Translations under genes and position numbers: made by a program
Assembly: GCA_042408215.1 (NCBI GenBank)
Contig: JAYFMW010000017.1
Span: 672,001 to 736,000 of the forward strand
Source: Microcoleus sp.
GTDB lineage: Bacteria; Cyanobacteriota; Cyanobacteriia; Cyanobacteriales; Microcoleaceae
Reading direction: 5' to 3'
DNA length: 64,000 nt
Notes under the pieces: model-generated
The model's database searches: none
Told to the model about the DNA's origin: nothing
Seen by the model: the letters and a program-made list of their open reading frames with translations, nothing else
Shown: positions 1 through 64,000 of the stretch, piece by piece
Layout: every line of letters starts with the position of its first letter
Position numbering within the stretch: position 1 is the stretch's first letter

Positions 1-556
1 GTCGGGGGACTGACACCTTGATCGGAGCCAATCGCACCGCCGATATTTGGGACTGATATCTGTGTAATTTACGCTTTTTGTGATGGAGTTGAAACCGTAA
101 ATTCTGCCAAGACGTTTGGCGAGATTTGAGAGAGCAGGATAAGGGAAAAACACACCCTTTTTTACGATCGCGCCAATTCTTGAGAGCGTAAAATTTCCGA
201 GCATTCTTAAGTTTACGTTCGGCTTTCTTCAACCAATCGGCACAGGAGTTGGCTTTACCTTCTAAGGTTTTGATATGTAAAATCCGACATTCTTTTGTAC
301 TATCAACAGCACCCTTGGCGGCTGAGATAATGCCGTAGGCGTGTCGAGCGCTAATCCCGTAATTGTCTTGTAAATGAGTCCGCCATTTAGATTTATTAAA
401 GTCAACACCTGAGAGGATAAAGTTCACCGTTTCACATACTGCATTGTGGAAAATTGGGGTATAAGCACTCAAAAACATTTCGAGCTGAGTTTGGCCCAGT
501 GGGTTTAACTCATCTATTGGTGTCGGAAGTGCTTTGCAGTATGTCAGAGTAGTCAT
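1..556 (-). CDS. TnpB-related IS accessory protein, N-terminal part (runs off the window edge)
   Basis: Open frame from ATG at 556 (MTTLTYCKALPTPIDELNPLGQTQLEMFLSAY...) to position 1; resembles N-termini of cyanobacterial IS200/IS605 TnpB-related proteins; RuvC part is outside the window. Confidence 0.6.
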   Translation of the reverse strand, partial: MTTLTYCKALPTPIDELNPLGQTQLEMFLSAYTPIFHNAVCETVNFILSGVDFNKSKWRTHLQDNYGISARHAYGIISAAKGAVDSTKECRILHIKTLEGKANSCADWLKKAERKLKNARKFYALKNWRDRKKGCVFPLSCSLKSRQTSWQNLRFQLHHKKRKLHRYQSQISAVRLAPIKVSVPR

Positions 557-696
557 CGGTATAAATTCGCTCTGGTTATGGACTATTGTCACACTTTGAC
601 GTGACGAATGTCAATTTTACGGGATTTTCACGGATTGTCGGGAAAATATTTGTCCTGGCAATTACACCTTAGCGATCGGAGAAATGGTTTCAATCC

Positions 697-999
697 ATGA
701 TCTGAGGCTAACTCGCGGAATTTTTCCCAATCGGTAATTTTATGACCATTACCGGACACCCGCCCAAGCAATGCTAGAAAGTCCCCTGTTTGGGCTTGTC
801 GCTTCAGCCATAGCCCGATCGTTTTGCGAATGATGTCGAACAATATACTCGCTTCCATAATCTTTAAGCCATCTAGTTGGATAGCTTGAATGACTTTCTG
901 ATGTAGGTCGTAGCTGTATGGTTGGGCCATGACCTGCGATCGCCCCGCAACCAAGAAGATTATTCTCAGTTTACGCCATAATCGCCTTGGCGGTTGCTA
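697..999 (-). mobile_element. IS630-family fragment (left end plus partial OrfA HTH)
   Basis: TA followed by TAGCAACCGCCAAGGCG end; ORF 628-954 MAQPYSYDLHQKVIQAIQ; near-identical to 38318-38622; homology stops at about 695. Confidence 0.85.
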
Positions 1000-1034
1000 T
1001 ATTGTCTGTGCATCGAGGATTGTCTGAGGCCTCC

Positions 1035-1137
1035 TATCGTTTACGGTTGCATCGGAATGATTTAACCGCAGAGAGCGCAGAGGGCACAGAGGAAGAGCAG
1101 AGAGAGATGAATAATTCCGATACTAACGGATTTGATA
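1035..1137. mobile_element. 103-bp MITE with TATC...GATA ends
   Basis: Imperfect terminal inverted repeats; inverted copy of the same length at 38712-38814; partial relatives near 24820, 31850 and 52560. Confidence 0.75.
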
Positions 1138-3978
1138 TCAATTGCAAATAGGTGGCACCGCCCCTGGGCTGTAAGGCACAACTAATGGCGCATTCGCAAC
1201 CAATTCTACTTCACCTTTAGGATTAATTATCCAGCCTTGAGCCTCCACAAGAGGCTCAGCCTCCACATCATTATTCTCACTACCCCGACTGACTCTCTCC
1301 CTGGGTGTTGGTGGCAAACCGCCCCGCCCGGTAATTACAAACCGACTTGCTCTTGGCCCGCTATTTTGACAGGCTTGTGTTGGCTGTGGCGGCACTCCGG
1401 GGGTTACTGGCAGATTTAATCCTTGTACGGGGTCAATATCGGGAGTTCTGAGTTCGACATTGCCGTTAATTCCTAATTCTGAACTGGCGTCGATATCGCT
1501 GTCAAAAGAGCGAAAAATACCTTGGGTATTAATTACAATATTTCCGCCTCGGCCTCGGATCGCATTGGCGCGGATGTCGCTATTTTCTAAAGCAGTTACA
1601 GTCCCAGCTTCGATATTAATATTGCCGCCTGTCGCAGTCCCTGAAGCATTAGTCGTAATTTGACTGTTGTGGCGCATTTGCAAATTTCTAGTTTGCAAAG
1701 TGATATTGCCGAAATTTCCGGCTTGAGTTGTGGCTGCGATTGTGCCATTATTTAAATGAATTGAATCAGCAGCAATTCTCAAGTTTCCAGCAGATCCTTG
1801 GCCGTCCGCACTGACAGTAACTTTGGCTCCATCTCGGATAATTAACTGTCCGGTTTTAACATTTAAATTGCCGCCCGCACCGGTAGAATCTTTCCCCGTA
1901 CTGGCAAATAGTCCGCTAGCGGCACCTTCATTGTTACCGACGATGTTGGTATTGAATAGCAAGGCTCGATCGCTGAAATTGCGATCGCTGCCATAAATCG
2001 CAATTTTGTCAGCAGCATTGACGGTCAAATTACCAGCTTGACCGCTGCTGCGAGTTGTGGCGATCGCCTGTCCGCCCCCAGCAGCCTCAAAAATATTAGC
2101 ATTAATCGTGATGTTTCCCCCATCATATTCGTTCAGGGTTTGAGAGTTAACAACCGCTCCATTGGAAACTCGAAAAATATTAGTATTAACTGTAATATCC
2201 CCACCTCTACCACCCGCCCCTGGTTGTGTTGGAGCTAGTAAAGCGCTAGATGAATTATCGGAACCTACCCCATCAACTGTCACGAAATCAGCAGCATTCA
2301 CTGTGATATTTCCAGCTCGTCCCTGCCCTTCTGTTCTGGTAACAATAACACCACCATTGGCAATTGATAGCGATCGAGTTGTGACGCGAATATTTCCGCC
2401 TTCACCAACTCCTGTTCTTTTGACGCTGCTGAACAAACCGCTGGATTGTCCAATTCCCAAAGCCGGTGTTATCGGGCCAGTGCCATCTAAGGTAATGCTG
2501 TCGCGGACGCTAACAGTTACATTGCCAGCATTGCCTTCGCCTGCCGTGCTGGCGGTTATGACAGCACCGTTAGTGACAGAAAGCGACCCAGCCGTAATAT
2601 TAATGCTCCCTCCCTCACCAGTGCTCGTATATTCTTCTACTCTGCTGTAGACACCGCTGGAAAAGACCTCGGCATTGCGACTCGTGCCGTCAAAAATCGC
2701 TGTATCGCGGACGTTAATGTTGACGCTGCCCACATTCCCCCGCCCGATCGTACTCGCTTGCAGAACAGCGCCGTTAGTTACAGAAAGTGAGCCTGCTGTG
2801 AGATTGACGTTGCCGCCTTGACCTGTAGCTGGGCTTTCAACCAGGCTGTATGCACCGCTGGAGGTTTTTTCCACTCCATCAAAGGAGGCTGTATTGCTAA
2901 CGTTAATATTGACGCTGCCGGCATCTCCGCGCCCGTAAGTCCCGGCGTATATTTGACCGCCGCTGGTGACAGAAAGCGAGTTTGCTGTGAGGTTGACATC
3001 GCCGCCGGTGCCTGTAGCGTTTGTCAGCAGTGCATTAGAAATAAATGTGCCTTCACCGTCGATCGCGATCGCCCCCGTCGCATTAATATCAATATTCCCC
3101 GCCAAGGCATCAGTCGTACCGGATGTTGCCGCTATCCCCGCCCGCAGTTTACTTCCTTCGGAAAGATTCAAGTTCTGAGCGCTGACAACAATATTCCCGC
3201 CACCTCCGGCGCGTACATTCACGTCAGCGCTGTTTGTGAGAGATACATCGACTCTGGCTATTTGCGCCGGAACATTTAAACTCACATTGTTACCGAAGGC
3301 GTTCAGCCCGACAGTTTCCCCTCCCGCAACGGCTGCGAGCTCTACTCGGCCGCCCGGTGCCAGGATTTTTCCGCCGTCCAATCTCACATCGCCGCCCGCA
3401 AGTATCAAACTGTCGCCCGATCGCACCTGCAATCCATCAGTCGATCGATTTACTATACTTCCAGGATTCAGTCCGTACTGCAATCCCAGAGGAACGCTAA
3501 CTATTAGCAAAGGCGTATTTTGTCCCGAAACATTCGCCGAGAAATCCCAGCCATTTCCAAACTGCACAGCACTCGCCGTAGTCGCCACAAACGAACCGCC
3601 GATATTTAATGAAGCATTCGGCCCAAAAATAATCCCGTTCGGATTGAGCAAAAATAAATTTGCAGTACCGTTAGCTTTTATCGCACCGTCAATATTAGAA
3701 ATCGAGCCTCCCGTAACGCGGCTGAAAATATTTTGAATATCTGTAGAATTGTTGAAAAACGCTGTTTCTCCTCTCAGAAGTGAAAATTCTCGAAAACTGT
3801 GAAAGAGATTGCTACCGGCTTGCGTTCCGCCCTGTATAAAGTTATTACTGTCGTTGACAATTACCGTCGTATTGACTGGTAGAGTCGCATCCGGGACAAT
3901 TTCTGCGTTGCTGGGGGCGATCGCACTGAGGCTAAAAAAGATCGTACCGAGCCAGAAATTGCAAGTTTTTAGTTTCAT
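1138..3978 (-). CDS. Filamentous haemagglutinin / two-partner-secretion domain exoprotein
   Basis: Signal-peptide-like N-terminus, NLFHSF and NPNGIIFG TPS motifs, Gly/Asn-rich repeats, C-terminal FVITGRGGLPP...VEAQGW. Confidence 0.9.
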   Translation of the reverse strand: MKLKTCNFWLGTIFFSLSAIAPSNAEIVPDATLPVNTTVIVNDSNNFIQGGTQAGSNLFHSFREFSLLRGETAFFNNSTDIQNIFSRVTGGSISNIDGAIKANGTANLFLLNPNGIIFGPNASLNIGGSFVATTASAVQFGNGWDFSANVSGQNTPLLIVSVPLGLQYGLNPGSIVNRSTDGLQVRSGDSLILAGGDVRLDGGKILAPGGRVELAAVAGGETVGLNAFGNNVSLNVPAQIARVDVSLTNSADVNVRAGGGGNIVVSAQNLNLSEGSKLRAGIAATSGTTDALAGNIDINATGAIAIDGEGTFISNALLTNATGTGGDVNLTANSLSVTSGGQIYAGTYGRGDAGSVNINVSNTASFDGVEKTSSGAYSLVESPATGQGGNVNLTAGSLSVTNGAVLQASTIGRGNVGSVNINVRDTAIFDGTSRNAEVFSSGVYSRVEEYTSTGEGGSINITAGSLSVTNGAVITASTAGEGNAGNVTVSVRDSITLDGTGPITPALGIGQSSGLFSSVKRTGVGEGGNIRVTTRSLSIANGGVIVTRTEGQGRAGNITVNAADFVTVDGVGSDNSSSALLAPTQPGAGGRGGDITVNTNIFRVSNGAVVNSQTLNEYDGGNITINANIFEAAGGGQAIATTRSSGQAGNLTVNAADKIAIYGSDRNFSDRALLFNTNIVGNNEGAASGLFASTGKDSTGAGGNLNVKTGQLIIRDGAKVTVSADGQGSAGNLRIAADSIHLNNGTIAATTQAGNFGNITLQTRNLQMRHNSQITTNASGTATGGNINIEAGTVTALENSDIRANAIRGRGGNIVINTQGIFRSFDSDIDASSELGINGNVELRTPDIDPVQGLNLPVTPGVPPQPTQACQNSGPRASRFVITGRGGLPPTPRERVSRGSENNDVEAEPLVEAQGWIINPKGEVELVANAPLVVPYSPGAVPPICN

Positions 3979-4139
3979 TAATTAACTAATTTTAATTTTT
4001 TGATTAACCTCCGATTATACCATTGGGTGTATTAATTTTACATATTTTTACTGAATTTTAAAATTAGGTTTTTTTAAACGAACCGCGAAGACGCGAAGGA
4101 CACGAAGGAAGAGAAGATAAATTGTATTAAAACGTGATG

Positions 4140-4709
4140 TTATTCTTGAGTTTCTGCTTCTGTAAAAATTGGTGGCCAGAGTTCAGAAATTGGCAATTCC
4201 CAACCAGGAAAAAGTTCGGGGAGTGTCAAAATATCTTCATTTCCCAACACAATCGGTTCGCCTGTCTGACGGTAAACTGTAACAGTTTCTTCATCCGGGT
4301 CGATCGTAATTCCCACTTGCGATCCGAGTTCTAGAAATTTATGAATCTTTTTTTCGAGCGGCTTTATGCGATCGCACTGTGATTTAATTTCTACTACCAA
4401 GTCTGGGACTAATTCTCCGAAATAACGCGGACTTTTCCTGAGACGTGCGGCCCGAACAAAAGAAACATCAGGTGCGGTAAGATTAGCATCAGGTAAAATA
4501 AAGCCGCCTGCGGAGTCAAAGATTCTTCCCAAGCGACGGGGATTCACCCAAACGAAGAGAAAGGCACTCAAGCGAATGCCTATTTCGCTAGATACAATAT
4601 CTGACGGGCCCATTATTACAATTCTCCCACTTTCTAGTTCAACTTGGTAATCTTGACCGGCTTCTTGGAAAGTTTTTTGGACTTTTTCTAAGTCTTTGAG
4701 TGTCATCAT
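4140..4709 (-). CDS. Uma2 family (PD-(D/E)XK) endonuclease
   Basis: APDVSFV and PDLVVEIKS motifs, 189 aa. Confidence 0.9.
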   Translation of the reverse strand: MMTLKDLEKVQKTFQEAGQDYQVELESGRIVIMGPSDIVSSEIGIRLSAFLFVWVNPRRLGRIFDSAGGFILPDANLTAPDVSFVRAARLRKSPRYFGELVPDLVVEIKSQCDRIKPLEKKIHKFLELGSQVGITIDPDEETVTVYRQTGEPIVLGNEDILTLPELFPGWELPISELWPPIFTEAETQE

Positions 4710-4732
4710 ATTGGTTATTCCTTAATTTGTCA

Positions 4733-4793
4733 GGTGCGTCAGTCTTTAGCATATTCACAATTAGCAGAATTATCTGCAACTGACGCACCCTAC
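4733..4793. repeat. REP-like inverted pair
   Basis: GGTGCGTCAGT...ACTGACGCACCCTAC; related sequence near 40248. Confidence 0.6.
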
Positions 4794-4800
4794 TGTTTGG

Positions 4801-5130
4801 TTATTCCCTGGCTGAAAAAGAATTGCCGCAGCTACAACTTTTAGCCGCATTAGGATTGTGAAATCGGAAACCTCCGCCCATCAAGTCCTCTGAATAGTCC
4901 AAGGTGAGCTCGTTGAGATATTTTAAGTGCTGGGGGTCGATCGCGATTTGGATGCCCTCAGACTCGCAAACAGTGGCTGATGGGGCGATCGCATCTTCAA
5001 AACCCATTGTATAGGACAAACCGGAGCAGCCGCTCGATTCCACGCCCAGGCGCAATAAAGCATTGGGGTTTGGATGCTTCGACTTGAGACGGGTTACTTC
5101 CAGGGCTGCGGTTTTACTCAGATGAATCAT
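4801..5130 (-). CDS. iscA: Fe-S cluster assembly accessory protein (HesB/IscA family)
   Basis: GCSGLSY and NPNAAKSCSCGNSF motifs. Confidence 0.88.
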   Translation of the reverse strand: MIHLSKTAALEVTRLKSKHPNPNALLRLGVESSGCSGLSYTMGFEDAIAPSATVCESEGIQIAIDPQHLKYLNELTLDYSEDLMGGGFRFHNPNAAKSCSCGNSFSARE

Positions 5131-5134
5131 TAAT

Positions 5135-5440
5135 TTGGGAATTGGGAATTGGGAATTGGGAATGGGGAATTGGGAATGGGAATGGGAATGGGGAATGGGG
5201 AATGGGGAATGGGGAATGGGGAATGGGGATGGGGAATGGGGAATGGGGAATGGGGAATGGGGAATTGGGAATGGGGAATGGGGAATGGGGAATGGGGAAT
5301 GGGGAATGGGGAATGGGGAATGGGGAATGGGGAATGGGGAATTAGTTATTAGTTGTGGCTTATTACTAATTGTTTATTGCTTACTTGTTGGTGCCAATAC
5401 CCTATGCCCTATGCCCTATGCCCTATGCCCTATGCCCTAG
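5135..5440. repeat. STRR heptamer tracts (GGGAATG/GGGAATT, then TGCCCTA)
   Basis: Direct tandem 7-mers at 5135-5344 and 5399-5440. Confidence 0.95.
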
Positions 5441-5461
5441 GCCCAATTACCAGTTTATCGG

Positions 5462-5884
5462 TTATTTAGCCTTCGATTCAGTCCGGGCATAATCGTCTTG
5501 AAAACGTACAATATCGTCTTCTCCGAGATATTCGCCATTCTGCACCTCAATTAAAATCAGCGGGATGACTCCCGGATTTTCCAGACGGTGATTGATGCAC
5601 TGAGGAACGTAGGTAGACTGATTTGTAAATAAAACTTCTTCAGTTTCACCGCAAGTAACTTTAGCAGTACCAGAAACTACGATCCAGTGTTCGCTGCGAT
5701 GGTGGTGCATTTGCAGGCTGAGGCGATGTCCGGGCTTAACTTCTATGCGCTTAATTTTATATCCAGGCCCTTCTTCTAGAGTTGTAAAAGAACCCCAAGG
5801 GCGTAATTCTGTGGCGGTAATTCCGTTGATTGCAACAGGTGCGCGCAGAGTAGATGTTTGAGAAATTTCTTGAGTCTGAACCAT
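5462..5884 (-). CDS. Mannose-6-phosphate isomerase type II C-terminal cupin
   Basis: RPWG, LSLQMHHHRSEHW, YLGEDDIVRF. Confidence 0.92.
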   Translation of the reverse strand: MVQTQEISQTSTLRAPVAINGITATELRPWGSFTTLEEGPGYKIKRIEVKPGHRLSLQMHHHRSEHWIVVSGTAKVTCGETEEVLFTNQSTYVPQCINHRLENPGVIPLILIEVQNGEYLGEDDIVRFQDDYARTESKAK

Positions 5885-6147
5885 GTTTTTACTCCTTCAG
5901 GATTGCTTGTTTAAGCCTTTAGTAGACAACGTTGGTTGTTGAGGGTAGCTAATTTGTTGTTAAAATTAAAGCTCACCTGGACGGATGGGGAGCGAACTGT
6001 ACATTTTTGCACTGTCTACTCAGCCCGATCGACTTGCCTTAACAACCATAGCAAAAGCAAGATAGCTGTTGTCACCTGGTATTCGATCGATCCACAAATC
6101 TACATCAACTCTTGATCCCCAAAGGCTGGTTCTTTAAACAAGCTTTA

Positions 6148-7628
6148 GTCAACTACCCAGCATCAAGCGGAGTACCGCTATGATGTGGGCTTGTATCTGA
6201 GCTCCACCGCAATTCCGAAAACCTTTGCAGGATTTGGGCTTTGGTTTCACCGCTCGATACATCAGGGGATGCTGACAAGCTCAAGAGTGCTAGTCCAGTC
6301 TTGCCGAACTAGCAACGCTCTCATTGCAATATTTCGCGCACCAACCAAATCAGCGTGTAACTCATGCCCACAACATTCGCAACGGAATAATAGCCCTTTA
6401 TTCGGTCTATTAGTATCTGAAGTATGTCCACATTTAGGACAACTTTTCGATGTGTAATGAGCTGGAACTTGAGTCGCTAATGAACCATTTAGATTAGCTT
6501 TGTAGTCGATATACCCGTGCAATTCGGCCTAAGACCATTTAGCTTTGTTTCGATTAGCTTTATGTCTCTTCTTGCTTGCCTTCTTGCCCGATTTAGTTCT
6601 AGTCCTGTCCCGTATTCCGGTTAGGTTTTCTAGTCCAATTAGGGTATTGGGTTTCGCAATATCCTTACTGATTTGGTGGTTCACATCAGCGATAAACCGT
6701 CTTTCTCTTCCCGACAGAGCAATTAATCTTCGCTTTGCAGAACGAGTGTCTTTACGCTGAAGAGTTGTCCGTGCCTTGTGATAGCGATTGGCTTTGTATC
6801 TAACTTCCTTGCCTGAATAGAATTTAGAGTTGTTTTGTAAGTCTGTTTCTACGGCAAGATAGCGCATTCCCACGTCAACACCGACAACTCTGGTGATTTT
6901 CAATGGATTGATTTCAGGCGTTTCCACTTCGACACTTACCATCAGATAGTAGGTCTTGGAGGAACGCTGATAGACAATTTTGGCCGCTCCAATCCTTGCA
7001 CCATTAGCAATTAAATCTAAATGCTTGTTATAGCCATCATACGGGACTACTATTCGACCTTGTAGGGTGATGATACTCACCTGTTGCTCGGTCTTAAAAG
7101 AGTAGTCACGCTGATAGTTTAAGGTGCAAGTCCGAGAGATCTACTTAGGGGCTTTGTCCAGCCCCTTGTACCGCCTTTTGGTGTAGCCTTTGGTAATAGC
7201 GTCGTTAGATTGTTTTACCTTAGTCCAGAGGGTTTTGTAGGTTCCAGACACTTGTCTAGGTACATTACACGCCATCTGCGCTCCAAGTCCAAATCGAATC
7301 CGTAATTCGTTGTAGACAATTTTCTGTAACTTAGCTCCCTTACTGGTTTTGCCCGCATCAAAAGCAATTTGCGAAGTGTAGTTCAAGGCATCACGGTAGG
7401 CTAAAGCAGTCTGAGACACCAAAGCTTTTTGCTCTGCGGTCAGGTTTAGTTTTAGCTTGGCAGTGATTACTTGGGGCATTGGTTAGCTCTACTCTGATGT
7501 TATCGTATCTCGTGAAAACTAATATTGCAATAACGGAAATCAAAGATTTGTTCAGCTCCCCGGCCTCACGCGCATTCCTCCCGTCACTCAAGGTCGTACC
7601 GTTAGAGTGCGGGACTCCTGCTGTCTAG
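6148..7628 (-). mobile_element. Non-autonomous IS200/IS605-family element (tnpB only)
   Basis: Subterminal hairpins at 6148-6192 and about 7575-7628; target motif TCAA on minus strand (7629-7632); no tnpA. Confidence 0.8.
6262..7479 (-). pseudogene. tnpB: TnpB with two in-frame TAG stops
   Basis: ORFs 7141-7479, 6529-7080 and 6262-6522 share one frame; GVDVG, LENL, CPKC...CECC and ADLVGA motifs; stops at 7141-7143 and 6529-6531. Confidence 0.88.
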
Positions 7629-7831
7629 TTGAAGGGGCATAGGGCTAAGGCCTAGGGCTAGGGCTGGGGCTAAAATCGGCATAAGGACTAATGATGACTG
7701 AGAATTTTCTTAAGACCTGAAACCTACAAGCTTAACTCACTACAAAATATAATACGTGATACTAGATCGATCGGCCTCCCATCCTCTACTCTAGATCAAC
7801 ATCTTTTCCCCACTTTGAGAGACACATCAAA

Positions 7832-10800
7832 ATGAACAACAACGGACTGCCACCAAAGCAAGGCCTGTACGATCCGCAGTTCGAGCACGACGCTTGCGGA
7901 GTCGGATTTATTGTACAGGTCAAGGGTAACAAATCCCACGAAATTGTCGAACAGGGACTGACAATCCTGTTAAACCTCGACCACCGGGGCGCCTGTGGCT
8001 GCGAACCCAACACCGGAGACGGCGCGGGGATTTTGATGCAAGTACCCCACAAGTTCCTCAAGAAAGCAGCAGCAGCCCAAAATATCGAACTTCCCGAAGC
8101 CGGCGAGTACGGTGTCGGTGCAATTTACTCATCGCGCGATCGAACTCAACGCGAAAACGGCAAACGCATCTTTGCAGAAATCGCCGCCGAAGAAAGCTGT
8201 CCCGTGCTAGGTTGGCGCGATGTCCCCACAGATAACTCATCCCTGGGCGATACCGCCAAAGCTAGCGAACCCTTCATGCAGCAAGTGTTCGTCAGCCGCG
8301 CCGCAGGTATGGACGAGGCGGCTTTCGAGCGGAAACTCTACGTCATCCGCAAACGGGCTCACAATGCCATCCGCAGGACGAAGGTAGACCCATACTGGTA
8401 TAATTCCACACTTTCCTGCCGGACGATCGTCTATAAGGGAATGCTGATGCCGGTGCAAGTGGGAGATTACTATCCCGAACTGCACGACCCCGACATGGAA
8501 AGCGCTCTAGCTCTTGTCCACTCGCGCTTCAGCACCAATACTTTTCCGAGTTGGGAACGATCGCACCCTTACCGCTACATCGCCCACAACGGCGAAATTA
8601 ACACCATGCGCGGCAACATCAACTGGATGCACGCGCGGCAATCGATGTTCGAGTCGGAACTATTCGGCGATGATTTAAAGAAAATCCCGAATTTAATCAA
8701 CATCGAAGGTAGCGACTCGACTATCTTTGATAATGCTCTGGAATTGCTGACTTTGGCTGGGCGTTCTTTACCGCACGCGGTGATGATGATGATTCCCGAA
8801 CCTTGGACAGCCCACGAGTCGATGAGTGACGAGAAAAAAGCTTTCTACGAATACCATTCGTGCTTGATGGAACCTTGGGATGGGCCGGCTTCCATCGCCT
8901 TTACCGATGGTACTTCGATCGGGGCTGTACTCGATCGCAACGGTTTGCGCCCTTCCCGCTACTGCGTCACCAAAGACGACATAGTAATCATGGCATCAGA
9001 AGCCGGAGTTTTGCCGATCGCCCCAGAACGAATTGCATCCAAAGGCCGCCTACAACCGGGCCGGATGTTCCTAGTAAATACAGCAGAAGGCCGCATCGTT
9101 TCTGACGAAGAAATCAAACATCAAATCGCCTCCGAACACCCGTATCGCGAGTGGATTGACAAGCACATGGTAGAGATTGCCAAGCTACCAGATGCTACCC
9201 AATTGGTAGAGTCAGACCCCGAAACATTATTGCAGCGGCAAATGGCCTTCGGATACACCTTTGAAGAACTGCGGTTGCTGTTGGCACCGATGGCACGCGA
9301 CGGGGTGGAAGCTGTCGGCGCAATGGGCGCGGATACGCCACTGGCGGTGCTTTCCAATCGACCCAAGCTGCTTTATGAATACTTCCAGCAACTGTTTGCT
9401 CAAGTTACGAATCCGCCGATCGATTCGATCCGAGAAGAGATTGTCACTTCCGCTGAAACTACGATCGGCGCTGAACGCAATTTGCTCAAACCGGAACCAG
9501 AAAGCTGTCACTTGATTGAGTTGAAAACACCAATTCTCAGCAATGAAGAACTGGCTAAACTCAAACAGGTTTCCGAGGGCAATTTCAAGTCTGTTACCAT
9601 AGGGATTTTGTTTGACCCCAAAACAGGAGTAAAAGGTCTTGAACAGGCGTTAGAAGATGTTTTTGATGCAGCCGATAGCGCGATCGCCTCTGGGGTGAAT
9701 ATCCTGATTTTGAGCGATCGGGGAATCAATGCAGACCAAGCTCCGATTCCGGCACTGCTAGCAGTTGCAGGGCTGCACCACCACTTGATTCGCCAAGGTA
9801 CGCGGACGCGGGCCGGACTGGTGCTCGAATCCGGGGAACCGAGGGAAGTTCACCACTTTGCGACTTTAATCGGCTACGGTTGCGGTGCGATCAATCCGTA
9901 TTTGGCCTTTGAGACGATCGCCGATTCGATCCGCCAAGGTTTGCTGGTAAATGTTGATACCAAAACAGCTTGCAAAAATTACGTGAAAGCCGCCAGCAAA
10001 GGTGTCACCAAAGTTGCCTCGAAAATTGGGATTTCCACCATTCAAAGTTACCGTGGCGCGCAAATTTTTGAGGCGATCGGCTTAAACAAATCTGTAGTCA
10101 ATAAATACTTCACCTGGACAGCATCGCGGATTGAAGGAGTAGACCTCGAAGTCATCGCCCAAGAAGCTATTTTACGCCATACCCACGCATTCCCCGATCG
10201 CCCATCCAGCGGACACACCCTCGATGTCGGTGGCGAATATCAATGGCGCAAGGAAGGCGAGGCTCACTTGTTCAGCCCGCAAACCATCCACGCCCTGCAA
10301 CAAGCAGTGCGCGAAGGAAGTTATCCGCTTTTTAAACAGTATTCCGGGCTGGTTAACGAACAAAATCAACAGCATTTTACCCTGCGCGGTTTGCTGGAAT
10401 TCAAGCAGCGGGAATCGATTCCCATTGAGGAAGTTGAACCGGTTGAATCTATTCTCAAACGCTTCAAAACTGGGGCGATGAGTTACGGTTCGATTTCCCA
10501 AGAAGCCCACGAATCTCTAGCCGTAGCGATGAACCGCATTGGTGGTAAATCGAACACTGGTGAAGGTGGCGAAGATCCCGATCGCTATACTTGGACAAAC
10601 GATCGCGGTGACTCGAAAAACAGTGCGATCAAACAAGTTGCTTCCGGTCGTTTTGGCGTCACCAGCTTGTACTTGTCTCAGGCGCGGGAACTACAAATCA
10701 AGATGGCGCAAGGGGCGAAACCCGGAGAAGGCGGACAGTTACCCGGTAAAAAAGTATACCCGTGGATTGCCAAGGTACGGCACTCGACACCTGGTGTGGG

Positions 10801-12418
10801 TTTGATTTCGCCTCCTCCTCACCACGACATTTATTCGATCGAAGATTTGGCTGAATTGATTCACGACTTGAAAAATTCCAACCGGGAAGCGCGGATTAGC
10901 GTCAAACTGGTGTCGGAAGTGGGAGTTGGGACGATCGCGGCTGGGGTTGCGAAAGCCCACGCCGATGTCGTGCTAATTTCCGGCTATGACGGCGGTACCG
11001 GCGCCTCGCCACAAACTTCGATCAAACACGCCGGTTTACCTTGGGAGTTGGGATTGGCGGAAACTCACCAAACCCTGGTTTTGAATAATTTGCGATCGCG
11101 CATTGCTGTTGAAACCGACGGACAACTAAAAACTGGCCGCGATGTAGCAATTGCTGCATTGCTTGGTGCGGAGGAATTCGGTTTTGCGACGGCGCCACTG
11201 GTGACTTTGGGCTGCATTATGATGCGCGTTTGCCATCAAAACACTTGCCCCGTGGGCGTTGCGACGCAAGACCCACTTTTGCGGAAAAACTTCACGGGCG
11301 ATCCGCAACATACGGTAAACTTTATGACCTTTGTGGCTCAGGAAGTCCGGGAAATTATGGCGCAGTTGGGTTTCCGCACCCTGAATGAAATGGTGGGGCG
11401 CACCGATGTTTTGGAAGGGAAACAGGCGGTGGAGCACTGGAAGGCTAAGGGTTTGGATTTCTCGAACATCCTTTACCAGCCGGAAGTTGGGGCGGATGTC
11501 GGGCGCTATTGTCAGATGGCGCAGGATCATGGTTTAGAGAAGTCGATGGATATGACGGTGTTGTTGGATTTGTGCAAAGGTGCGATCGAAAACGGCGAAA
11601 AAGTGCGCGCCAAACTACCGATTACCAACGTCAACCGGGTTGTGGGCACAATTCTCGGTAACGAAATCACCAAACGCCACTGGGAAGGCTTACCCGATGA
11701 CACCGTGCACCTGCACTTCCAAGGTAGCGCTGGACAAAGCTTTGGCGCATTCGTACCCAAGGGAGTCACCCTAGAACTCGAAGGCGAAGCTAACGACTAT
11801 TTGGGCAAAGGCCTCAGCGGTGGCAAAATCGTGCTGTACCCGTCGCCAGTTGCCACCTTTGTCGCAGAAGAAAACGTGATTGTCGGCAACGTAGTGCTTT
11901 ACGGAGCGACATCTGGCGAGGTTTTCATCCGGGGGATGGCGGGCGAACGTTTTGGGGTGCGTAACTCCGGCGTGAATGCGGTAGTTGAGGGTGTCGGCGA
12001 TCACGGTTGCGAGTACATGACTGGTGGCAAAGTTGTGGTTTTGGGTGCCACCGGGCGCAATTTTGCAGCGGGTATGAGTGGCGGTGTTGCTTACATTTTG
12101 GATGAAGCGGGGGATTTTGCAACTCGTTGCAATATGTCGATGGTAGGTTTGGAAAAGTTGGAGGATGCTGAGGAAATTGCAGATTTGCGACAGTTAATTG
12201 AGACTCATTTTGATTTGACTGGAAGTGCGATCGCATCGAAGGTTTTGGCAAATTGGGATGCGATGGTGCCGGTGTTTGTGAAGGTGATGCCGCGGGATTA
12301 TAAGCGGGTGTTGGAGGCCATTGAAAGGGCGATCGCTGCGGGTTTAAGCGGTGATGATGCGCTGACGGCTGCGTTTGAAGAAAATGCTCGCGATGTGGCC
12401 AGGATTGGCGGTAGCTAG
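7832..12418 (+). CDS. gltB: Glutamate synthase large subunit
   Basis: HDACGVGF N-terminal amidotransferase, FMN domain ([10 protein letters not shown]), [13 protein letters not shown] cluster motif. Confidence 0.95.
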
Positions 12419-12456
12419 GGTTTAGCATCTAGCCCAAGAAACCCCGCGCCTAGCCA

Positions 12457-13404
12457 AGAAACCGGGTTTCTTGGAAAATTCACGCCTCCCCAGGAGATTT
12501 TCCGCAGAAACCCGGTTTCTGAGGCCCCCGCGCCTAGTCCAAGAAACCGGGTTTCTTGGAAAATTCACGCCTCCCCAGGAGATTTTCCGCAGAAACCCGG
12601 TTTCTGAGGCCCCCGCGCCTAGTCCAAGAAACCGGGTTTCTGCGATAATCTTGGCATCACCACCGAGATTTAGGAAGAAACCCGGTTTCTGAGGCCCCCG
12701 CGCTTAGTCCAAGAAACCGGGTTTCTCTGAAAATTCACGCCTCCCCAGGAGATTTTCCGCAGAAACCCGGTTTCTGAGGCCCCCGCGCCTAGTCCAAGAA
12801 ACCGGGTTTCTCTGAAAATTCACGCCTCCCCAAGAGATTTTCCGCAGAAACCCGGTTTCTGAGGCCCCCGCGCCTAGTCCAAGAAACCGGGTTTCTGCGA
12901 TAATCTTGGCATCACCACCGAGATTTAGGAAGAAACCCGGTTTCTGAGGCCCCCGCGCCTAGTCCAAGAAACCGGGTTTCTCTGAAAATTCACGCCTCCC
13001 CAGGAGATTTTCCGCAGAAACCCGGTTTCTGAGGCCCCCGCGCCTAGTCCAAGAAACCGGGTTTCTGCGATAATCTTGGCATCACCACCGAGATTTAGGA
13101 AGAAACCCGGTTTCTGAGGCCCCCGCGCCTAGTCCAAGAAACCGGGTTTCTCTGGAAAATTCACGCCTCCCCAGGAGATTTTCCGCAGAAACCCGGTTTC
13201 TGAGCCCCACGCGCTAATCCAAGAAACCGGGTTTCTCTGAAAATTCACGCCTCCCCAGGAGATTTTCCGCAGAAACCCGGTTTCTGAGCCCCCGCGCTTA
13301 GTCCAAGAAACCGGGTTTCTGCGATAATCTTGGTGAGGATACCGAAATTTGGGAAGAAACCCGGTTTCTGAGCCCCCGCGCCTAGTCCAAGAAACCGGGT
13401 TTCT
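12457..13404. repeat. Tandem array of REPIN-like units, about 85-nt period (11 full units plus a half unit)
   Basis: AGAAACCGGGTTTCT, ~34 nt, AGAAACCCGGTTTCT, ~21-nt linker, repeated. Confidence 0.95.
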
Positions 13405-13437
13405 GCGATAATTTAAGCACCCCCACCGATATGCCAT

Positions 13438-14004
13438 ATGCCACGTCGTGAAGTTATCTTGCAAGCGGGTAATTACTACCATGTTTATAACCGAGGTAAT
13501 AACCGTCAGCTTATCTTTTTTGAGCGAGAAAACTATATTTATTTTTTACGAAAATTAAGAAACCATCTGATTACGAATGGTGTCGATATTATTGCCTATT
13601 GTTTAATGCCGAACCACTATCATTTATTAGTTTACCTGAAAACGGATCGCTTTTCAAAGCTGATGCAGTCATTTACCCTATCTTATGTTAAGGCTATTCA
13701 TAAACGCTATCACAGAGTTGGTTCACTATTTCAGGGACGATTCGAGGCGATTCATGTAGATAAAGAAGAGTATTTATTGCACCTAACTCGCTATATTCAC
13801 TTAAATCCAGTCTGTGCTAATATAGTTAAAAAAGCAGAAGATTGGGAGTTTTCCAGCTATCAAGAATATATCGATTTGCGCCGAGGGAGTTTACCTAAAA
13901 TAGATGAAGTGCGATCGCAATTTCAGTCAGCAGAGGCTTATCGCTACTTTTTAGAAGACTTAACTAACGATAAATTAATCCACCATCTAACCTTTGAAGA
14001 ATAG
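13438..14004 (+). CDS. REP-associated tyrosine transposase (RAYT, Y1 HUH)
   Basis: YHVYNRGNN, MPNHYHLL (HUH), YIHLNPV, WEFSSY; flanked by palindrome arrays. Confidence 0.9.
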   Translation: MPRREVILQAGNYYHVYNRGNNRQLIFFERENYIYFLRKLRNHLITNGVDIIAYCLMPNHYHLLVYLKTDRFSKLMQSFTLSYVKAIHKRYHRVGSLFQGRFEAIHVDKEEYLLHLTRYIHLNPVCANIVKKAEDWEFSSYQEYIDLRRGSLPKIDEVRSQFQSAEAYRYFLEDLTNDKLIHHLTFEE

Positions 14005-14014
14005 CCAAAATCCA

Positions 14015-14853
14015 AGAAACCGGGTTTCTGCGACAATCTCAACATCCCCACCAAGATTTACGAAGAAACCCGGTTTCTAACTCCCACGCATCGCCCCAAA
14101 ATCCAAGAAACCGGGTTTCTACCAGAATTTACGCATCCCCACCAAGATTTACGAAGAAACCCGGTTTCTAACTCCCCACCCAAAATCCCAAAAATCCAAG
14201 AAACCGGGTTTCTGCGACAATCTCAACATCCTCACCAGATTTACGAAGAAACCCGGTTTCTAACTCCCCACGCGATCGCCCCAAAATCCAAGAAACCGGG
14301 TTTCTACCAGAATTTACGCATCCCCACCAAGATTTACGAAGAAACCCGGTTTCTAACTCCCCACGCGATCGCCCCAAAATCCAAGAAACCGGGTTTCTAC
14401 CAGAATTTACGCATCCCCACCAAGATTTACGAAGAAACCCGGTTTCTAACTCCCAGGCGATCGCCCCAAAATCCAAGAAACCGGGTTTCTACCAGAATTT
14501 ACGCATCCCCACCAAGATTTACGAAGAAACCCGGTTTCTAACTCCCAGGCGATCGCCCCAAAATCCAAGAAACCGGGTTTCTGCGACAATCTCCACATCC
14601 CCACCCAGATTCAGGAAGAAACCCGGTTTCTAACCCCCCACCCAAAATCCCCAAAATCCCAGAAACCGGGTTTCTGCGACAATCTCGGAATCCCCACCCA
14701 GATTTAGGAAAGAAACCCGGTTTCTAACTCCCCACCCAAAATCCCAAAAATCCAAGAAACCGGGTTTCTGCGACAATCTCCGAATCCCCACCAAGATTTA
14801 GGAAAGAAACCCGGTTTCTAACTCCCCACGCGATCGCCCCACGCGATCGCCCC
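14015..14853. repeat. Tandem array of REPIN-like units, about 92-nt period (9 units)
   Basis: Same 15-nt palindrome pair as the left array, with different inner sequences and linkers, some containing GCGATCGC. Confidence 0.95.
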
Positions 14854-14855
14854 AT

Positions 14856-17800
14856 TTACCGGCTCTGCTTGGAAATGAACTTCCCATGAAACGCCACTTT
14901 TCGTAGTTCTTCTGCTCCTAAGACGATCGGTGGACAAACCAGCAATACCAGCCATTGCCAGGGTTCTAAAGGTGCTGTCGAAAAAATGCGGCTCAAAAAT
15001 GCGTTATTGCTAACGATCGCCACTAAGACCCATTCAATAGCAATTCCGAGCCAGATTTGTCGATTAGAAAAGAATCCAAGCGGCAGAATTGACCCACGTT
15101 CCGATCGACAGGCAAAAACATTGCCCGTTTGAGAAGCCACGACTGATGCCAGAGTCATAGTGATGGCTTGAGTATAGATGGCGATCGTGGCGGCATCTGC
15201 TGAACGAGACAGAATGCTTGGCGTTACGGCTTGTAATTCTGCCAAGCCATAACCGTAACTCCACCACACCAGAAAAAATGCTGCCATCGCCAGAGCAGCT
15301 TCCAACAATCCCAAGAAGCCATAGGCGCGTAACAGTAGGGAGCGATCGAGAAGCGGTTGCGATTTTTTCCGGGGGGGCTGCTGCATGGTTCCGACTTCTG
15401 CCCGTTCTGCGCCCAAGGCCAATGCAGGCACTATGTCAGTTCCTAAATCAATAGCAAGAATCTGCATAATCACCAGTGCAGGAGGAATCTTCAACGCCAC
15501 CATGAACAGGAATGGTACTAATTCCGGCAGGTTTGATGCCAGGATGTAGGTCATAAATTTGCGGATGTTTTGGTGCACGGCTCGCCCCTCCTCAATCGCG
15601 ACGACGATCGTCGCAAAGTTGTCGTCGGTGAGGACAATATCGGCCGCCTCTCGTGCCACATCGGTGCCATTCATCCCCATTGCTATGCCAATATGGGCAG
15701 CTCTTAATGCTGGGGCATCATTGACTCCATCCCCCGTCACCGCCACGACTTCTCCGATATTTTTATAGGCTTCCACCAGTCGCAGCTTATGCTCAGGAGA
15801 CATCCGAGCAAACACTAGCCCCGATCGATATTTCAGAATTTGTTGCAATTGTGCATCCGACAGATGCCCCATGCCTTCACCGGTGACTACCCGTACAGAA
15901 TCGGTCACTAATCCAATTTGGCGGGCGATCGCCTCCGCAGTGAGTCCGTAATCCCCTGTTACCATCGTCACCTTAATTCTTGCCTGATGACACTCAGTAA
16001 GAGCCTCTCTTACCTCTGGACGGGGCGGGTCAAACATCGCCACCAGACCAATAAAGCTCAAATTTTGCTCTAAGTCTTGCGATCGCAAATCCAACATTTC
16101 ACTCCCTCCACGACGAGCCGCCACCCCCAAGACTCGAAAACCCTGCTGGGCCAACCCATCGTTAGCCGCAACTATTTCATTCGAGTCAGATTCAGTGAGT
16201 TCTGAGACAGTTCCATTCCGCAAGATAGATGTGCAGAGTCGCAAGACTTCCAGCGGTGCCCCCTTGGTAAAAGCCAAGTTAGGCAGATCGCTATGACCTA
16301 GCGCGGACGATCGCCAGTCCAACACCACCGTCATCATCCGGCGACGAGAATCAAAAGGCACTTCCCGCAATCGAGGAAGCTGTTTTTGCAAAGTTTCCAG
16401 ATTCAGCCCTGCTTTGGCAGCAGCCACCAGCAGAGCCGCTTCCGTTGGGTCACCAATCTCTTGCCAACGGCTAGGCGCGATCAGGTGAATGAGACGTGCG
16501 TTGGAGCAAAGCGCCGCACCCGTTAGCAAGAAATTGACTTTCCAAGATGCCGCAAAATTCTCAGGTATCTGAACCTCACCAGCCGTAGGATCGTACCCAG
16601 CCCCAGTGACTTCAATCAGATGCGGCGCGATCGAAGGATGGGAATTCTGCTGGCCGCGATCAGGTGGTGAGACTGCTCCAGGTTGGCTGGCAGGATTAAG
16701 GCTGTTCTCCCCAGGCTGGCTGGGAAGCCAGAGATAATGCACCGTCATTTCGTTTTTCGTCAACGTTCCGGTTTTGTCGGTGCAGATGACCGTTGTAGCG
16801 CTCAGGGTTTCCACGGCAGAAAGACGACGCACCAGAGCATTACGACGCACCATTCGTCGCACTCCGATCGCCAATGACAGGGTAACAGTCGGCAGTAACC
16901 CCTCTGGCACCAGCGCCACAATGATCCCGATCCCAAAAATAAAGCTCTCTTTTAGGTCCATCCCCACCAGCAGGTATGTCAGCAGAAACACAATAACTCC
17001 CATACCGAGGGCGATCGCCGTGATGATCCGCACAATGTCAGAAACCTGCACTTCCAACGTGCTGGGTTCCCGTTTCACAACGGCGGTGAGATGGGCGACG
17101 TGACCAAACTCGGTTTGCGCTCCCGTCGCATACACCACAGCAACGCCCCTTCCTGACGAAACCGTCGAGCCGGCCAGCACCAAATTAGCGATTTCCGCCA
17201 GATTGACCTGCTCTTGTAAGGGATGTTCGCCCGCTGGTATGGTTTTGCCAGCCCGGATTGATGCAGCTTCGCGCACCCGCACCGGATAAGCGTTACGCGC
17301 CACAGGAAGGGATTCACCAGTCATTACAGAAATATCCAGATACAGGCTTTCGGCAGTGACTAACCGAGCATCAGCAGAGATGCGATCGCCCTCTTCCAAT
17401 TGCATGACATCTCCACGCACCAGTTCCCGTGCCGGAATCTGCTTCAGTTCCCCATTCCGATACACTTTTACTTGCATCGGTAACACGTTCTTTAAGGCCG
17501 CTAATGCTTGCTCTGCTTGAAATTCTTGCCAAAAGCTGAATACTGCATTAATCCAGATCACCGCCCAAATCGCCCAGCCTAATTGAGGGGTTCCCGAAAT
17601 GAATGCCAAAATCCCTGCCACCCATAACAGCAGGGCCATGAAGTGCCTTAACTGATCGGTAAACTTGAGCCAGAGAGGGCGATGAGCCGGTTCTGGCAGT
17701 TCATTCGCGCCAAATTTTACCAGTCGCTCGTAAGCTTCGTCTTCAGATAGACCGTTCTCGCTGATTCCAAAGGATTGATAGACATCTTCAGCCGATAGAG

Positions 17801-17870
17801 TCCAAATCGGTCGATGAGGTAAATCCATGTGTTTCACCTGAGAAATAGGTACTGAAGTCTGTCTTGGCAT
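14856..17870 (-). CDS. Cation-transporting P-type ATPase
   Basis: TGES, VPEGL, DKTGTLT, TGDGVNDAPAL. Confidence 0.95.
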   Translation of the reverse strand: MPRQTSVPISQVKHMDLPHRPIWTLSAEDVYQSFGISENGLSEDEAYERLVKFGANELPEPAHRPLWLKFTDQLRHFMALLLWVAGILAFISGTPQLGWAIWAVIWINAVFSFWQEFQAEQALAALKNVLPMQVKVYRNGELKQIPARELVRGDVMQLEEGDRISADARLVTAESLYLDISVMTGESLPVARNAYPVRVREAASIRAGKTIPAGEHPLQEQVNLAEIANLVLAGSTVSSGRGVAVVYATGAQTEFGHVAHLTAVVKREPSTLEVQVSDIVRIITAIALGMGVIVFLLTYLLVGMDLKESFIFGIGIIVALVPEGLLPTVTLSLAIGVRRMVRRNALVRRLSAVETLSATTVICTDKTGTLTKNEMTVHYLWLPSQPGENSLNPASQPGAVSPPDRGQQNSHPSIAPHLIEVTGAGYDPTAGEVQIPENFAASWKVNFLLTGAALCSNARLIHLIAPSRWQEIGDPTEAALLVAAAKAGLNLETLQKQLPRLREVPFDSRRRMMTVVLDWRSSALGHSDLPNLAFTKGAPLEVLRLCTSILRNGTVSELTESDSNEIVAANDGLAQQGFRVLGVAARRGGSEMLDLRSQDLEQNLSFIGLVAMFDPPRPEVREALTECHQARIKVTMVTGDYGLTAEAIARQIGLVTDSVRVVTGEGMGHLSDAQLQQILKYRSGLVFARMSPEHKLRLVEAYKNIGEVVAVTGDGVNDAPALRAAHIGIAMGMNGTDVAREAADIVLTDDNFATIVVAIEEGRAVHQNIRKFMTYILASNLPELVPFLFMVALKIPPALVIMQILAIDLGTDIVPALALGAERAEVGTMQQPPRKKSQPLLDRSLLLRAYGFLGLLEAALAMAAFFLVWWSYGYGLAELQAVTPSILSRSADAATIAIYTQAITMTLASVVASQTGNVFACRSERGSILPLGFFSNRQIWLGIAIEWVLVAIVSNNAFLSRIFSTAPLEPWQWLVLLVCPPIVLGAEELRKVAFHGKFISKQSR

Positions 17871-17955
17871 ATTTTCAGACGAATTTGTGTAAACTTAATT
17901 TTTCTTACAATATCTATCCGCTTGAACTGCCACAGTACAGATGATTTCTCTACCT

Positions 17956-19275
17956 TTAATAGCTGGTAAAAGTATAGGCATTTATGACAGTGCCATGGGA
18001 GGCGTTGAGTCCCTCCCCCTTCGCTTTTACTTCGAGCGGATTGACCCGCCTCGGCTGAACTACACAGCTCCCTATCCCATCGCTAAAAGCATTTGGGATT
18101 GCTTTTCTCAAAATATTATAAGACCCGTTAACATCGGCATTAATCAATTGACCCGACGATGTTCTATACAATCCTCTCTTAATTCGCTGACCACTAAATG
18201 TGACATCGAAGGTTCCAATATACCCGTACACAGGAATTGGATCTAAATTCAGGAAGTTCGATTGGGAAGTGTAGGATGCTTCTTGTTCTACGATCTTTAT
18301 TCCGATCAATTCAGCTTTGTACTTCAACATTTCAATTAGTCGAGCATGAGGAATGTTTACAAAGCTTTGATTAGTTTTCCTTCCTAAATCAAGCTCGTTT
18401 TTCCATTGTGCATTTTTGCCAATTACTAGCGTCCCGATATTTTGTGAGCCGAGAACATTGATGATATACCGACTAGCAGAGTGCAAGTAATTATCGACTT
18501 TTTGATGGCGACAACGGGTTAAACGCTGAATCCGTGATGAAGTTTTGCGACTTCCTTTTAACTGAGATTGTAGTCGTGCCTTACGCTTGTTGTAGAATTG
18601 ATTAATCGATTTCAGTGGTCGCCCGTTAATCAGTAAAGGGACAAATCCCGGCTGATTTGAAGTTAACGCCACTAAATTATTCAGCCCTAAGTCGATACTA
18701 GCTACTAATTCTTTGGGGTTTTCATCAAGCTCAAGGGTGGACTCCGGCTCAGTACAGGCATTGTAAATCACCTCAATTATGTAGGAATCGCATTTTGGCA
18801 CCAATCTAATTTGACAAATTCGCTCTGGTTTGATTTGGGTTTTAATTAAAATATTAGTACCCGACAGCTTGATAATTCCTTTTTTTAGTTCCTTGCTACT
18901 AATCGCCTGAATTGTATAGACGAGAATATTCCGACCCTTGACTTTATCTTTATACTTCGGTAATTTCGGGCGGCCTGTGAATCTCGTGGGTTCATTTTTG
19001 TAAGCTTTGACTGCTTCAAAAAAAGACTTCCAATTCTTGTCTAATATCATTAATATTTGTTGACTTACCTTGGCTGGTAATTCCTTGTATGCTGGATGAG
19101 ATTTCATCAAACGATTCATTTCGTTGTAATTTATATAACCCCATCCATAGACAAAACTCTGACGAATGACGTAGTTAGCGGCATTGTAGAGATTTTTGGA
19201 TTTAAAGGCTAATCCGTCTATTTCAACAAAACGATGTTCTGTGGATTTAATGATGTGTCTCTCTGCTAGTTGCAT
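17956..19275 (-). CDS. tnpB: TnpB-family nuclease (MQLAERHIIK type, no Zn finger)
   Basis: SIDLGLNN (RuvC-I), EQEASYTS, NADVNGS (RuvC-III); no adjacent full transposase. Confidence 0.88.
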   Translation of the reverse strand: MQLAERHIIKSTEHRFVEIDGLAFKSKNLYNAANYVIRQSFVYGWGYINYNEMNRLMKSHPAYKELPAKVSQQILMILDKNWKSFFEAVKAYKNEPTRFTGRPKLPKYKDKVKGRNILVYTIQAISSKELKKGIIKLSGTNILIKTQIKPERICQIRLVPKCDSYIIEVIYNACTEPESTLELDENPKELVASIDLGLNNLVALTSNQPGFVPLLINGRPLKSINQFYNKRKARLQSQLKGSRKTSSRIQRLTRCRHQKVDNYLHSASRYIINVLGSQNIGTLVIGKNAQWKNELDLGRKTNQSFVNIPHARLIEMLKYKAELIGIKIVEQEASYTSQSNFLNLDPIPVYGYIGTFDVTFSGQRIKRGLYRTSSGQLINADVNGSYNILRKAIPNAFSDGIGSCVVQPRRVNPLEVKAKGEGLNASHGTVINAYTFTSY

Positions 19276-19405
19276 TCAGCATCTCCATTTTTTAACGCTC
19301 GCCATAATTCTCGCTTGTCGACCATTCTGACTATATAATACTACCATTGCTTACTACTGCTTACAAACTTAATAAAGTTTTATAATACTGAGCATACTGA
19401 TCGTA

Positions 19406-19663
19406 TAGGACTGACGCACTTTCGACGGTGTTGCCAAGTTTTGAGATTATTCGCAACACTTGCGAATGACAGAATTACATTGAAATGCGTAATACCAATT
19501 TTTTGTGAGGCTGCATAGAATTTGATCCCCCCTAACCCCCCTTAGTAAGGGGGGACAAGAGCGCGTTCAAAGTCAACCCCTACTCACACCCTACTCCCTT
19601 ATTAAGGGGGATTTAGGGGGATCAGAATATGTGCAACGACCCATTAAATTGGTATAAGTCCTA
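19406..19663. mobile_element. Nested MITEs
   Basis: Outer TAGGACTGACGCA...TGCG[TAA]GTCCTA; inner TACCAATT...AATTGGTA at 19493-19654 flanked by a TAA duplication. Confidence 0.7.
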
Positions 19664-19673
19664 TTTACAATAT

Positions 19674-20448
19674 TCACTCAAAATTGACTGGGAAACCATC
19701 CTGAAATACCAGCAATTCTCCCGGCTGAATTTTCGTCCAAACTTCATTATCCGTAAGTGGCAAAGTAGCAATTAAAGCCACGCGATCGCCCAAGTTTGTC
19801 AATTCCCGAAAATCCACAGTCACATCTTCATCGATGGAGTGAGCGCTAGCAAAAGGTGCTTGTCTCACAATATAATGCAGATTAGTAGAACAATGCACAA
19901 ACAAGTGTTCTCCATCGGAAAGTAAATAATTAAAAATTCCTTTTTCTGCCAAATTTTTAGTAATTTCGTCCAGTACCGGGTAAAATTCCCTCAGAGTAGG
20001 CTTGTTTTGAGGAAAGCTTTCTCGCAACTTTTCCAAGATCAAACAAAAGGCTTTTTCGCTGTCAGTTTTGCCTACAGGTTTGTAAAACCCAGCACTTTCA
20101 GGATTGAAATTTTCCAGATTTCCGTTGTGAGCAAACACCCAATAGCGCCCCCAAAGTTCCCGACTGAAAGGATGGCAATTTTCCAAAGCAATTTCGCCTT
20201 GAGTAGCTTGGCGAATATGAGCAATGACGTTAGTTGAGTGAATGGGATATCGGCGCACCAACTCAGCGACTGGAGAAGCTAACGGCTGGTTTGGAGTCTA
20301 GAAAAATGCGGTATCCCAAACCTTCAAAAAAAGCGATTCCCCAACCGTCTTGATGAACGTCCGTTTTGCCGCCCCTTGCAGAGAAACCCTCAAAAGAAAA
20401 GCAAATATCTGTTGGAACATTGCAGTTCATTCCTAGTAATTGGCACAT
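19674..20448 (-). pseudogene. Class II glutamine amidotransferase (YafJ-like), frameshifted near 20281
   Basis: MCQLLGMN...HQDGWGIAF in one frame; AHIRQAT...NCHPF...AHNG...TDSE in another; may be a sequence error. Confidence 0.8.
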
Positions 20449-20675
20449 GACTGTTAATTTTATGAAGTTTGGACTACTCATGCCGCAGCTATTGACAGCT
20501 ACAGACTGGCGATGATACAATTTAGGATTGTCTATAGCTTATCAGATAGCGATCGACATCAAGGAAATCTGATTTGCAGGTCTCAACCAGGAGAATGGAC
20601 GGAATTGGCGATCGTACTTCCTAAGAACATTAGAGCCAGTAAAAACGATCGATGAAATTAACTCTAGTTTAAATA

Positions 20676-21566
20676 TTATCGGGGAAAATCAGAAAGTTGT
20701 TTAATATCCCTCAAAACTATTTGAGGCTTCCCTTTGTACTGTTCTACCTTCCCACTAACATAAACATAGCCACGTCCTAGACCAGCATAACGCTTGTCAA
20801 TCAGCCGCTTCAAAGGTGCCATTTTATCAGTTTCGGCATCCGGTATCCACAAGTCTAATTTATGCTCAAACGAACCCGCATAAATCAGAGCATTACCGCC
20901 GATCCATTTATTAATTCCCGCCTGCAAATCGCAGAAAATAGTAATAGATTTAGCTGTCTCGGAAGCCGCCAAGATTTTGGGATAATCCAAGTTCACAGAA
21001 AACACTTCCGCTGTTGCTTCCGACAAGCGAAATTCTTCGACGATTGAGGCGCGCATCGACCACCAAGGTAACAAATTAGCATAATTGCGAGACGGAATTT
21101 TTGCATTTGTGTTCTGATTCCAAATCACCAGATTGTATGCTTTGGCTACAGCTTCTGCGTCAGTCATTTGGCGGTGATATAATCTCGATCGCCCGTATTT
21201 CACAAAGTAGGGACTCCAGCCCTCTAAAATCAGTTTGAGATTGTAATTTTCCTCGCCTTTATGTACATAACAGAGGAGGCGGTCGTAACGATCGCGGTGT
21301 TTTTCTACAGCCACTTCTATCGGGTCATCTGTATCAAATTCAATATCAACTTTAGCAAGTCCGCCGTCTACTGTCGCAAAGTATTTTTTAGCCATTTCCG
21401 AAGCTTCTTTACCCGCCACAGTTACAGGTTTTGAGCCTCCAGAATAACTTTCTTCCGTATCAACACAAATCAGCCGCAGAGACTCGATTTTGCCGTTGAG
21501 AGAAACTTTAATAGTATCGCCATCAACCACTTGAGTTATTTGGAGGTTCTGAATTCTGGTTGCCAT
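20676..21566 (-). CDS. Thermonuclease (SNase) family protein with C-terminal extension
   Basis: VVDGDTIKV, RLICVDTEE, DRYDRLLCYV. Confidence 0.85.
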   Translation of the reverse strand: MATRIQNLQITQVVDGDTIKVSLNGKIESLRLICVDTEESYSGGSKPVTVAGKEASEMAKKYFATVDGGLAKVDIEFDTDDPIEVAVEKHRDRYDRLLCYVHKGEENYNLKLILEGWSPYFVKYGRSRLYHRQMTDAEAVAKAYNLVIWNQNTNAKIPSRNYANLLPWWSMRASIVEEFRLSEATAEVFSVNLDYPKILAASETAKSITIFCDLQAGINKWIGGNALIYAGSFEHKLDLWIPDAETDKMAPLKRLIDKRYAGLGRGYVYVSGKVEQYKGKPQIVLRDIKQLSDFPR

Positions 21567-21800
21567 ATTTTGAACCCTGTTGAACTTGAGATTTGATGCA
21601 CATATCTGCTCTATTCTACACGAGTTTGCTGTTGAATGCAATTAGTGTTATTTTTGGGATTGATTCTTGTCAGTTGTTACATAACTTATAAAATCGGAAA
21701 ACCAAGCCCGAAAATCTGATTCAAAATTGAGAATCTGTCAAAGAACCTCGAAGCAAATAAACGCAGATATTGATTAAATTTATTACAATGAGAAAGAATA

Positions 21801-22088
21801 ATGGCTGTTCTAGAATGTGTAAAATCGGGTGCTAAATTCGGTCAAATTATTCTGGCCGTCGATTTGACTGTTGCTGGTGCTGTCGATCGCACTTTAGCAA
21901 AAATTCAAGACCTAGGATATCACCCAGAAATCCGTCATATCAACTATCCGTCAGGAGTTCACGTCTTAGCAATTCTCCAAGACTCACAGCATTCTGAAGT
22001 AGTCGAGGATGACTACTTGTTAGAAGATTGGCTGCAAGTAAGGTCGCAAATTAACAGCGAGGCCGTTCATCTGTGGCGAGGTAAATAA
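21801..22088 (+). CDS. Hypothetical protein
   Basis: 95-aa ORF with ATG filling an intergenic gap. Confidence 0.7.
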   Translation: MAVLECVKSGAKFGQIILAVDLTVAGAVDRTLAKIQDLGYHPEIRHINYPSGVHVLAILQDSQHSEVVEDDYLLEDWLQVRSQINSEAVHLWRGK

Positions 22089-22116
22089 GTGAATTAACAA
22101 TGACAATCAGATTCAG

Positions 22117-22241
22117 ATCCCCCTAAATCCCCCTTAAGAAGGGGGACTTTGACACTCATTCTCTCCCCTTAAGAAGGGGGACGCAAGAACGATCTTGTCC
22201 CACCCCCTACTCCCCTTAAGAAGGGGGGCTAGGGGGGATCT
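22117..22241. repeat. CCCCCTTAAGAAGGGGG hairpin repeat cluster between convergent genes
   Basis: Three hairpin copies; same family at about 19526-19622 and 54442-54485. Confidence 0.8.
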
Positions 22242-22259
22242 CCGGGTTAAAAAATACCC

Positions 22260-24230
22260 CTACGCACCCCCTCGCAACTTATCCAAAACCGCCCGATCTT
22301 CCAAAGTCGAAGTATCCCCTGTTACCTCTTGTCCCGCCGCCAAAGAACGCAGCAAACGCCGCATAATCTTCCCGCTGCGAGTCTTCGGTAAAGCCTCAGT
22401 AAATCGAATCTCTCCCGGACGGGCGATCGCCCCAATTTCCTTAACAACGTGCTGCTTCAATTCCTTAGCCAATTCATCGCTAGGTTGCTGCGTATTTTCC
22501 AGCGTCACAAAAGCCACAATTTCCTCACCCTTAATCTCATCAGGTTTACCAACAACCGCAGCTTCCGCCACCGCTGGATGAGATACCAAAGCTGATTCAA
22601 CTTCCATCGTACCGAGTCGATGTCCGGCCACATTAATTACATCGTCAACGCGACCCATTACCCAGAAATAACCGTCTTTATCCTTGTGCGCGCCGTCCCC
22701 TGCAAAGTACACAAATTCGCCATTTTTAGGCCGCAAATATTCCCAATAGGTGCGACGGAAGCGTTCGGGATCGTTGTAAAGCGTCCGCATCATGCCCGGC
22801 CAAGGATGTTTCACAACTAAATAACCGCCACTTTCATTAGTTACCGGTTCCCCGTCTTGGTCAACGACATCGGCAACAATTCCGGGGAAAGGAAGGGTTG
22901 CAGAACCGGGTTTTGTAGGAATTGCACCGGGTAAAGGGGTAATCATAATTCCGCCTGTTTCCGTTTGCCACCAAGTATCGACTATCGGACAATTCGAGTT
23001 GCCAATTATTCGGTAATACCACATCCAAGCTTCAGGATTAATCGGTTCGCCAACAGTTCCTAACAATCGCAAAGATGACAAATCTCTGGCTTTCGGGAAG
23101 TGTTCTCCCATTTTCATGAAAGTTCTGATTGCGGTGGGTGCAGTATAGAAAACGGTGACACCGTATTTTTCAATTACATCCCAAAAACAGCCTGGATTAG
23201 AATTGCGAGGAGCACCTTCATACATTAAAGTTGTCGCACCGTTGGACAGCGGCCCGTAGACAATATAACTGTGTCCAGTAATCCAGCCGACATCAGCAGT
23301 ACACCAGTAAACATCGGTATCTTGGAGGTCGAATATCCACTTGGTTGTCATGTGGGTATAAAGGTTATAACCACCGGTTGTATGGACGACACCTTTCGGT
23401 TTTCCGGTACTTCCAGAAGTGTACAGAATGAATAGCATATCTTCGCTATCCATCGGTTCGGCTGGACAATTTGCCGATACACCTTTTTGCAAATCGTGCC
23501 ACCAATGATCGCGCCCCGGTTCCATGTGAATTTTCTGTTTGGTGCGCTCAACTACCAGAACGTTTGTAACTGTTGGTACGGCATTATTTGCTAGTGCTTT
23601 GTCTACTTGTGCTTTGAGGCCGACGGCGGTATCTTTGCGGAAGCCACCATCAGCGGTGATGACGAGTTTTGCTTGGCCATCGTTGAGGCGATCGTGCAAT
23701 GCTTCGGCACTAAATCCGCCAAACACAACGCTGTGTACGGCACCGATTCTGGCGCAGGCTAGCATGGCGATCGCAGCTTCGGGTATCATCGGCATATAGA
23801 TACCGACGCGATCGCCCTTTTGGACTCCCAACTGTTTGATTACGTTGGCCATTTGGCAGACTTCGCGGTGGAGTTGCGCGTAGGTGAGGGTGCGGGAGTC
23901 TCCGGGTTCGCCTTCCCAAATGAGGGCGGCTTTATTCTTTCGCCAAGTTGTTAAATGGCGATCGAGACAATTGTAAGAAATGTTAATTTTACCATTGACA
24001 AACCATTTGGCAAAAGGCGGCTGCCAGTCGAGTACGGTATCCCATTTTTGGAACCATTCCAATTCTCGTGTGGCGAGTTCTGCCCAGAATGCTTCGGGGT
24101 CTGCTTTGGCTTTGTCGTAGAGGGCCTGGTACTCTGCTAGGCTTTTGATGTGAGCTTTTTGGGAGAATTCAGCGGGCGGCTGGAATAGGCGTTTTTCTTG
24201 CAGTATTGATTCGATGGTATCTTGTGACAT
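22260..24230 (-). CDS. acs: Acetyl-CoA synthetase
   Basis: [31 protein letters not shown]. Confidence 0.96.
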
Positions 24231-24378
24231 CGTTTTTAACTTTAACTTCGGTTAGTCTTTTTAACTATTGTTTGCATAAGTTGGGGCAAAACTATGTTTA
24301 TTTTCATTAAGACTTTGAATACTTGTGTAAATGTTGCGATCGATTACCAATTACCTATTACCTATTACCGAATTTTCA

Positions 24379-24729
24379 TCAAACAGATACTGGATTGCCA
24401 TCAGCTTTGCTCATTGCATCTCTTGCCGATCTCAGTTTGCGGATTTTTTCATACACGGGACGAGGATTGCGACGTTGTTCTTCTTGCATTCTCTCGCCTC
24501 ATTCCAGCCATTCGGTTATGTACTGACCGACTGCTTCTTTGTTGTGCAGGTAATACAAAATTGTTGCATAAACCTGTTCCAGGGTGAGCGATGTATAAAT
24601 GTTAGCGATTTCTTCGGGAGTTCGAGCGCGAAACAGGTATTCATAAAGCATGGTTTCGATGCCAATGCGGGAACCTTGGAGCCGAATATCGTCAGGTCTT
24701 AGAAAGTTGAAGTGGTCTTCAAGTTGCAT
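24379..24729 (-). pseudogene. DUF433 family protein with premature TGA at 24499
   Basis: DDIRLQGSRIGIE...LEQVYATILYY; frame stays open 40 codons past the stop; followed by a MAIQYLFDEN stub. Confidence 0.7.
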
Positions 24730-24992
24730 GGCTGGTTGGGGGTGATATCTGGTATGATTATATCATCAGTAATCGTCTGTTTGGGGATTGATATTGTTTA
24801 CATTTTTTGGGGATTTTTTTAACCGCAGAGAGCGCAGAGAGCGCAGAGGAAGAGAGAGAGGAATAATTCTGATATCAACAGGTTTTAATGGCTGTTAACA
24901 CACGATCAATTACCTCCCAGATTTGAGTGGCAGGAATTGTTTTGCCAGTCATTTCTTTATGCCAAGTTTGAGGAAAGTATGCTATAATTGTT

Positions 24993-25262
24993 TTGTTAGA
25001 TTGTTCATTTTTATTACTTTCTGTTACTTCGGGAATCAGCACGATTACTTTTACTGCTTATAACAGTTTGCAGCAGCAATCGTCTGTTTGGGGATTGAGG
25101 ACGAAGGGACGTAACTATCAGTTTATTTGTCTGACGAGGGGAAATCCCTGCAATCAGATTTTACCGGAGTTGAGTTTGATTGATAGGGAGCGATCGCTCT
25201 TGTTGGCGCAAGTCTTGAAAGCGATTTGCAAGTTGCAGAATGTGCAGTTACAATTGGCATAA
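24993..25262 (+). pseudogene. Probable C-terminal remnant of a restriction-endonuclease-like protein
   Basis: AYNSL...SVWGLRTKGRNYQF...QVLKAICK resembles C-termini of cyanobacterial HsdR-N-like proteins; no convincing start. Confidence 0.4.
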
Positions 25263-25656
25263 GCAGGAGCGATCGCATCTAATGTTATCATGAATTGGGC
25301 GCAGGTTGCCGACAGCGCGATAAATTCATTCCGTTATTTTTTAAATCTCAACCTGAATTAGTCAATCTTAACATCTTAAATTAATAGAAAATAGGGCAAA
25401 TACTCCTGAAACTTCACAAAATTTGGATGCCATGAATCTTCCTTATTTAGAGCGTCACCCGATTGAATCTCAATGTTACAGCAAAATTTGAGAGCGATTT
25501 TTTTATGTAGAAGCGAATTCTATTCGCCCGGATTTTCTAATTTTTCAACCCGAAATAAATCAAATTTTATTAAAAGTTTACAAAATAATGATGACAAAGC
25601 ACAAATTTTGTATCTAAAATAAGAGACTGTTTGACCCTGAAACAAAAGGTAAGAAA

Positions 25657-26685
25657 ATGTCTGAACTTAGACAAAATCTAATTACCAGAGATTGGGTAAT
25701 TATCGCCACCGATCGCGCCAAAAGACCAGACCAATTCGCCAACCCAAAGCAATTGGTAGCAGGATTACCCCCCCACCGCCCCGATTGTCCGTTTTGCGTG
25801 GGAAATGAGGAAGACGGAACCTTAGAAACTTTCCGTTTGTGCGATCGCACCGGCTGGAAAGTCAGGGCCATCCGCAACAAATATCCCGCCCTCTCCCCGA
25901 CAACAGAACGCATGAGGATATCATCAGGAATTCACCGCACGATGTCGGGAATCGGAGTTCACGAAGTAATTGTCGAACACCCGCGACACGACTTGACAAC
26001 AGCTTTGTTGAGCATTAAAGATGTAGCAAACATACTTTTAGCATACCGCCAGCGTTATTCAGAAATTAGAAAATATCCCCACATTGAGACAATTATCATT
26101 TTCAAGAATCATGGGGAAAGTGCGGGAACTTCTCTCGAACACCCTCACTCCCAAATAGCAGCTACGCCCGTTGTACCCAGCCAAGTTCGCAGCCGCATCG
26201 ATGAAGCTGTCAGATATTTTGACGATACGGGAGACTGTTTATTTTGCCGTACTTTGGAAGATGAATTAGCGGCTGGTGAAAGAGTGATTTTTGAAAGTAA
26301 ACATTTTGTGGCTTTTATCCCTTACGCTGCGCTTTCACCGTTTCACATTTGGATTTTTCCGCGCCGACATTCTTCTTCATTTGATGACATTACCGATCCT
26401 GAGATTACTGACCTTGCTTATACTTTAAAAACTGTACTCGCCAAGCTTTATTATGGATTGAACAATCCCGATTACAACTATAATATCCGCTCTGTGCCGA
26501 CGACGGAACAAGCGACAAAATATTTTCACTGGTATATAGCTATTATTCCCAGAGTTTCTAAACAAGCTGGGTTTGAATTGGGTAGCGGGATGTTTATCAA
26601 TACTGGTTTGCCAGAAGAAAGTGCTGAGTTTTTGCGATCGATCGTAATTCCTATTAGCCCAGACTTGGGAGAGATTGAAAGTTAG
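25657..26685 (+). CDS. galT: Galactose-1-phosphate uridylyltransferase
   Basis: CPFC, NKYPAL, GTSLEHPHSQ (HxHxQ). Confidence 0.93.
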   Translation: MSELRQNLITRDWVIIATDRAKRPDQFANPKQLVAGLPPHRPDCPFCVGNEEDGTLETFRLCDRTGWKVRAIRNKYPALSPTTERMRISSGIHRTMSGIGVHEVIVEHPRHDLTTALLSIKDVANILLAYRQRYSEIRKYPHIETIIIFKNHGESAGTSLEHPHSQIAATPVVPSQVRSRIDEAVRYFDDTGDCLFCRTLEDELAAGERVIFESKHFVAFIPYAALSPFHIWIFPRRHSSSFDDITDPEITDLAYTLKTVLAKLYYGLNNPDYNYNIRSVPTTEQATKYFHWYIAIIPRVSKQAGFELGSGMFINTGLPEESAEFLRSIVIPISPDLGEIES

Positions 26686-26779
26686 TGCGTGGCGCATTTT
26701 GCGATCGATAGGATTTCTCAATTGTCTGCAACACAGGACACAGCAGTGCTGTGTCCCTACAAAATATCTATCAACAATA

Positions 26780-27079
26780 TCACAATAAACCTTCGACATA
26801 TCCCCAGTATTCTTCGCTACAATTAGCTCTCAATATATCTCTAATCTTAGCGTCGATCGCCAATTCACCATCACTAGAGTCACAACTGTCACCTGTTTCC
26901 CAACTGCTCTCAGAAAAATGCTGTTGCAGATGAGCTAGAGTATGAGCTAAATTGGCAAGAAAATGATGTTCATTTACCCATGCAGCCGGATCTGGTATTG
27001 CTGAACTTGCAGGAGTTCGATCGGCTAAATCATTTTTCCAAGCATCATCAGTCAGGTTTTTCATATCTGGGTCGATCAA
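26780..27079 (-). CDS. Hypothetical protein
   Basis: Acidic 99-aa ORF; start uncertain. Confidence 0.45.
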   Translation of the reverse strand: MIDPDMKNLTDDAWKNDLADRTPASSAIPDPAAWVNEHHFLANLAHTLAHLQQHFSESSWETGDSCDSSDGELAIDAKIRDILRANCSEEYWGYVEGLL

Positions 27080-27235
27080 AAACTAGAATCCAGAGGTAGT
27101 TTGTCATTGATCTGATGTTAATCTTAACTCTAAATTGCGTCGGCGATCGCGATCAGTCTACCCTTGTGACAAATTTGTGTATTTTTGGCGATCGCGATCG
27201 ACATCTGCTAGTAGATTGTGTGCTATGATACAACC

Positions 27236-28213
27236 TCAACTCCGGCGATCGGTAATTTTCACCTCCGGCAACATACATTTTGGCAGCATCCCGTGAACTC
27301 CTTTTTGAGGAGTGTTGACAACCTGCGTAATCCGAAAATTCGCAGCCAAAGAACACAAAACATAAGCATCTTCGGCACTCAAACCCACAAATTTTTCCAA
27401 CCAATAAATCGTCTGTTTTAGTGCCAATTCAAAAGCCTCATCTAAAGTCCTACCGAATCCCATCGTCACAATATCAGTAGGCGTTTCTGCAAAAGGAAAC
27501 ATCAGAAATAAATCCTTGCGGAGGATGATTTGAATCGTGCCATTCATCGAAGTTTCAATCGCAGTAACATCAATTTCGCCGTCTCCCTGTGCCGAATGTC
27601 CATCGCCGATCGAGAATAAACCGCCGCGCACAAAAACAGGTAAAAACAATCGCGTTCCCGGTTGCAATTCTCGGTTATCCATATTGCCACCGTAGCGCCC
27701 CGGAGGAATAGAAGAACGGTTAATTTCTGCATTAGCAACACCGAGAATGCCGAAGAATGGATGCAGCGGAATCCGAATCCCGCTACCTGCTGGAAATTCA
27801 GCAATCTTTTGCTCTAAATCAAGGAGAATAAATCGCAATTTAGGTTCAGAAAAATACTGCGGCAAAGCCCCCCATCCGGGACGAATTGCATTGAATCCCA
27901 CGGGCAAACTTGGGTAAACATCCTCTATTTTGATTTCTAAAACGTCTCCCGGTTCCGCGTTGTTAACATAAATCGGGCCGGTTAGCAAGTGCGGCCCAGG
28001 GCCAACTTTGCGATCCATCGACAAATTTTGACAAATATCTAAAAATTCCGGGGTGAGAAATTCCGGCGGTGCCTTGTCAGCAACGTAAAATCCCGAATAA
28101 GTTTCCACATCAATGCGATCGCCCGAATCAACGATTAAGGCTGGTTTAAGATTCGGAGAGAAACCGCCCAAATGTACAGTTTGGCAATTAGCCTTGAGAA
28201 GATGGTGAGTCAT
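27236..28213 (-). CDS. Acetamidase/formamidase family protein
   Basis: LTGPIYV, GGNMD, GDGHSAQGDGE. Confidence 0.92.
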   Translation of the reverse strand: MTHHLLKANCQTVHLGGFSPNLKPALIVDSGDRIDVETYSGFYVADKAPPEFLTPEFLDICQNLSMDRKVGPGPHLLTGPIYVNNAEPGDVLEIKIEDVYPSLPVGFNAIRPGWGALPQYFSEPKLRFILLDLEQKIAEFPAGSGIRIPLHPFFGILGVANAEINRSSIPPGRYGGNMDNRELQPGTRLFLPVFVRGGLFSIGDGHSAQGDGEIDVTAIETSMNGTIQIILRKDLFLMFPFAETPTDIVTMGFGRTLDEAFELALKQTIYWLEKFVGLSAEDAYVLCSLAANFRITQVVNTPQKGVHGMLPKCMLPEVKITDRRS

Positions 28214-28459
28214 ATCTATTTGAGATTTAAAATGGGAGATTATGTTAAGATTTTTACATCAGCCTGTTGACAAGAATGCAATATCTCAGTTACATTCTAG
28301 ATAAATTTTACCCGAAAATGGATTTTGCGATCGTGGGAGTGATGCCCGACGCCAACGGCATTGGCAAACCAGATATTTACATAGCAAAGTAATTTTGTCA
28401 TTCAGAGTGAAACGAAGAATCTCAAAGCCTTGTCACACCGTTACCAAGCGTAAGTCCTG

Positions 28460-28570
28460 AACTAATAATTAATAACTAATAACCAATCACCAATCACCAA
28501 TCACCAATAACTAATAACTAATCAACCAATAACTAATAACTAATAACCCATAACAAAGAACTAATAACTT
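28460..28570. repeat. STRR heptamer tract (TAACTAA/TCACCAA)
   Basis: Tandem 7-mers upstream of the phosphoesterase. Confidence 0.8.
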
Positions 28571-30364
28571 ATGTTTACACCACTCCCCGAAGAAATAGAA
28601 AATCCGAGAAATTCTCCTCGCAACCCCTGGTTTTTTGCTATCTTGCTGTTGATTATTCTATTGCTTGGTTTAGTTGTGAGGTCTTGTCTCAATAAACCCC
28701 AACTTCTAACCGAGCCATTTTTACAACTCCCAACAACAAATTCCGTGCGAGTGGTCTGGTTTACCGAATTTCCCGGGACTCGCAACACAGTCGCTTACGG
28801 CGAAAAATTGGATCGAATTGTCACTGCAACTACTGTTAAGCTAAGCCGCACTCGCGAAGACAAAGACTCGCGCATCTCCGATGAAATGAAACAGGGCATA
28901 ATTGATAGCCAAATTTTCCGCAATATCTGGCGTCACGAAGCGGAAGTTCCCAAATTAATACCAGGCGATCGCATTCCCTATTCAGTCACCAGCCAAAGAA
29001 AAGATGGCGAATCTGTCAGCAGCAAAATTTTCACACTTTCGCCGACACCGCTAGCAGGAACACCGCTGAAAATTCTCCTAACTTCCGATCATCAATTGAT
29101 GCCGATGACAGCAGCAAACATCCAGAAAGTAGCAGCAACAATTGACAGAGTTGATGGCATTTTCATGGCCGGTGACTTAATTAATATAGCCGATCGCGCT
29201 TCCGAATGGTTCGACGACAATCGCGGCCGCGCCTTCTTTCCCAGTCTCCAAGGGCGGGGCTTCTCCGAAATCGACAAAAACGGCATCAAAACAGTTTACA
29301 CCGGTGGCGAACTGATTCAACACGCGCCGCTTTTTCCCACCATTGGAAACCACGAAATTATGGGGCGCTTTTCCAAATCGAGAAAACTAGACGAGCAGTT
29401 TAACGACCCTTTCCCCCGCGCTGATGCTGAAAAAATCTACACTCAAAATGCCTCTAAATTGAATCCAAATAATGATTCAGAAGTGCGAGAAACTTGGATA
29501 AAAAACCAGAGTTTTAATAGCGATACCTACCATGAAATTTTTACTCTCCCCGGTAACAAAAATTACTATGCTGTCACTTTTGGCGACGTGCGCTTAGTCA
29601 CTTTGTACGTGACAAATATCTGGCGCACACCCAACTTAGATCCCGGTGCTAGAGGCAGATATCGGGAACGCGACGAAGATTTCAACAATCCCGAAAAATG
29701 GGGATACGGACAGCATATTTTTGAGCCAATTGTCAAGGGCAGCGCTCAATATAATTGGCTGAAAGAAGAACTAAATAGTCCCGAATTCCAGCAGGCAAAA
29801 TACAAAATTGTGATGTTTCACCACCCGCCACATTCTCTAGGCGACAATATTGTACCTGCTTATACTGACCCAGTGCAAATAGTCGATCGCGACGAACAAG
29901 GCAATATTAAAATGGTGCGTTACGAATATCCAAAAGCAAAAGATTATATGATTCGAGATGTCGTGCCTTTGCTAGAAAAAGCCGACGTACAGTTAGTATT
30001 TTACGGACATTCGCACCTGTGGAACCGCTTTGAAAGTGCTAGCGGAATGCACTTTTTAGAGACTTCTAATGTCGGTAATAGTTACGGTGCTTTTGCGGGG
30101 AAAAAACGCAGATTTGTGCCACCTGCGTATCGCGAAGATTACAGTGCAATTGGAGATCCCAATGGTTTAAATCCTGTGATGCCTACAATTGCGCCGCTGC
30201 TGGGAGAAGATGGTCTGTCACTGCCATATATTGACAGCAACGATATCACGGCTTTCAGCATTTTTGATACGGGTAATGGTGTGGTGAGTAGCTACTATTT
30301 TGATACGCGGAAACCTGAGTCAGATGTAGTGAAGTTTGATGAGTTTAAATTAAAAAATTCATAA
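28571..30364 (+). CDS. Membrane-anchored metallophosphoesterase (purple acid phosphatase-like)
   Basis: N-terminal TM; SDHQ, GDL, GNHE, GHSH motifs. Confidence 0.88.
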   Translation: MFTPLPEEIENPRNSPRNPWFFAILLLIILLLGLVVRSCLNKPQLLTEPFLQLPTTNSVRVVWFTEFPGTRNTVAYGEKLDRIVTATTVKLSRTREDKDSRISDEMKQGIIDSQIFRNIWRHEAEVPKLIPGDRIPYSVTSQRKDGESVSSKIFTLSPTPLAGTPLKILLTSDHQLMPMTAANIQKVAATIDRVDGIFMAGDLINIADRASEWFDDNRGRAFFPSLQGRGFSEIDKNGIKTVYTGGELIQHAPLFPTIGNHEIMGRFSKSRKLDEQFNDPFPRADAEKIYTQNASKLNPNNDSEVRETWIKNQSFNSDTYHEIFTLPGNKNYYAVTFGDVRLVTLYVTNIWRTPNLDPGARGRYRERDEDFNNPEKWGYGQHIFEPIVKGSAQYNWLKEELNSPEFQQAKYKIVMFHHPPHSLGDNIVPAYTDPVQIVDRDEQGNIKMVRYEYPKAKDYMIRDVVPLLEKADVQLVFYGHSHLWNRFESASGMHFLETSNVGNSYGAFAGKKRRFVPPAYREDYSAIGDPNGLNPVMPTIAPLLGEDGLSLPYIDSNDITAFSIFDTGNGVVSSYYFDTRKPESDVVKFDEFKLKNS

Positions 30365-30378
30365 ATTGCCAATAAAAA

Positions 30379-30575
30379 GTAGGGGCGGGTTTTACCAACC
30401 ATAACCGCCAAAAACTAATAATCCCGAAAACCCGCCCCCACCCAGTGTTAAACCTGAATGTACATTTTTTTCATTTAATAAAAGGCAAGGTTGATGTGGG
30501 TTGTCTGTTGGGTGGGGGCGGGTTTATGAGATTGTTTGTATGGCGTCAAATATTGTTGGTGAAACCCGCCCCTAC
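30379..30575. repeat. Composite GTAGGGGCGGGTTT REP element (four REP arms)
   Basis: Two inverted pairs; related inverted copy at 33091-33311. Confidence 0.8.
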
Positions 30576-31780
30576 AAAACCTTGTCCTTCGCCGGTGGTA
30601 CAACACCAATTTTATTTAAACCTGCATCAATATCCCTAAGTAATTGAAAATCTGCTTCGGGTAAAAGACTAACATCAGAGTGTTTTTCCAGAAAAGAAAA
30701 TGCTTGCCGAAATTCACGGGGGTTTGTGGCGATCGCACAATCAAAGTGACAGGGTATAATTCTTTCAAAATCCCAACTCGCAACCCGATTAGCCCAATCG
30801 AGAGTTTCCTGTGGCGCGCGATTGAGAATCAAAGCTTGCAAAATCGGTGCGACAAACAATCGCCCTCCTCCCCGCAAAGCCTCAAACGATCGCCCCCAAT
30901 CCATTTTCCACAGGAACGGAAACAACCCGAAATAGGCTTTTCTAGAGCGTTCTGGGGCTTTGAGAGCATTGCCTAACACGGAGCTCCACGGGTGAATTTC
31001 CAACACGCTAGGGCGAAAATACATGGCAAATAGAGCAATTCTCTGCCATCCTTTGCGCCGATTTTCCTGAGTGTCTTCCACGATATCCGAGGCGCTGTCT
31101 TTGGCGTGAAACAGCAGCGGGTAAGAGTCGAATTGGACGATCGCCGGTGGATAATCTGAGATTGAAACCAGGGAATCTGTTACCATCAGCGTGCGCGATC
31201 GCCTGTGAAACAGCGCCACTTCCGCAAACCAACCTAAACGAAGGTCGATCGGGCCAAGAATCGCCAAATCAAATTGATCGCCAAAAGGCGTTTCACTGCT
31301 GTCAAATGGCAATACAGACGTGCGTTTAGCGGGAAAACCCAGCCAACTCAGCGGCAAATTCAGCGGAAAACTCCACTGCTGCGGGGCGACAAACACCTGG
31401 GCGCCGGGAAAACACCTCGCAAAAGGGCCAACAAAAACCTTGTGTTCAATGCCCGAAATAGTTGTCAACAAGATATACTTAACCTCACCGTGTTCTGCTA
31501 CCAACTCATTTAGCAAGCGGATACATTCAGGAGTCGGCGCAACAGGGGCGTAGACGAGAAGGCCTTCAGGTTCGAGTTTAATCACCGTCATCCGAATCGG
31601 GACAATGACATAGAAAACACCCTGAAGTTGGTCAAAAGTCCAGATTGTGTCCTTAACTATTTCCTTGCGGATCGTCCGCCGCTTACCATAGGGATATATG
31701 GGGACGATCGGCCAAAAAGGCCATGAGAAGTCCCTAGAATCAATCTGCTCTGATGTTGTAGTACCTTCACCTTCTGTCAC
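30572..31780 (-). CDS. DUF4336 family protein
   Basis: WPFWPIVPIYPYGKRRT, EHKVFVGPFAR, IIPCHF. Confidence 0.85.
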   Translation of the reverse strand: MTEGEGTTTSEQIDSRDFSWPFWPIVPIYPYGKRRTIRKEIVKDTIWTFDQLQGVFYVIVPIRMTVIKLEPEGLLVYAPVAPTPECIRLLNELVAEHGEVKYILLTTISGIEHKVFVGPFARCFPGAQVFVAPQQWSFPLNLPLSWLGFPAKRTSVLPFDSSETPFGDQFDLAILGPIDLRLGWFAEVALFHRRSRTLMVTDSLVSISDYPPAIVQFDSYPLLFHAKDSASDIVEDTQENRRKGWQRIALFAMYFRPSVLEIHPWSSVLGNALKAPERSRKAYFGLFPFLWKMDWGRSFEALRGGGRLFVAPILQALILNRAPQETLDWANRVASWDFERIIPCHFDCAIATNPREFRQAFSFLEKHSDVSLLPEADFQLLRDIDAGLNKIGVVPPAKDKVL

Positions 31781-31993
31781 TCTGCGCCCCCTTCCCGAAT
31801 TTCTGATTGAACTATTGTTAGTTATAGATTAAGTTATCCCCTTTATCAATCAGTATCAGAATTATGCATCTCTCTCTTCTCCGACTCTGCGCCCTCTGCG
31901 CCCTCTGCGGTTAAAACATCCAGAAACAACCGTAAACAATAGGACCTATCCTGATACAATAATAAGTTGGCAAAAACGATCGACTTAATAGCT

Positions 31994-33073
31994 ATGACAC
32001 AAAACTACCGCATCACTCTTTTACCCGGAGACGGAATCGGCCCTGAAATTATCGCTGTGGCGGTAGACATACTGAAAATTGTCGGCCAACAATTCGACAT
32101 CGGATTTGAATTTGAAGAAGCTTTAATGGGAGGAACTGCTATTGACAAAACTGGGAATCCACTCCCTGAAGAAACTCTAGAAATGTGCCGGAACAGCGAT
32201 GCTGTATTATTAGCAGCAATTGGCGGTTACAAGTGGGATAATTTGCCCCGCGAACAGCGCCCGGAAACAGGATTGTTAGGGCTGCGTGCAGGATTAGGAT
32301 TGTTTGCTAATTTGCGTCCAGCGACTATTTTACCACAATTGATTGACGCTTCTTCTTTGAAACGGGAAATTGTGGAAGGCGTGGATATTATGGTCGTCCG
32401 CGAACTGACTGGGGGAATTTATTTTGGGAAGCCGAAGGGTATTTTTGAGACGGAAACTGGGGAAAAACGCGGTGTCAATACAATGGCTTATACCGAGTCG
32501 GAAATTGACCGAATCGGGCGAGTAGCTTTTGAGACGGCCAGGAAGCGCGGGAACAGGTTATGTTCGGTGGATAAAGCGAATGTTTTGGATGTTTCGCAAC
32601 TGTGGCGCGATCGGATTATTGCCCTTTCTCAAGAATACCCCGATGTCGAACTTTCTCACCTCTACGTTGACAACGCATTAATGCAGTTAATTCGCTGGCC
32701 GAAACAGTTCGATACAATTGTGACCAGCAATTTATTCGGCGACATTCTTTCCGATGCGGCGGCGATGTTAACTGGTAGTATTGGAATGCTACCTTCTGCT
32801 AGTTTGGGAGCAACAGGCCCGGGAGTTTTTGAACCCGTTCACGGTTCAGCGCCGGATATCGCCGGACAAGACAAAGCAAATCCGCTCGCCCAAGTTTTGA
32901 GTGCAGCCATGATGTTACGCTATGGATTGAATCAACCGGAAGCTGCGAATAAGATTGAGCAAGCGGTTGTGGAAGTTTTGGATCGAGGTTATCGCACTGG
33001 CGATATCATGTCGGAAGGCATGAAAATCGTCGGCTGTCGGGCGATGGGCGATGCTTTGATTGAAGTTTTGTAA
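31994..33073 (+). CDS. leuB: 3-isopropylmalate dehydrogenase
   Basis: [29 protein letters not shown]. Confidence 0.96.
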
Positions 33074-33090
33074 AGTCGATCAATGGCCTG

Positions 33091-33311
33091 GTAGGGGCGG
33101 GTTTTACGAATAATATTTGACGCACACAAACAATCTCATAAACCCGCCCTCACACAATTAATAATCTCGATCAACCTTGACTTTGATCGAATGAAAAAAA
33201 TGTACTTTTGATTAAATATAAAAAATGTACATTGAGGTTGACTGCTGGGTTGGGGCGGGTTTTTGAGATTGTATGTTTTTGGCAATTCTGGTTGGTAAAA
33301 CCCGCCCCTAC
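33091..33311. repeat. Composite GTAGGGGCGGGTTT REP element
   Basis: GTAGGGGCGGGTTTTAC...GTAAAACCCGCCCCTAC with an internal pair. Confidence 0.8.
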
Positions 33312-33323
33312 AGGAATTGGGGT

Positions 33324-34802
33324 TTAATGTTCCGCAGTCAAAAGCTGGAATTCCTCCGTATCAATGCGATTTGCTTGATACAAAATCTGAGCAATTTCCG
33401 AAAGCGCTAACACTGAATGAGCCCGATAACCATTCGCCTGCAATTTATCTTTTACACCCTGTTCGTGGTCAATCAATACCACAATATCCTCCACATTTAA
33501 CCCCGCAGATTTCAACTTAGCCGCCCCTTCCATCACACTCTTGCCGCTAATCAAAATATCATCGACTACCACAATAGTTTCTCCCGCCTGAAAATGCCCC
33601 TCAATTAACTTCCCCGCACCGTAAGTTTTCACTTCTTTGCGCGGAAAAATCATCGGGCGTTCCATCCGCAAAGCTAAACCGGTTGCTGTGGGTAAGGAAC
33701 CGTAGGGAATTCCCGCAATGCGATCGAATTTTAAGTCTTTGAGAATGTCTGCATAGGCGCTGACAATTTGGTGGAAAATTTGCGGAATTGAAATGATTTT
33801 TCGCAAATCAATGTAATATGGGAATACGGCTCCCGATGCTTGTACGTGGTCGCCAAAAACCACGCAGCCAATATCATAAAGTTGCAAGATTAAATCGCGG
33901 TGAGGTTCCGGTTGCAAAAAGCAAACATCCGGTAGCCACAATTCGCAAGTAGGACTACCTGCGATCGCCCGCAGTCGCTGTTCGTTGATATTATCCCGCA
34001 ATTTCTGAATTTCTAAGCGTGGATCTTTACGCGCTAATAAACAAGGGGGGATTGGTAGCAATAAACCCTCACCATTCTTGCTTAAACCAGCCGCTAGCAG
34101 CTCTGCCAGGTCGTTTTCTTCTGTCAAGTCATTTTCTTCTGCGATGTCTCCTTCGACTAAAATAAGGCGTTCGGGAGCAGATGAGCGGATGCGCGCTAAC
34201 ATATCCGGCATTACTCCTACTTCTAAACCTAGTTTTTCGGGAGTTCCCCAAGTCTGAGAGACTCGGACTAATTGCAAGTACAAAGGATTTTCTGGTGTTG
34301 GGTATTCTTGCAAAGCGGCGGCGGAGGGATTTGCAGTTGCACAGAGCACAAAAACTGTTTTTCCCGGATATAATAAAAATGGCGCTACTTGGTCGAATCC
34401 AGCATAGGGACTTAAGGTAACAGCGTCAACTTGCCAGTCTTCAAATACGGTTTTGGCAAATACCGTACTCGTGTTTACATCGCAGTGTTTGGTATCTAAA
34501 ATTACGGGAATCTGAGGAGGAATAATTGTTAAAATTTGTTGCAGCAGTTCCAGGCCGGGAATGCCGAGAGATTGGTAAAAACCGAGGGTGATTTTGCAAG
34601 CACAAATTAAATCGGCTGTTTGGTCGATCGCACATTTAGCCTTTACCAACAAATCCGTTACAAAACTTTGAGTTTCCTCCCCCGTCAGTGACAGCGAAGC
34701 GGGGAAACTTTCGGGGTCTGGGTCGAGGGCTAAATACAGCAAAGTTTGATTGCTTTCAATAGCAGCTAGCAGTTTATCAAAGAAATTTGTTGGATTAATC
34801 AT
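33324..34802 (-). CDS. Bifunctional OMP decarboxylase / orotate phosphoribosyltransferase (PyrF-PyrE)
   Basis: LDPD and ILDTKHCD in the N-domain; YYIDLR, RKEVK, VVVDDIL in the PRTase domain. Confidence 0.9.
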   Translation of the reverse strand: MINPTNFFDKLLAAIESNQTLLYLALDPDPESFPASLSLTGEETQSFVTDLLVKAKCAIDQTADLICACKITLGFYQSLGIPGLELLQQILTIIPPQIPVILDTKHCDVNTSTVFAKTVFEDWQVDAVTLSPYAGFDQVAPFLLYPGKTVFVLCATANPSAAALQEYPTPENPLYLQLVRVSQTWGTPEKLGLEVGVMPDMLARIRSSAPERLILVEGDIAEENDLTEENDLAELLAAGLSKNGEGLLLPIPPCLLARKDPRLEIQKLRDNINEQRLRAIAGSPTCELWLPDVCFLQPEPHRDLILQLYDIGCVVFGDHVQASGAVFPYYIDLRKIISIPQIFHQIVSAYADILKDLKFDRIAGIPYGSLPTATGLALRMERPMIFPRKEVKTYGAGKLIEGHFQAGETIVVVDDILISGKSVMEGAAKLKSAGLNVEDIVVLIDHEQGVKDKLQANGYRAHSVLALSEIAQILYQANRIDTEEFQLLTAEH

Positions 34803-35055
34803 GGGTATTGGGGGATGGTATAGCTGAAGGAAGAGGGAAGAAGGAAGAGGGAAGAAGGAAGAAGGAAAGTCCTAATATCATAAGTTGGGGTGCTGCCACA
34901 AATTGCTATAATTGCAAAATCCCAACCAGAACCAGGACTTCTTTATTCTTAACATAGTTGGCGCGCTCAAATTGGGATAGGAGTTTTACCCAAAGAGACC
35001 GATCGCTGTGGAAGTTTAAATTGAGAATATTTTAAAATTGTAGAAGGTAAACACC

Positions 35056-35445
35056 ATGAAATCTATAATTTTGGGTTCAGTTTCATTCGGACTGATTTTG
35101 GGGTTGGCGGCAGGGGTGATTGCGGCTAATCCGCAACAAGTTAACGAGTTGCGACAAACTAACCAGTGTCGGGGATGCGATTTGAGAAGCATTCCCCTAC
35201 CTCGCGCAAGTTTAGCAAATGCTAATTTACAAGGGGCTGATTTGAGGGGTGCAAATCTCAGAGAAGCGAATTTGGCTGGGGCCAATTTGAGCGGGGCTTC
35301 TCTTGGTGGGGCTTCTTTGCGGCAGGCTAATTTACAAGGTGCGGATTTGACTAAGGCTAATTTAATGGGGGCAGATTTGACGGGGGCTAATTTGGACAAT
35401 GCTAATCTGAAAGATGCGACTTGGGTTGATGGTACTATTAAATAA
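35056..35445 (+). CDS. Secreted pentapeptide repeat protein
   Basis: Signal peptide, CRGCDL, A(N/D)LxG repeats. Confidence 0.92.
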   Translation: MKSIILGSVSFGLILGLAAGVIAANPQQVNELRQTNQCRGCDLRSIPLPRASLANANLQGADLRGANLREANLAGANLSGASLGGASLRQANLQGADLTKANLMGADLTGANLDNANLKDATWVDGTIK

Positions 35446-35548
35446 ATAGAAGCTAATTGGCAAAGTCGCGGACGGGCTAGAAGCCCATCCCACAAGAGTT
35501 TTAATAGATTTCACAATGCAAACTAAATGTTGTTTAGCTTAGCAATGA

Positions 35549-36280
35549 ATGATAAATACGATCGCCTTTAAGACTTGGGACAATTTGCTACACACCTATG
35601 TTGACGATTTTGGCCGCGTGAATTATTTGCGCTGGAAAGCAGAGTCGGCGGATGTTTTGAGACAATGGCTGGAAAGTTTGGCGGATGTGGATTTGGCGGC
35701 TTTGACGGATGCGGATGAGCGGCTGGCTTTGTGGCTGAATGCGTATAATGCGATCGCCATTGCTCAAGTTCTTGAAGTATATCCGATCGCGTCAATTCGT
35801 CCAAAAGTTTTGGGAATTCCCAACTGGCTAAGCTTTTTGGATTTCTTCACCCGTTCAACTTCGACAATTGCGGGGAAAAAGTACAGTCTCAATCAAATCG
35901 AACACGGGATTTTGCGCCGGGAATTTGGGGAACCTCGCATCCATTTTGCCTTAGTTTGCGCTTCTGTGGGATGTCCGATGTTGCGTCGCGGGGCTTATTT
36001 CCCGGAGTCAGTGCGAACTCAACTGGAAACAGACGCGAAGGGTTTTATTCACAATCCCGACAAGGTGCGGTACGATGCTGGGAAGAAGACGCTTTATTTG
36101 AGTAAGATTTTTGATTGGTACGGTCAGGATTTTGTGAAGGCGGCGGGCTCTGTGGTTGGGTATGTGGGCGGTTATTTGGGGCCGGATGTGGCTGTGGATG
36201 ATGAATGGGCGATCGTTTTTTTGCTCTATGATTGGAATTTAAATTCAAACTCTCAAAACTTGAACGATTTCCAAATCTGA
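35549..36280 (+). CDS. DUF547 domain protein
   Basis: WLNAYN, EPRIHFALVCASVGCP, SKIFDWY, YDWNLN. Confidence 0.9.
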   Translation: MINTIAFKTWDNLLHTYVDDFGRVNYLRWKAESADVLRQWLESLADVDLAALTDADERLALWLNAYNAIAIAQVLEVYPIASIRPKVLGIPNWLSFLDFFTRSTSTIAGKKYSLNQIEHGILRREFGEPRIHFALVCASVGCPMLRRGAYFPESVRTQLETDAKGFIHNPDKVRYDAGKKTLYLSKIFDWYGQDFVKAAGSVVGYVGGYLGPDVAVDDEWAIVFLLYDWNLNSNSQNLNDFQI

Positions 36281-36316
36281 CGGCGATCGTTTTTTGGCCC
36301 TATGATTGGAATTTAA
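36208..36316 (+). repeat. 37-nt direct duplication with a 37-nt insert (second copy split by the IscB element)
   Basis: 36208-36244 versus 36282-36316 plus 37904-37905; 35/37 identical. Confidence 0.85.
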
Positions 36317-36555
36317 GTCAACCACCCACCACTAATCGGAGTACCAATCTAGTGGGGGCTTAAAAAAGCCAAGTTGACCAGTCTAAGTGGTTCGCCCACT
36401 ACGTTTAAGGTCAGCGTTAAAGACCTACCAGAAAATGCGTGCTAGTTTTCTGCTCTAGAAATTAAAAGTTAAACAGGTGTAAGGGTTAAGCCAGTGCTTT
36501 TAATATAGTTACCGACCTTAAACATTGACGAAGCAAACATTACCCCGTAAGGGAG
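36317..36555 (+). ncRNA. Predicted omegaRNA scaffold of IscB
   Basis: About 240-nt structured non-coding region between element end and iscB (GTCAAC...GTTGAC pairing, internal hairpins); boundaries approximate. Confidence 0.75.
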
Positions 36556-36562
36556 GACTTAA

Positions 36563-37831
36563 ATGTCTAATTTTGTTTTTGTACTTGATACCCACAAACG
36601 ACCGCTCAATCCAATCCGACCGGGATTGGCTCGTAAGTTGTTAAACAATGGCAAAGCTGCTGTTTTCAAAAGGTATCCATTCACACTAATTCTGAAAGTA
36701 GAGGTGACAGCAACCCAAAAATCCACTCTTAAAATAGACCCAGGCTCTAAGACTACGGGAATCGCATTAGTGCAAGGAGAGGACGTAATTTTTGGTGCAG
36801 AATTAACTCACCGAGGTCAAACAATTAAAGCCAGTTTGGAGTCTCGCCGTTCATTGCGTAGAGGCAGGAGAAATCGTCACACTCGTTATCGTCAAGCGAG
36901 GTTTTTCAATCGCACCCGACAAAAGGGTTGGTTAGCACCATCCTTACAACATCGAGTAGAAACAACCCTAACTTGGGTTAACAAATTTATCCGACTCGCA
37001 CCCATTGGTTCAATTGTTCAAGAATTAGTAAGATTTGACTTACAACAACTAGAAAATCCCGAAATCTCAGGCGTTGAATATCAGCAAGGAGAATTAGCTG
37101 GCTACGAAGTTCGGGAATATCTATTGAACAAATGGGACAGGAAATGCGCTTATTGCGGTGTTGAAAATGTACCTTTGCAAATTGAACATATTCATCCCAA
37201 AGCTAAAGGTGGCAGCGATCGCATTTCTAACCTTTGCCTTGCTTGCGAAAATTGTAATACTCGGAAAGGGACTCAAAGTATTGAGCAATTTCTATCTAAA
37301 AAGCCAGAGATTTTGAAGCGGATTCTATCTCAAGCTCATCGTCCGTTAAAAGATGCAGCAGCAGTTAATTCAACTCGTTGGGCATTATTTAATCGACTCC
37401 GCATGACTGGCTTACCAGTTTCTACTGGTAGTGGTGGTCTAACAAAGTTCAACCGCACTCGATTGAATTTAGCTAAAACCCACTGGTTAGATGCAGCTTG
37501 TGTTGGACAAGTTAAATCTTTGGAAGTTCTAACCCGTAAACCTTTATTAATTAAAGCGACTGGACATGGGACTCGTCAAATGTGCCGCACTGACAAGTTT
37601 GGATTTCCATCTCGCTATGTTCCCCGGCTGAAATTTGTTAAAGGTTTTCAAACAGGCGATATTGTTAAAGCTGTTGTTACCTCGGGCAAGAAAATTGGTA
37701 AATACGTTGGACGTGTTGCCGTAAGAACGAGTGGTTCATTCAATATTTCCGCATCCGAATTGGTATCGGGAATTAGTCACAAATATTGTTCAGTTGTTCA
37801 CCGAAAGGATGGTTATTCGTATGCAGCATAA
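36563..37831 (+). CDS. iscB: RNA-guided endonuclease IscB
   Basis: PLMP-like RPLNP, RuvC-I IDPGS, Arg-rich helix RRSLRRGRR, RuvC-II QELVRFD, HNH (CAYC...EHIHP...NL...CENCN), RuvC-III HWLDAA. Confidence 0.95.
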   Translation: MSNFVFVLDTHKRPLNPIRPGLARKLLNNGKAAVFKRYPFTLILKVEVTATQKSTLKIDPGSKTTGIALVQGEDVIFGAELTHRGQTIKASLESRRSLRRGRRNRHTRYRQARFFNRTRQKGWLAPSLQHRVETTLTWVNKFIRLAPIGSIVQELVRFDLQQLENPEISGVEYQQGELAGYEVREYLLNKWDRKCAYCGVENVPLQIEHIHPKAKGGSDRISNLCLACENCNTRKGTQSIEQFLSKKPEILKRILSQAHRPLKDAAAVNSTRWALFNRLRMTGLPVSTGSGGLTKFNRTRLNLAKTHWLDAACVGQVKSLEVLTRKPLLIKATGHGTRQMCRTDKFGFPSRYVPRLKFVKGFQTGDIVKAVVTSGKKIGKYVGRVAVRTSGSFNISASELVSGISHKYCSVVHRKDGYSYAA

Positions 37832-37940
37832 TCCTTGCCTCCCTTTTCCTCTCGCCACTGACCAGGGTACAGGTACAGTGGGAGTCTCCAAGGGGGAAGA
37901 CAGATGAAACAAAAAGCCACTTTCAAGTCGGGATATTTGG

Positions 37941-38047
37941 CCGCATCGCCCAAGTTGCAATTACCAGAAAACCCTATGTTTAATCTGCGAATCCGCGCAC
38001 TTCAGCCCGGCCACATCGCCCAAGTTGCAATTACCAGAAAACCCTAT
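37941..38047 (+). CRISPR. Two out-of-register 37-nt repeats with spacer-like inserts
   Basis: CC(G/A)CATCGCCCAA plus GTTGCAATTACCAGAAAACCCTAT at 37941-37977 and 38011-38047; unique 33- and 35-nt inserts follow. Confidence 0.75.
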
Positions 38048-38095
38048 TCAGAATCTTGTAGACTGCGAAATATCGCACTAGCCCCCATCGCCCAA

Positions 38096-38317
38096 GTTGC
38101 AATTCCCAGAAAACCCTATTAGGGATTGAAACGAATCTTTGCAGAATAGGTAAATAAACTATGGGTTGCAATTCCCAGAAAACCCTATTAGGGATTGAAA
38201 CGAATCTTTGCAGAATAGGTAAATAAACTATGGGTTGCAATTCCCAGAAAACCCTATTAGGGATTGAAACTGGGTAAGCCGATAATCGCGATCTCGTTGC
38301 TCTTTCTGTTGCAATTA
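38096..38317 (+). CRISPR. Orphan CRISPR array with type I-D-like 37-nt repeat
   Basis: GTTGCAATTCCCAGAAAACCCTATTAGGGATTGAAAC at 38096, 38165 and 38234; partial repeat 38308-38317; spacers 32, 32 (identical) and 37 nt; no cas genes in window. Confidence 0.93.
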
Positions 38318-38920
38318 TAGCAACCGCCAAGGCGGTTATGGCGTAAACTGAGAATAATCTTCTTTGTTGCGGGACGATCGCACGTCATGGCCCAACCATA
38401 CAGCTACCACCTACGTCAGAAAGTCATTCAAGCTATCCAACTAGATGGCTTAAAGATTATGGAAGCGAGTATATTGTTCGACATCAGTCGCAACACGATC
38501 GGGCTATGGCTGAAGCGACAAGCCCAAACAGGGGACTTTCTAGCATTGCTTGGGCGCGCCCCCGGTAATGGTCATAAAATTACCGATTGGGAAAAATTCC
38601 GCGAGTTGGCCTCAGATCGTGGGGAGAAAACCCAGGTGGAGATGGCGAAACTTTGGGATGGACAAATTAGCTCACGCACAATCTCACGAGCCTTAAAGAA
38701 AATAGGTTTTATATCAAATCCGGTAGCATCGGAATTATTCATCTCTCTCTTCTCTCCCTCTGCGCCCTCTGCGCCCTCTGCGGTTAAATCATTCCGATGC
38801 AACCGGAAACGATATTACTCGAAAAAAAAGACTTCTGGCTACCGCGAGCGGGATGAAGCCAAGCGCCAAGCTTTCATAGCCGAGTTGTCCACCATACTCC
38901 GAGACAAAATTGTTGATATT
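38318..38920 (+). mobile_element. Truncated IS630-family element containing a MITE
   Basis: TA then TAGCAACCGCC end; OrfA HTH, A8 slippery run, start of OrfB (GYRERDEAKRQAF); DDE domain missing; right limit approximate. Confidence 0.85.
38712..38814. mobile_element. 103-bp MITE with TTA target duplication
   Basis: TTA at 38709-38711 and 38815-38817; inverted copy of 1035-1137. Confidence 0.8.
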
Positions 38921-39199
38921 TACCACCATACTCCCCAGATTTCAACTTGCATTGAACAATGCTAGTCTTGGCCCAAAAGCAGCGCTGAGCGGAGCCGAAG
39001 CGTCGAATTCGTAAACTCAAGCATCAGTTTGATTCTTGGCGAGATGCGATCGAGGATGTCTTGCGCCTTCCGTCCTAACACGGGCGGTTGCTAGATCTGT
39101 AGGGTGCGCCGAGGCGCACCTTAGACCCACAAATACTCTAAAAATTGATCCCTTACCTAAGTGCTATAAGAGTTCGATCGAAGAGAATCGACTAAACAA

Positions 39200-40186
39200 T
39201 CAAGCAGGCGTACTCAGAATCACCCACTGCATTAACTCTTGCCACTCAGGAGACTTAGCTAATAAATCCGCATCCAATTCATGGCCCGCATCCAGCCAAA
39301 ATTCAGCAAAACAGTCAGCCCAATTAATGACTGTTTCCACAGGCAAATAAGGCGTATAATTCCAAGAACGCTGCAAAAATTGTACCATCTCCACGGGATG
39401 ACCAGTGCGGTGCAAATACCAAGCAATCCAAACTAACGTACTGTACTTAATTTGCTTTTCCAACAAACGTATTTTATCCGGCAATTCGGGGCGGTAAAAA
39501 AAATTGTCCATTACCGCCGCCAAGGATTTAGCCTGCGGCAAACCTTTGTACATCGCACTTTGTTCGTGCTGGCGGTAGCAAACTGTGACTTGGCGCAGCC
39601 AATCTGTTTCGCATCCCATTAAAGCCAAACGCAGCACTAAATCTGTATCTTCCGCTGGTGGAAATCGAGGATCGAAACCGCCGGCGCGCTCTAACCAATG
39701 GCGGCGAAACATCATGGCGCTTGGTAATACTGGTTTCCACCTCAGCCACATTTCTAAGTCTAATTTAGGCACGTTTTGCCAGGGTTTCACATCTTGAAGC
39801 GCTTCGCCTTTACTGTTAACTAGACACCAGCCGCTGTGGACAATTCCTAAATTTGGTTGCGCTGCAAATACAGCAATTTGTGCTGCTAATTTGTCGGGAA
39901 AAAAGAAGTCATCTGCATCGAGAAAGGCGATGAATTCTCCTCGCGCTAACTCGATGCCGCGATTTCTGGCCAGAGAAACGCCTTGATTTTGTTGGTAAAT
40001 GTAGCGAACCCGATCGCCATAATTCTCTAAAACTAATCTAGTGTCATCTTGGGAACCGTCGTCTACTACAATAATTTCCCAGTTAGCGCTTGTTTGGTTC
40101 AAAACGCTATCTATTGCTTGACCGATGTAAGCAGCGCAATTGTAAGCCGGAATTACTACGCTCACCTGCGGGGTGCGATCGTTCAT
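39200..40186 (-). CDS. Glycosyltransferase family 2
   Basis: VSVVIPAYN, VVDDGS, FLDADD, ED motif. Confidence 0.92.
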   Translation of the reverse strand: MNDRTPQVSVVIPAYNCAAYIGQAIDSVLNQTSANWEIIVVDDGSQDDTRLVLENYGDRVRYIYQQNQGVSLARNRGIELARGEFIAFLDADDFFFPDKLAAQIAVFAAQPNLGIVHSGWCLVNSKGEALQDVKPWQNVPKLDLEMWLRWKPVLPSAMMFRRHWLERAGGFDPRFPPAEDTDLVLRLALMGCETDWLRQVTVCYRQHEQSAMYKGLPQAKSLAAVMDNFFYRPELPDKIRLLEKQIKYSTLVWIAWYLHRTGHPVEMVQFLQRSWNYTPYLPVETVINWADCFAEFWLDAGHELDADLLAKSPEWQELMQWVILSTPA

Positions 40187-40306
40187 AATTAATATCAAGT
40201 TCGATTTATTTGTTAAATCCGGTTGCGTCTTTATTGTACAATAGTTTTAGGGTGCGTCAGTCCATGCCGCACCCTAATCGGGGTTCTTTTGTTCATGAAT
40301 TTCGGT

Positions 40307-41521
40307 TCAAAAATTTGCCAAACTAAGTCGGTGCGAATTCAGTAAATTATCCTGGCGTATTGCTAAAGGGTGGCGATCGCCTTTTGGCTTCAAATACTTG
40401 TCAACTACTTGCAAAACTTGTTCAGGCCCGGAGGACTTGCTCAAAAAATCAGAAGCACCTGTAAATTTCCCTCGCGTGCGATCGAGTATACTATCCCGAT
40501 CGCTCAAAAACACGATCGGAGTTTCCCGAAAAGCCTCTGTTTTCCGCAAAAAACTGCACAAAGCAAAGCCACTTATTTTAGGCATCAGCAAGTCCATAAT
40601 AATCAAAGCAGGGTTGTGTTTGGCGAGGAGGCTCACTCCCTCCATCGGATCTTGAATTTTCAGAACTCGATACCCACCCGATAGTAAAATTTGTTCTAAA
40701 ATTGCGCAGACTGTGGGACTATCATCGATACAGGCAATTAAAGGGCGGCCTGGTTGAGCAATCGCCGCAGCCCAACGCCACTGTTCGATGGGGGATGGCA
40801 AATCTGGTACTGTTCGGAAATTGACTAAACCCTGCTGGATGTAGTTCTGCAAAGCGCGCGTTGTCACCGTCACACACTGCTTTTTCTGAAATGCAATATC
40901 CCAAAGAGTATTTTCACCGTTGAACACCCTAGCCAGAGTCAGCAAAGAATCAGAACTAAATCGATTTTGCGCCAACTCTGGCGATAAATTTAACAGTGGT
41001 GCTTGTTCAGGCTCTATCATCCACAAACCCATTGCTGTCCACTTCTGCCACATTTGTTCTGTAGAATACAGAATTTTCTCCACTTCTGTTAACGACAGCA
41101 ACAAAGAAGGGATAATCTTAGAAACATATTTTTTTGAAGAACGCCACTCCCGACGCAAACCTGATTGACCGATCAGAGAAAAGAACACTTCGCAAACGCT
41201 GGTTTGGACGATCGCCTTAGCTTGTTGCAGGCTCATTTCGCTGTCAGCGATCCCTTTCTGAAGCAGTTGATACTCCCAGAGTTCCCCAGCCTCAAAATCT
41301 CTGAGATCCACTTGAAAGTTCCGACAGTGTTGCCCGATCGCTCTGTACCAGCGTTTCGATCTGTGCCATCCTCCTGTAGCATACACCAGATCGCCCCGAT
41401 AAAAGTAAAGTTGCCACTGTTGCTCCCCTTGCTCTAACAGCAATTTTCCCGTTGCTTTTTTTTGGTTCAGCACTCCCAAAGTATGGGACAACATTTTGTA
41501 CCCGATTGCGGTAGCAGACAT
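40307..41521 (-). CDS. PatA-type response regulator (PATAN domain plus receiver)
   Basis: N-terminal TGKL...WQLYF...YATGG; C-terminal ACIDDS, MDLLMP. Confidence 0.85.
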   Translation of the reverse strand: MSATAIGYKMLSHTLGVLNQKKATGKLLLEQGEQQWQLYFYRGDLVYATGGWHRSKRWYRAIGQHCRNFQVDLRDFEAGELWEYQLLQKGIADSEMSLQQAKAIVQTSVCEVFFSLIGQSGLRREWRSSKKYVSKIIPSLLLSLTEVEKILYSTEQMWQKWTAMGLWMIEPEQAPLLNLSPELAQNRFSSDSLLTLARVFNGENTLWDIAFQKKQCVTVTTRALQNYIQQGLVNFRTVPDLPSPIEQWRWAAAIAQPGRPLIACIDDSPTVCAILEQILLSGGYRVLKIQDPMEGVSLLAKHNPALIIMDLLMPKISGFALCSFLRKTEAFRETPIVFLSDRDSILDRTRGKFTGASDFLSKSSGPEQVLQVVDKYLKPKGDRHPLAIRQDNLLNSHRLSLANF

Positions 41522-41852
41522 ATTCACTCGCATCCCCTGTACTCTGTTTATAACATTTTACAACTGCCGAGGTGTCGGGGCCAACAGTAATATTACTGAA
41601 TTTTACCAATTAAAAATAATCAATCCTGGGAGTTTAACCCATCAGGTAGTGGTTCCCCTCCGGGGTTTTATACTTCAGGATACAAGACCTATTTCTACTA
41701 TTAGCTAATCATTAAAAGCTGGCTTTTGACTAATAATATCAAGTCCGGTTAATTGCTGATAAATCCTGTACGGGCCGAAAAGCATTGGGCCGAAAAGCAT
41801 ACCTCACTTTCTTGAGAACCGCTATATGTTTATTTGTACCACTTACTTAATG

Positions 41853-42085
41853 ACTATGACTACTGACTACTGACTACTGACTACTGACTACTGACTACTG
41901 ACTACTGACTACTGACTACTGACTAATGACCAATGACTAATGACCAATGACTACTGACTACTGACTAATGACTACTGACTACTGACTAATGACCAATGAC
42001 TACTGACTAATGACCAATGACTAATGACCAATGACTACTGACTACTGACTAATGACTACTGACTAATGACTACTGACTACTGACT
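41853..42085. repeat. STRR heptamer tract (TGACTAC/TGACTAA/TGACCAA)
   Basis: About 33 tandem 7-mers; overlaps the yidD stop. Confidence 0.95.
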
Positions 42086-42319
42086 ATTGCTATCTTTGGG
42101 AGGGACGGGATCGTAACCCCCTGGATGCAAAGGTTGACAGCGCAAAATCCGCTTAATTGCCAGGGCCCCACCGCGCGCCACTCCAAATCTTTCTATTGCT
42201 TCGACAGCATATTGGGAACAAGTTGGGTGAAATCTACAGGCGTTAGGTAAGTAAGGAGAAATAACAACTTTGTAGCCTCGTATTAGCCCAATTAACAATG
42301 TTTTCACAGCGATGACCAT
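42077..42319 (-). CDS. yidD: Membrane protein insertion efficiency factor
   Basis: [24 protein letters not shown]. Confidence 0.93.
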
Positions 42320-42321
42320 AA

Positions 42322-43245
42322 CTAAAATACAATTTGAGGAGCCAAGATGCTACTTGTATCTGAATTAACTACTTGACCGATACCTAAGAATTGACCGTCT
42401 TCATTATAAACCTGCAAGGGAGAAGATGAGGGAATGGAGGTATTTTTTTCTACTTTCCTATTTTCCATAATTTCTGCAATCGGGAGGCGCTGACCTTGAA
42501 ACCAGCGTTGGGCATATTCGGGAGAAAGGACGATCGCACCTAAATGTCCCAAAACCTGCGCTGGCAAAATTGGGGAAAATTTACTCTCCTGCAATTGCCT
42601 TTCTAATTCTTCAAAACTGAGACTTTCCTCGATCGAAAAACCGCTACTTTCGGTACGATTCAAAGTAGCCAAAGTGCCACCTACATTCAACATAGCACCC
42701 AAATCGCGGGCGATCGCCCGAATATAAGTCCCGGCCCCGCAGGCGATCGCCAAATCCAACTCTGGAAAATCCCCCGATCGCCAATCCAAAACTTCCAGCC
42801 GAAAAACCTCTACATTCCTAGCAGCAACATCGACAGTTTCGCCCTTTCTCGCCAAATCGTAAAGGCGTTTTCCCCCGACTTGAACTGCACTATAATTAGG
42901 CGGAAATTGCTCGATTTTTCCCAGGAAATTCGGCAGTGCAGCTTGCACTTTTTCCCAACTCAAATCCGGCACCGGTTGAGCATTGATAATTTCCCCTTCT
43001 AAATCGTCCGTAGCAGTAGTTAAGCCAAACCGAATCGTGCCTCGGTAAGCTTTACCCTGTTGGAGAAATTGCAATAGCCTAGTTGCCTTACCCAGGGCGA
43101 TCGGCAAAACACCAGTAACAGCAGGATCGAGGGTTCCCCCATGTCCGACTCGCTTGAGTTTCAACAAGCGGCGCACTCGCCCCACACAGTCGTGGGAAGT
43201 CATGCCCGCAGGTTTATTAAGATTGAGAAAACCTTCAGTAGTCAT
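42322..43245 (-). CDS. truB: tRNA pseudouridine(55) synthase
   Basis: [13 protein letters not shown]. Confidence 0.95.
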
Positions 43246-43574
43246 TAGTCAGTTGGCAGTTGGCAGTTGACAGTTGGTAGTTGGCCGTTGCTAGTTAGCA
43301 GTTGGCAGTTGGTAATTGTGAGTTGTTGTTGATTGTTGGTTATTGATTGTGAGTTGGTTGTTGGTTGTTGGTTGTTGATTGTTGATTGTTGGTTGTTGGT
43401 TGTTGGTTGTTGGTTGTTGGTTGTTGGTTGTTGGTTGTTGGTTGTTGACAGTTGGTTGTTGGTTGTGAGTTGACAATGCCCAATGCCCAATGCCCAATGC
43501 CCAATGCCCAATGCCCAATTCCCAATTCCCAATTCCCAATGCCCAATTCCCAATTCCCAATTCCCAATTCCCAA
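43246..43574. repeat. STRR heptamer tracts (TTGTTGG, TGCCCAA, TTCCCAA)
   Basis: Tandem 7-mers filling the intergenic gap. Confidence 0.95.
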
Positions 43575-44342
43575 TTAAAGAATGAAATCAGCCTGACTGA
43601 TAGAAATGCGGGCAATTCCGAAGAGAGTAGCCAGAGTTTCCTTAGTGCTTGTAAGCTGAATAATTGTACTAGGCGAAGTTCCGGCAGTGCCTGCGGAAAT
43701 TGTGAGTTCAGCAAAGGTAAGACCGGCACTCAAGCGAATTCGATCGCCACCATCAGTAAAGTCTGTAATCACGTCCCCATCTGTCAAACGACCGATCGCA
43801 AACGTGTCATTCCCGGTGCCGCCAGTTAAAGTATCTCGGCCCCGATCGCCCGAAAGGCAGTCATCACCGATTCCGCCAAACAGCGAGTCATCGCCGGCCC
43901 CCCCAAATAGAGTATCATTACCCGCACCACCCAACAAAGAATCACTATCTTGGTTGCCAAACAGCAAATCATTGCCGTCGTCGCCACTTTGGGAATCAGC
44001 ACCTTTGCCACCATAAATAGTGTCGTCGCCTTCGCTACCCAAGGCAGTATCCCTGCCACTACCGCCGAACAGACAGTCATTACCAGCGTCGCCACGGATT
44101 GAGTCGTCGCCAGCGTCTCCGTAAATTGTATCGTCTCCGCCTAAGCCAAAAATTGTGTCAGGCCCTCCCAAACCAAAGATTAAGTCAGCACCGCCAGTAC
44201 CGGTGAGGGAGTCGGGGCCGGTAGTGCCACGAGTGCCGTTAGCTGACGCGCTGGGGCTTGTACCGCTGGGGCTTGTACCGCTGGAACTGGTGGGGGTTGG
44301 GGTTGGTTTGGGAATTGGTTGAGAAGGGACTGCTGCTGGCAT
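43575..44342 (-). CDS. RTX/haemolysin-type calcium-binding protein
   Basis: Many GGxGxDxL nonapeptides; Pro/Thr/Ser-rich N-terminus. Confidence 0.9.
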
Positions 44343-44716
44343 TGTTGTACCCTGGGTAATTAGGACGTTGCACTTCTAACTTAGCGAATTTCCAAAGAAG
44401 TGTTTTCGGCCCTGAATTTTGATGGGGAATTGGGACGATTTGAGCGATCGCACACACTCAATTTCCCACTTTCCCAGTGATCTAGCCGCAGGAAGAGGGA
44501 AGAAACTTTGAAATACTGGTCACGCTCGCGAAGTCGAAGTGTTCGGCTCCCCGGTCACAGAGCGCGATCGTGGCGTCGCACAGAGCGAATTCGAAGCGAT
44601 CGACTACGCACACCAACCGTCACACGCTCGCCCTTCGGCGCAGTTTACCCGCTCGCCCTTCGACTTGGCTCAGGGGCCACGAAGTCGAAGAGTCGAAGTG
44701 TTCGGCCCCATGCAGC

Positions 44717-46477
44717 TTACCGACGTGCCGGAACTGGCTGAGGTTCAGGGGTTGGGAGTGGAGAGGCGGGGTATCGATCGCGGTGGAGTGTAGGGACATC
44801 GGCACTGCCGTGTCCGAGCAACTGTTGGAATTGTTCCGGGGTGAGCGATCGCAAAATGAACAAGCCCAGGGAGTCTCGCGAGATGGTTTGAGCGTAGGAA
44901 GATTCGAGATAGGGGCGGAATTTTGACTGATTGTTCAAATAGGTTTCCATGAAAGCTAGGCTGAGTCCGTTGAGGTAACGGCGGGCTAAAGCTGGTTCCG
45001 GCCCGATCGCCGTTGCTGGTGGCTGAAAGACGCTTTGAGGGGATTGCTCGATCGTCGAAAAGTGAGTGCCGTTGTTCATCAGTACCAGATATTTATGCGG
45101 CGATGTCAGCCAAGTGAAAGGTTGAATTTGTTCGAGCAAAGCCGGGGCGACGGTATCGGCACTACCTGCAACTAACATGACTGGAATTTGGATTTTGCTG
45201 AGGTTTGTTTCACCGAGAATGCTGCTGACAATAGGGTTGACGGCGATCGCAGCTTTGACGCGCGGGTCGCTGAAATTGTACTGCTTGCGCTCTAGGCTGC
45301 GGGCGCGACACTGCAAGAGCAGCGAGAGGTTCCAAGTGTCGTTTTCTAACTGGCAGTCTTTGTCTAGTTGTACAAAATTAATCCCTGCGCCGGCTAAGGT
45401 CAAAGCTGTATAGCCACCGAAAGATTGACCGATGACGCCGACTCGCTGCAAGTCGAGTCCACGGTAGGCTGGGTCTGTTGTAGCCAGAGTGGTTAAATAA
45501 TCGAGCAGGTCTTTGATGTCGAGGGGGCGGTTGACAAATTCTGCTGGTTCTGATACGTCTCTAGCTCTGCCTGTTACTAAGTCTTGGATTTGTTGGGCGT
45601 TGCTGCCTGGGTGTTCGGGGACGGCGACGGCAAAGCCGTAGGAGGCTAAGTGTTTGGCTAGATACTCGAAGGAAATGCGATCGGAACCCAAACCGTGGGA
45701 AATTACGACCACAGGAGCCTGTCGGGGGCTGCCATTGGGTAGATAAATATCGATCCCAAAGGTGCGATCGCGATTTGGACTCGTCAGAGTTACCGATGAT
45801 TTCTGCCAAGTATAGGGGCCCGGTAGAGATGGCTGTAGCATTTCGCCGGGGGGAATTGCAGGCTCGGCGGTGTCGGGAGTTTCCGACAATTGGGCGACAC
45901 CGGCGATCGCCCGATTGGAACGGTTCACCAGCGTCGTCAGCCCCTCGGCGACACCCAATCCGCGATCGATGTCAATCCTGATGCCGTAAGTCGGGAATTT
46001 CCGCAGCACGTTGAGAATTGTTAAGCCTTCAGGATCGGCAGCGGCTAAAATTAGGGCGGCTCGGAGCGCGTAAAATCCAGGCTGTTGAGCTTTGGTTTGA
46101 ATTACTCGGCTCAAGCGTTCCAGTAGAACTTCTCCTTGGGGGGTGTAGAGGAATTGGGCGATCGTCACGACTTTGATTTCAGCGCGAGCTTGCAGGACTC
46201 TCTGAATCTCGGCTAGCTGTTCTGGTTTGGCGTACTGAGCGAAGCCGTCCAAGTGGTCGTCTATTTTGCCTGTTTCGGCGAAGAGTGCCAGAGATTCGAT
46301 CGGCACTGATACTTCTAGCGGCCCGTAAGTTACGTAAATTCGCTCAGCAGCGATCGCGGGTGCGGCCGTGCAAACAGCGGTGAATGCCAACAATCCTAGG
46401 TATTTTAAGGCGCGATCTCTTAGAGAGCGACAGACAGCAGGAGAGAGACTCGGAAACAGACACTTCATAACTTTCAC
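44717..46477 (-). CDS. Alpha/beta hydrolase with DUF1400 N-domain
   Basis: AAERIY after signal peptide, ISHGLGS, GQSFGG nucleophile, GTHFS. Confidence 0.9.
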   Translation of the reverse strand: MKVMKCLFPSLSPAVCRSLRDRALKYLGLLAFTAVCTAAPAIAAERIYVTYGPLEVSVPIESLALFAETGKIDDHLDGFAQYAKPEQLAEIQRVLQARAEIKVVTIAQFLYTPQGEVLLERLSRVIQTKAQQPGFYALRAALILAAADPEGLTILNVLRKFPTYGIRIDIDRGLGVAEGLTTLVNRSNRAIAGVAQLSETPDTAEPAIPPGEMLQPSLPGPYTWQKSSVTLTSPNRDRTFGIDIYLPNGSPRQAPVVVISHGLGSDRISFEYLAKHLASYGFAVAVPEHPGSNAQQIQDLVTGRARDVSEPAEFVNRPLDIKDLLDYLTTLATTDPAYRGLDLQRVGVIGQSFGGYTALTLAGAGINFVQLDKDCQLENDTWNLSLLLQCRARSLERKQYNFSDPRVKAAIAVNPIVSSILGETNLSKIQIPVMLVAGSADTVAPALLEQIQPFTWLTSPHKYLVLMNNGTHFSTIEQSPQSVFQPPATAIGPEPALARRYLNGLSLAFMETYLNNQSKFRPYLESSYAQTISRDSLGLFILRSLTPEQFQQLLGHGSADVPTLHRDRYPASPLPTPEPQPVPARR

Positions 46478-46651
46478 ACCTAGGATTTTAAATAATTAGT
46501 CGCTTAAACAGTCTAAATTGTTTCGTCAATATTTAATGCCCAGATGTTGTCAAAGAGTCGATCGGTTTCCGATAGATGTTTTCAAAGAGTAGGTTATTGT
46601 AGAGAGGATAGCCCTCAATCAATTTTCGAGTCTGACAAACGGAGATCGAGA

Positions 46652-47998
46652 GTAAATTACCCAGCACTGACCTGAGTACAGGTACTGTGTGGGCTTTCAA
46701 TAGCCCGCTCGATGATCTTGCACATTGCAAAATAATCTCGAACCTTCGGGTTTATTTACGGAAACCCCAAGAGCAGCAATATTCTTGCTGCCGTTCAAAT
46801 CAGCGTCACCTTTCCATCCACAATGACCACAAACAAACCTTTTACCATTTCTATAGGACTCACCCCGTACCGGATGGATCTGGTTGCACTTGTGGCACAT
46901 TTGGCTAGTGTATCTAGGAGCAACAAACAAAATCTTTACTCCGTACTTTATAGCTTTGTAGACCAGAAATTGGCGCAACTGAAAGAAGGCCCAGCTATTA
47001 CTGAGTCTTCGCTCTTTTTTCGAGCGTGGCTGCTGATTAGTCCGTTCCCTAATTCCAGTCAGCTCTTCCAAAGCAATAATTTGATTTTTGTTTTTAGCCC
47101 TAGTTACGATCCGATGACTAATGGTGTGATTTACCAATGCCTGAAAACGCTTTTCCTGACCCGACAACCGTTTCAACAATTCTCGACATCTGCGTCTAGA
47201 ACTGCGTGTGCCTTTCGAGGCTTTTTGTTGGATGTTTGCTCTCATCTTGGCGTAATGATTTCTAACTGCGGTAATTTCTTTACCGCTAAATGTATCTCCT
47301 TCAGAGGTAACAGCAATATCAGTTCGGCCCAAGTCACAACCCAAAACCTCATCACTTGGTGGTGGTTCTATGGGTTGAGACTCAAGCTGAATATTCAGGT
47401 AGTAAGTACCATCTTTGCGCTTGCACAGAGTAGCAGTTTTGGGATTTTGACCTTTCAGCAATCCAAGCTGGTAGTTGCCTATTGCCAGTGTAAATCTCTC
47501 TCTGCCATCTGTAGTAGTGAGGCTTACTGTCCAGTCTTTTTCCCTAAAAGAAAAAGTACGAGCATCGTAAGTAGCACTCGTAGGAGCAAAACTTTTTACT
47601 GGCTTTCCATCTTTCTTCGAGGTTTTTCTGTTGCCAGAAACTCGTCTAATGGCATGGATTGCCAACTGAGCCGAAAGTCCAAATCTAGCCCTGACATCGT
47701 AATAAACCAAGGACTGCATCGCCAATTCATTCATCAGAGTTGGTGGTACGGTTTGGTTGACATATTCGCAAGCAGCAGCAAACGCCTGAAGGGTGGCATC
47801 AATTTTGATGGACTGTTCCGGCGATACTTGGAGTTTGCAAGATACGGTCAGGAATTGTTTCATAGTAAAATTATATCATGTATTGAAGAAATTATGTCTA
47901 CGCTTACAGATAATTTGTTCGGCTCTTGAGCCTCACGCGCATTCCTCCCGACGCTCAAGGTCGTACCGTCATTGGCGCGGGACTCCTGCTGATGAAAG
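46652..47998 (-). mobile_element. Non-autonomous IS200/IS605-family element (tnpB only)
   Basis: End hairpins similar to 6148-7628; TCAA target on minus strand at 47999-48002. Confidence 0.8.
46697..47863 (-). CDS. tnpB: RNA-guided endonuclease TnpB, apparently intact
   Basis: GCDLG, ALEEL, CHKC...CGHC Zn finger, DADLNGS. Confidence 0.93.
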   Translation of the reverse strand: MKQFLTVSCKLQVSPEQSIKIDATLQAFAAACEYVNQTVPPTLMNELAMQSLVYYDVRARFGLSAQLAIHAIRRVSGNRKTSKKDGKPVKSFAPTSATYDARTFSFREKDWTVSLTTTDGRERFTLAIGNYQLGLLKGQNPKTATLCKRKDGTYYLNIQLESQPIEPPPSDEVLGCDLGRTDIAVTSEGDTFSGKEITAVRNHYAKMRANIQQKASKGTRSSRRRCRELLKRLSGQEKRFQALVNHTISHRIVTRAKNKNQIIALEELTGIRERTNQQPRSKKERRLSNSWAFFQLRQFLVYKAIKYGVKILFVAPRYTSQMCHKCNQIHPVRGESYRNGKRFVCGHCGWKGDADLNGSKNIAALGVSVNKPEGSRLFCNVQDHRAGY

Positions 47999-48110
47999 TT
48001 GAAAATCCAAGGCCGTCCGGTCAAACCTGCTCGCATCTCCATTAATATTTTTACAAGCATGGAAAATATGTACGATCGAGAGAGAAACTAAAGTCAGAGA
48101 GGGAGAAAAA

Positions 48111-49094
48111 ATGATGTTCAATGCAACAGCAATCCTGATAGACGCATTTGTACAAGAGCTACAAGCCGGCTACCGTCGCACCTACGGTAAATACAAGCCT
48201 GACTACCCAGAAATCATCGCCTGGGCGGGGACTATGGCTCTGGAAAATATCGCTAATTGTGATGCTCTGTACCACAATGTAGAACACACGATGCTGGTAG
48301 CCCTGGTGGGACAAGAGATTCTCCGCGGCAAGCACATTCGGGAGGGGGGAGTGTCGCCGGAAGATTGGCTGCACTACCTGATCTCGCTACTGTGCCACGA
48401 TATCGGCTACGTCAAAGGTGTCTGCCGTCAAGACCAAGAAGCTGTCGGACTCTACGCTACGGGGATTGACGGGGGCATGGTTTCTGTACCGATTGGCGCA
48501 ACTTCTGCCAGTCTAACTCCTTATCATGTCGATCGAGGCAAACTCGTAATTGACGAACGCTTCGGCGGCCACACATTAATTGATGCCGAACAAATCAAGC
48601 GGAATATTGAATTGACTCGTTTCCCAGTTCCTGCTAGCGAAACTCATCAAGACAGAAACAATTATTCTGGACTCGCGCGAGCAGCAGATTTGATCGGTCA
48701 ATTGAGCGACCCCAATTACCTGCGAAAAATTAGCGCATTGTTCTACGAATTTGAGGAAGTCGGCACTAATAAAATCTTGGGCTACAAATCTCCCGGAGAT
48801 TTGCGGCAAAATTATGCCAAGTTTTATTGGAACGGAGTTTTTCCCTACATTCCGGCAGCTCTTAACTATTTGGAATTGACCCAGGGAGGAAAACAGATTA
48901 TTGCCAACCTCTACGCTAATGTGTTTCAGGTAGAACACGCTGAACCGCTGGCTTTCAAAAAGCCGAATGCTCAAGAATTTATCAAATCTCCGGTTAACAG
49001 CAACTTGAATGGCGACAAAAATCCCGATCACCTTCAAGCTGCCCTGTCGGGAGACAATAATAATTTTCGTGACTTTCCTGACCTAAATTTGTAA
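48111..49094 (+). CDS. HD-domain metal-dependent phosphohydrolase
   Basis: YHNVEHT, CHDIGY, AADLIGQ. Confidence 0.88.
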   Translation: MMFNATAILIDAFVQELQAGYRRTYGKYKPDYPEIIAWAGTMALENIANCDALYHNVEHTMLVALVGQEILRGKHIREGGVSPEDWLHYLISLLCHDIGYVKGVCRQDQEAVGLYATGIDGGMVSVPIGATSASLTPYHVDRGKLVIDERFGGHTLIDAEQIKRNIELTRFPVPASETHQDRNNYSGLARAADLIGQLSDPNYLRKISALFYEFEEVGTNKILGYKSPGDLRQNYAKFYWNGVFPYIPAALNYLELTQGGKQIIANLYANVFQVEHAEPLAFKKPNAQEFIKSPVNSNLNGDKNPDHLQAALSGDNNNFRDFPDLNL

Positions 49095-49230
49095 TAAATT
49101 AACCAGCCTTATGCTGAAGCCTATCAAGCGAGCCAGAATTAGGATTAAAAATTTTAACCTAGTTGCTGATTCGTTTTTTTTGAGCTATATTCTAGCTAAG
49201 AAATAGTGGTTTTTTAGGGAGATTTCAGTC

Positions 49231-50295
49231 ATGGAAACCAACAACATTGAAGTCGTTTTTAGCTTTGATACAACTGGCAGTATGTACCCTTGCTTGACGC
49301 AATTTCGTCGAAAAATCAAAGAGACAGTAACAAGACTGCTTGATGAAATTCCAGGAATTCGCATCGGCATTATTGCTCGCGGGGACTATTGCGATGCTGG
49401 CAGCACTTACATAACTAAACACCTCGATTTGTCTGGCGATGTCGCCACGATTTGTAATTTTGTTCAAAATGTCGAGCCAACGGGCGGCGGCGATGCTCCA
49501 GAATGTTACGAGTTAGTCTTAGACGAAGCTCAGTCACTTTCTTGGACTCCAACTAATTCCAAAACATTGGTACTAATTGGCGACGATATCCCCCACGCAC
49601 CCGCTCAAACTCCTCAAAAACTTAACTGGCGTAACGAAGTAGATAAGTTAGCAGAGATGGGAATTGCCGTTTATGGCATCCAAGCTATCAACCGTAAGCA
49701 CGCTACTTTATTCTACAAAGAACTAGCCGAAAAATCTGGCGGTTTCCATCTCAATCTTGACCAATTTTCCTACATCACCGATTTCTTTTTAGCAGTTTGT
49801 TACCAACAGTCATCTAGCGAACAACTGCAAGCTTACGAACAAGAAGTTGTCAGTCAAGGTCCCATGAGTCGTGGATTAAACAAGATGTTTGATACCATGC
49901 GGGCGCGGGGAGGCGTTGCTGTTTAGGAATCAGCAGAATTGCGAGCCGTAAAACCAGGGAGATTTCAGATTCTAGAAGTAGACAACGAGATTTCAATTAA
50001 AGCTTTTGTTCTGGAGAATGGTTGGGCTTTCAAAACCTGGCGCGGGTTTTATGAATTCACTAAAACAGAAACTATCCAAGGTAAGAAAGAAATTGTGCTG
50101 ATGGAACGTTCGACAGGGGATTTGTTTGAAGGAGAAGGGGCGCGAGAAATGTTGGGTTTGCCAATGGGCGAGACAGTTCGCATCAAACCCAGTCATCTAG
50201 AAAAGTATGTGGTTTTTGTGCAAAGTACCTCGGCAAATCGCAAGCTGATGGGGGGAAGTCGTTTCCTTTATGAAGTTGAAGATTGGGCTGGTTGA
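49231..50295 (+). pseudogene. VWA-domain protein interrupted by an in-frame TAG at 49924
   Basis: DTTGSM MIDAS motif, GGGDAPECYE; ORF 49939-50295 continues in the same frame. Confidence 0.8.
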
Positions 50296-50385
50296 TCGAG
50301 CGTAAATATCCAAACTACCACCCCATAACAACACAGATTATGCTAAAATATTTATAATCTGTGTTGCTCTATGCACTGCAATTAA

Positions 50386-52534
<2,149 letters not shown>

Positions 52535-52825
52535 ATAGTTAGTGAAAATCAATAAATCTCTCCGCTCTTTCTCCGCGCCCTCTGCGTCCTCTGCGGTTCA
52601 AAAAAAAGAAACCCAACATAACTCAACCCAACCTACTGCATCTCTTTGAGAAATGCTATACCTCTCCGCTCTTTCTCCGCGCCCTCTGGCGCTGGAGCGG
52701 TTCAAAAAAACCTCCTTTGACTCCTCTGCTATACAACCTAAATTTTGCTAAAATTAATGTAGTTCGCTCAAATAGTGCGGCCAATACAAGTCCAAGCAAG
52801 TCCTAGTAATCACAGGAGATACATT

Positions 52826-53236
52826 ATGTCGGAAATTCCAACAGAACAAACACCAACAAATTTGCCAACTCCAGAAACAACTACCGAAACCTCCATTTCT
52901 CCGGTGGACAACTTGAAAAATACTTTAGGAAACATCCTGAGTAGTTGGAAGTTAAAAGTAGGATTAGCAGTTGCTGTACTGTTTGGAGTGTTCCTATTAA
53001 CTTTCTACTGGCAGCATATAATTGCAGTTGTAGGTATGAAGAGTTGGTCGGCGCGATCGGGTGCTAAGCCGATCGAATGTATGGTAAGAGATACCAATAA
53101 CGACCAGTATGTCAGTTGCAGCGCTCTCCTCGATCAGCAGATTGTCCCTCTTGAGTGCAGTTCGAGTTTGTTCAACATCGGTTGTCGAGTCAATTATGGA
53201 ACTGCGGCACCTAATCCGAGACGGATGAACCCTTGA
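52826..53236 (+). CDS. Hypothetical membrane protein
   Basis: AGGAG upstream of ATG 52826; one TM segment; four Cys in the C-domain. Confidence 0.75.
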   Translation: MSEIPTEQTPTNLPTPETTTETSISPVDNLKNTLGNILSSWKLKVGLAVAVLFGVFLLTFYWQHIIAVVGMKSWSARSGAKPIECMVRDTNNDQYVSCSALLDQQIVPLECSSSLFNIGCRVNYGTAAPNPRRMNP

Positions 53237-53294
53237 GCTTCTGCTGGTGTCAGATGATTGTTGAATGAACAGATTTGTTACTAAAATATGGGAC

Positions 53295-53425
53295 TTACCC
53301 AAGATTTTCCACTGTGAAAATACTCCAGCAATAAAGATGAGAAAACTCTTGTTTTGCTTGTTGTAAATTAGCAGGTAAGTTGACTTACCTGCTCTTGTCA
53401 TTAAGGGCCTGTTTTCGAGCCGAAC
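53295..53425 (-). pseudogene. Degenerate copy of the CHAT gene 3' end
   Basis: Colinear similarity to 59015-59149. Confidence 0.75.
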
Positions 53426-53474
53426 CGACAACACCGCATTTAATCATATTTCTTTTTCTCATTGAAACCTAAAA

Positions 53475-56400
53475 ATGATCGAAATTAACGGCTACCAGAC
53501 TATTGCTCAGATTTACGAAAGTAATAACTCAATAGTATATAGAGGCATCCGACAACAGGATAATCTACCTATTATCCTCAAAATGCTCAAACAAGATTAT
53601 CCGACTCCTGCTCAACTCACCCACTATCGACAGGAATATGAAATTACGCGCAATCTGAATCTAGAAGGGGTCATCAAAGCTTATAGTTTGGAAGAGTATC
53701 AGAGAACGCTAGTTATAATCTTGGAAGATTTTGGTGGCAATTCTCTCAAGAGATTGACGAATAACTCAGAACAAAAGCAAGCCATTACCTCTTTCAACAA
53801 ATTCCTCGACATCGCCATTCAAGCAACCGAGATTTTGGCTCAGATTCATGCAGCCAATGTCATTCACAAAGATATTAACCCAGCTAATCTTGTTTTTAAC
53901 CCAGAAACCAAACAACTCAAAATCATCGACTTTGGCATTTCCACTCAACTCACCCGCGAAAATCCCACCGTAAAAAATCCCAATGTCCTAGAAGGAACTT
54001 TAGCCTATATTTCACCAGAGCAAACGGGAAGAATGAATCGTTCCCTAGATTACCGCACCGATTTTTATTCCCTTGGTGTCACTTACTATGAGTTACTAAC
54101 AGGAAAATTGCCTTTTGAAACCACCGATGCACTGGAGTTAGTGCATTGTCATATCGCCAAAGTACCCGTAGCACCCCATCAAATTAATCCAGAAATACCC
54201 AAAGCCGTGTCAGATATCGTGATGAAACTGATGGCAAAAACCGCAGAACAGCGATATCAAAGTGCATTCGGAATCAGAAATGATTTAACCGAATGTTTGC
54301 AGCAATTACAAACCACAGGAAATATATCAAATTTCCCTTTGGGGACTCAAGACATTTCCGAACATTTTCAAATTCCGCAAAAAATCTATGGCCGCGAGGC
54401 AGAAATTGAGACATTAATCACTGCTTTTGAGCGAGTAGCTAACCCCCCTGAATCCCCCCTTGCTAAGGGGGGACTAGGGGGGGTTGAAATGATGTTGGTG
54501 GCTGGTTATTCTGGGATTGGCAAATCTGCACTCGTACAAGAACTTTATCAACCCATTACCAAAGCACGCGGCTATTTTATCTCTGGTAAATTTGACCATT
54601 TTCAACGAAATATTCCCTACTCTGCTGTTGTTTATGCCTTCCAAGAATTAGTGCGACAACTGTTAACAGAAACCGCAACACAACTCAATATTTGGCGAGA
54701 GAAAATTTTAACTGCTCTCGGAGTTAACGGACAAATTATTATTGATGTCATTCCCCAAGTTGAACTGATTATTGGCAAGCAAATAAAAGTTCCACAGTTG
54801 GGAGGAACGGAGGCACAAAACCGCTTTAATTTAGTCTTGGGTAACTTTATCCGCGCATTTTGTTCTCCCGAACATCCCCTAGTTATCTTTCTGGATGATT
54901 TGCAGTGGGCCGATGCGGCTACCCTCAAATTAATCCAACTAATGATGACAGATTTAGATACAAAATACTTGTTTTTAATTGGTGCATATCGGGATAACGA
55001 AGTCAGTCCAACTCATCCCTTGATGATGACACTGGAAGAAATCAAGAAGGCTAATTTAGCAACATCATCTCTACAAAATCTGGAAATTGAGCAACCTACT
55101 TTTACTCAAATCAACCAAATTAATTTAGCACCTTTGGCTGTAGAACATATTCGTCAACTTATAGCTGATACTTTGTACAGCAACACGGAAGCTGTCAAAC
55201 ATTTAGCAGAAATGGTGGTGACAAAAACCCGTGGCAATCCTTTTTTTGTGAATGAGTTATTAACAACATTGTATGCGGAGGGAGGGCTGAATTTTAAACA
55301 TCCTCAATCTTCCTTTATTTCGGGAGAAAACAAAGGAGCAACCAGAGGATTTTGGCAATGGGATCTGTCTCACATTGAAGCTTTAGGCATTACAGATAAT
55401 GTGGTGGAATTAATGATTGGCAAACTAAAAAAAATGCCTGAAACCACACAAAATGTTTTGCAATTAGCCGCTTGTATCGGGTCTGAATTTGACTTAAATA
55501 CTCTCGCGGTTGTCTGCAAAAAAACAGCAACTCAGGTATTTGACGATCTCCTAGAGGCTCTTCAATCAGGGTTAATTATATCGCGTTCTGAATTAGACGA
55601 ACAACTGCTAATTCAAGATTATCAATTTAGACACGATCGCATCCAACAAGCCGCATATACTTTGATTGACGATCGCCAGAAAAAAGTCATTCACTTACAA
55701 ATAGGTCGCCTCCTGTTGCAAAATACTTCATTAGAGGCGCCATCTGAGAAAATCTTTGGGATTATCGATCATCTCAATATGGGTCGAGAACTGATGAGCG
55801 ATGATGTCGAACGAGAACACCTCGCTCAACTCAATCTCTTAGCTGGTTGCAAAGCAATTTCAGCCACAGCTTATGCAGCAGCAGTAAATTATTTACAAGT
55901 GGCAATAAAACTATTAGCAGAAGATAGTTGGCAGACTCAGTATCAGCTCACCCTTGATATTTACTCGCGTGCAGTAGAGGCGGTTTATCTCAATGGCGAT
56001 CTCCAACAGATGGAAGAATTAGCAGAAGTAGTCTTGCAACACGCGAATACAGTCCTCGATAAAATGAAAGTTTATGAAATTAAGATTCAATCCTGTATCC
56101 CGCAGACAAAATTTTTAGACGCGGTGAATACAGCACTTCCGGTACTAGAACTTTTAGGGCTAAGTTTTCCCCCATCTCCTACTCCCGCAGATATTCAAAA
56201 AGGGCTAGAGGAAATACTATCTAATTTAGCAGATAAGCAGATTGAAGATTTAATTGAGTTACCTGAAATGAGCGATCCAGATAAGTTAGCCGCAATGGCG
56301 ATCGCGAGTAGTATCTTTTCTGCATCGTATATCGCGGCTCCCCGTCTCTTACCCTTACTTGTCTTTAAACAAGTCAATTTATCCCTCCAATACGGCAATA

Positions 56401-58880
56401 ATCCTCTCTCCGCCGTTGCCTATGTATATTTGGGATTACTACTTTGTGGAATATTCGGAGATATTGAGAGAGGCTATCAATTTGGTCAACTGGCATTAAA
56501 GCTTTTGGATCGCTTTCAGGCTCAAGAACATCTGGCTAAAGTTCTGGTGGTTTTTAATGGGACCATTAGAATTTGGAAAGAACCTATTAACTCATCAGTG
56601 CAGCATTTTCAGACGGCTTATCAAAGTGGCTTAGAAGTCGGAGATTTTGAGTATGCAGCCAATTGTTGTTACCTAACGGCTTTACATTCTATTTTTAGTG
56701 GGAAAAACCTCGAAGAGTTAGAACCGAAAATTGCGGCTTATAATGAGTCATTAGTTAAACTTAAGCAACAAACCCATCTCTATTATGGTAAAATTTACCA
56801 TCAGTCAATATTAAATTTACTAGATCGAACGGAAAAGCCCTATCTTTTAATGGGTGAAGTCTATAACGGCGAGGTCATGCTTCCTGTTCATATCGAAGCC
56901 AACGATCGCTACGCGGTTTTTTGTGTTTCCGTTAATCAATTACATCTATCCTATCTTTTTCAAGAGTACGATTTGGCTTTACAAAATGCCGTAATAGCCG
57001 AAAAATATTTAGATGGAGCAACCTCAACATTACTCTTTCATATTTTCTATTTTTACGATTCTTTAACTCGTTTAGCACTTTATCCTTCGGCTCAGATTCA
57101 AGAGCAACAAAATATCTTAGAAAAAGTGGCAGAGAATCAGGATAAAATGAAAAATTGGGCGAACTATGCTCCCATGAATTATTTGCATAAATATTATCTA
57201 GTTGCCGCAGAAAAATTTAGATTTACCGGGGATAAGTATGAAGCCATAGATAATTACGATCGCGCCATTGCATTAGCCAAAGAACAGGGTTTCATTAACG
57301 ATGAAGCTCTAGCCAATGAGCTAGTGGCAAAATTTTATCTAGCTCAAGGAAAAGAAAAATTTGCTCTAGTTCATCTCCAAGAAGCCTACTATTGCTATAG
57401 TCGCTGGGGAGCAACAGCAAAAGTTAAAGATTTAGAAAAAAGATACCCGCAATTAGTAGCTAAATCATCAGGAATAACTAAAATAACAACCGCACCGGGG
57501 AAAACCACAAGATCTACAACAAACAAAAGTTCTGGAAAATTGCTAGATTTAGCAACCGTCATCAAAGCATCTCAAACGATTGGTAGCGAAATTCTCATCG
57601 AACAATTACTGCAAAAATTGATGAAAATTATCATCGAAAATGCGGGAGCGCAAAGAGGGTTCTTGCTTTTGGAAGACAAAGGTAAACTGTTTGTAGAAGC
57701 TGAAGGATCCGTAGATTATGAACAAGTGACTGTTTTGCAGTCAATCCCGATGGAGAACTGCTTACCCTTATCAATTATCAATTATGTCGCCCGCACTTAT
57801 GAAAGTGTTGTCTTAAATAATGCCACAGTTGAGGGCAATTTTATTAACGATCGCTACATTCAACAACATCAGCCCAAGTCGATTATCTGTGTCCCTCTAA
57901 TTAATCAAGGCCAACTAATTAGCCTTTTATACTTAGAAAATAATCTGACCACAGGAGCCTTTACTCCTGAGCGATTAGAAATCCTAAAAATTCTTTCTTC
58001 CCAAGCAGCTATTTCCATTGAAAATGCCCGACTCTATCAAAATTTAGAAGATAAAGTCGAAGAACGCACGGCTCAACTAGCTGAAGCTAATCAAGAAATT
58101 AGCACTCTCAATGAACTCCTCAAAAAAGACAATCTGCGAATGGGTGCGGAACTCGATATTGTCAAACAATTGCAACAAATGGTGTTACCTAAACAGTCGG
58201 AATTAGAGGCGATTGAAGGATTAGAAATTGCGGGTTATATGGAGCCTGCTGATGAAGTTGGTGGCGATTACTACGATGTATTGCAACAGGATGGAAGAGT
58301 TAAAATTAGCATAGGGGATGTCACTGGACATGGTTTAGAAAGCGGCGTGTTGATGATTATGGCACAAACGGCTGTCAGGACGCTTCAGAAAATGAACGAA
58401 ACCGATCCCGTGAAGTTTTTGGATGTCCTCAACCAGACTCTTTATGACAATCTCCAGCGCATGGACTCCCCTAAAAATATGTCTCTAGCTATCTTAGATT
58501 ATGCCGGAGGTGTCCTCAAGTTAAGCGGACAACATGAGGAAATGATTGTGGTGCGCGCTGATGGAAAATTGGAGTGCATAGATACGATGGATTTAGGCTT
58601 TCCCATTGGCTTAGTAGAAGAGATTGGCGACTTTATTGCTCAAGAAGAAGTGCTGTTAAATCCTGGGGATGTGGTGGTGCTTTATACTGATGGAATTCCT
58701 GAAGCTTTTGATATTAATAAGGCGCAGTACGGATTAAAAAGGTTGTGGCAAGTGGTGGTTGACAATCATCTGCGATCGGTCCAAGAAATTCGGGAAGCTG
58801 TGATTGATGATGTGCGCCAGTATATTGGTGTTCAGAGGGTTTTTGATGATATTACTTTGGTGGTGATGAAGCAGAAATAG
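53475..58880 (+). CDS. Ser/Thr kinase - AAA ATPase - GAF - SpoIIE (PP2C) multidomain protein
   Basis: HKDINPAN and DFG; GYSGIGKS and FLDDLQW; GAF; GGDYYD, GDVTGHG, YTDG, DDIT. Confidence 0.92.
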   Translation: MIEINGYQTIAQIYESNNSIVYRGIRQQDNLPIILKMLKQDYPTPAQLTHYRQEYEITRNLNLEGVIKAYSLEEYQRTLVIILEDFGGNSLKRLTNNSEQKQAITSFNKFLDIAIQATEILAQIHAANVIHKDINPANLVFNPETKQLKIIDFGISTQLTRENPTVKNPNVLEGTLAYISPEQTGRMNRSLDYRTDFYSLGVTYYELLTGKLPFETTDALELVHCHIAKVPVAPHQINPEIPKAVSDIVMKLMAKTAEQRYQSAFGIRNDLTECLQQLQTTGNISNFPLGTQDISEHFQIPQKIYGREAEIETLITAFERVANPPESPLAKGGLGGVEMMLVAGYSGIGKSALVQELYQPITKARGYFISGKFDHFQRNIPYSAVVYAFQELVRQLLTETATQLNIWREKILTALGVNGQIIIDVIPQVELIIGKQIKVPQLGGTEAQNRFNLVLGNFIRAFCSPEHPLVIFLDDLQWADAATLKLIQLMMTDLDTKYLFLIGAYRDNEVSPTHPLMMTLEEIKKANLATSSLQNLEIEQPTFTQINQINLAPLAVEHIRQLIADTLYSNTEAVKHLAEMVVTKTRGNPFFVNELLTTLYAEGGLNFKHPQSSFISGENKGATRGFWQWDLSHIEALGITDNVVELMIGKLKKMPETTQNVLQLAACIGSEFDLNTLAVVCKKTATQVFDDLLEALQSGLIISRSELDEQLLIQDYQFRHDRIQQAAYTLIDDRQKKVIHLQIGRLLLQNTSLEAPSEKIFGIIDHLNMGRELMSDDVEREHLAQLNLLAGCKAISATAYAAAVNYLQVAIKLLAEDSWQTQYQLTLDIYSRAVEAVYLNGDLQQMEELAEVVLQHANTVLDKMKVYEIKIQSCIPQTKFLDAVNTALPVLELLGLSFPPSPTPADIQKGLEEILSNLADKQIEDLIELPEMSDPDKLAAMAIASSIFSASYIAAPRLLPLLVFKQVNLSLQYGNNPLSAVAYVYLGLLLCGIFGDIERGYQFGQLALKLLDRFQAQEHLAKVLVVFNGTIRIWKEPINSSVQHFQTAYQSGLEVGDFEYAANCCYLTALHSIFSGKNLEELEPKIAAYNESLVKLKQQTHLYYGKIYHQSILNLLDRTEKPYLLMGEVYNGEVMLPVHIEANDRYAVFCVSVNQLHLSYLFQEYDLALQNAVIAEKYLDGATSTLLFHIFYFYDSLTRLALYPSAQIQEQQNILEKVAENQDKMKNWANYAPMNYLHKYYLVAAEKFRFTGDKYEAIDNYDRAIALAKEQGFINDEALANELVAKFYLAQGKEKFALVHLQEAYYCYSRWGATAKVKDLEKRYPQLVAKSSGITKITTAPGKTTRSTTNKSSGKLLDLATVIKASQTIGSEILIEQLLQKLMKIIIENAGAQRGFLLLEDKGKLFVEAEGSVDYEQVTVLQSIPMENCLPLSIINYVARTYESVVLNNATVEGNFINDRYIQQHQPKSIICVPLINQGQLISLLYLENNLTTGAFTPERLEILKILSSQAAISIENARLYQNLEDKVEERTAQLAEANQEISTLNELLKKDNLRMGAELDIVKQLQQMVLPKQSELEAIEGLEIAGYMEPADEVGGDYYDVLQQDGRVKISIGDVTGHGLESGVLMIMAQTAVRTLQKMNETDPVKFLDVLNQTLYDNLQRMDSPKNMSLAILDYAGGVLKLSGQHEEMIVVRADGKLECIDTMDLGFPIGLVEEIGDFIAQEEVLLNPGDVVVLYTDGIPEAFDINKAQYGLKRLWQVVVDNHLRSVQEIREAVIDDVRQYIGVQRVFDDITLVVMKQK

Positions 58881-59014
58881 AGTTAAAATTAGCATTTAAA
58901 TTTAAGCTTTCTGGCGGGCAGGATGCCCACCCCACAAAAGTTTGAATAAATCAGATTGTGTACATTAGATGCGCGACAGCTTACTACATTTGACGTGTTT
59001 GTTGACACCAATGC

Positions 59015-62000
59015 TTACCAAGGATTCCCGATCATCGTGAAACTACTCCAGTAGTAAGGATGAGAAAAATTTTGGTTTTGTTGTTGTAAATTAGCTGGTA
59101 AATTTAACTGGCCCGCTGTTGTTATTAACTGCCCGTTTTCCAGCCGAACTTTACCAGAAATCATTGCTTGTTGAGCAAGTTGCAAAGCTTCTGATTTAAG
59201 GGCTGCTCCTCGCAACTGCTGGTAAAATTCAGTCATCAGTCCTAAAGTGCCTTTATCATCAACATACCACAAACTCCCTAAGGCAGATTTCGCGCCGGAT
59301 TTGACGGCTAAACCTCCAAAACCTAACTCGGATTCCCGATCGCCCAAAGCTGTTCTGCAAGCACTTAATACTAACAAATCTACCTGCGGATTACGCCAAT
59401 TTAACCTCTCTATTTGAGCTAGATTCAGCTTTTCATTCCACAGTTGAATGTAAGAATTGCTCGGTTTTCCAGGCTGGAATTCAGCGTGGGTTGCTAGGTG
59501 AATAATCCGAAATCCTCGCTGTGAGTGCTGCGAGTTGAGATTGTCTACAGTGAAGGTAGAATTGAGGAAAGATTGCCCGTGCCACTGAGAAGAGATTGTT
59601 TGTAATTCGATCGGCACACTGGGTAAAGGATCGTTGTCAACAAATTCCGATCGTCCCATTGCGAGCACTGTTGCCCCACTAACAGGTTTATAATCGGTGT
59701 TGGTCAGGCTAAAACTGGGAATGAGACTGACATTGTATTTTTCAATTAAGAAGCCTTTACCGTCGTGTAAAGCGGCAAATGGGAGGCTTCGCAGTCCTGG
59801 ATCGACTGATAGTAATAGGGTATGAATTCCTAAGTTTTCTAAGTCTTTTTCTAGGGGGGCGATCGACCATTTGTATAGTTGCTGAGCGGCTGCTAGATAA
59901 CTGGTAGTGTTGAGTTTTCTGGGATTGGTAATTTCATCGCGGAGCTCCTTGACGACGGGGAATAAAGCTGCTCTGTTGGCTTCGGTCACGCTGTAGTGAA
60001 TCGGTTGTCCTACAGGAGGAACTAAGATTATTTCTAATTGTTCGTCTCGCGAGATTAGATAGATAATACCAGACCGCTTGCCGGTTCTTTGTTCGATGGT
60101 TTGTAAAGTTTGTTGGAATTGAGAAATCAGGACGTTTTGCTCTGGGAGTTGGCCTTTTACTCCTAGATATTCTCCAAATTCTTGATTTCTAATTTGTTCG
60201 ATTCCCCAGATGGTTTTTCCGAGGTTTTTTTCCTCGAAAAGTCGATCGGGCGGCGGAGCGTATCCTAGAACTAAACTAGAAGTAGGGTTGACTGTTCGTG
60301 GTTGTTTTGATTCTGGTGAAGATGTTACAATGCTGGCGGGTAATTGACTGGTGATACTTCGATCGATGGTTAAAACTCGATCGCCAATAATATCGGGATT
60401 GGCTAGCGGTGGAATTTTGGGGAGTTGAAAGTCTTCTGAATCGGGGGTTTTTGGTTGCGGTGCGGGTGTGGCTGCGGGTGTAGCTGCGGGTGTAGCTGCG
60501 GGTGCGGGTGTCACGGGTGCGATCGCAGTTGATTCTGATACTAATTGTAGTGGCTGCGTTGCGATCGAAGTCGGAGTTACAACCGGAGTCGGAGTTACAA
60601 CCGGAGTCGGAGTTACAACCGGAGTCGGAGTTACAACCGGAGTTGGAGTTGTACTCGGAGTTGGAGTTACAACCGGAGTTGGAGTTGTACTCGGAGTTGG
60701 AGTTACAACCGGAGTCGGAGTTACAACCGGAGTTGTACTCGGAGTTGGAGTTACAACCGGAGTCGGAGTTACAACCGGAGTTGTACTCGGAGTTGGAGTT
60801 TCCACCGGAGTCGCACTTACAACCGGAGTTGTACTCGGAGTTGGAGTTTCCACCGGAGTCGCACTTACAACCGGAGTTGTACTCGGAGTTGGAGTTTCCA
60901 CCGGAGTCGCACTTACAACCGGAGTTGTACTCGGAGTTGGAGTTTCCACCGGAGTTGGAGTTGTACTCGGAGTTGGAGTTTCCACCGGAGTTGGAGTTGT
61001 ACTCGGAGTTGGAGTTTCCACCGGAGTTGGAGTTACACTCGGAGTTGGAGTTGTACTCGGAGTTGGAGTTTCCACCGGAGTTGGAGTTTCCACCGGAGTT
61101 GGAGTTTCCACCGGAGTTGGAGTTTCCACCGGAGTTGGAGTTACACTCGGAGTTGGAGTTGTACTCGGAGTTGGAGTTGTACTCGGAGTTGGAGTTACAC
61201 TCGGAGTTGGAATTGTACTCGGAGTTGGGGTTGGAGTTGGAGTTGGAGTTACACTCGGAGTTGGGGTTGGAGTTGGAGTTGAAATTGTACTCGGAGTTGG
61301 GGTTGGAGTTGGAGTTGGAGTTACACTCGGAGTTGGGGTTGGAGTTGGAGTTGGAGTTACACTCGGAGTCGGAGTTACACTCGGAGTCGGAGTTACATTC
61401 GGAGTTGGAGTTACACTCGGAGTCGGAGTTGGCGTTGGAGTTGGCGTTGCGTTATCAGTCGCGATCGCAATATTACCCACATTATCAGCACCTGGAAACG
61501 ACTGCGATTGAATCGTAGATTGTCCAGTTGTAATTTTAGCAGCCGTGCCATTGATAGTAGTATCCCCCACCACAAAGGGTTGAATCGGCGGCCCACCATC
61601 GCCTCCAGCGTGTCTAATTGTGATATTTCCACCACCGGTGCCACCAGCAGTAGAAATGCTAGCAAATCCTGTGGGCGAAAGTAGGGTTGGGAAAGAATCT
61701 GTAGCGCGGAAAAATCCCCCTGTAGATGAAATAGAAACATCGCCACCGGTGTCGCTAATGCCGCCTTGAGCATTGATGAAACCGACTTGAATATCGCCGA
61801 TCGGATCTAATGAAACATTACCACCATTTCCGACTGTAGCACTAGAATTGATTTGTCCCGCCGTAATTGAATTTTGAGCTACAACGGTGATGTTACCGCC
61901 AATATTTCCCGATGTGGTTAAATTTTTGACATTCACTGTGCCCGCTGGGCTCAAAAGTGCGATCGCCCCGCCATTTCCCGAATTAGAAGCAGTAACATCT

Positions 62001-64000
62001 CCCAAAAGATTGATATTTCCGGTACTATTTACTTCCAAGTTTTGGGCGTTAATTGTCGAGTTGGCTGTCACCTGGCCAGCATTTGCGATCGCCAGATTTC
62101 CTAGCTGTCTGGTAGCGCCGACTGGTGCGCCGAAAGTAACGCTGCCACTACCTACTGCCAGATTTAGATCGAAACTGCCATTAATACTGTCGATCGCCCC
62201 TCCAAAGGCAATATTTCCCCCTCCAGAACTCAATCTCGCATTTTGGCTTAACCCCAAACCACCGTTAATCGTCATCTCCCCGTTATTCGTGGTAACATTA
62301 CCACCTAAATTAGTATTTGAGGCGGTAACATTCAAACCAGACAGTGCTGTAGTTTGTCCGATATTTCCTTGTAGCACCACATTACCTTTACCAGCATCAA
62401 TATTTAAGCGCCGATCGCCGTCGATCGCACCTGTTACACTAACATTACCACCACTGCTGGCGATCGCAACATCATTGCCGATGGTGACATTGCCGTTAAT
62501 AGCGATATTATTGGTTGTAGTGATACCACCGTTCAAACTCAACGTGGGAGCATTGAGAGTAATGCTGCTGTTGTCATTTCCGGTAATATTGCCGCTAAGG
62601 GCGATCGAACCAGTTTTCGTTTGAATATTTACCGGATCGGAAAAACTGAGATTATTAGGAATAGTAATATTGCTACTGCTATCCGATCGCCCAATAGTAA
62701 TCGAACTAAATCCGTTTTGAATTTGATTAATTTCCGATGCTGTCAAATCCAAAGCCGCAGTATTATTGTCATTCCCACCAACAACAATATTTTGTCCTGC
62801 TGTTGCTGGTTGAAGCCTTAGCGCATTAGTACCAGAAACTTGCCCAGAAAAATCAATTTCGCCTGCGGTGAGATTCAGGGGATTATTTCCTGCGGATAAA
62901 GTTGAACCGAAAGCAATCTTTGCATTTCCCAGTCCAAAACTCACAGGATAATTGAATGTCACCGGGCCGCTAAAACTAATATTATCATTAGTCGTATTGA
63001 TATTTCCATTCAGCGCCACACTCCCCGCGCCTTTTTGAATAAAAGCACCGTCTAAATTGAGATTGTTTGCATTAAGATTTCCAGTATTGCTAAGAGTTAG
63101 CGTACCGTAATTGCTGGTAGTTAAACTCTGTTGTAAATTAATATTATCACCGGAAATACCGACATTTCCAGCTACGTTAACCGCTGAATTAGCATTGATA
63201 TTTTTGCCACTAATCTGCAACCCGCTTAAAGAACTAGAATTGCCTACAGCACCGGTGAATGTAACATTACCACTCCCAGCATTCAGAGTCAAATTGCTAT
63301 TCCCGTTCACTGTATCATTAAAAGTAATACTGCTACCCGCAAGAGTTGGATTGTTAGCAATTGTCACCGCATCTCCGTAAGTCTGACTAGCAGTTGTAGT
63401 GACATTTCCATTCAGTTGAGTTGTACCGCCAGCATTCGTCGTAAAACTGTTAGCGGTAATCGCGTTTAATGTAGTTGTACTAGAAGTATTGACGGTGAGA
63501 TTTCCTAATGCGGTGGTTGTACCAACTGCACCGGTGAATGCAACATTACCACTCCCAGCATTCAGAGTCAAATTGCTATTCCCATTAACTGTATCATTAA
63601 AAGTAATCCCGTTCCCTGCAAGAGTGAGATTATTGGCAATTGTCACCGCATCTCCATAAGTCTGAGTAGCCGTTGTAGTGACATTTCCATTCAGTTGAGT
63701 TGTACCGCCAGCATTCGTCGTAAAACTGTTAGCCGTAATCGCGTTTAATGTAGTTGTACCAGAAGTATTGACGGTGAGATTTCCTAATGCGGTGGTTTCG
63801 CCGATCGCACCGGTGAATGTAACATTACCACTCCCAGCATTCAGAGTCAAATTGCTATTCCCATTCACTGTATCATTAAAAGTAATCCCGTTCCCTGCAA
63901 GAGTGAGATTATTGGCAATTGTCACCGCATCTCCGTAAGTCTGAGTACCCGTTGTAGTGACATTTCCATTCAGTTGAGTTGTACCGCCAGCATGGGTGGT
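59015..64000 (-). CDS. Large FHA-like exoprotein with Pro/Thr linker and C-terminal CHAT protease domain (5' end outside window)
   Basis: IHLATHAEF and VLSACRT (His/Cys dyad), HPYYWSSF; frame is open to the window edge. Confidence 0.92.
60463..61450 (-). repeat. Coding Pro/Thr-rich tandem repeats
   Basis: Mostly 18-nt units encoding TPTPS/TPTPV variants. Confidence 0.95.
63250..63993 (-). repeat. 279-nt (93-aa) coding tandem repeats
   Basis: GDAVTIANN recurs at 63925, 63646 and 63367. Confidence 0.9.

Follow-up and report, generated by a model that had tools for sequence, protein, structure and literature searches.

Repeat-length duplications upstream of a leaderless CRISPR stump in a Microcoleus genome: possible off-register spacer integration next to an ordinary IscB insertion sequence

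The window analyzed here is a 64,000-nt stretch of DNA from Microcoleus sp. (assembly GCA_042408215.1, contig JAYFMW010000017.1, positions 672,001 to 736,000 of the forward strand). Behind a DUF547 gene it carries a short remnant of a type I-D-family CRISPR array, preceded by two kinds of duplicated units of about 37 nt that are separated by unique, spacer-sized inserts. The arrangement suggests, with about an even chance of being correct, that a Cas1-Cas2 integrase kept its cut spacing of ~37 bp and lost its register, twice by -13 nt and once in the gene end. The case for this is circumstantial: from the layout we infer that an integrase was the agent, that the inserts are foreign and in which order the events took place. 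An IscB element inside the arrangement is an ordinary multi-copy insertion of the IS200/IS605 type. The features, in window positions, are the following.

35549..36280, + strand, DUF547 gene (ORF; Pfam DUF547, E 2.4e-27)
36208..36244, + strand, A1, first copy of the 37-nt DUF547-end unit (direct reading, repeat search)
36245..36281, + strand, insA, 37-nt unique insert and candidate mis-placed spacer
36282..36316, + strand, A2, second copy, completed by an AT past the element at 37904-37905 (repeat search)
36317..37903, + strand, IscB insertion sequence of 1587 nt, without tnpA (Rfam, Pfam, multi-copy ends)
36317-36543, + strand, omegaRNA (Rfam HEARO RF02033, 144.4 bits, E 2.9e-31, gathering score 83, full model 1-211)
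36563-37831, + strand, iscB, intact ORF of 422 aa (Pfam RRXRR 4.4e-73, HNH 1.6e-11)
37904..37908, + strand, ATGAA target/TAM directly next to the element, reading TTCAT on the other strand (ten-copy comparison)
37906..37940, + strand, x, 35 nt between A2 and U1
37941..37977, + strand, U1, shifted unit of 13 upstream nt and repeat bases 1-24 (family D5)
37978..38010, + strand, Sa, 33-nt unique insert
38011..38047, + strand, U2, shifted unit, 38/39 to U1 (family D5)
38048..38082, + strand, Sb, 35-nt unique insert
38083..38132, + strand, U3, overlapping the first complete repeat (38096-38132), and then 13 nt, TAGGGATTGAAAC, absent from U1 and U2
38133..38307, + strand, rest of the canonical stump: spacer 38133-38164, repeat 38165-38201, identical spacer 38202-38233, repeat 38234-38270, spacer 38271-38307 (repeat search, Rfam)
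38308..38317, + strand, fourth repeat, broken off after 10 nt, GTTGCAATTA (direct reading)
38320..39092, + strand, IS630-like remnant flanked by TA, which ends the stump (Pfam HTH_Tnp_IS630 on ORF 38387-38965; terminal inverted repeats GCAACCGCC/GGCGGTTGC)

When the element is removed in silico, the order becomes A1, insA, A2 (35/37), x, U1, Sa, U2, Sb, U3 and then the canonical array. This layout, described in a first-pass annotation of the window, is confirmed by direct reading of the sequence and by a repeat search. That annotation spoke of three different duplicated sequences of repeat length; the lengths of about 37 nt hold, but only two of the sequences, A and U, are non-canonical and the third is the true repeat. 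The derivation of the first unit from the DUF547 coding end is borne out, the conserved end of the protein (..YDWNLN) lying within A1, while the last 12 codons and the stop are supplied by insA. The repeat search reports A2 as 35 nt with 94% identity to A1, and addition of the AT beyond the element gives 37 nt with 35/37 identity. Since [C/G]AAAC follows both copies, an alternative reading extends unit A to 42/43 nt with one indel. The starts of the shifted units fall at 37939/37941, 38009/38011 and 38081/38083, with spacings of 70 and 72, and the canonical 37-nt repeats (family D4) start at 38096, 38165 and 38234, with a spacing of 69. The identity of U1 and U2 spans 39 nt, not exactly 37, with the 37-nt frames inside it, and the left edge of U3 is fuzzy. 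The layout is no assembly artefact and is present in several samples: contigs of four public runs from four studies cover 36157-36344 or more without a gap, and in two of these runs the contigs also span 37881-38043 or more.

The canonical part is a stump of an older array. Its three full 37-nt repeats score 39.7 bits against Rfam CRISPR-DR5, just below the gathering score of 40, and their 3' end, CCCTAT[T/C]AGGGATTGAAAC, is near-identical (18/19 bases) to that of the arrays on contigs C12, C26 and C10. In these three large I-D-family arrays (203 repeats) the repeat is 37 nt and the spacers are 24-46 nt, mostly 33-37, with one exceptional gap of 106 nt in the C10 array. Two of the three stump spacers are identical, family D4 being a plain 69-nt tandem duplication with two units that are 100% identical. 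No leader is found, the distance from the DUF547 stop to the first repeat being fully filled by insA, A2, the IscB element, x, the U units and their inserts. A conserved leader ending in ..GGCG is present in relatives and in the C12 and C26 arrays. Four more distant relatives have DUF547, about 260 nt of conserved leader and then a long array, and their leader belongs to the same family as those of the C12 and C26 arrays. Because in these distant relatives DUF547 is directly followed by a leader of the type I-D family and a long array, the locus is the leaderless stump of an old array; the comparison shows that the synteny of DUF547, leader and array is ancestral. Four of 78 genus genomes carry the repeat variant of the stump, where it opens a small terminal array at this locus. 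In comparison with three complete or near-complete relatives, the 39-kb stretch from the stump to a lone repeat at 670987-671023 of the same contig (C17) has been rearranged, though not by a simple inversion.

An allele with a single target and no insert exists for unit A. A homologous DUF547 locus is present in 53 of 60 genus genomes, and in 50 of the 53 the alignment stops at 36244. Comparison with relatives, proposed in the earlier annotation, found the 37-mer single at all 29 loci inspected (27 and 2). That insA might be ancestral intergenic DNA is ruled against, as it lies downstream of DUF547 in none of the relatives shown. A2 is followed by non-ancestral DNA, the relatives' downstream sequence CGGGTTGA... 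being absent exactly at the duplication boundary. An earlier rearrangement must therefore have ended at the last base of the duplication, a coincidence that is unexplained. Contigs of the four runs contain no intermediate allele (neither a join across a missing IscB element nor a shortened allele), but this check rests on contigs and absence there proves nothing. A 19-mer of the unit detected 20 loci in metagenome contigs, among which the sole true relative (L062) has a single copy, and no intermediate was seen.

In the mechanism that we favor, the array that ancestrally stood behind DUF547 would have decayed to a leaderless stump. The leader normally fixes the register of integration and, once it was gone, the integrase may have cut at wrong places. 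Its two staggered cuts would still be one repeat length apart, so that ~37 bp would be duplicated despite the wrong sites. Twice the duplicated DNA would be the segment 13 nt upstream of the true repeat, and once the last 37 nt of the conserved DUF547 coding sequence. An IscB insertion sequence would later have landed at an ATGAA spanning the end of A2.

Several features agree with this scheme. The duplication length equals the repeat length of 37 nt, as had been noticed earlier, and those tests of off-register integration that could be run came out favorably. The 13 repeat bases that have no counterpart in U1 and U2 stand exactly 3' of U3, as a staggered cut at -13/+24 predicts. U1 and U2 differ by one mismatch and U2 and U3 by two in 37 nt; the most upstream shifted pair is thus the most alike, as expected from leader-side addition. 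The inserts of 37, 33 and 35 nt fall within the array spacer range. The units are 95-97% identical and the inserts show no significant likeness to one another (lowest p 0.047 in 15 pairs), a combination that makes a decayed tandem duplication unlikely. Isolated loci in which repeats of at least 30 nt enclose an unrelated insert number only 23 in the 7.36-Mb genome, so that one of them within ~150 nt of an array end would be a 1-in-100 event or rarer, by a rough and post hoc estimate. The part of the repeat needed for crRNA processing, namely the second half of its hairpin and the ATTGAAAC handle, is missing from the shifted units, and to judge from this the spacers beside them are probably dead as guides. 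The similarity of the U1 start (GCCGCA) to the I-D repeat start (GCCGCAA) was given no weight, as U2 starts with GCCACA and U3 with CCCCCA.

The segment x does not fit the series. It starts with GAAAC, like the 3' end of a repeat, but it has no matching flanking copies and by the usual rule is not a spacer; the unlike flanks also imply that the integrations did not form one continuous chain. The possibility that x is a piece of the ancestral leader was dropped, as by eye it has no likeness to the leaders of relatives, and a 40-nt pattern of x and the next 13 nt (up to 3 mismatches) is present in none of 78 genus genomes. Either the remainder of an old spacer or residual upstream flank may account for x. 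The earlier proposal that spacer acquisition crept upstream into the DUF547 end still explains the layout best; x is not flanked by matching copies, and no foreign origin was found for the inserts.

Searches for protospacers gave no credible match. With 37904-38310 and 36208-36316 as queries, BLAST against phages and plasmids returned only matches to the repeat or a chance-level match of 36 nt at 83% (E 0.3), and exact 25-26-mers of insA, Sa and Sb had no match in IMG/VR. Among 143 genomes of the family nothing credible matched the insA region, the best hit being 30/35 with a gap in AT-rich DNA; eight of 12 weak matches sit on the insA 3' end and the HIP1-like start of A2. The Sa-U2-Sb segment matched in 4 of the 143, always on the repeat part and in none outside it. 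In the own genome insA, x and Sa have self matches only. The collections searched are poor in phages of such cyanobacteria. Because no protospacer was found for any insert, their foreign origin is unproven.

A I-D system elsewhere in the genome, which the earlier annotation suggested looking for, exists with an adaptation gene in pieces. Contig C26 carries a type I-D operon of cas3', cas10d, csc2, csc1, cas6, cas4 and cas1d, the cas1d being split in this assembly by one TGA and one TAG. The sole intact cas1 belongs to a III-B locus with a different repeat. Matches to cas1 were found only on C6 and C26 and none on the contig of the window. The I-D cas1d may have been intact when the integration events happened.

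Two other explanations of the duplications were weighed. Only U1-U3 might be integrase products, with the DUF547-end duplication arising by another route, such as error-prone break repair with filler DNA or as the attL/attR remnant of an integrative element that had brought in a second gene end and was then mostly deleted, and being a chance neighbor of the stump. The resemblance of unit A to the repeat is indeed weak, since random genomic 37-mers equal the alignment of A2 in 3-6% of cases and that of A1 in 18-42%. The unit also begins with GGCGATCG, which we take to be HIP1-like, and the change to non-ancestral DNA at the very boundary of A2, as well as the existence of the 23 other isolated repeat-insert-repeat loci, would suit such an origin. 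However, the duplication and the insert each measure 37 nt, a value also found in the CRISPR arrays of this genome, unit A and U1 are no more than one repeat-spacer period apart, and the 37 nt that alone separate the copies of A hold no remains of an integrase gene or element. Moreover, A is unlike the seven isolated loci inspected, all of them hairpin/MITE elements or coding repeats. We regard this separate origin of unit A as unlikely, though still worth consideration.

A more radical view, which we find decidedly unlikely, is that nothing here was made by an integrase and that decayed tandem duplications and recombination scars have accumulated in a repeat-rich genome. The genome is full of tandem repeats, the stump itself contains the 69-nt tandem duplication, and the missing protospacers agree with this view, as do the short collinear words shared by Sa and Sb (CTGCGAA, CGCACT), the pair with the best p value given above. 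Neutral decay of tandem copies, however, does not yield near-identical units around unrelated inserts. It also leaves the precise position of the missing 13 nt after U3 and the fit to repeat and spacer sizes unaccounted for. That the I-D integrase reads array periodicity and sets ectopic spacers at exactly one repeat-spacer period upstream, a milder form of the de novo repeat idea considered below, has very little probability.

The IscB element has the properties of a plain insertion sequence. At least 10 full copies exist in the genome, in different flanks at unrelated sites; they start with GTCAAC and end with GACAG, followed by ATGAA in 8 of 10 and ATGAC in 2 of 10, and these shared ends show that the limits 36317-37903 had been correctly assigned. 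The motif ATGAA is the same as the TAM given for GstIscB in the available text of bioRxiv 10.1101/2023.03.14.532601. One sister copy has an empty site in all six relatives examined, flanked by ATGAC and free of a target duplication, which confirms the boundaries of the element. A flank duplication occurs at only one of 14 omegaRNA ends, which is the present locus. The genome contains at least 12 matches to Y1 transposase (tnpA) of about full model length with no internal stops, and the element would be mobilized in trans by TnpA. A1 ends in the ancestral AT and not in the GT of the element, which favors duplication before insertion. By its insertion at the A2 end the omegaRNA acquired, by accident of position, the last 16 nt of A2 as guide. 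Such a guide would be directed at the empty site, in the manner of normal IS homing, and not at CRISPR spacers. It has a second perfect match 74 nt upstream, in A1, with no TAM, because this copy sits in duplicated host sequence.

It had been suggested that the locus is a natural intermediate in the coupling of IscB to CRISPR, and a functional or incipient hybrid, with repeat-spacer units as the source of guides for the omegaRNA, was considered accordingly. The omegaRNA scaffold lies directly 3' of A1-insA-A2 on the same strand, and CRISPR-associated IscBs exist, as described in the accessible part of PMC12660989. Furthermore, the pairing of A2 to the omegaRNA predicted by RNAduplex (-28.1) is somewhat above shuffles, 1.3% of which do as well; it runs via a U-run/A-run and long loops with no contiguous duplex. 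Against a hybrid, the element is one of many copies whose boundaries and target are those of plain IS200/IS605 elements, and the guide position holds fixed host sequence: the A2 end fills the 16 nt 5' of the scaffold, and insA is another 37 nt off. The true array stands on the far side, 3' of iscB. The CRISPR repeat pairs with 36317-36562 at -15.5 kcal/mol, which 81% of shuffles equal, no repeat/anti-repeat architecture was found in the omegaRNA scaffold, and U1 and U2 have no processing hairpin. The suggestion of a coupling intermediate is not supported, and a functional or incipient hybrid is most improbable. We give hardly any credence to the related idea that ectopic integration turned the DUF547-derived 37-mer into a de novo repeat, with read-through transcripts that could give IscB alternative 5' guides, as a precursor of CRISPR-associated IscB or Cas9. 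The finding has no bearing on the origin of Cas9 from IscB.

If off-register integration is the true origin of the units, the locus would be a rare natural fossil indicating that the I-D adaptation complex keeps its cut spacing without the leader cue. Its mistakes could then make ordinary DNA, even a coding end, into new repeat-like units, a proposed route to CRISPR arrays. The locus also offers a defined substrate for studying ruler and register rules in I-D adaptation.

The element and its surroundings can be compared with known systems. With the CRISPR-associated DelIscB, as far as described in the accessible part of PMC12660989, it shares an IscB and a scaffold RNA adjoining CRISPR-like units. 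It differs in lacking both repeat/anti-repeat pairing and an array at the position of the ncRNA, in being a mobile multi-copy IS, and in the real array being downstream of iscB. The closer match is ISGst5 of Geobacillus stearothermophilus (the available text of bioRxiv 10.1101/2023.03.14.532601), which likewise has the omegaRNA upstream of iscB, no tnpA, no target duplication, a TTCAT TAM abutting the far end, many copies and a guide formed by the flank at the omegaRNA end. From what that text describes, there is no essential difference between the two.

For the duplicated units the nearest counterpart is non-canonical (off-target) integration by Cas1-Cas2, which Nivala, Shipman and Church reportedly found in 2018 to give 'neo-CRISPR' units. 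A proposed role of such integration in spawning new arrays is discussed in the accessible parts of PMC6698737 and bioRxiv 10.1101/148544. Common to both are a spacer-sized insert and a repeat-length duplication of non-repeat DNA outside the leader-repeat junction. In the present case the units are natural, fixed and old, belong to a I-D-family stump and include one site in a coding end; instead of being dispersed over the genome they lie directly 5' of a leaderless array, and their agent is a putative one. The second parallel is with ruler-type control of repeat duplication, for which Goren and Wang and their colleagues are said to have provided mutational and in vitro evidence in 2016. For P. 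furiosus, such control is described in the available text of PMC6698737. The near-repeat-length duplication while cut sites move is the same; here the shift of -13 is read from a genome, and the 39 nt shared by U1 and U2 mean that the ruler is not shown to be exact. The events considered are of known kinds, and the locus is a natural example of them.

The DUF547 gene in this cyanobacterial genome of 7.36 Mb carries its own end twice, with an unrelated insert between the copies and an IscB element directly adjoining the end of the second one. Shifted units then lead into canonical CRISPR repeats. The window corresponds to G000:C17:672001-736000. This layout of a 37-nt duplication and shifted repeats, described in the first-pass annotation, was confirmed.

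Features of the locus (window coordinates unless stated otherwise)
35549-36280, open reading frame of the DUF547 protein (Pfam, E 2.4e-27)
36208-36244, A1, last conserved 37 nt of the DUF547 reading frame (direct reading)
36245-36281, insA, 37 nt between A1 and A2, unrelated to both copies
36282-36316 and AT at 37904-37905, A2, second copy of the unit
36317-36543, HEARO/omegaRNA (Rfam, 144.4 bits, gathering 83, E 2.9e-31)
36563-37831, IscB, intact, 422 aa (RRXRR E 4.4e-73, HNH E 1.6e-11)
37906-37940, x, 35 nt
37978-38010, Sa, 33 nt, unrelated insert separating shifted units U1 and U2
38048-38082, Sb, 35 nt, unrelated insert separating shifted units U2 and U3
38165 and 38234, starts of complete 37-nt repeats two and three
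G000:C17:670987-671023, minus strand, lone repeat (GTTGCAATTACCATAAAACCCTATTAAGGATTGAAAC; locus L055), some 1 kb outside the window on the side of base 1

The repeat tool finds A1 again at 36282-36316 (35 nt, 94%); excision of the IscB element at 36317-37903 restores the final AT of A2, and the copies are then identical at 35 of 37 positions. Because [C/G]AAAC comes after both copies, the unit can alternatively be read as 42/43 nt with one indel. Its likeness to the CRISPR repeat is weak, as 3-6% of random 37-mers match as well as A2.

The IscB element has 42 matches in the genome at the DNA level and 28 at the protein level. Ten full copies start with GTCAAC and end with GACAG, with about 1587-1604 nt between; the next five bases are ATGAA in eight of them and ATGAC in the other two, and the opposite flanks are unrelated. 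The site of a sister copy (C5:582138) is uninterrupted in six of six relatives examined and has ATGAC once, and therefore ATGA[A/C] is flank and no target duplication exists. The fixed ends and these empty sites bear out the excision limits adopted in the first-pass annotation. TTCAT, the complement of ATGAA, is the transposon-adjacent motif of a Geobacillus IscB element, for which single-base motif changes abolished cutting (bioRxiv 10.1101/2023.03.14.532601). Elsewhere the genome has Y1 transposase matches, at least 12 of which span roughly the full model and are free of internal stops. The conserved ends, the TTCAT target, these transposases and the fact that just 1 of 14 omegaRNA ends has a duplicated flank identify the element as an ordinary non-autonomous IS200/IS605-type insertion. 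Since A1 keeps the ancestral terminal AT and not the GT of the element, the order duplication first, IscB insertion second is favoured, on the strength of a single base. An omegaRNA-end match of the same family at window position 6148 (G000:C17:678148) has no matching opposite end where one would normally lie and is likely a fragment.

On the 3′ side of the IscB element the order is x, U1, Sa, U2, Sb and U3. According to the repeat tool, each U copy joins some 13-15 upstream bases (..CC.CATCGCCCAA) to CRISPR repeat bases 1-24, and U3 runs into the 13 bases that are otherwise missing (TAGGGATTGAAAC), giving the first complete repeat at 38096. The first two spacers (38133-38164 and 38202-38233) are identical. 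This 69-nt repeat-spacer unit was doubled without a single change and is therefore a plain tandem duplication by recent recombination or slippage, with no acquisition. Of the fourth repeat 10 nt are left, up to 38317, where an IS630-like remnant (38320-39092; HTH part only, TA on both sides) cuts it short. The remnant is itself interrupted by a small inverted-repeat element (38707-38815), a very abundant MITE that is present in the relatives' loci too; its metagenome contig depth is 1495-7910, against mostly about 10-60 elsewhere, outside the multi-copy IscB stretch. Further on, a 7-nt microsatellite (ACTACTG / ACTAATG / ACCAATG) covers about 170 nt at 41824-41991, upstream of a minus-strand response-regulator gene.

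Comparison with relatives suggests what the locus once was. Among 60 other genomes of the genus, 53 have the DUF547 locus, and in 50 of these the alignment ends at window position 36244. The 37-mer is single in the 29 relatives shown (27 + 2), mostly followed by CGGGTTGA with its stop, and in none of them does insA follow. In four relatives at a greater distance (about 85% identity), DUF547 is directly followed by a conserved leader of about 260 nt, of the same family as the leaders of the arrays on C12 and C26 of the studied genome, and then by a long array whose 37-nt repeats are related. In the five closest relatives (90-94%) the array is lost and another gene comes after DUF547. That gene lies 37 kb off on the opposite strand in the studied genome, behind the lone repeat, which directly follows a TnpB-like ORF; this repeat probably marks the opposite end of the decayed array, displaced by rearrangement. 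Of 78 genomes of the genus, 4 have the repeat variant of the window (GTTGCAATTACCA.AAAACCC.AT), a single time each; there it opens a terminal array of two repeats at the same locus. Given the leader and array behind DUF547 in relatives and the variant repeat in terminal arrays, the window holds a trailer-side stump of an old array whose leader is gone. Another irregular unit type in this array family occurs in a relative (L026, G026:C36), where unrelated DNA precedes a repeat reduced to its 3′ 17 nt, which in turn is followed by a second copy of the start of the preceding spacer.

The layout was also compared with contigs of four public runs, which come from four studies; one of the runs may be the source of the assembly. 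Gap-free contigs cover 35000-36344 (sets X1 and X14), 36107-36344 (X2) and 36157-36344 (X15), a range that takes in A1, insA, A2 and the start of the IscB element. X1 (37879-38125) and X2 (37881-38043) also reach the stump and carry two base changes: G>T at 37967 turns U1 into the ACCATAAAACC variant of the lone repeat and the relatives, and C>G at 38007 lies within Sa. The stump is polymorphic between samples. Contigs cannot show absence, and those of the four runs list no allele without the IscB element or with fewer units.

Each of the three inserts (insA, Sa, Sb) is bordered by a direct duplication of local DNA of about one repeat length, the mark left when two staggered cuts are made and an insertion is followed by fill-in. 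Cas1-Cas2 adds spacers in this way, and such integration is the most likely origin of the inserts. For the U units, the cuts would fall at -13 and +24 of the true repeat; exactly as such cuts predict, the upstream copies lack the last 13 repeat bases and the downstream copy retains them. The most upstream U pair is the most similar, as predicted by leader-side addition. No relationship is apparent among the inserts (lowest p 0.047 in 15 pairwise comparisons) yet the units are 95-97% identical, which argues against decayed tandem copies. The lengths fit too: repeats in the three big arrays of this family in the genome are 37 nt, and the spacers range from 24 to 46 nt, most of them 33-37, apart from a single 106-nt gap (C10). 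A type I-D operon is located on C26. Only 23 isolated loci in the whole genome consist of an unrelated insert between repeat copies of 30 nt or longer, and the seven inspected are hairpin/MITE or coding repeats. Off-target Cas1-Cas2 integration, for which Nivala et al. (2018) is reportedly the source, has been published, as has the proposal that it can seed new arrays (PMC6698737; bioRxiv 10.1101/148544).

Several points speak against an integrase. No protospacer for any insert was found in any of the collections searched. The cas1d gene of the type I-D operon is in pieces (L056, G000:C26:90763-91621; one TGA, one TAG and a frame change), while cas3′, cas10d, csc2, csc1, cas6 and cas4 give full-length family matches and the adjacent 61-repeat array is intact. 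The U1/U2 identity spans 39 nt, the flanks of x are unlike each other, and unit A resembles the repeat only weakly. The distance from A2 to U1 is that of one spacer, perhaps by chance. After A2 come GAAAC and x, unlike the DNA after DUF547 in relatives, so that an earlier rearrangement must coincide in its end point with the duplication, to the base. That an integrase made the U units only is unlikely; that none was involved at all is less likely still. Integrase action at both A and U has about an even chance of being correct. The proposal that spacer acquisition crept upstream into DUF547 is kept as the best reading, and the other half of the interpretation, a natural IscB-CRISPR coupling intermediate, is rejected.

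Coupling at this locus is highly improbable. The IscB element is an ordinary insertion, and by position its omegaRNA guide is the 16 nt beside the scaffold, the end of A2 (36301-36316). These 16 nt have a perfect second copy in A1 (36227-36242), followed by ATTCA and not ATGAA, a potential self-target without a TAM. IscB would not be expected to cut there, provided that its TAM requirement is no looser than that of GstIscB. In U1 and U2 the 3′ arm of the repeat hairpin is missing, as is the ATTGAAAC end (Rfam structure line and sequence), and Sa and Sb are for this reason probably not processed into guides. Where A2 pairs with the omegaRNA better than shuffles do, it is by a U-run and long loops alone.

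The events at the locus are of known kinds, and it adds a new natural case of them, useful chiefly for testing the rules of register and ruler in type I-D adaptation. In CRISPR-associated IscBs, as defined in PMC12660989, the array lies in the ncRNA and the repeat pairs with an anti-repeat, whereas here the repeat pairs with the omegaRNA no better than shuffled sequence, 81% of shuffles being as good.

Follow-up and report, generated by a model that had tools for sequence, protein, structure and literature searches.

Where Cas1-Cas2 places its nicks during spacer integration is known for few model systems, mostly from engineered mutants. In E. coli, three anomalous events have been described in which the first nick fell 2 nt into the leader and the second at a fixed 28 nt (Diez-Villasenor et al. 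2013, PMC3737337). Type I-D Cas1-Cas2 can acquire spacers without a leader at a very low rate, and for the cyanobacterial type I-D system the host factor and the rulers are still open (Kieper et al., PMC6607411). The active sites of the Synechocystis type I-D complex lie about 117 Å apart, which fits a 37-bp repeat (PMC7969031), and Anabaena Cas6 cleaves near the 3' end of the repeat (10.1101/2020.04.14.041012). In our search of freely readable main texts, no natural off-register duplication in cyanobacterial arrays was found. Here, we describe a 64,000-nt stretch of a Microcoleus sp. contig (JAYFMW010000017.1, positions 672,001 to 736,000 of the forward strand; hereafter, the window), in which a relic CRISPR array is preceded by repeat-sized duplications lying out of its register.

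A first-pass annotation of this DNA had reported two 37-nt units, each made of 13 nt of upstream sequence and the first 24 nt of the repeat, and the same 13-mer ahead of the first canonical repeat. Both observations were confirmed, the 13-mer at 38083-38095 preceding the repeat at 38096-38132. In window coordinates, the array and the units before it are as follows.

37906..37940, plus strand: u2, a 35-nt unique stretch between A2 (see below) and B1
37941..37977, plus strand: B1, shifted repeat composed of 13 nt of upstream sequence and repeat positions 1-24
37978..38010, plus strand: u3, 33-nt insert between B1 and B2
38011..38047, plus strand: B2, second shifted repeat with the same make-up as B1
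38048..38082, plus strand: u4, 35-nt insert between B2 and B3
38083..38119, plus strand: B3, template of the shifted duplication, i.e., the 13-mer (38083-38095) plus the first 24 nt of C1
38096..38132, plus strand: C1, the leftmost canonical repeat (37 nt), matching Rfam CRISPR-DR5 with 39.7 bits (gathering score 40)
38133..38270, plus strand: s1 (32 nt), repeat C2, an identical copy of s1, and repeat C3, a recent tandem duplication
38271..38317, plus strand: s2 (37 nt) and the first 10 nt of repeat C4, which is cut by an IS630 insertion at a TA
38316..38965, plus strand: IS630-family fragment at the array end

Over 37 nt, B1 and B2 are identical at 36/37 positions, and each of them matches B3 at 35/37. 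A 19-mer over the junction of the 13-mer and the repeat was found at only three places in the 7.36-Mb genome, with up to two mismatches allowed. The unit boundaries are uncertain by about 2 nt, B1 and B2 having two further upstream bases in common (39 nt), and position 3 carries a different base in each of B1, B2, and B3, which we counted against an origin by integration. Repeat position 10 is A in B1 and B2 versus C in all three canonical repeats, C1-C3; the A is also present in C4 and in terminal repeats, both here and in relatives. This difference, the identical spacers after C1, and a third duplication further upstream go beyond what the first-pass annotation contained.

The shifted units are real and not an assembly artefact, since contigs of other sequencing runs cover them. 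We compared contigs of four public runs from four studies (X1, X2, X3, and X5; none recorded as RNA) with positions 35500-38500. The X1 contig spans 37879-38125 with two differences from the window and no gap, the X5 contig spans 37881-38043 with the two differences of X1, and contigs of all four runs bridge 36107-36344. X1 may be near the source sample, yet its contig differs from the window. Exact matches to the 19-mer in genome contigs numbered five, all non-cyanobacterial and taken as chance, and the first 24 nt of the repeat had no match in metagenome or viral contigs. When 61 relatives were searched for the shifted unit, the matches listed contained only ordinary repeats and IscB ends; among the matches listed for relatives, genome contigs, and metagenome or viral contigs, no empty B site was found. 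A 72-codon open reading frame across the units (37904-38122) had no Pfam match.

Cas6 processing leaves an 8-nt handle at the crRNA. C1-C3 carry a 3' hairpin and an 8-nt end within a 37-nt repeat that scores just under the Rfam cut-off; B1 and B2 are without both. As had been proposed, the shifted units end before the 3' arm of the CRISPR-DR5 hairpin and the terminal 8 nt, both of which fall in the 13 nt of repeat that these units are missing, so that u3 and u4 would probably yield no crRNA. Even for C1, ViennaRNA preferred another fold to the short hairpin.

At its right end, the array is broken, and further pieces were detected near the left edge of the window.

687..1001, minus strand: inverted IS630 fragment (695-1001), then the last 8 nt of a repeat (687-694)
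1..592, minus strand: 5' part of an IS607-type tnpB element, which extends past the window edge

Past the inverted IS630 fragment, the order is the 8-nt repeat end, the IS607-type tnpB element, one terminal repeat, and a gene starting MISDKFRRE, the tnpB element adjoining the terminal repeat of the array at G000 C17:671023. The same gene directly follows DUF547 in four relatives (G008, G009, G020, and G063). The segment at 687-1001 probably continues the array, from which it would have been moved by an inversion; such an event, of about 37 kb between IS630 copies, probably split the array, and the synteny in the four relatives agrees. The array is a small, decaying, leaderless relic of a cyanobacterial DR5-type (type I-D-like) array, with no sign of function. 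Elsewhere in the window, there is a further tnpB gene at 46697-47863 (NCBIfam guided_TnpB, above cut-off), and palindromic tandem units of 85 nt (11.5 copies, 12442-13413) and 92 nt (9 copies, 14005-14841) flank a 188-aa open reading frame (13438-14004), which we take to resemble a REP/RAYT-type arrangement.

The third duplication was found upstream, at the end of the DUF547 gene.

35549..36280, plus strand: DUF547 gene, conserved left neighbour of the CRISPR locus in the genus, its last codons coming from u1
36208..36244, plus strand: A1, the left-hand of two 37-nt copies of the DUF547 3' end, which contain no CRISPR repeat sequence
36245..36281, plus strand: u1, 37-nt unique insert
36282..36316, plus strand: A2, first 35 nt, the last 2 nt lying at 37904-37905 past the IscB element
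36317..37903, plus strand: IscB element (HEARO/omega RNA 36317-36543, iscB 36563-37831), inside A2 before the host ATGAA motif

A1 and A2 are identical at 35/37 positions. The DUF547 matches of relatives end at 36244 in 66 of 69 cases, a single A copy is present at all their loci among the matches listed (these cover all but about 7 of the 69), and the sequence that follows this copy differs from u2. Disregarding the IscB element, successive units from A1 to B3 are spaced by 74, 72, 70, and 72 nt. Low-copy direct repeats with 30-42-nt gaps showed no 37-nt peak across the genome (12 of 84 are 35-39 nt), and the A duplication thus stands out by its position and not by count. Because the IscB element sits inside A2, its insertion was later than the A duplication, and the element is incidental to the scars. 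The ATGA on its right is host sequence, as read from the flanks of several other copies, where it starts an open host frame. The left flank of the element, its presumed guide, is A2; A1 has the same last 17 nt but is then followed by ATTCA, not ATGAA, and should therefore escape IscB self-cleavage. IscB and TnpB were also considered as CRISPR-associated nucleases and rejected, both being multi-copy, with other copies that adjoin no repeat, and both lying here at ordinary element ends.

Of 78 other genomes in the genus, 69 contain the DUF547 gene. In 16 of the 69, it is followed by a leader of 259-268 nt and then by the array, with decayed repeats at the far end. Since the orthologous loci have their leader on the DUF547 (left) side, the shifted units lie at the leader end. 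Of 115 matches to a leader motif in related arrays, 106 lie 39-40 nt upstream of the first repeat; three other arrays of this genome have the motif at this distance, and this one lacks it. Before B1, the motif scored far below real leaders (background p 0.01-0.07), and a cryptic leader motif there was not accepted at so weak a score; no anchor motif was found to explain the 13-nt offset. The earlier description of the 13 nt as leader sequence is consequently unsupported: upstream, there is no leader motif of normal score, and the leader of the relatives is absent. The lost leader probably took the promoter of the array with it. An old spacer may have ended in these 13 nt. The adjoining u2 may be an old spacer, a leader remnant, or a further insert, and is itself of spacer length (35 nt); 13-mer and u2 together could also be a repeat remnant and a 43-nt spacer, intervals of at least 43 nt making up 71 of 1,439 in related loci (overlapping loci counted more than once).

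Other rearrangements were seen at the orthologous position. In many relatives (L100, L103-L107, L109-L111, L114, L120, and L125), 0.9-4.8 kb of variable cargo with a conserved end lies downstream of DUF547, replaces the 3' part of the leader and most of the array, and stops at one terminal repeat. The cargo ends (TGT...ACA) presumably recall Tn7-like elements. In L087, L088, L092, and L097, a repeat close to the trailer end of the array is split by roughly 1.1 kb of inserted DNA that contains an open frame.

No cas gene was present among the open reading frames listed for 25000-52000 or among six that were scanned. In this genome, an intact cas1 and a cas2-like open reading frame are located on C6, near a Cmr4-like gene, and a type I-D operon lies on C26, where cas1 is broken by stops and frameshifts (G000 C26:90763-91621; L193:15754-16760); the array with this broken cas1 has 61 repeats. 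There is also a small array of a different repeat family (ending GTTGGAAAC) at G000 C30:150530-151010. The inserts u3 (33 nt), u4 (35 nt), and u1 (37 nt) have the length of spacers, 973 of 1,439 spacer intervals in related loci being 33-37 nt (a count that includes some overlapping loci repeatedly). For none of the inserts was a protospacer detected in the genome itself, in 50,697 phage records, or in 72,556 plasmid records, the hits being noise; the same holds for u3 and u4 across 401 genomes of the order.

A search of related arrays for off-register duplications, as the first-pass annotation had suggested, returned five more. The scan covered arrays with 4,275 unique spacers, mostly from kin and chosen by hand, and gave 26 candidates. 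Two of these were the B units, and 15 were set aside because they reflected chance extension, likeness between neighbouring spacers, or decay of end repeats. The five fully displaced duplications are all 36-39 nt long, are perfect copies, and enclose inserts of 33-35 nt.

G026: shift +20, 37 nt duplicated, insert of 34 nt
G018: shift +29, 36 nt duplicated, insert of 35 nt
C10 array of this genome: shift +33, 38-39 nt duplicated, insert of 33-34 nt
G079: shift +38, 36 nt duplicated, insert of 33 nt
G077: shift +50, 36 nt duplicated, insert of 34 nt

Their rate is roughly 1 per 1,000 spacers. In the C10 scar (L164:6528, array strand; G000 C10:106863-106973), a whole spacer and 4 nt of repeat were duplicated. 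The displaced target in G077 (L254:4735, C32) agrees with B2 at 19 of 36 positions without gaps, and 9 of these form a block that is placed alike in both. This likeness, which has a binomial p of 0.0009 for the pair and was found post hoc among about 20 independent pairs, hints at a possible cryptic target signal common to the two sites. Moreover, repeat-end overshoots of exactly 10 nt were observed in 4 of 4,251 adjacent pairs, and none at 9 nt. These 47-nt repeats come from four genomes (L155:2495, L225:2274, L239:1464, and L249:7323, array strand), and the exact 10 nt suggests that the second nick can slip by one helical turn. Nine leader matches had the motif at an unusual distance, and two were dropped as false (one inside a spacer, and one at 32 nt without leader context). 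In 3 of the remaining 7, the newest repeats were shifted to match, and in the other 4 there was no shift.

G079 C118 (L157): leader 4 nt longer, 41-nt repeats three times
G079 C155 (L160): leader 1 nt shorter, 36-nt repeats
G026 C36 (L087): leader 4 nt shorter, both repeat ends moved

We assign a probability of about 0.72 to off-register integration by Cas1-Cas2 acting in trans on a leaderless relic array, with the second nick set by distance. The first-pass annotation had proposed two integrations 13 nt upstream with the repeat length kept; this stands as the best reading, with the five like-sized displaced duplications in related arrays on its side, and only its placing of the 13 nt in the leader lacks support. 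The duplication products are observed, and the part of the enzyme is what we infer from them; the assignment to this class would rest on size and geometry (37-nt duplications and spacer-length inserts), an intact cas1 with a cas2-like open reading frame being present in the genome. On the other side stand the absence of protospacer matches and of an anchor motif in the searches described, the weak likeness of u3 to u4 and of u4 to s1, the four off-distance leaders without a shift, the lack of a genome-wide 37-nt peak, and the lengths of the A1-C1 span (264 nt) and of u2 (35 nt). The course of events may have been as follows. The leader between DUF547 and the array, whose absence is seen in the sequence, would have been lost at the outset. 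The first nick would then have been made 13 nt upstream of the first repeat and the second about 37 bp further on, inside the repeat, and repair would have duplicated 13 nt of upstream DNA and 24 nt of repeat around a new 35-nt spacer. The same site was presumably used again, adding a 33-nt spacer. Before or after these events, an integration of like geometry would have copied the terminal 37 bp of conserved DUF547 sequence, with 37 nt of inserted DNA between the copies, altering only the tail of the DUF547 protein. Later, position 10 of the first repeat would have changed from A to C, s1 would have been gained in register and then have slipped into two copies, and the IscB, IS630, and IS607 elements would have inserted, the inversion finally splitting the array. 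The B events are placed before the A-to-C change, and the gain and slippage of s1 after it, on grounds of parsimony, since one mutation would then explain the whole pattern.

Among the rival explanations, it is unlikely that slippage or recombination copied one repeat-spacer unit, whose spacers and last 13 nt of repeat then diverged, with no integrase error. Slippage did happen in this array, s1 being present twice, and the base at repeat position 10 is not the same in B1 and B2 as in C1. In addition, u3 and u4 are weakly alike (p 0.01-0.08), the pairs u3-u4 and u4-s1 being the best two of 15 insert pairs (p 0.006-0.08 over four scorings); however, 28 of 1,401 natural adjacent spacer pairs score as high as u3-u4. 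A simple tandem duplication with homologous inserts, which had been named earlier as the case against integration, is mostly not what was found: the inserts align partly and with gaps, whereas the flanking copies are 95-97% identical. Moreover, both truncations fall within 1 nt of repeat position 24, giving 37 nt, and tandem duplication leaves unexplained the 37-nt A duplication and the five scars of the same size elsewhere.

We also judge it quite unlikely that the span is an old, diverged leader interrupted or overwritten by 37-nt copies of neighbouring sequence, with u1-u4 as consecutive leader pieces and not spacers. The distance from A1 to C1 without the IscB element is 264 nt, inside the 259-268 nt of the 16 orthologous leaders. 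Besides, when 8 queries were compared with 2 leader regions, u4 aligned to the last 50 nt of a leader, with p 0.007 relative to 300 real spacers, and u1 aligned to a more distal part of the leader, with p 0.017. Against this, alignment of the whole span to the 16 orthologous leaders was not significant (p 0.08-0.96), the joined inserts gave p 0.04-0.5 against 63 leaders, with permuted order and the reverse complement scoring as well, and a profile HMM gave p 0.2-0.5. We know of no mechanism that would place 37-nt copies at spacer-length intervals. Finally, a minus-strand array in which B1 and B2 would be trailer repeats in decay, offered earlier as a refutation, is very improbable, and the refutation fails: B1 and B2 do carry the position-10 A of decayed terminal repeats here and in relatives, but in the 16 relatives the leader lies towards DUF547, with the decayed repeats at the right-hand end, the Rfam DR5 match is on the plus strand, and decay does not copy 13 nt of flanking sequence.

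If integration out of register is accepted, a broader scenario can be sketched, which we regard as doubtful. After loss of the leader, Cas1-Cas2 would settle on cryptic sites and reuse them. Host DNA beside the array, including the 3' end of a gene, would in this way turn into new repeat, and the array would have changed its repeat twice, to A and then to B. In that scenario, u2 would be a fourth spacer, whose ends were inserted at distant sites, deleting the leader; both the stop of homology to relatives at the final base of A and the unbroken period would then be accounted for. Reuse of a shifted site is one possible route to a new repeat sequence. The locus itself is most likely the fossil of an integration error, and neither a working module nor a new immune function. 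Natural scars of this kind offer ready substrates and predictions, namely that the first nick follows the distance from the leader motif, that the second falls about 37 bp on, and that a 10-nt overshoot occurs occasionally. They also mislead array callers on repeat and spacer boundaries.

As in the anomalous integration of the E. coli type I-E system (PMC3737337), the first nick would lie upstream and the second at a fixed distance, with the spacer-side end of the repeat trimmed and the period kept. In contrast to that system, where the shift was 2 nt on an artificial plasmid with a mismatched leader, here it is 13 nt, natural, at a site apparently used twice, in a leaderless array with a 37-bp repeat. 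The A scar is comparable with the neo-CRISPR arrays of E. coli (Nivala et al. 2018, as cited in 10.1101/148544 and PMC6607411), in which non-repeat DNA is duplicated over a repeat length around a spacer-sized insert; whereas those need artificial up-regulation of acquisition, A is natural, common to several samples, and in phase with the array. The end of the duplication appears to be measured and not set by sequence, as with the repeat rulers of the Haloarcula hispanica type I-B (PMC4872114) and E. coli type I-E (PMC5039180) systems. Those rulers are anchored by mid-repeat motifs and err by 1-3 bp; here, unlike there, the mid-repeat motifs of B are displaced by 13 nt and A has none, so that, if integration occurred, a motif-free default length must act. 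The array also resembles the orphan DR5-type arrays of filamentous cyanobacteria that are served in trans by type I-D Cas proteins (10.1101/2020.04.14.041012), being Cas-free, with a 37-nt repeat of the same Rfam family and the operon elsewhere, but it is leaderless and cut by insertion sequences. Collectively, the scars are most likely a natural variant of a known integration error, set apart by the reuse of a shifted site, a scar hidden in a coding gene, and companion cases in relatives.
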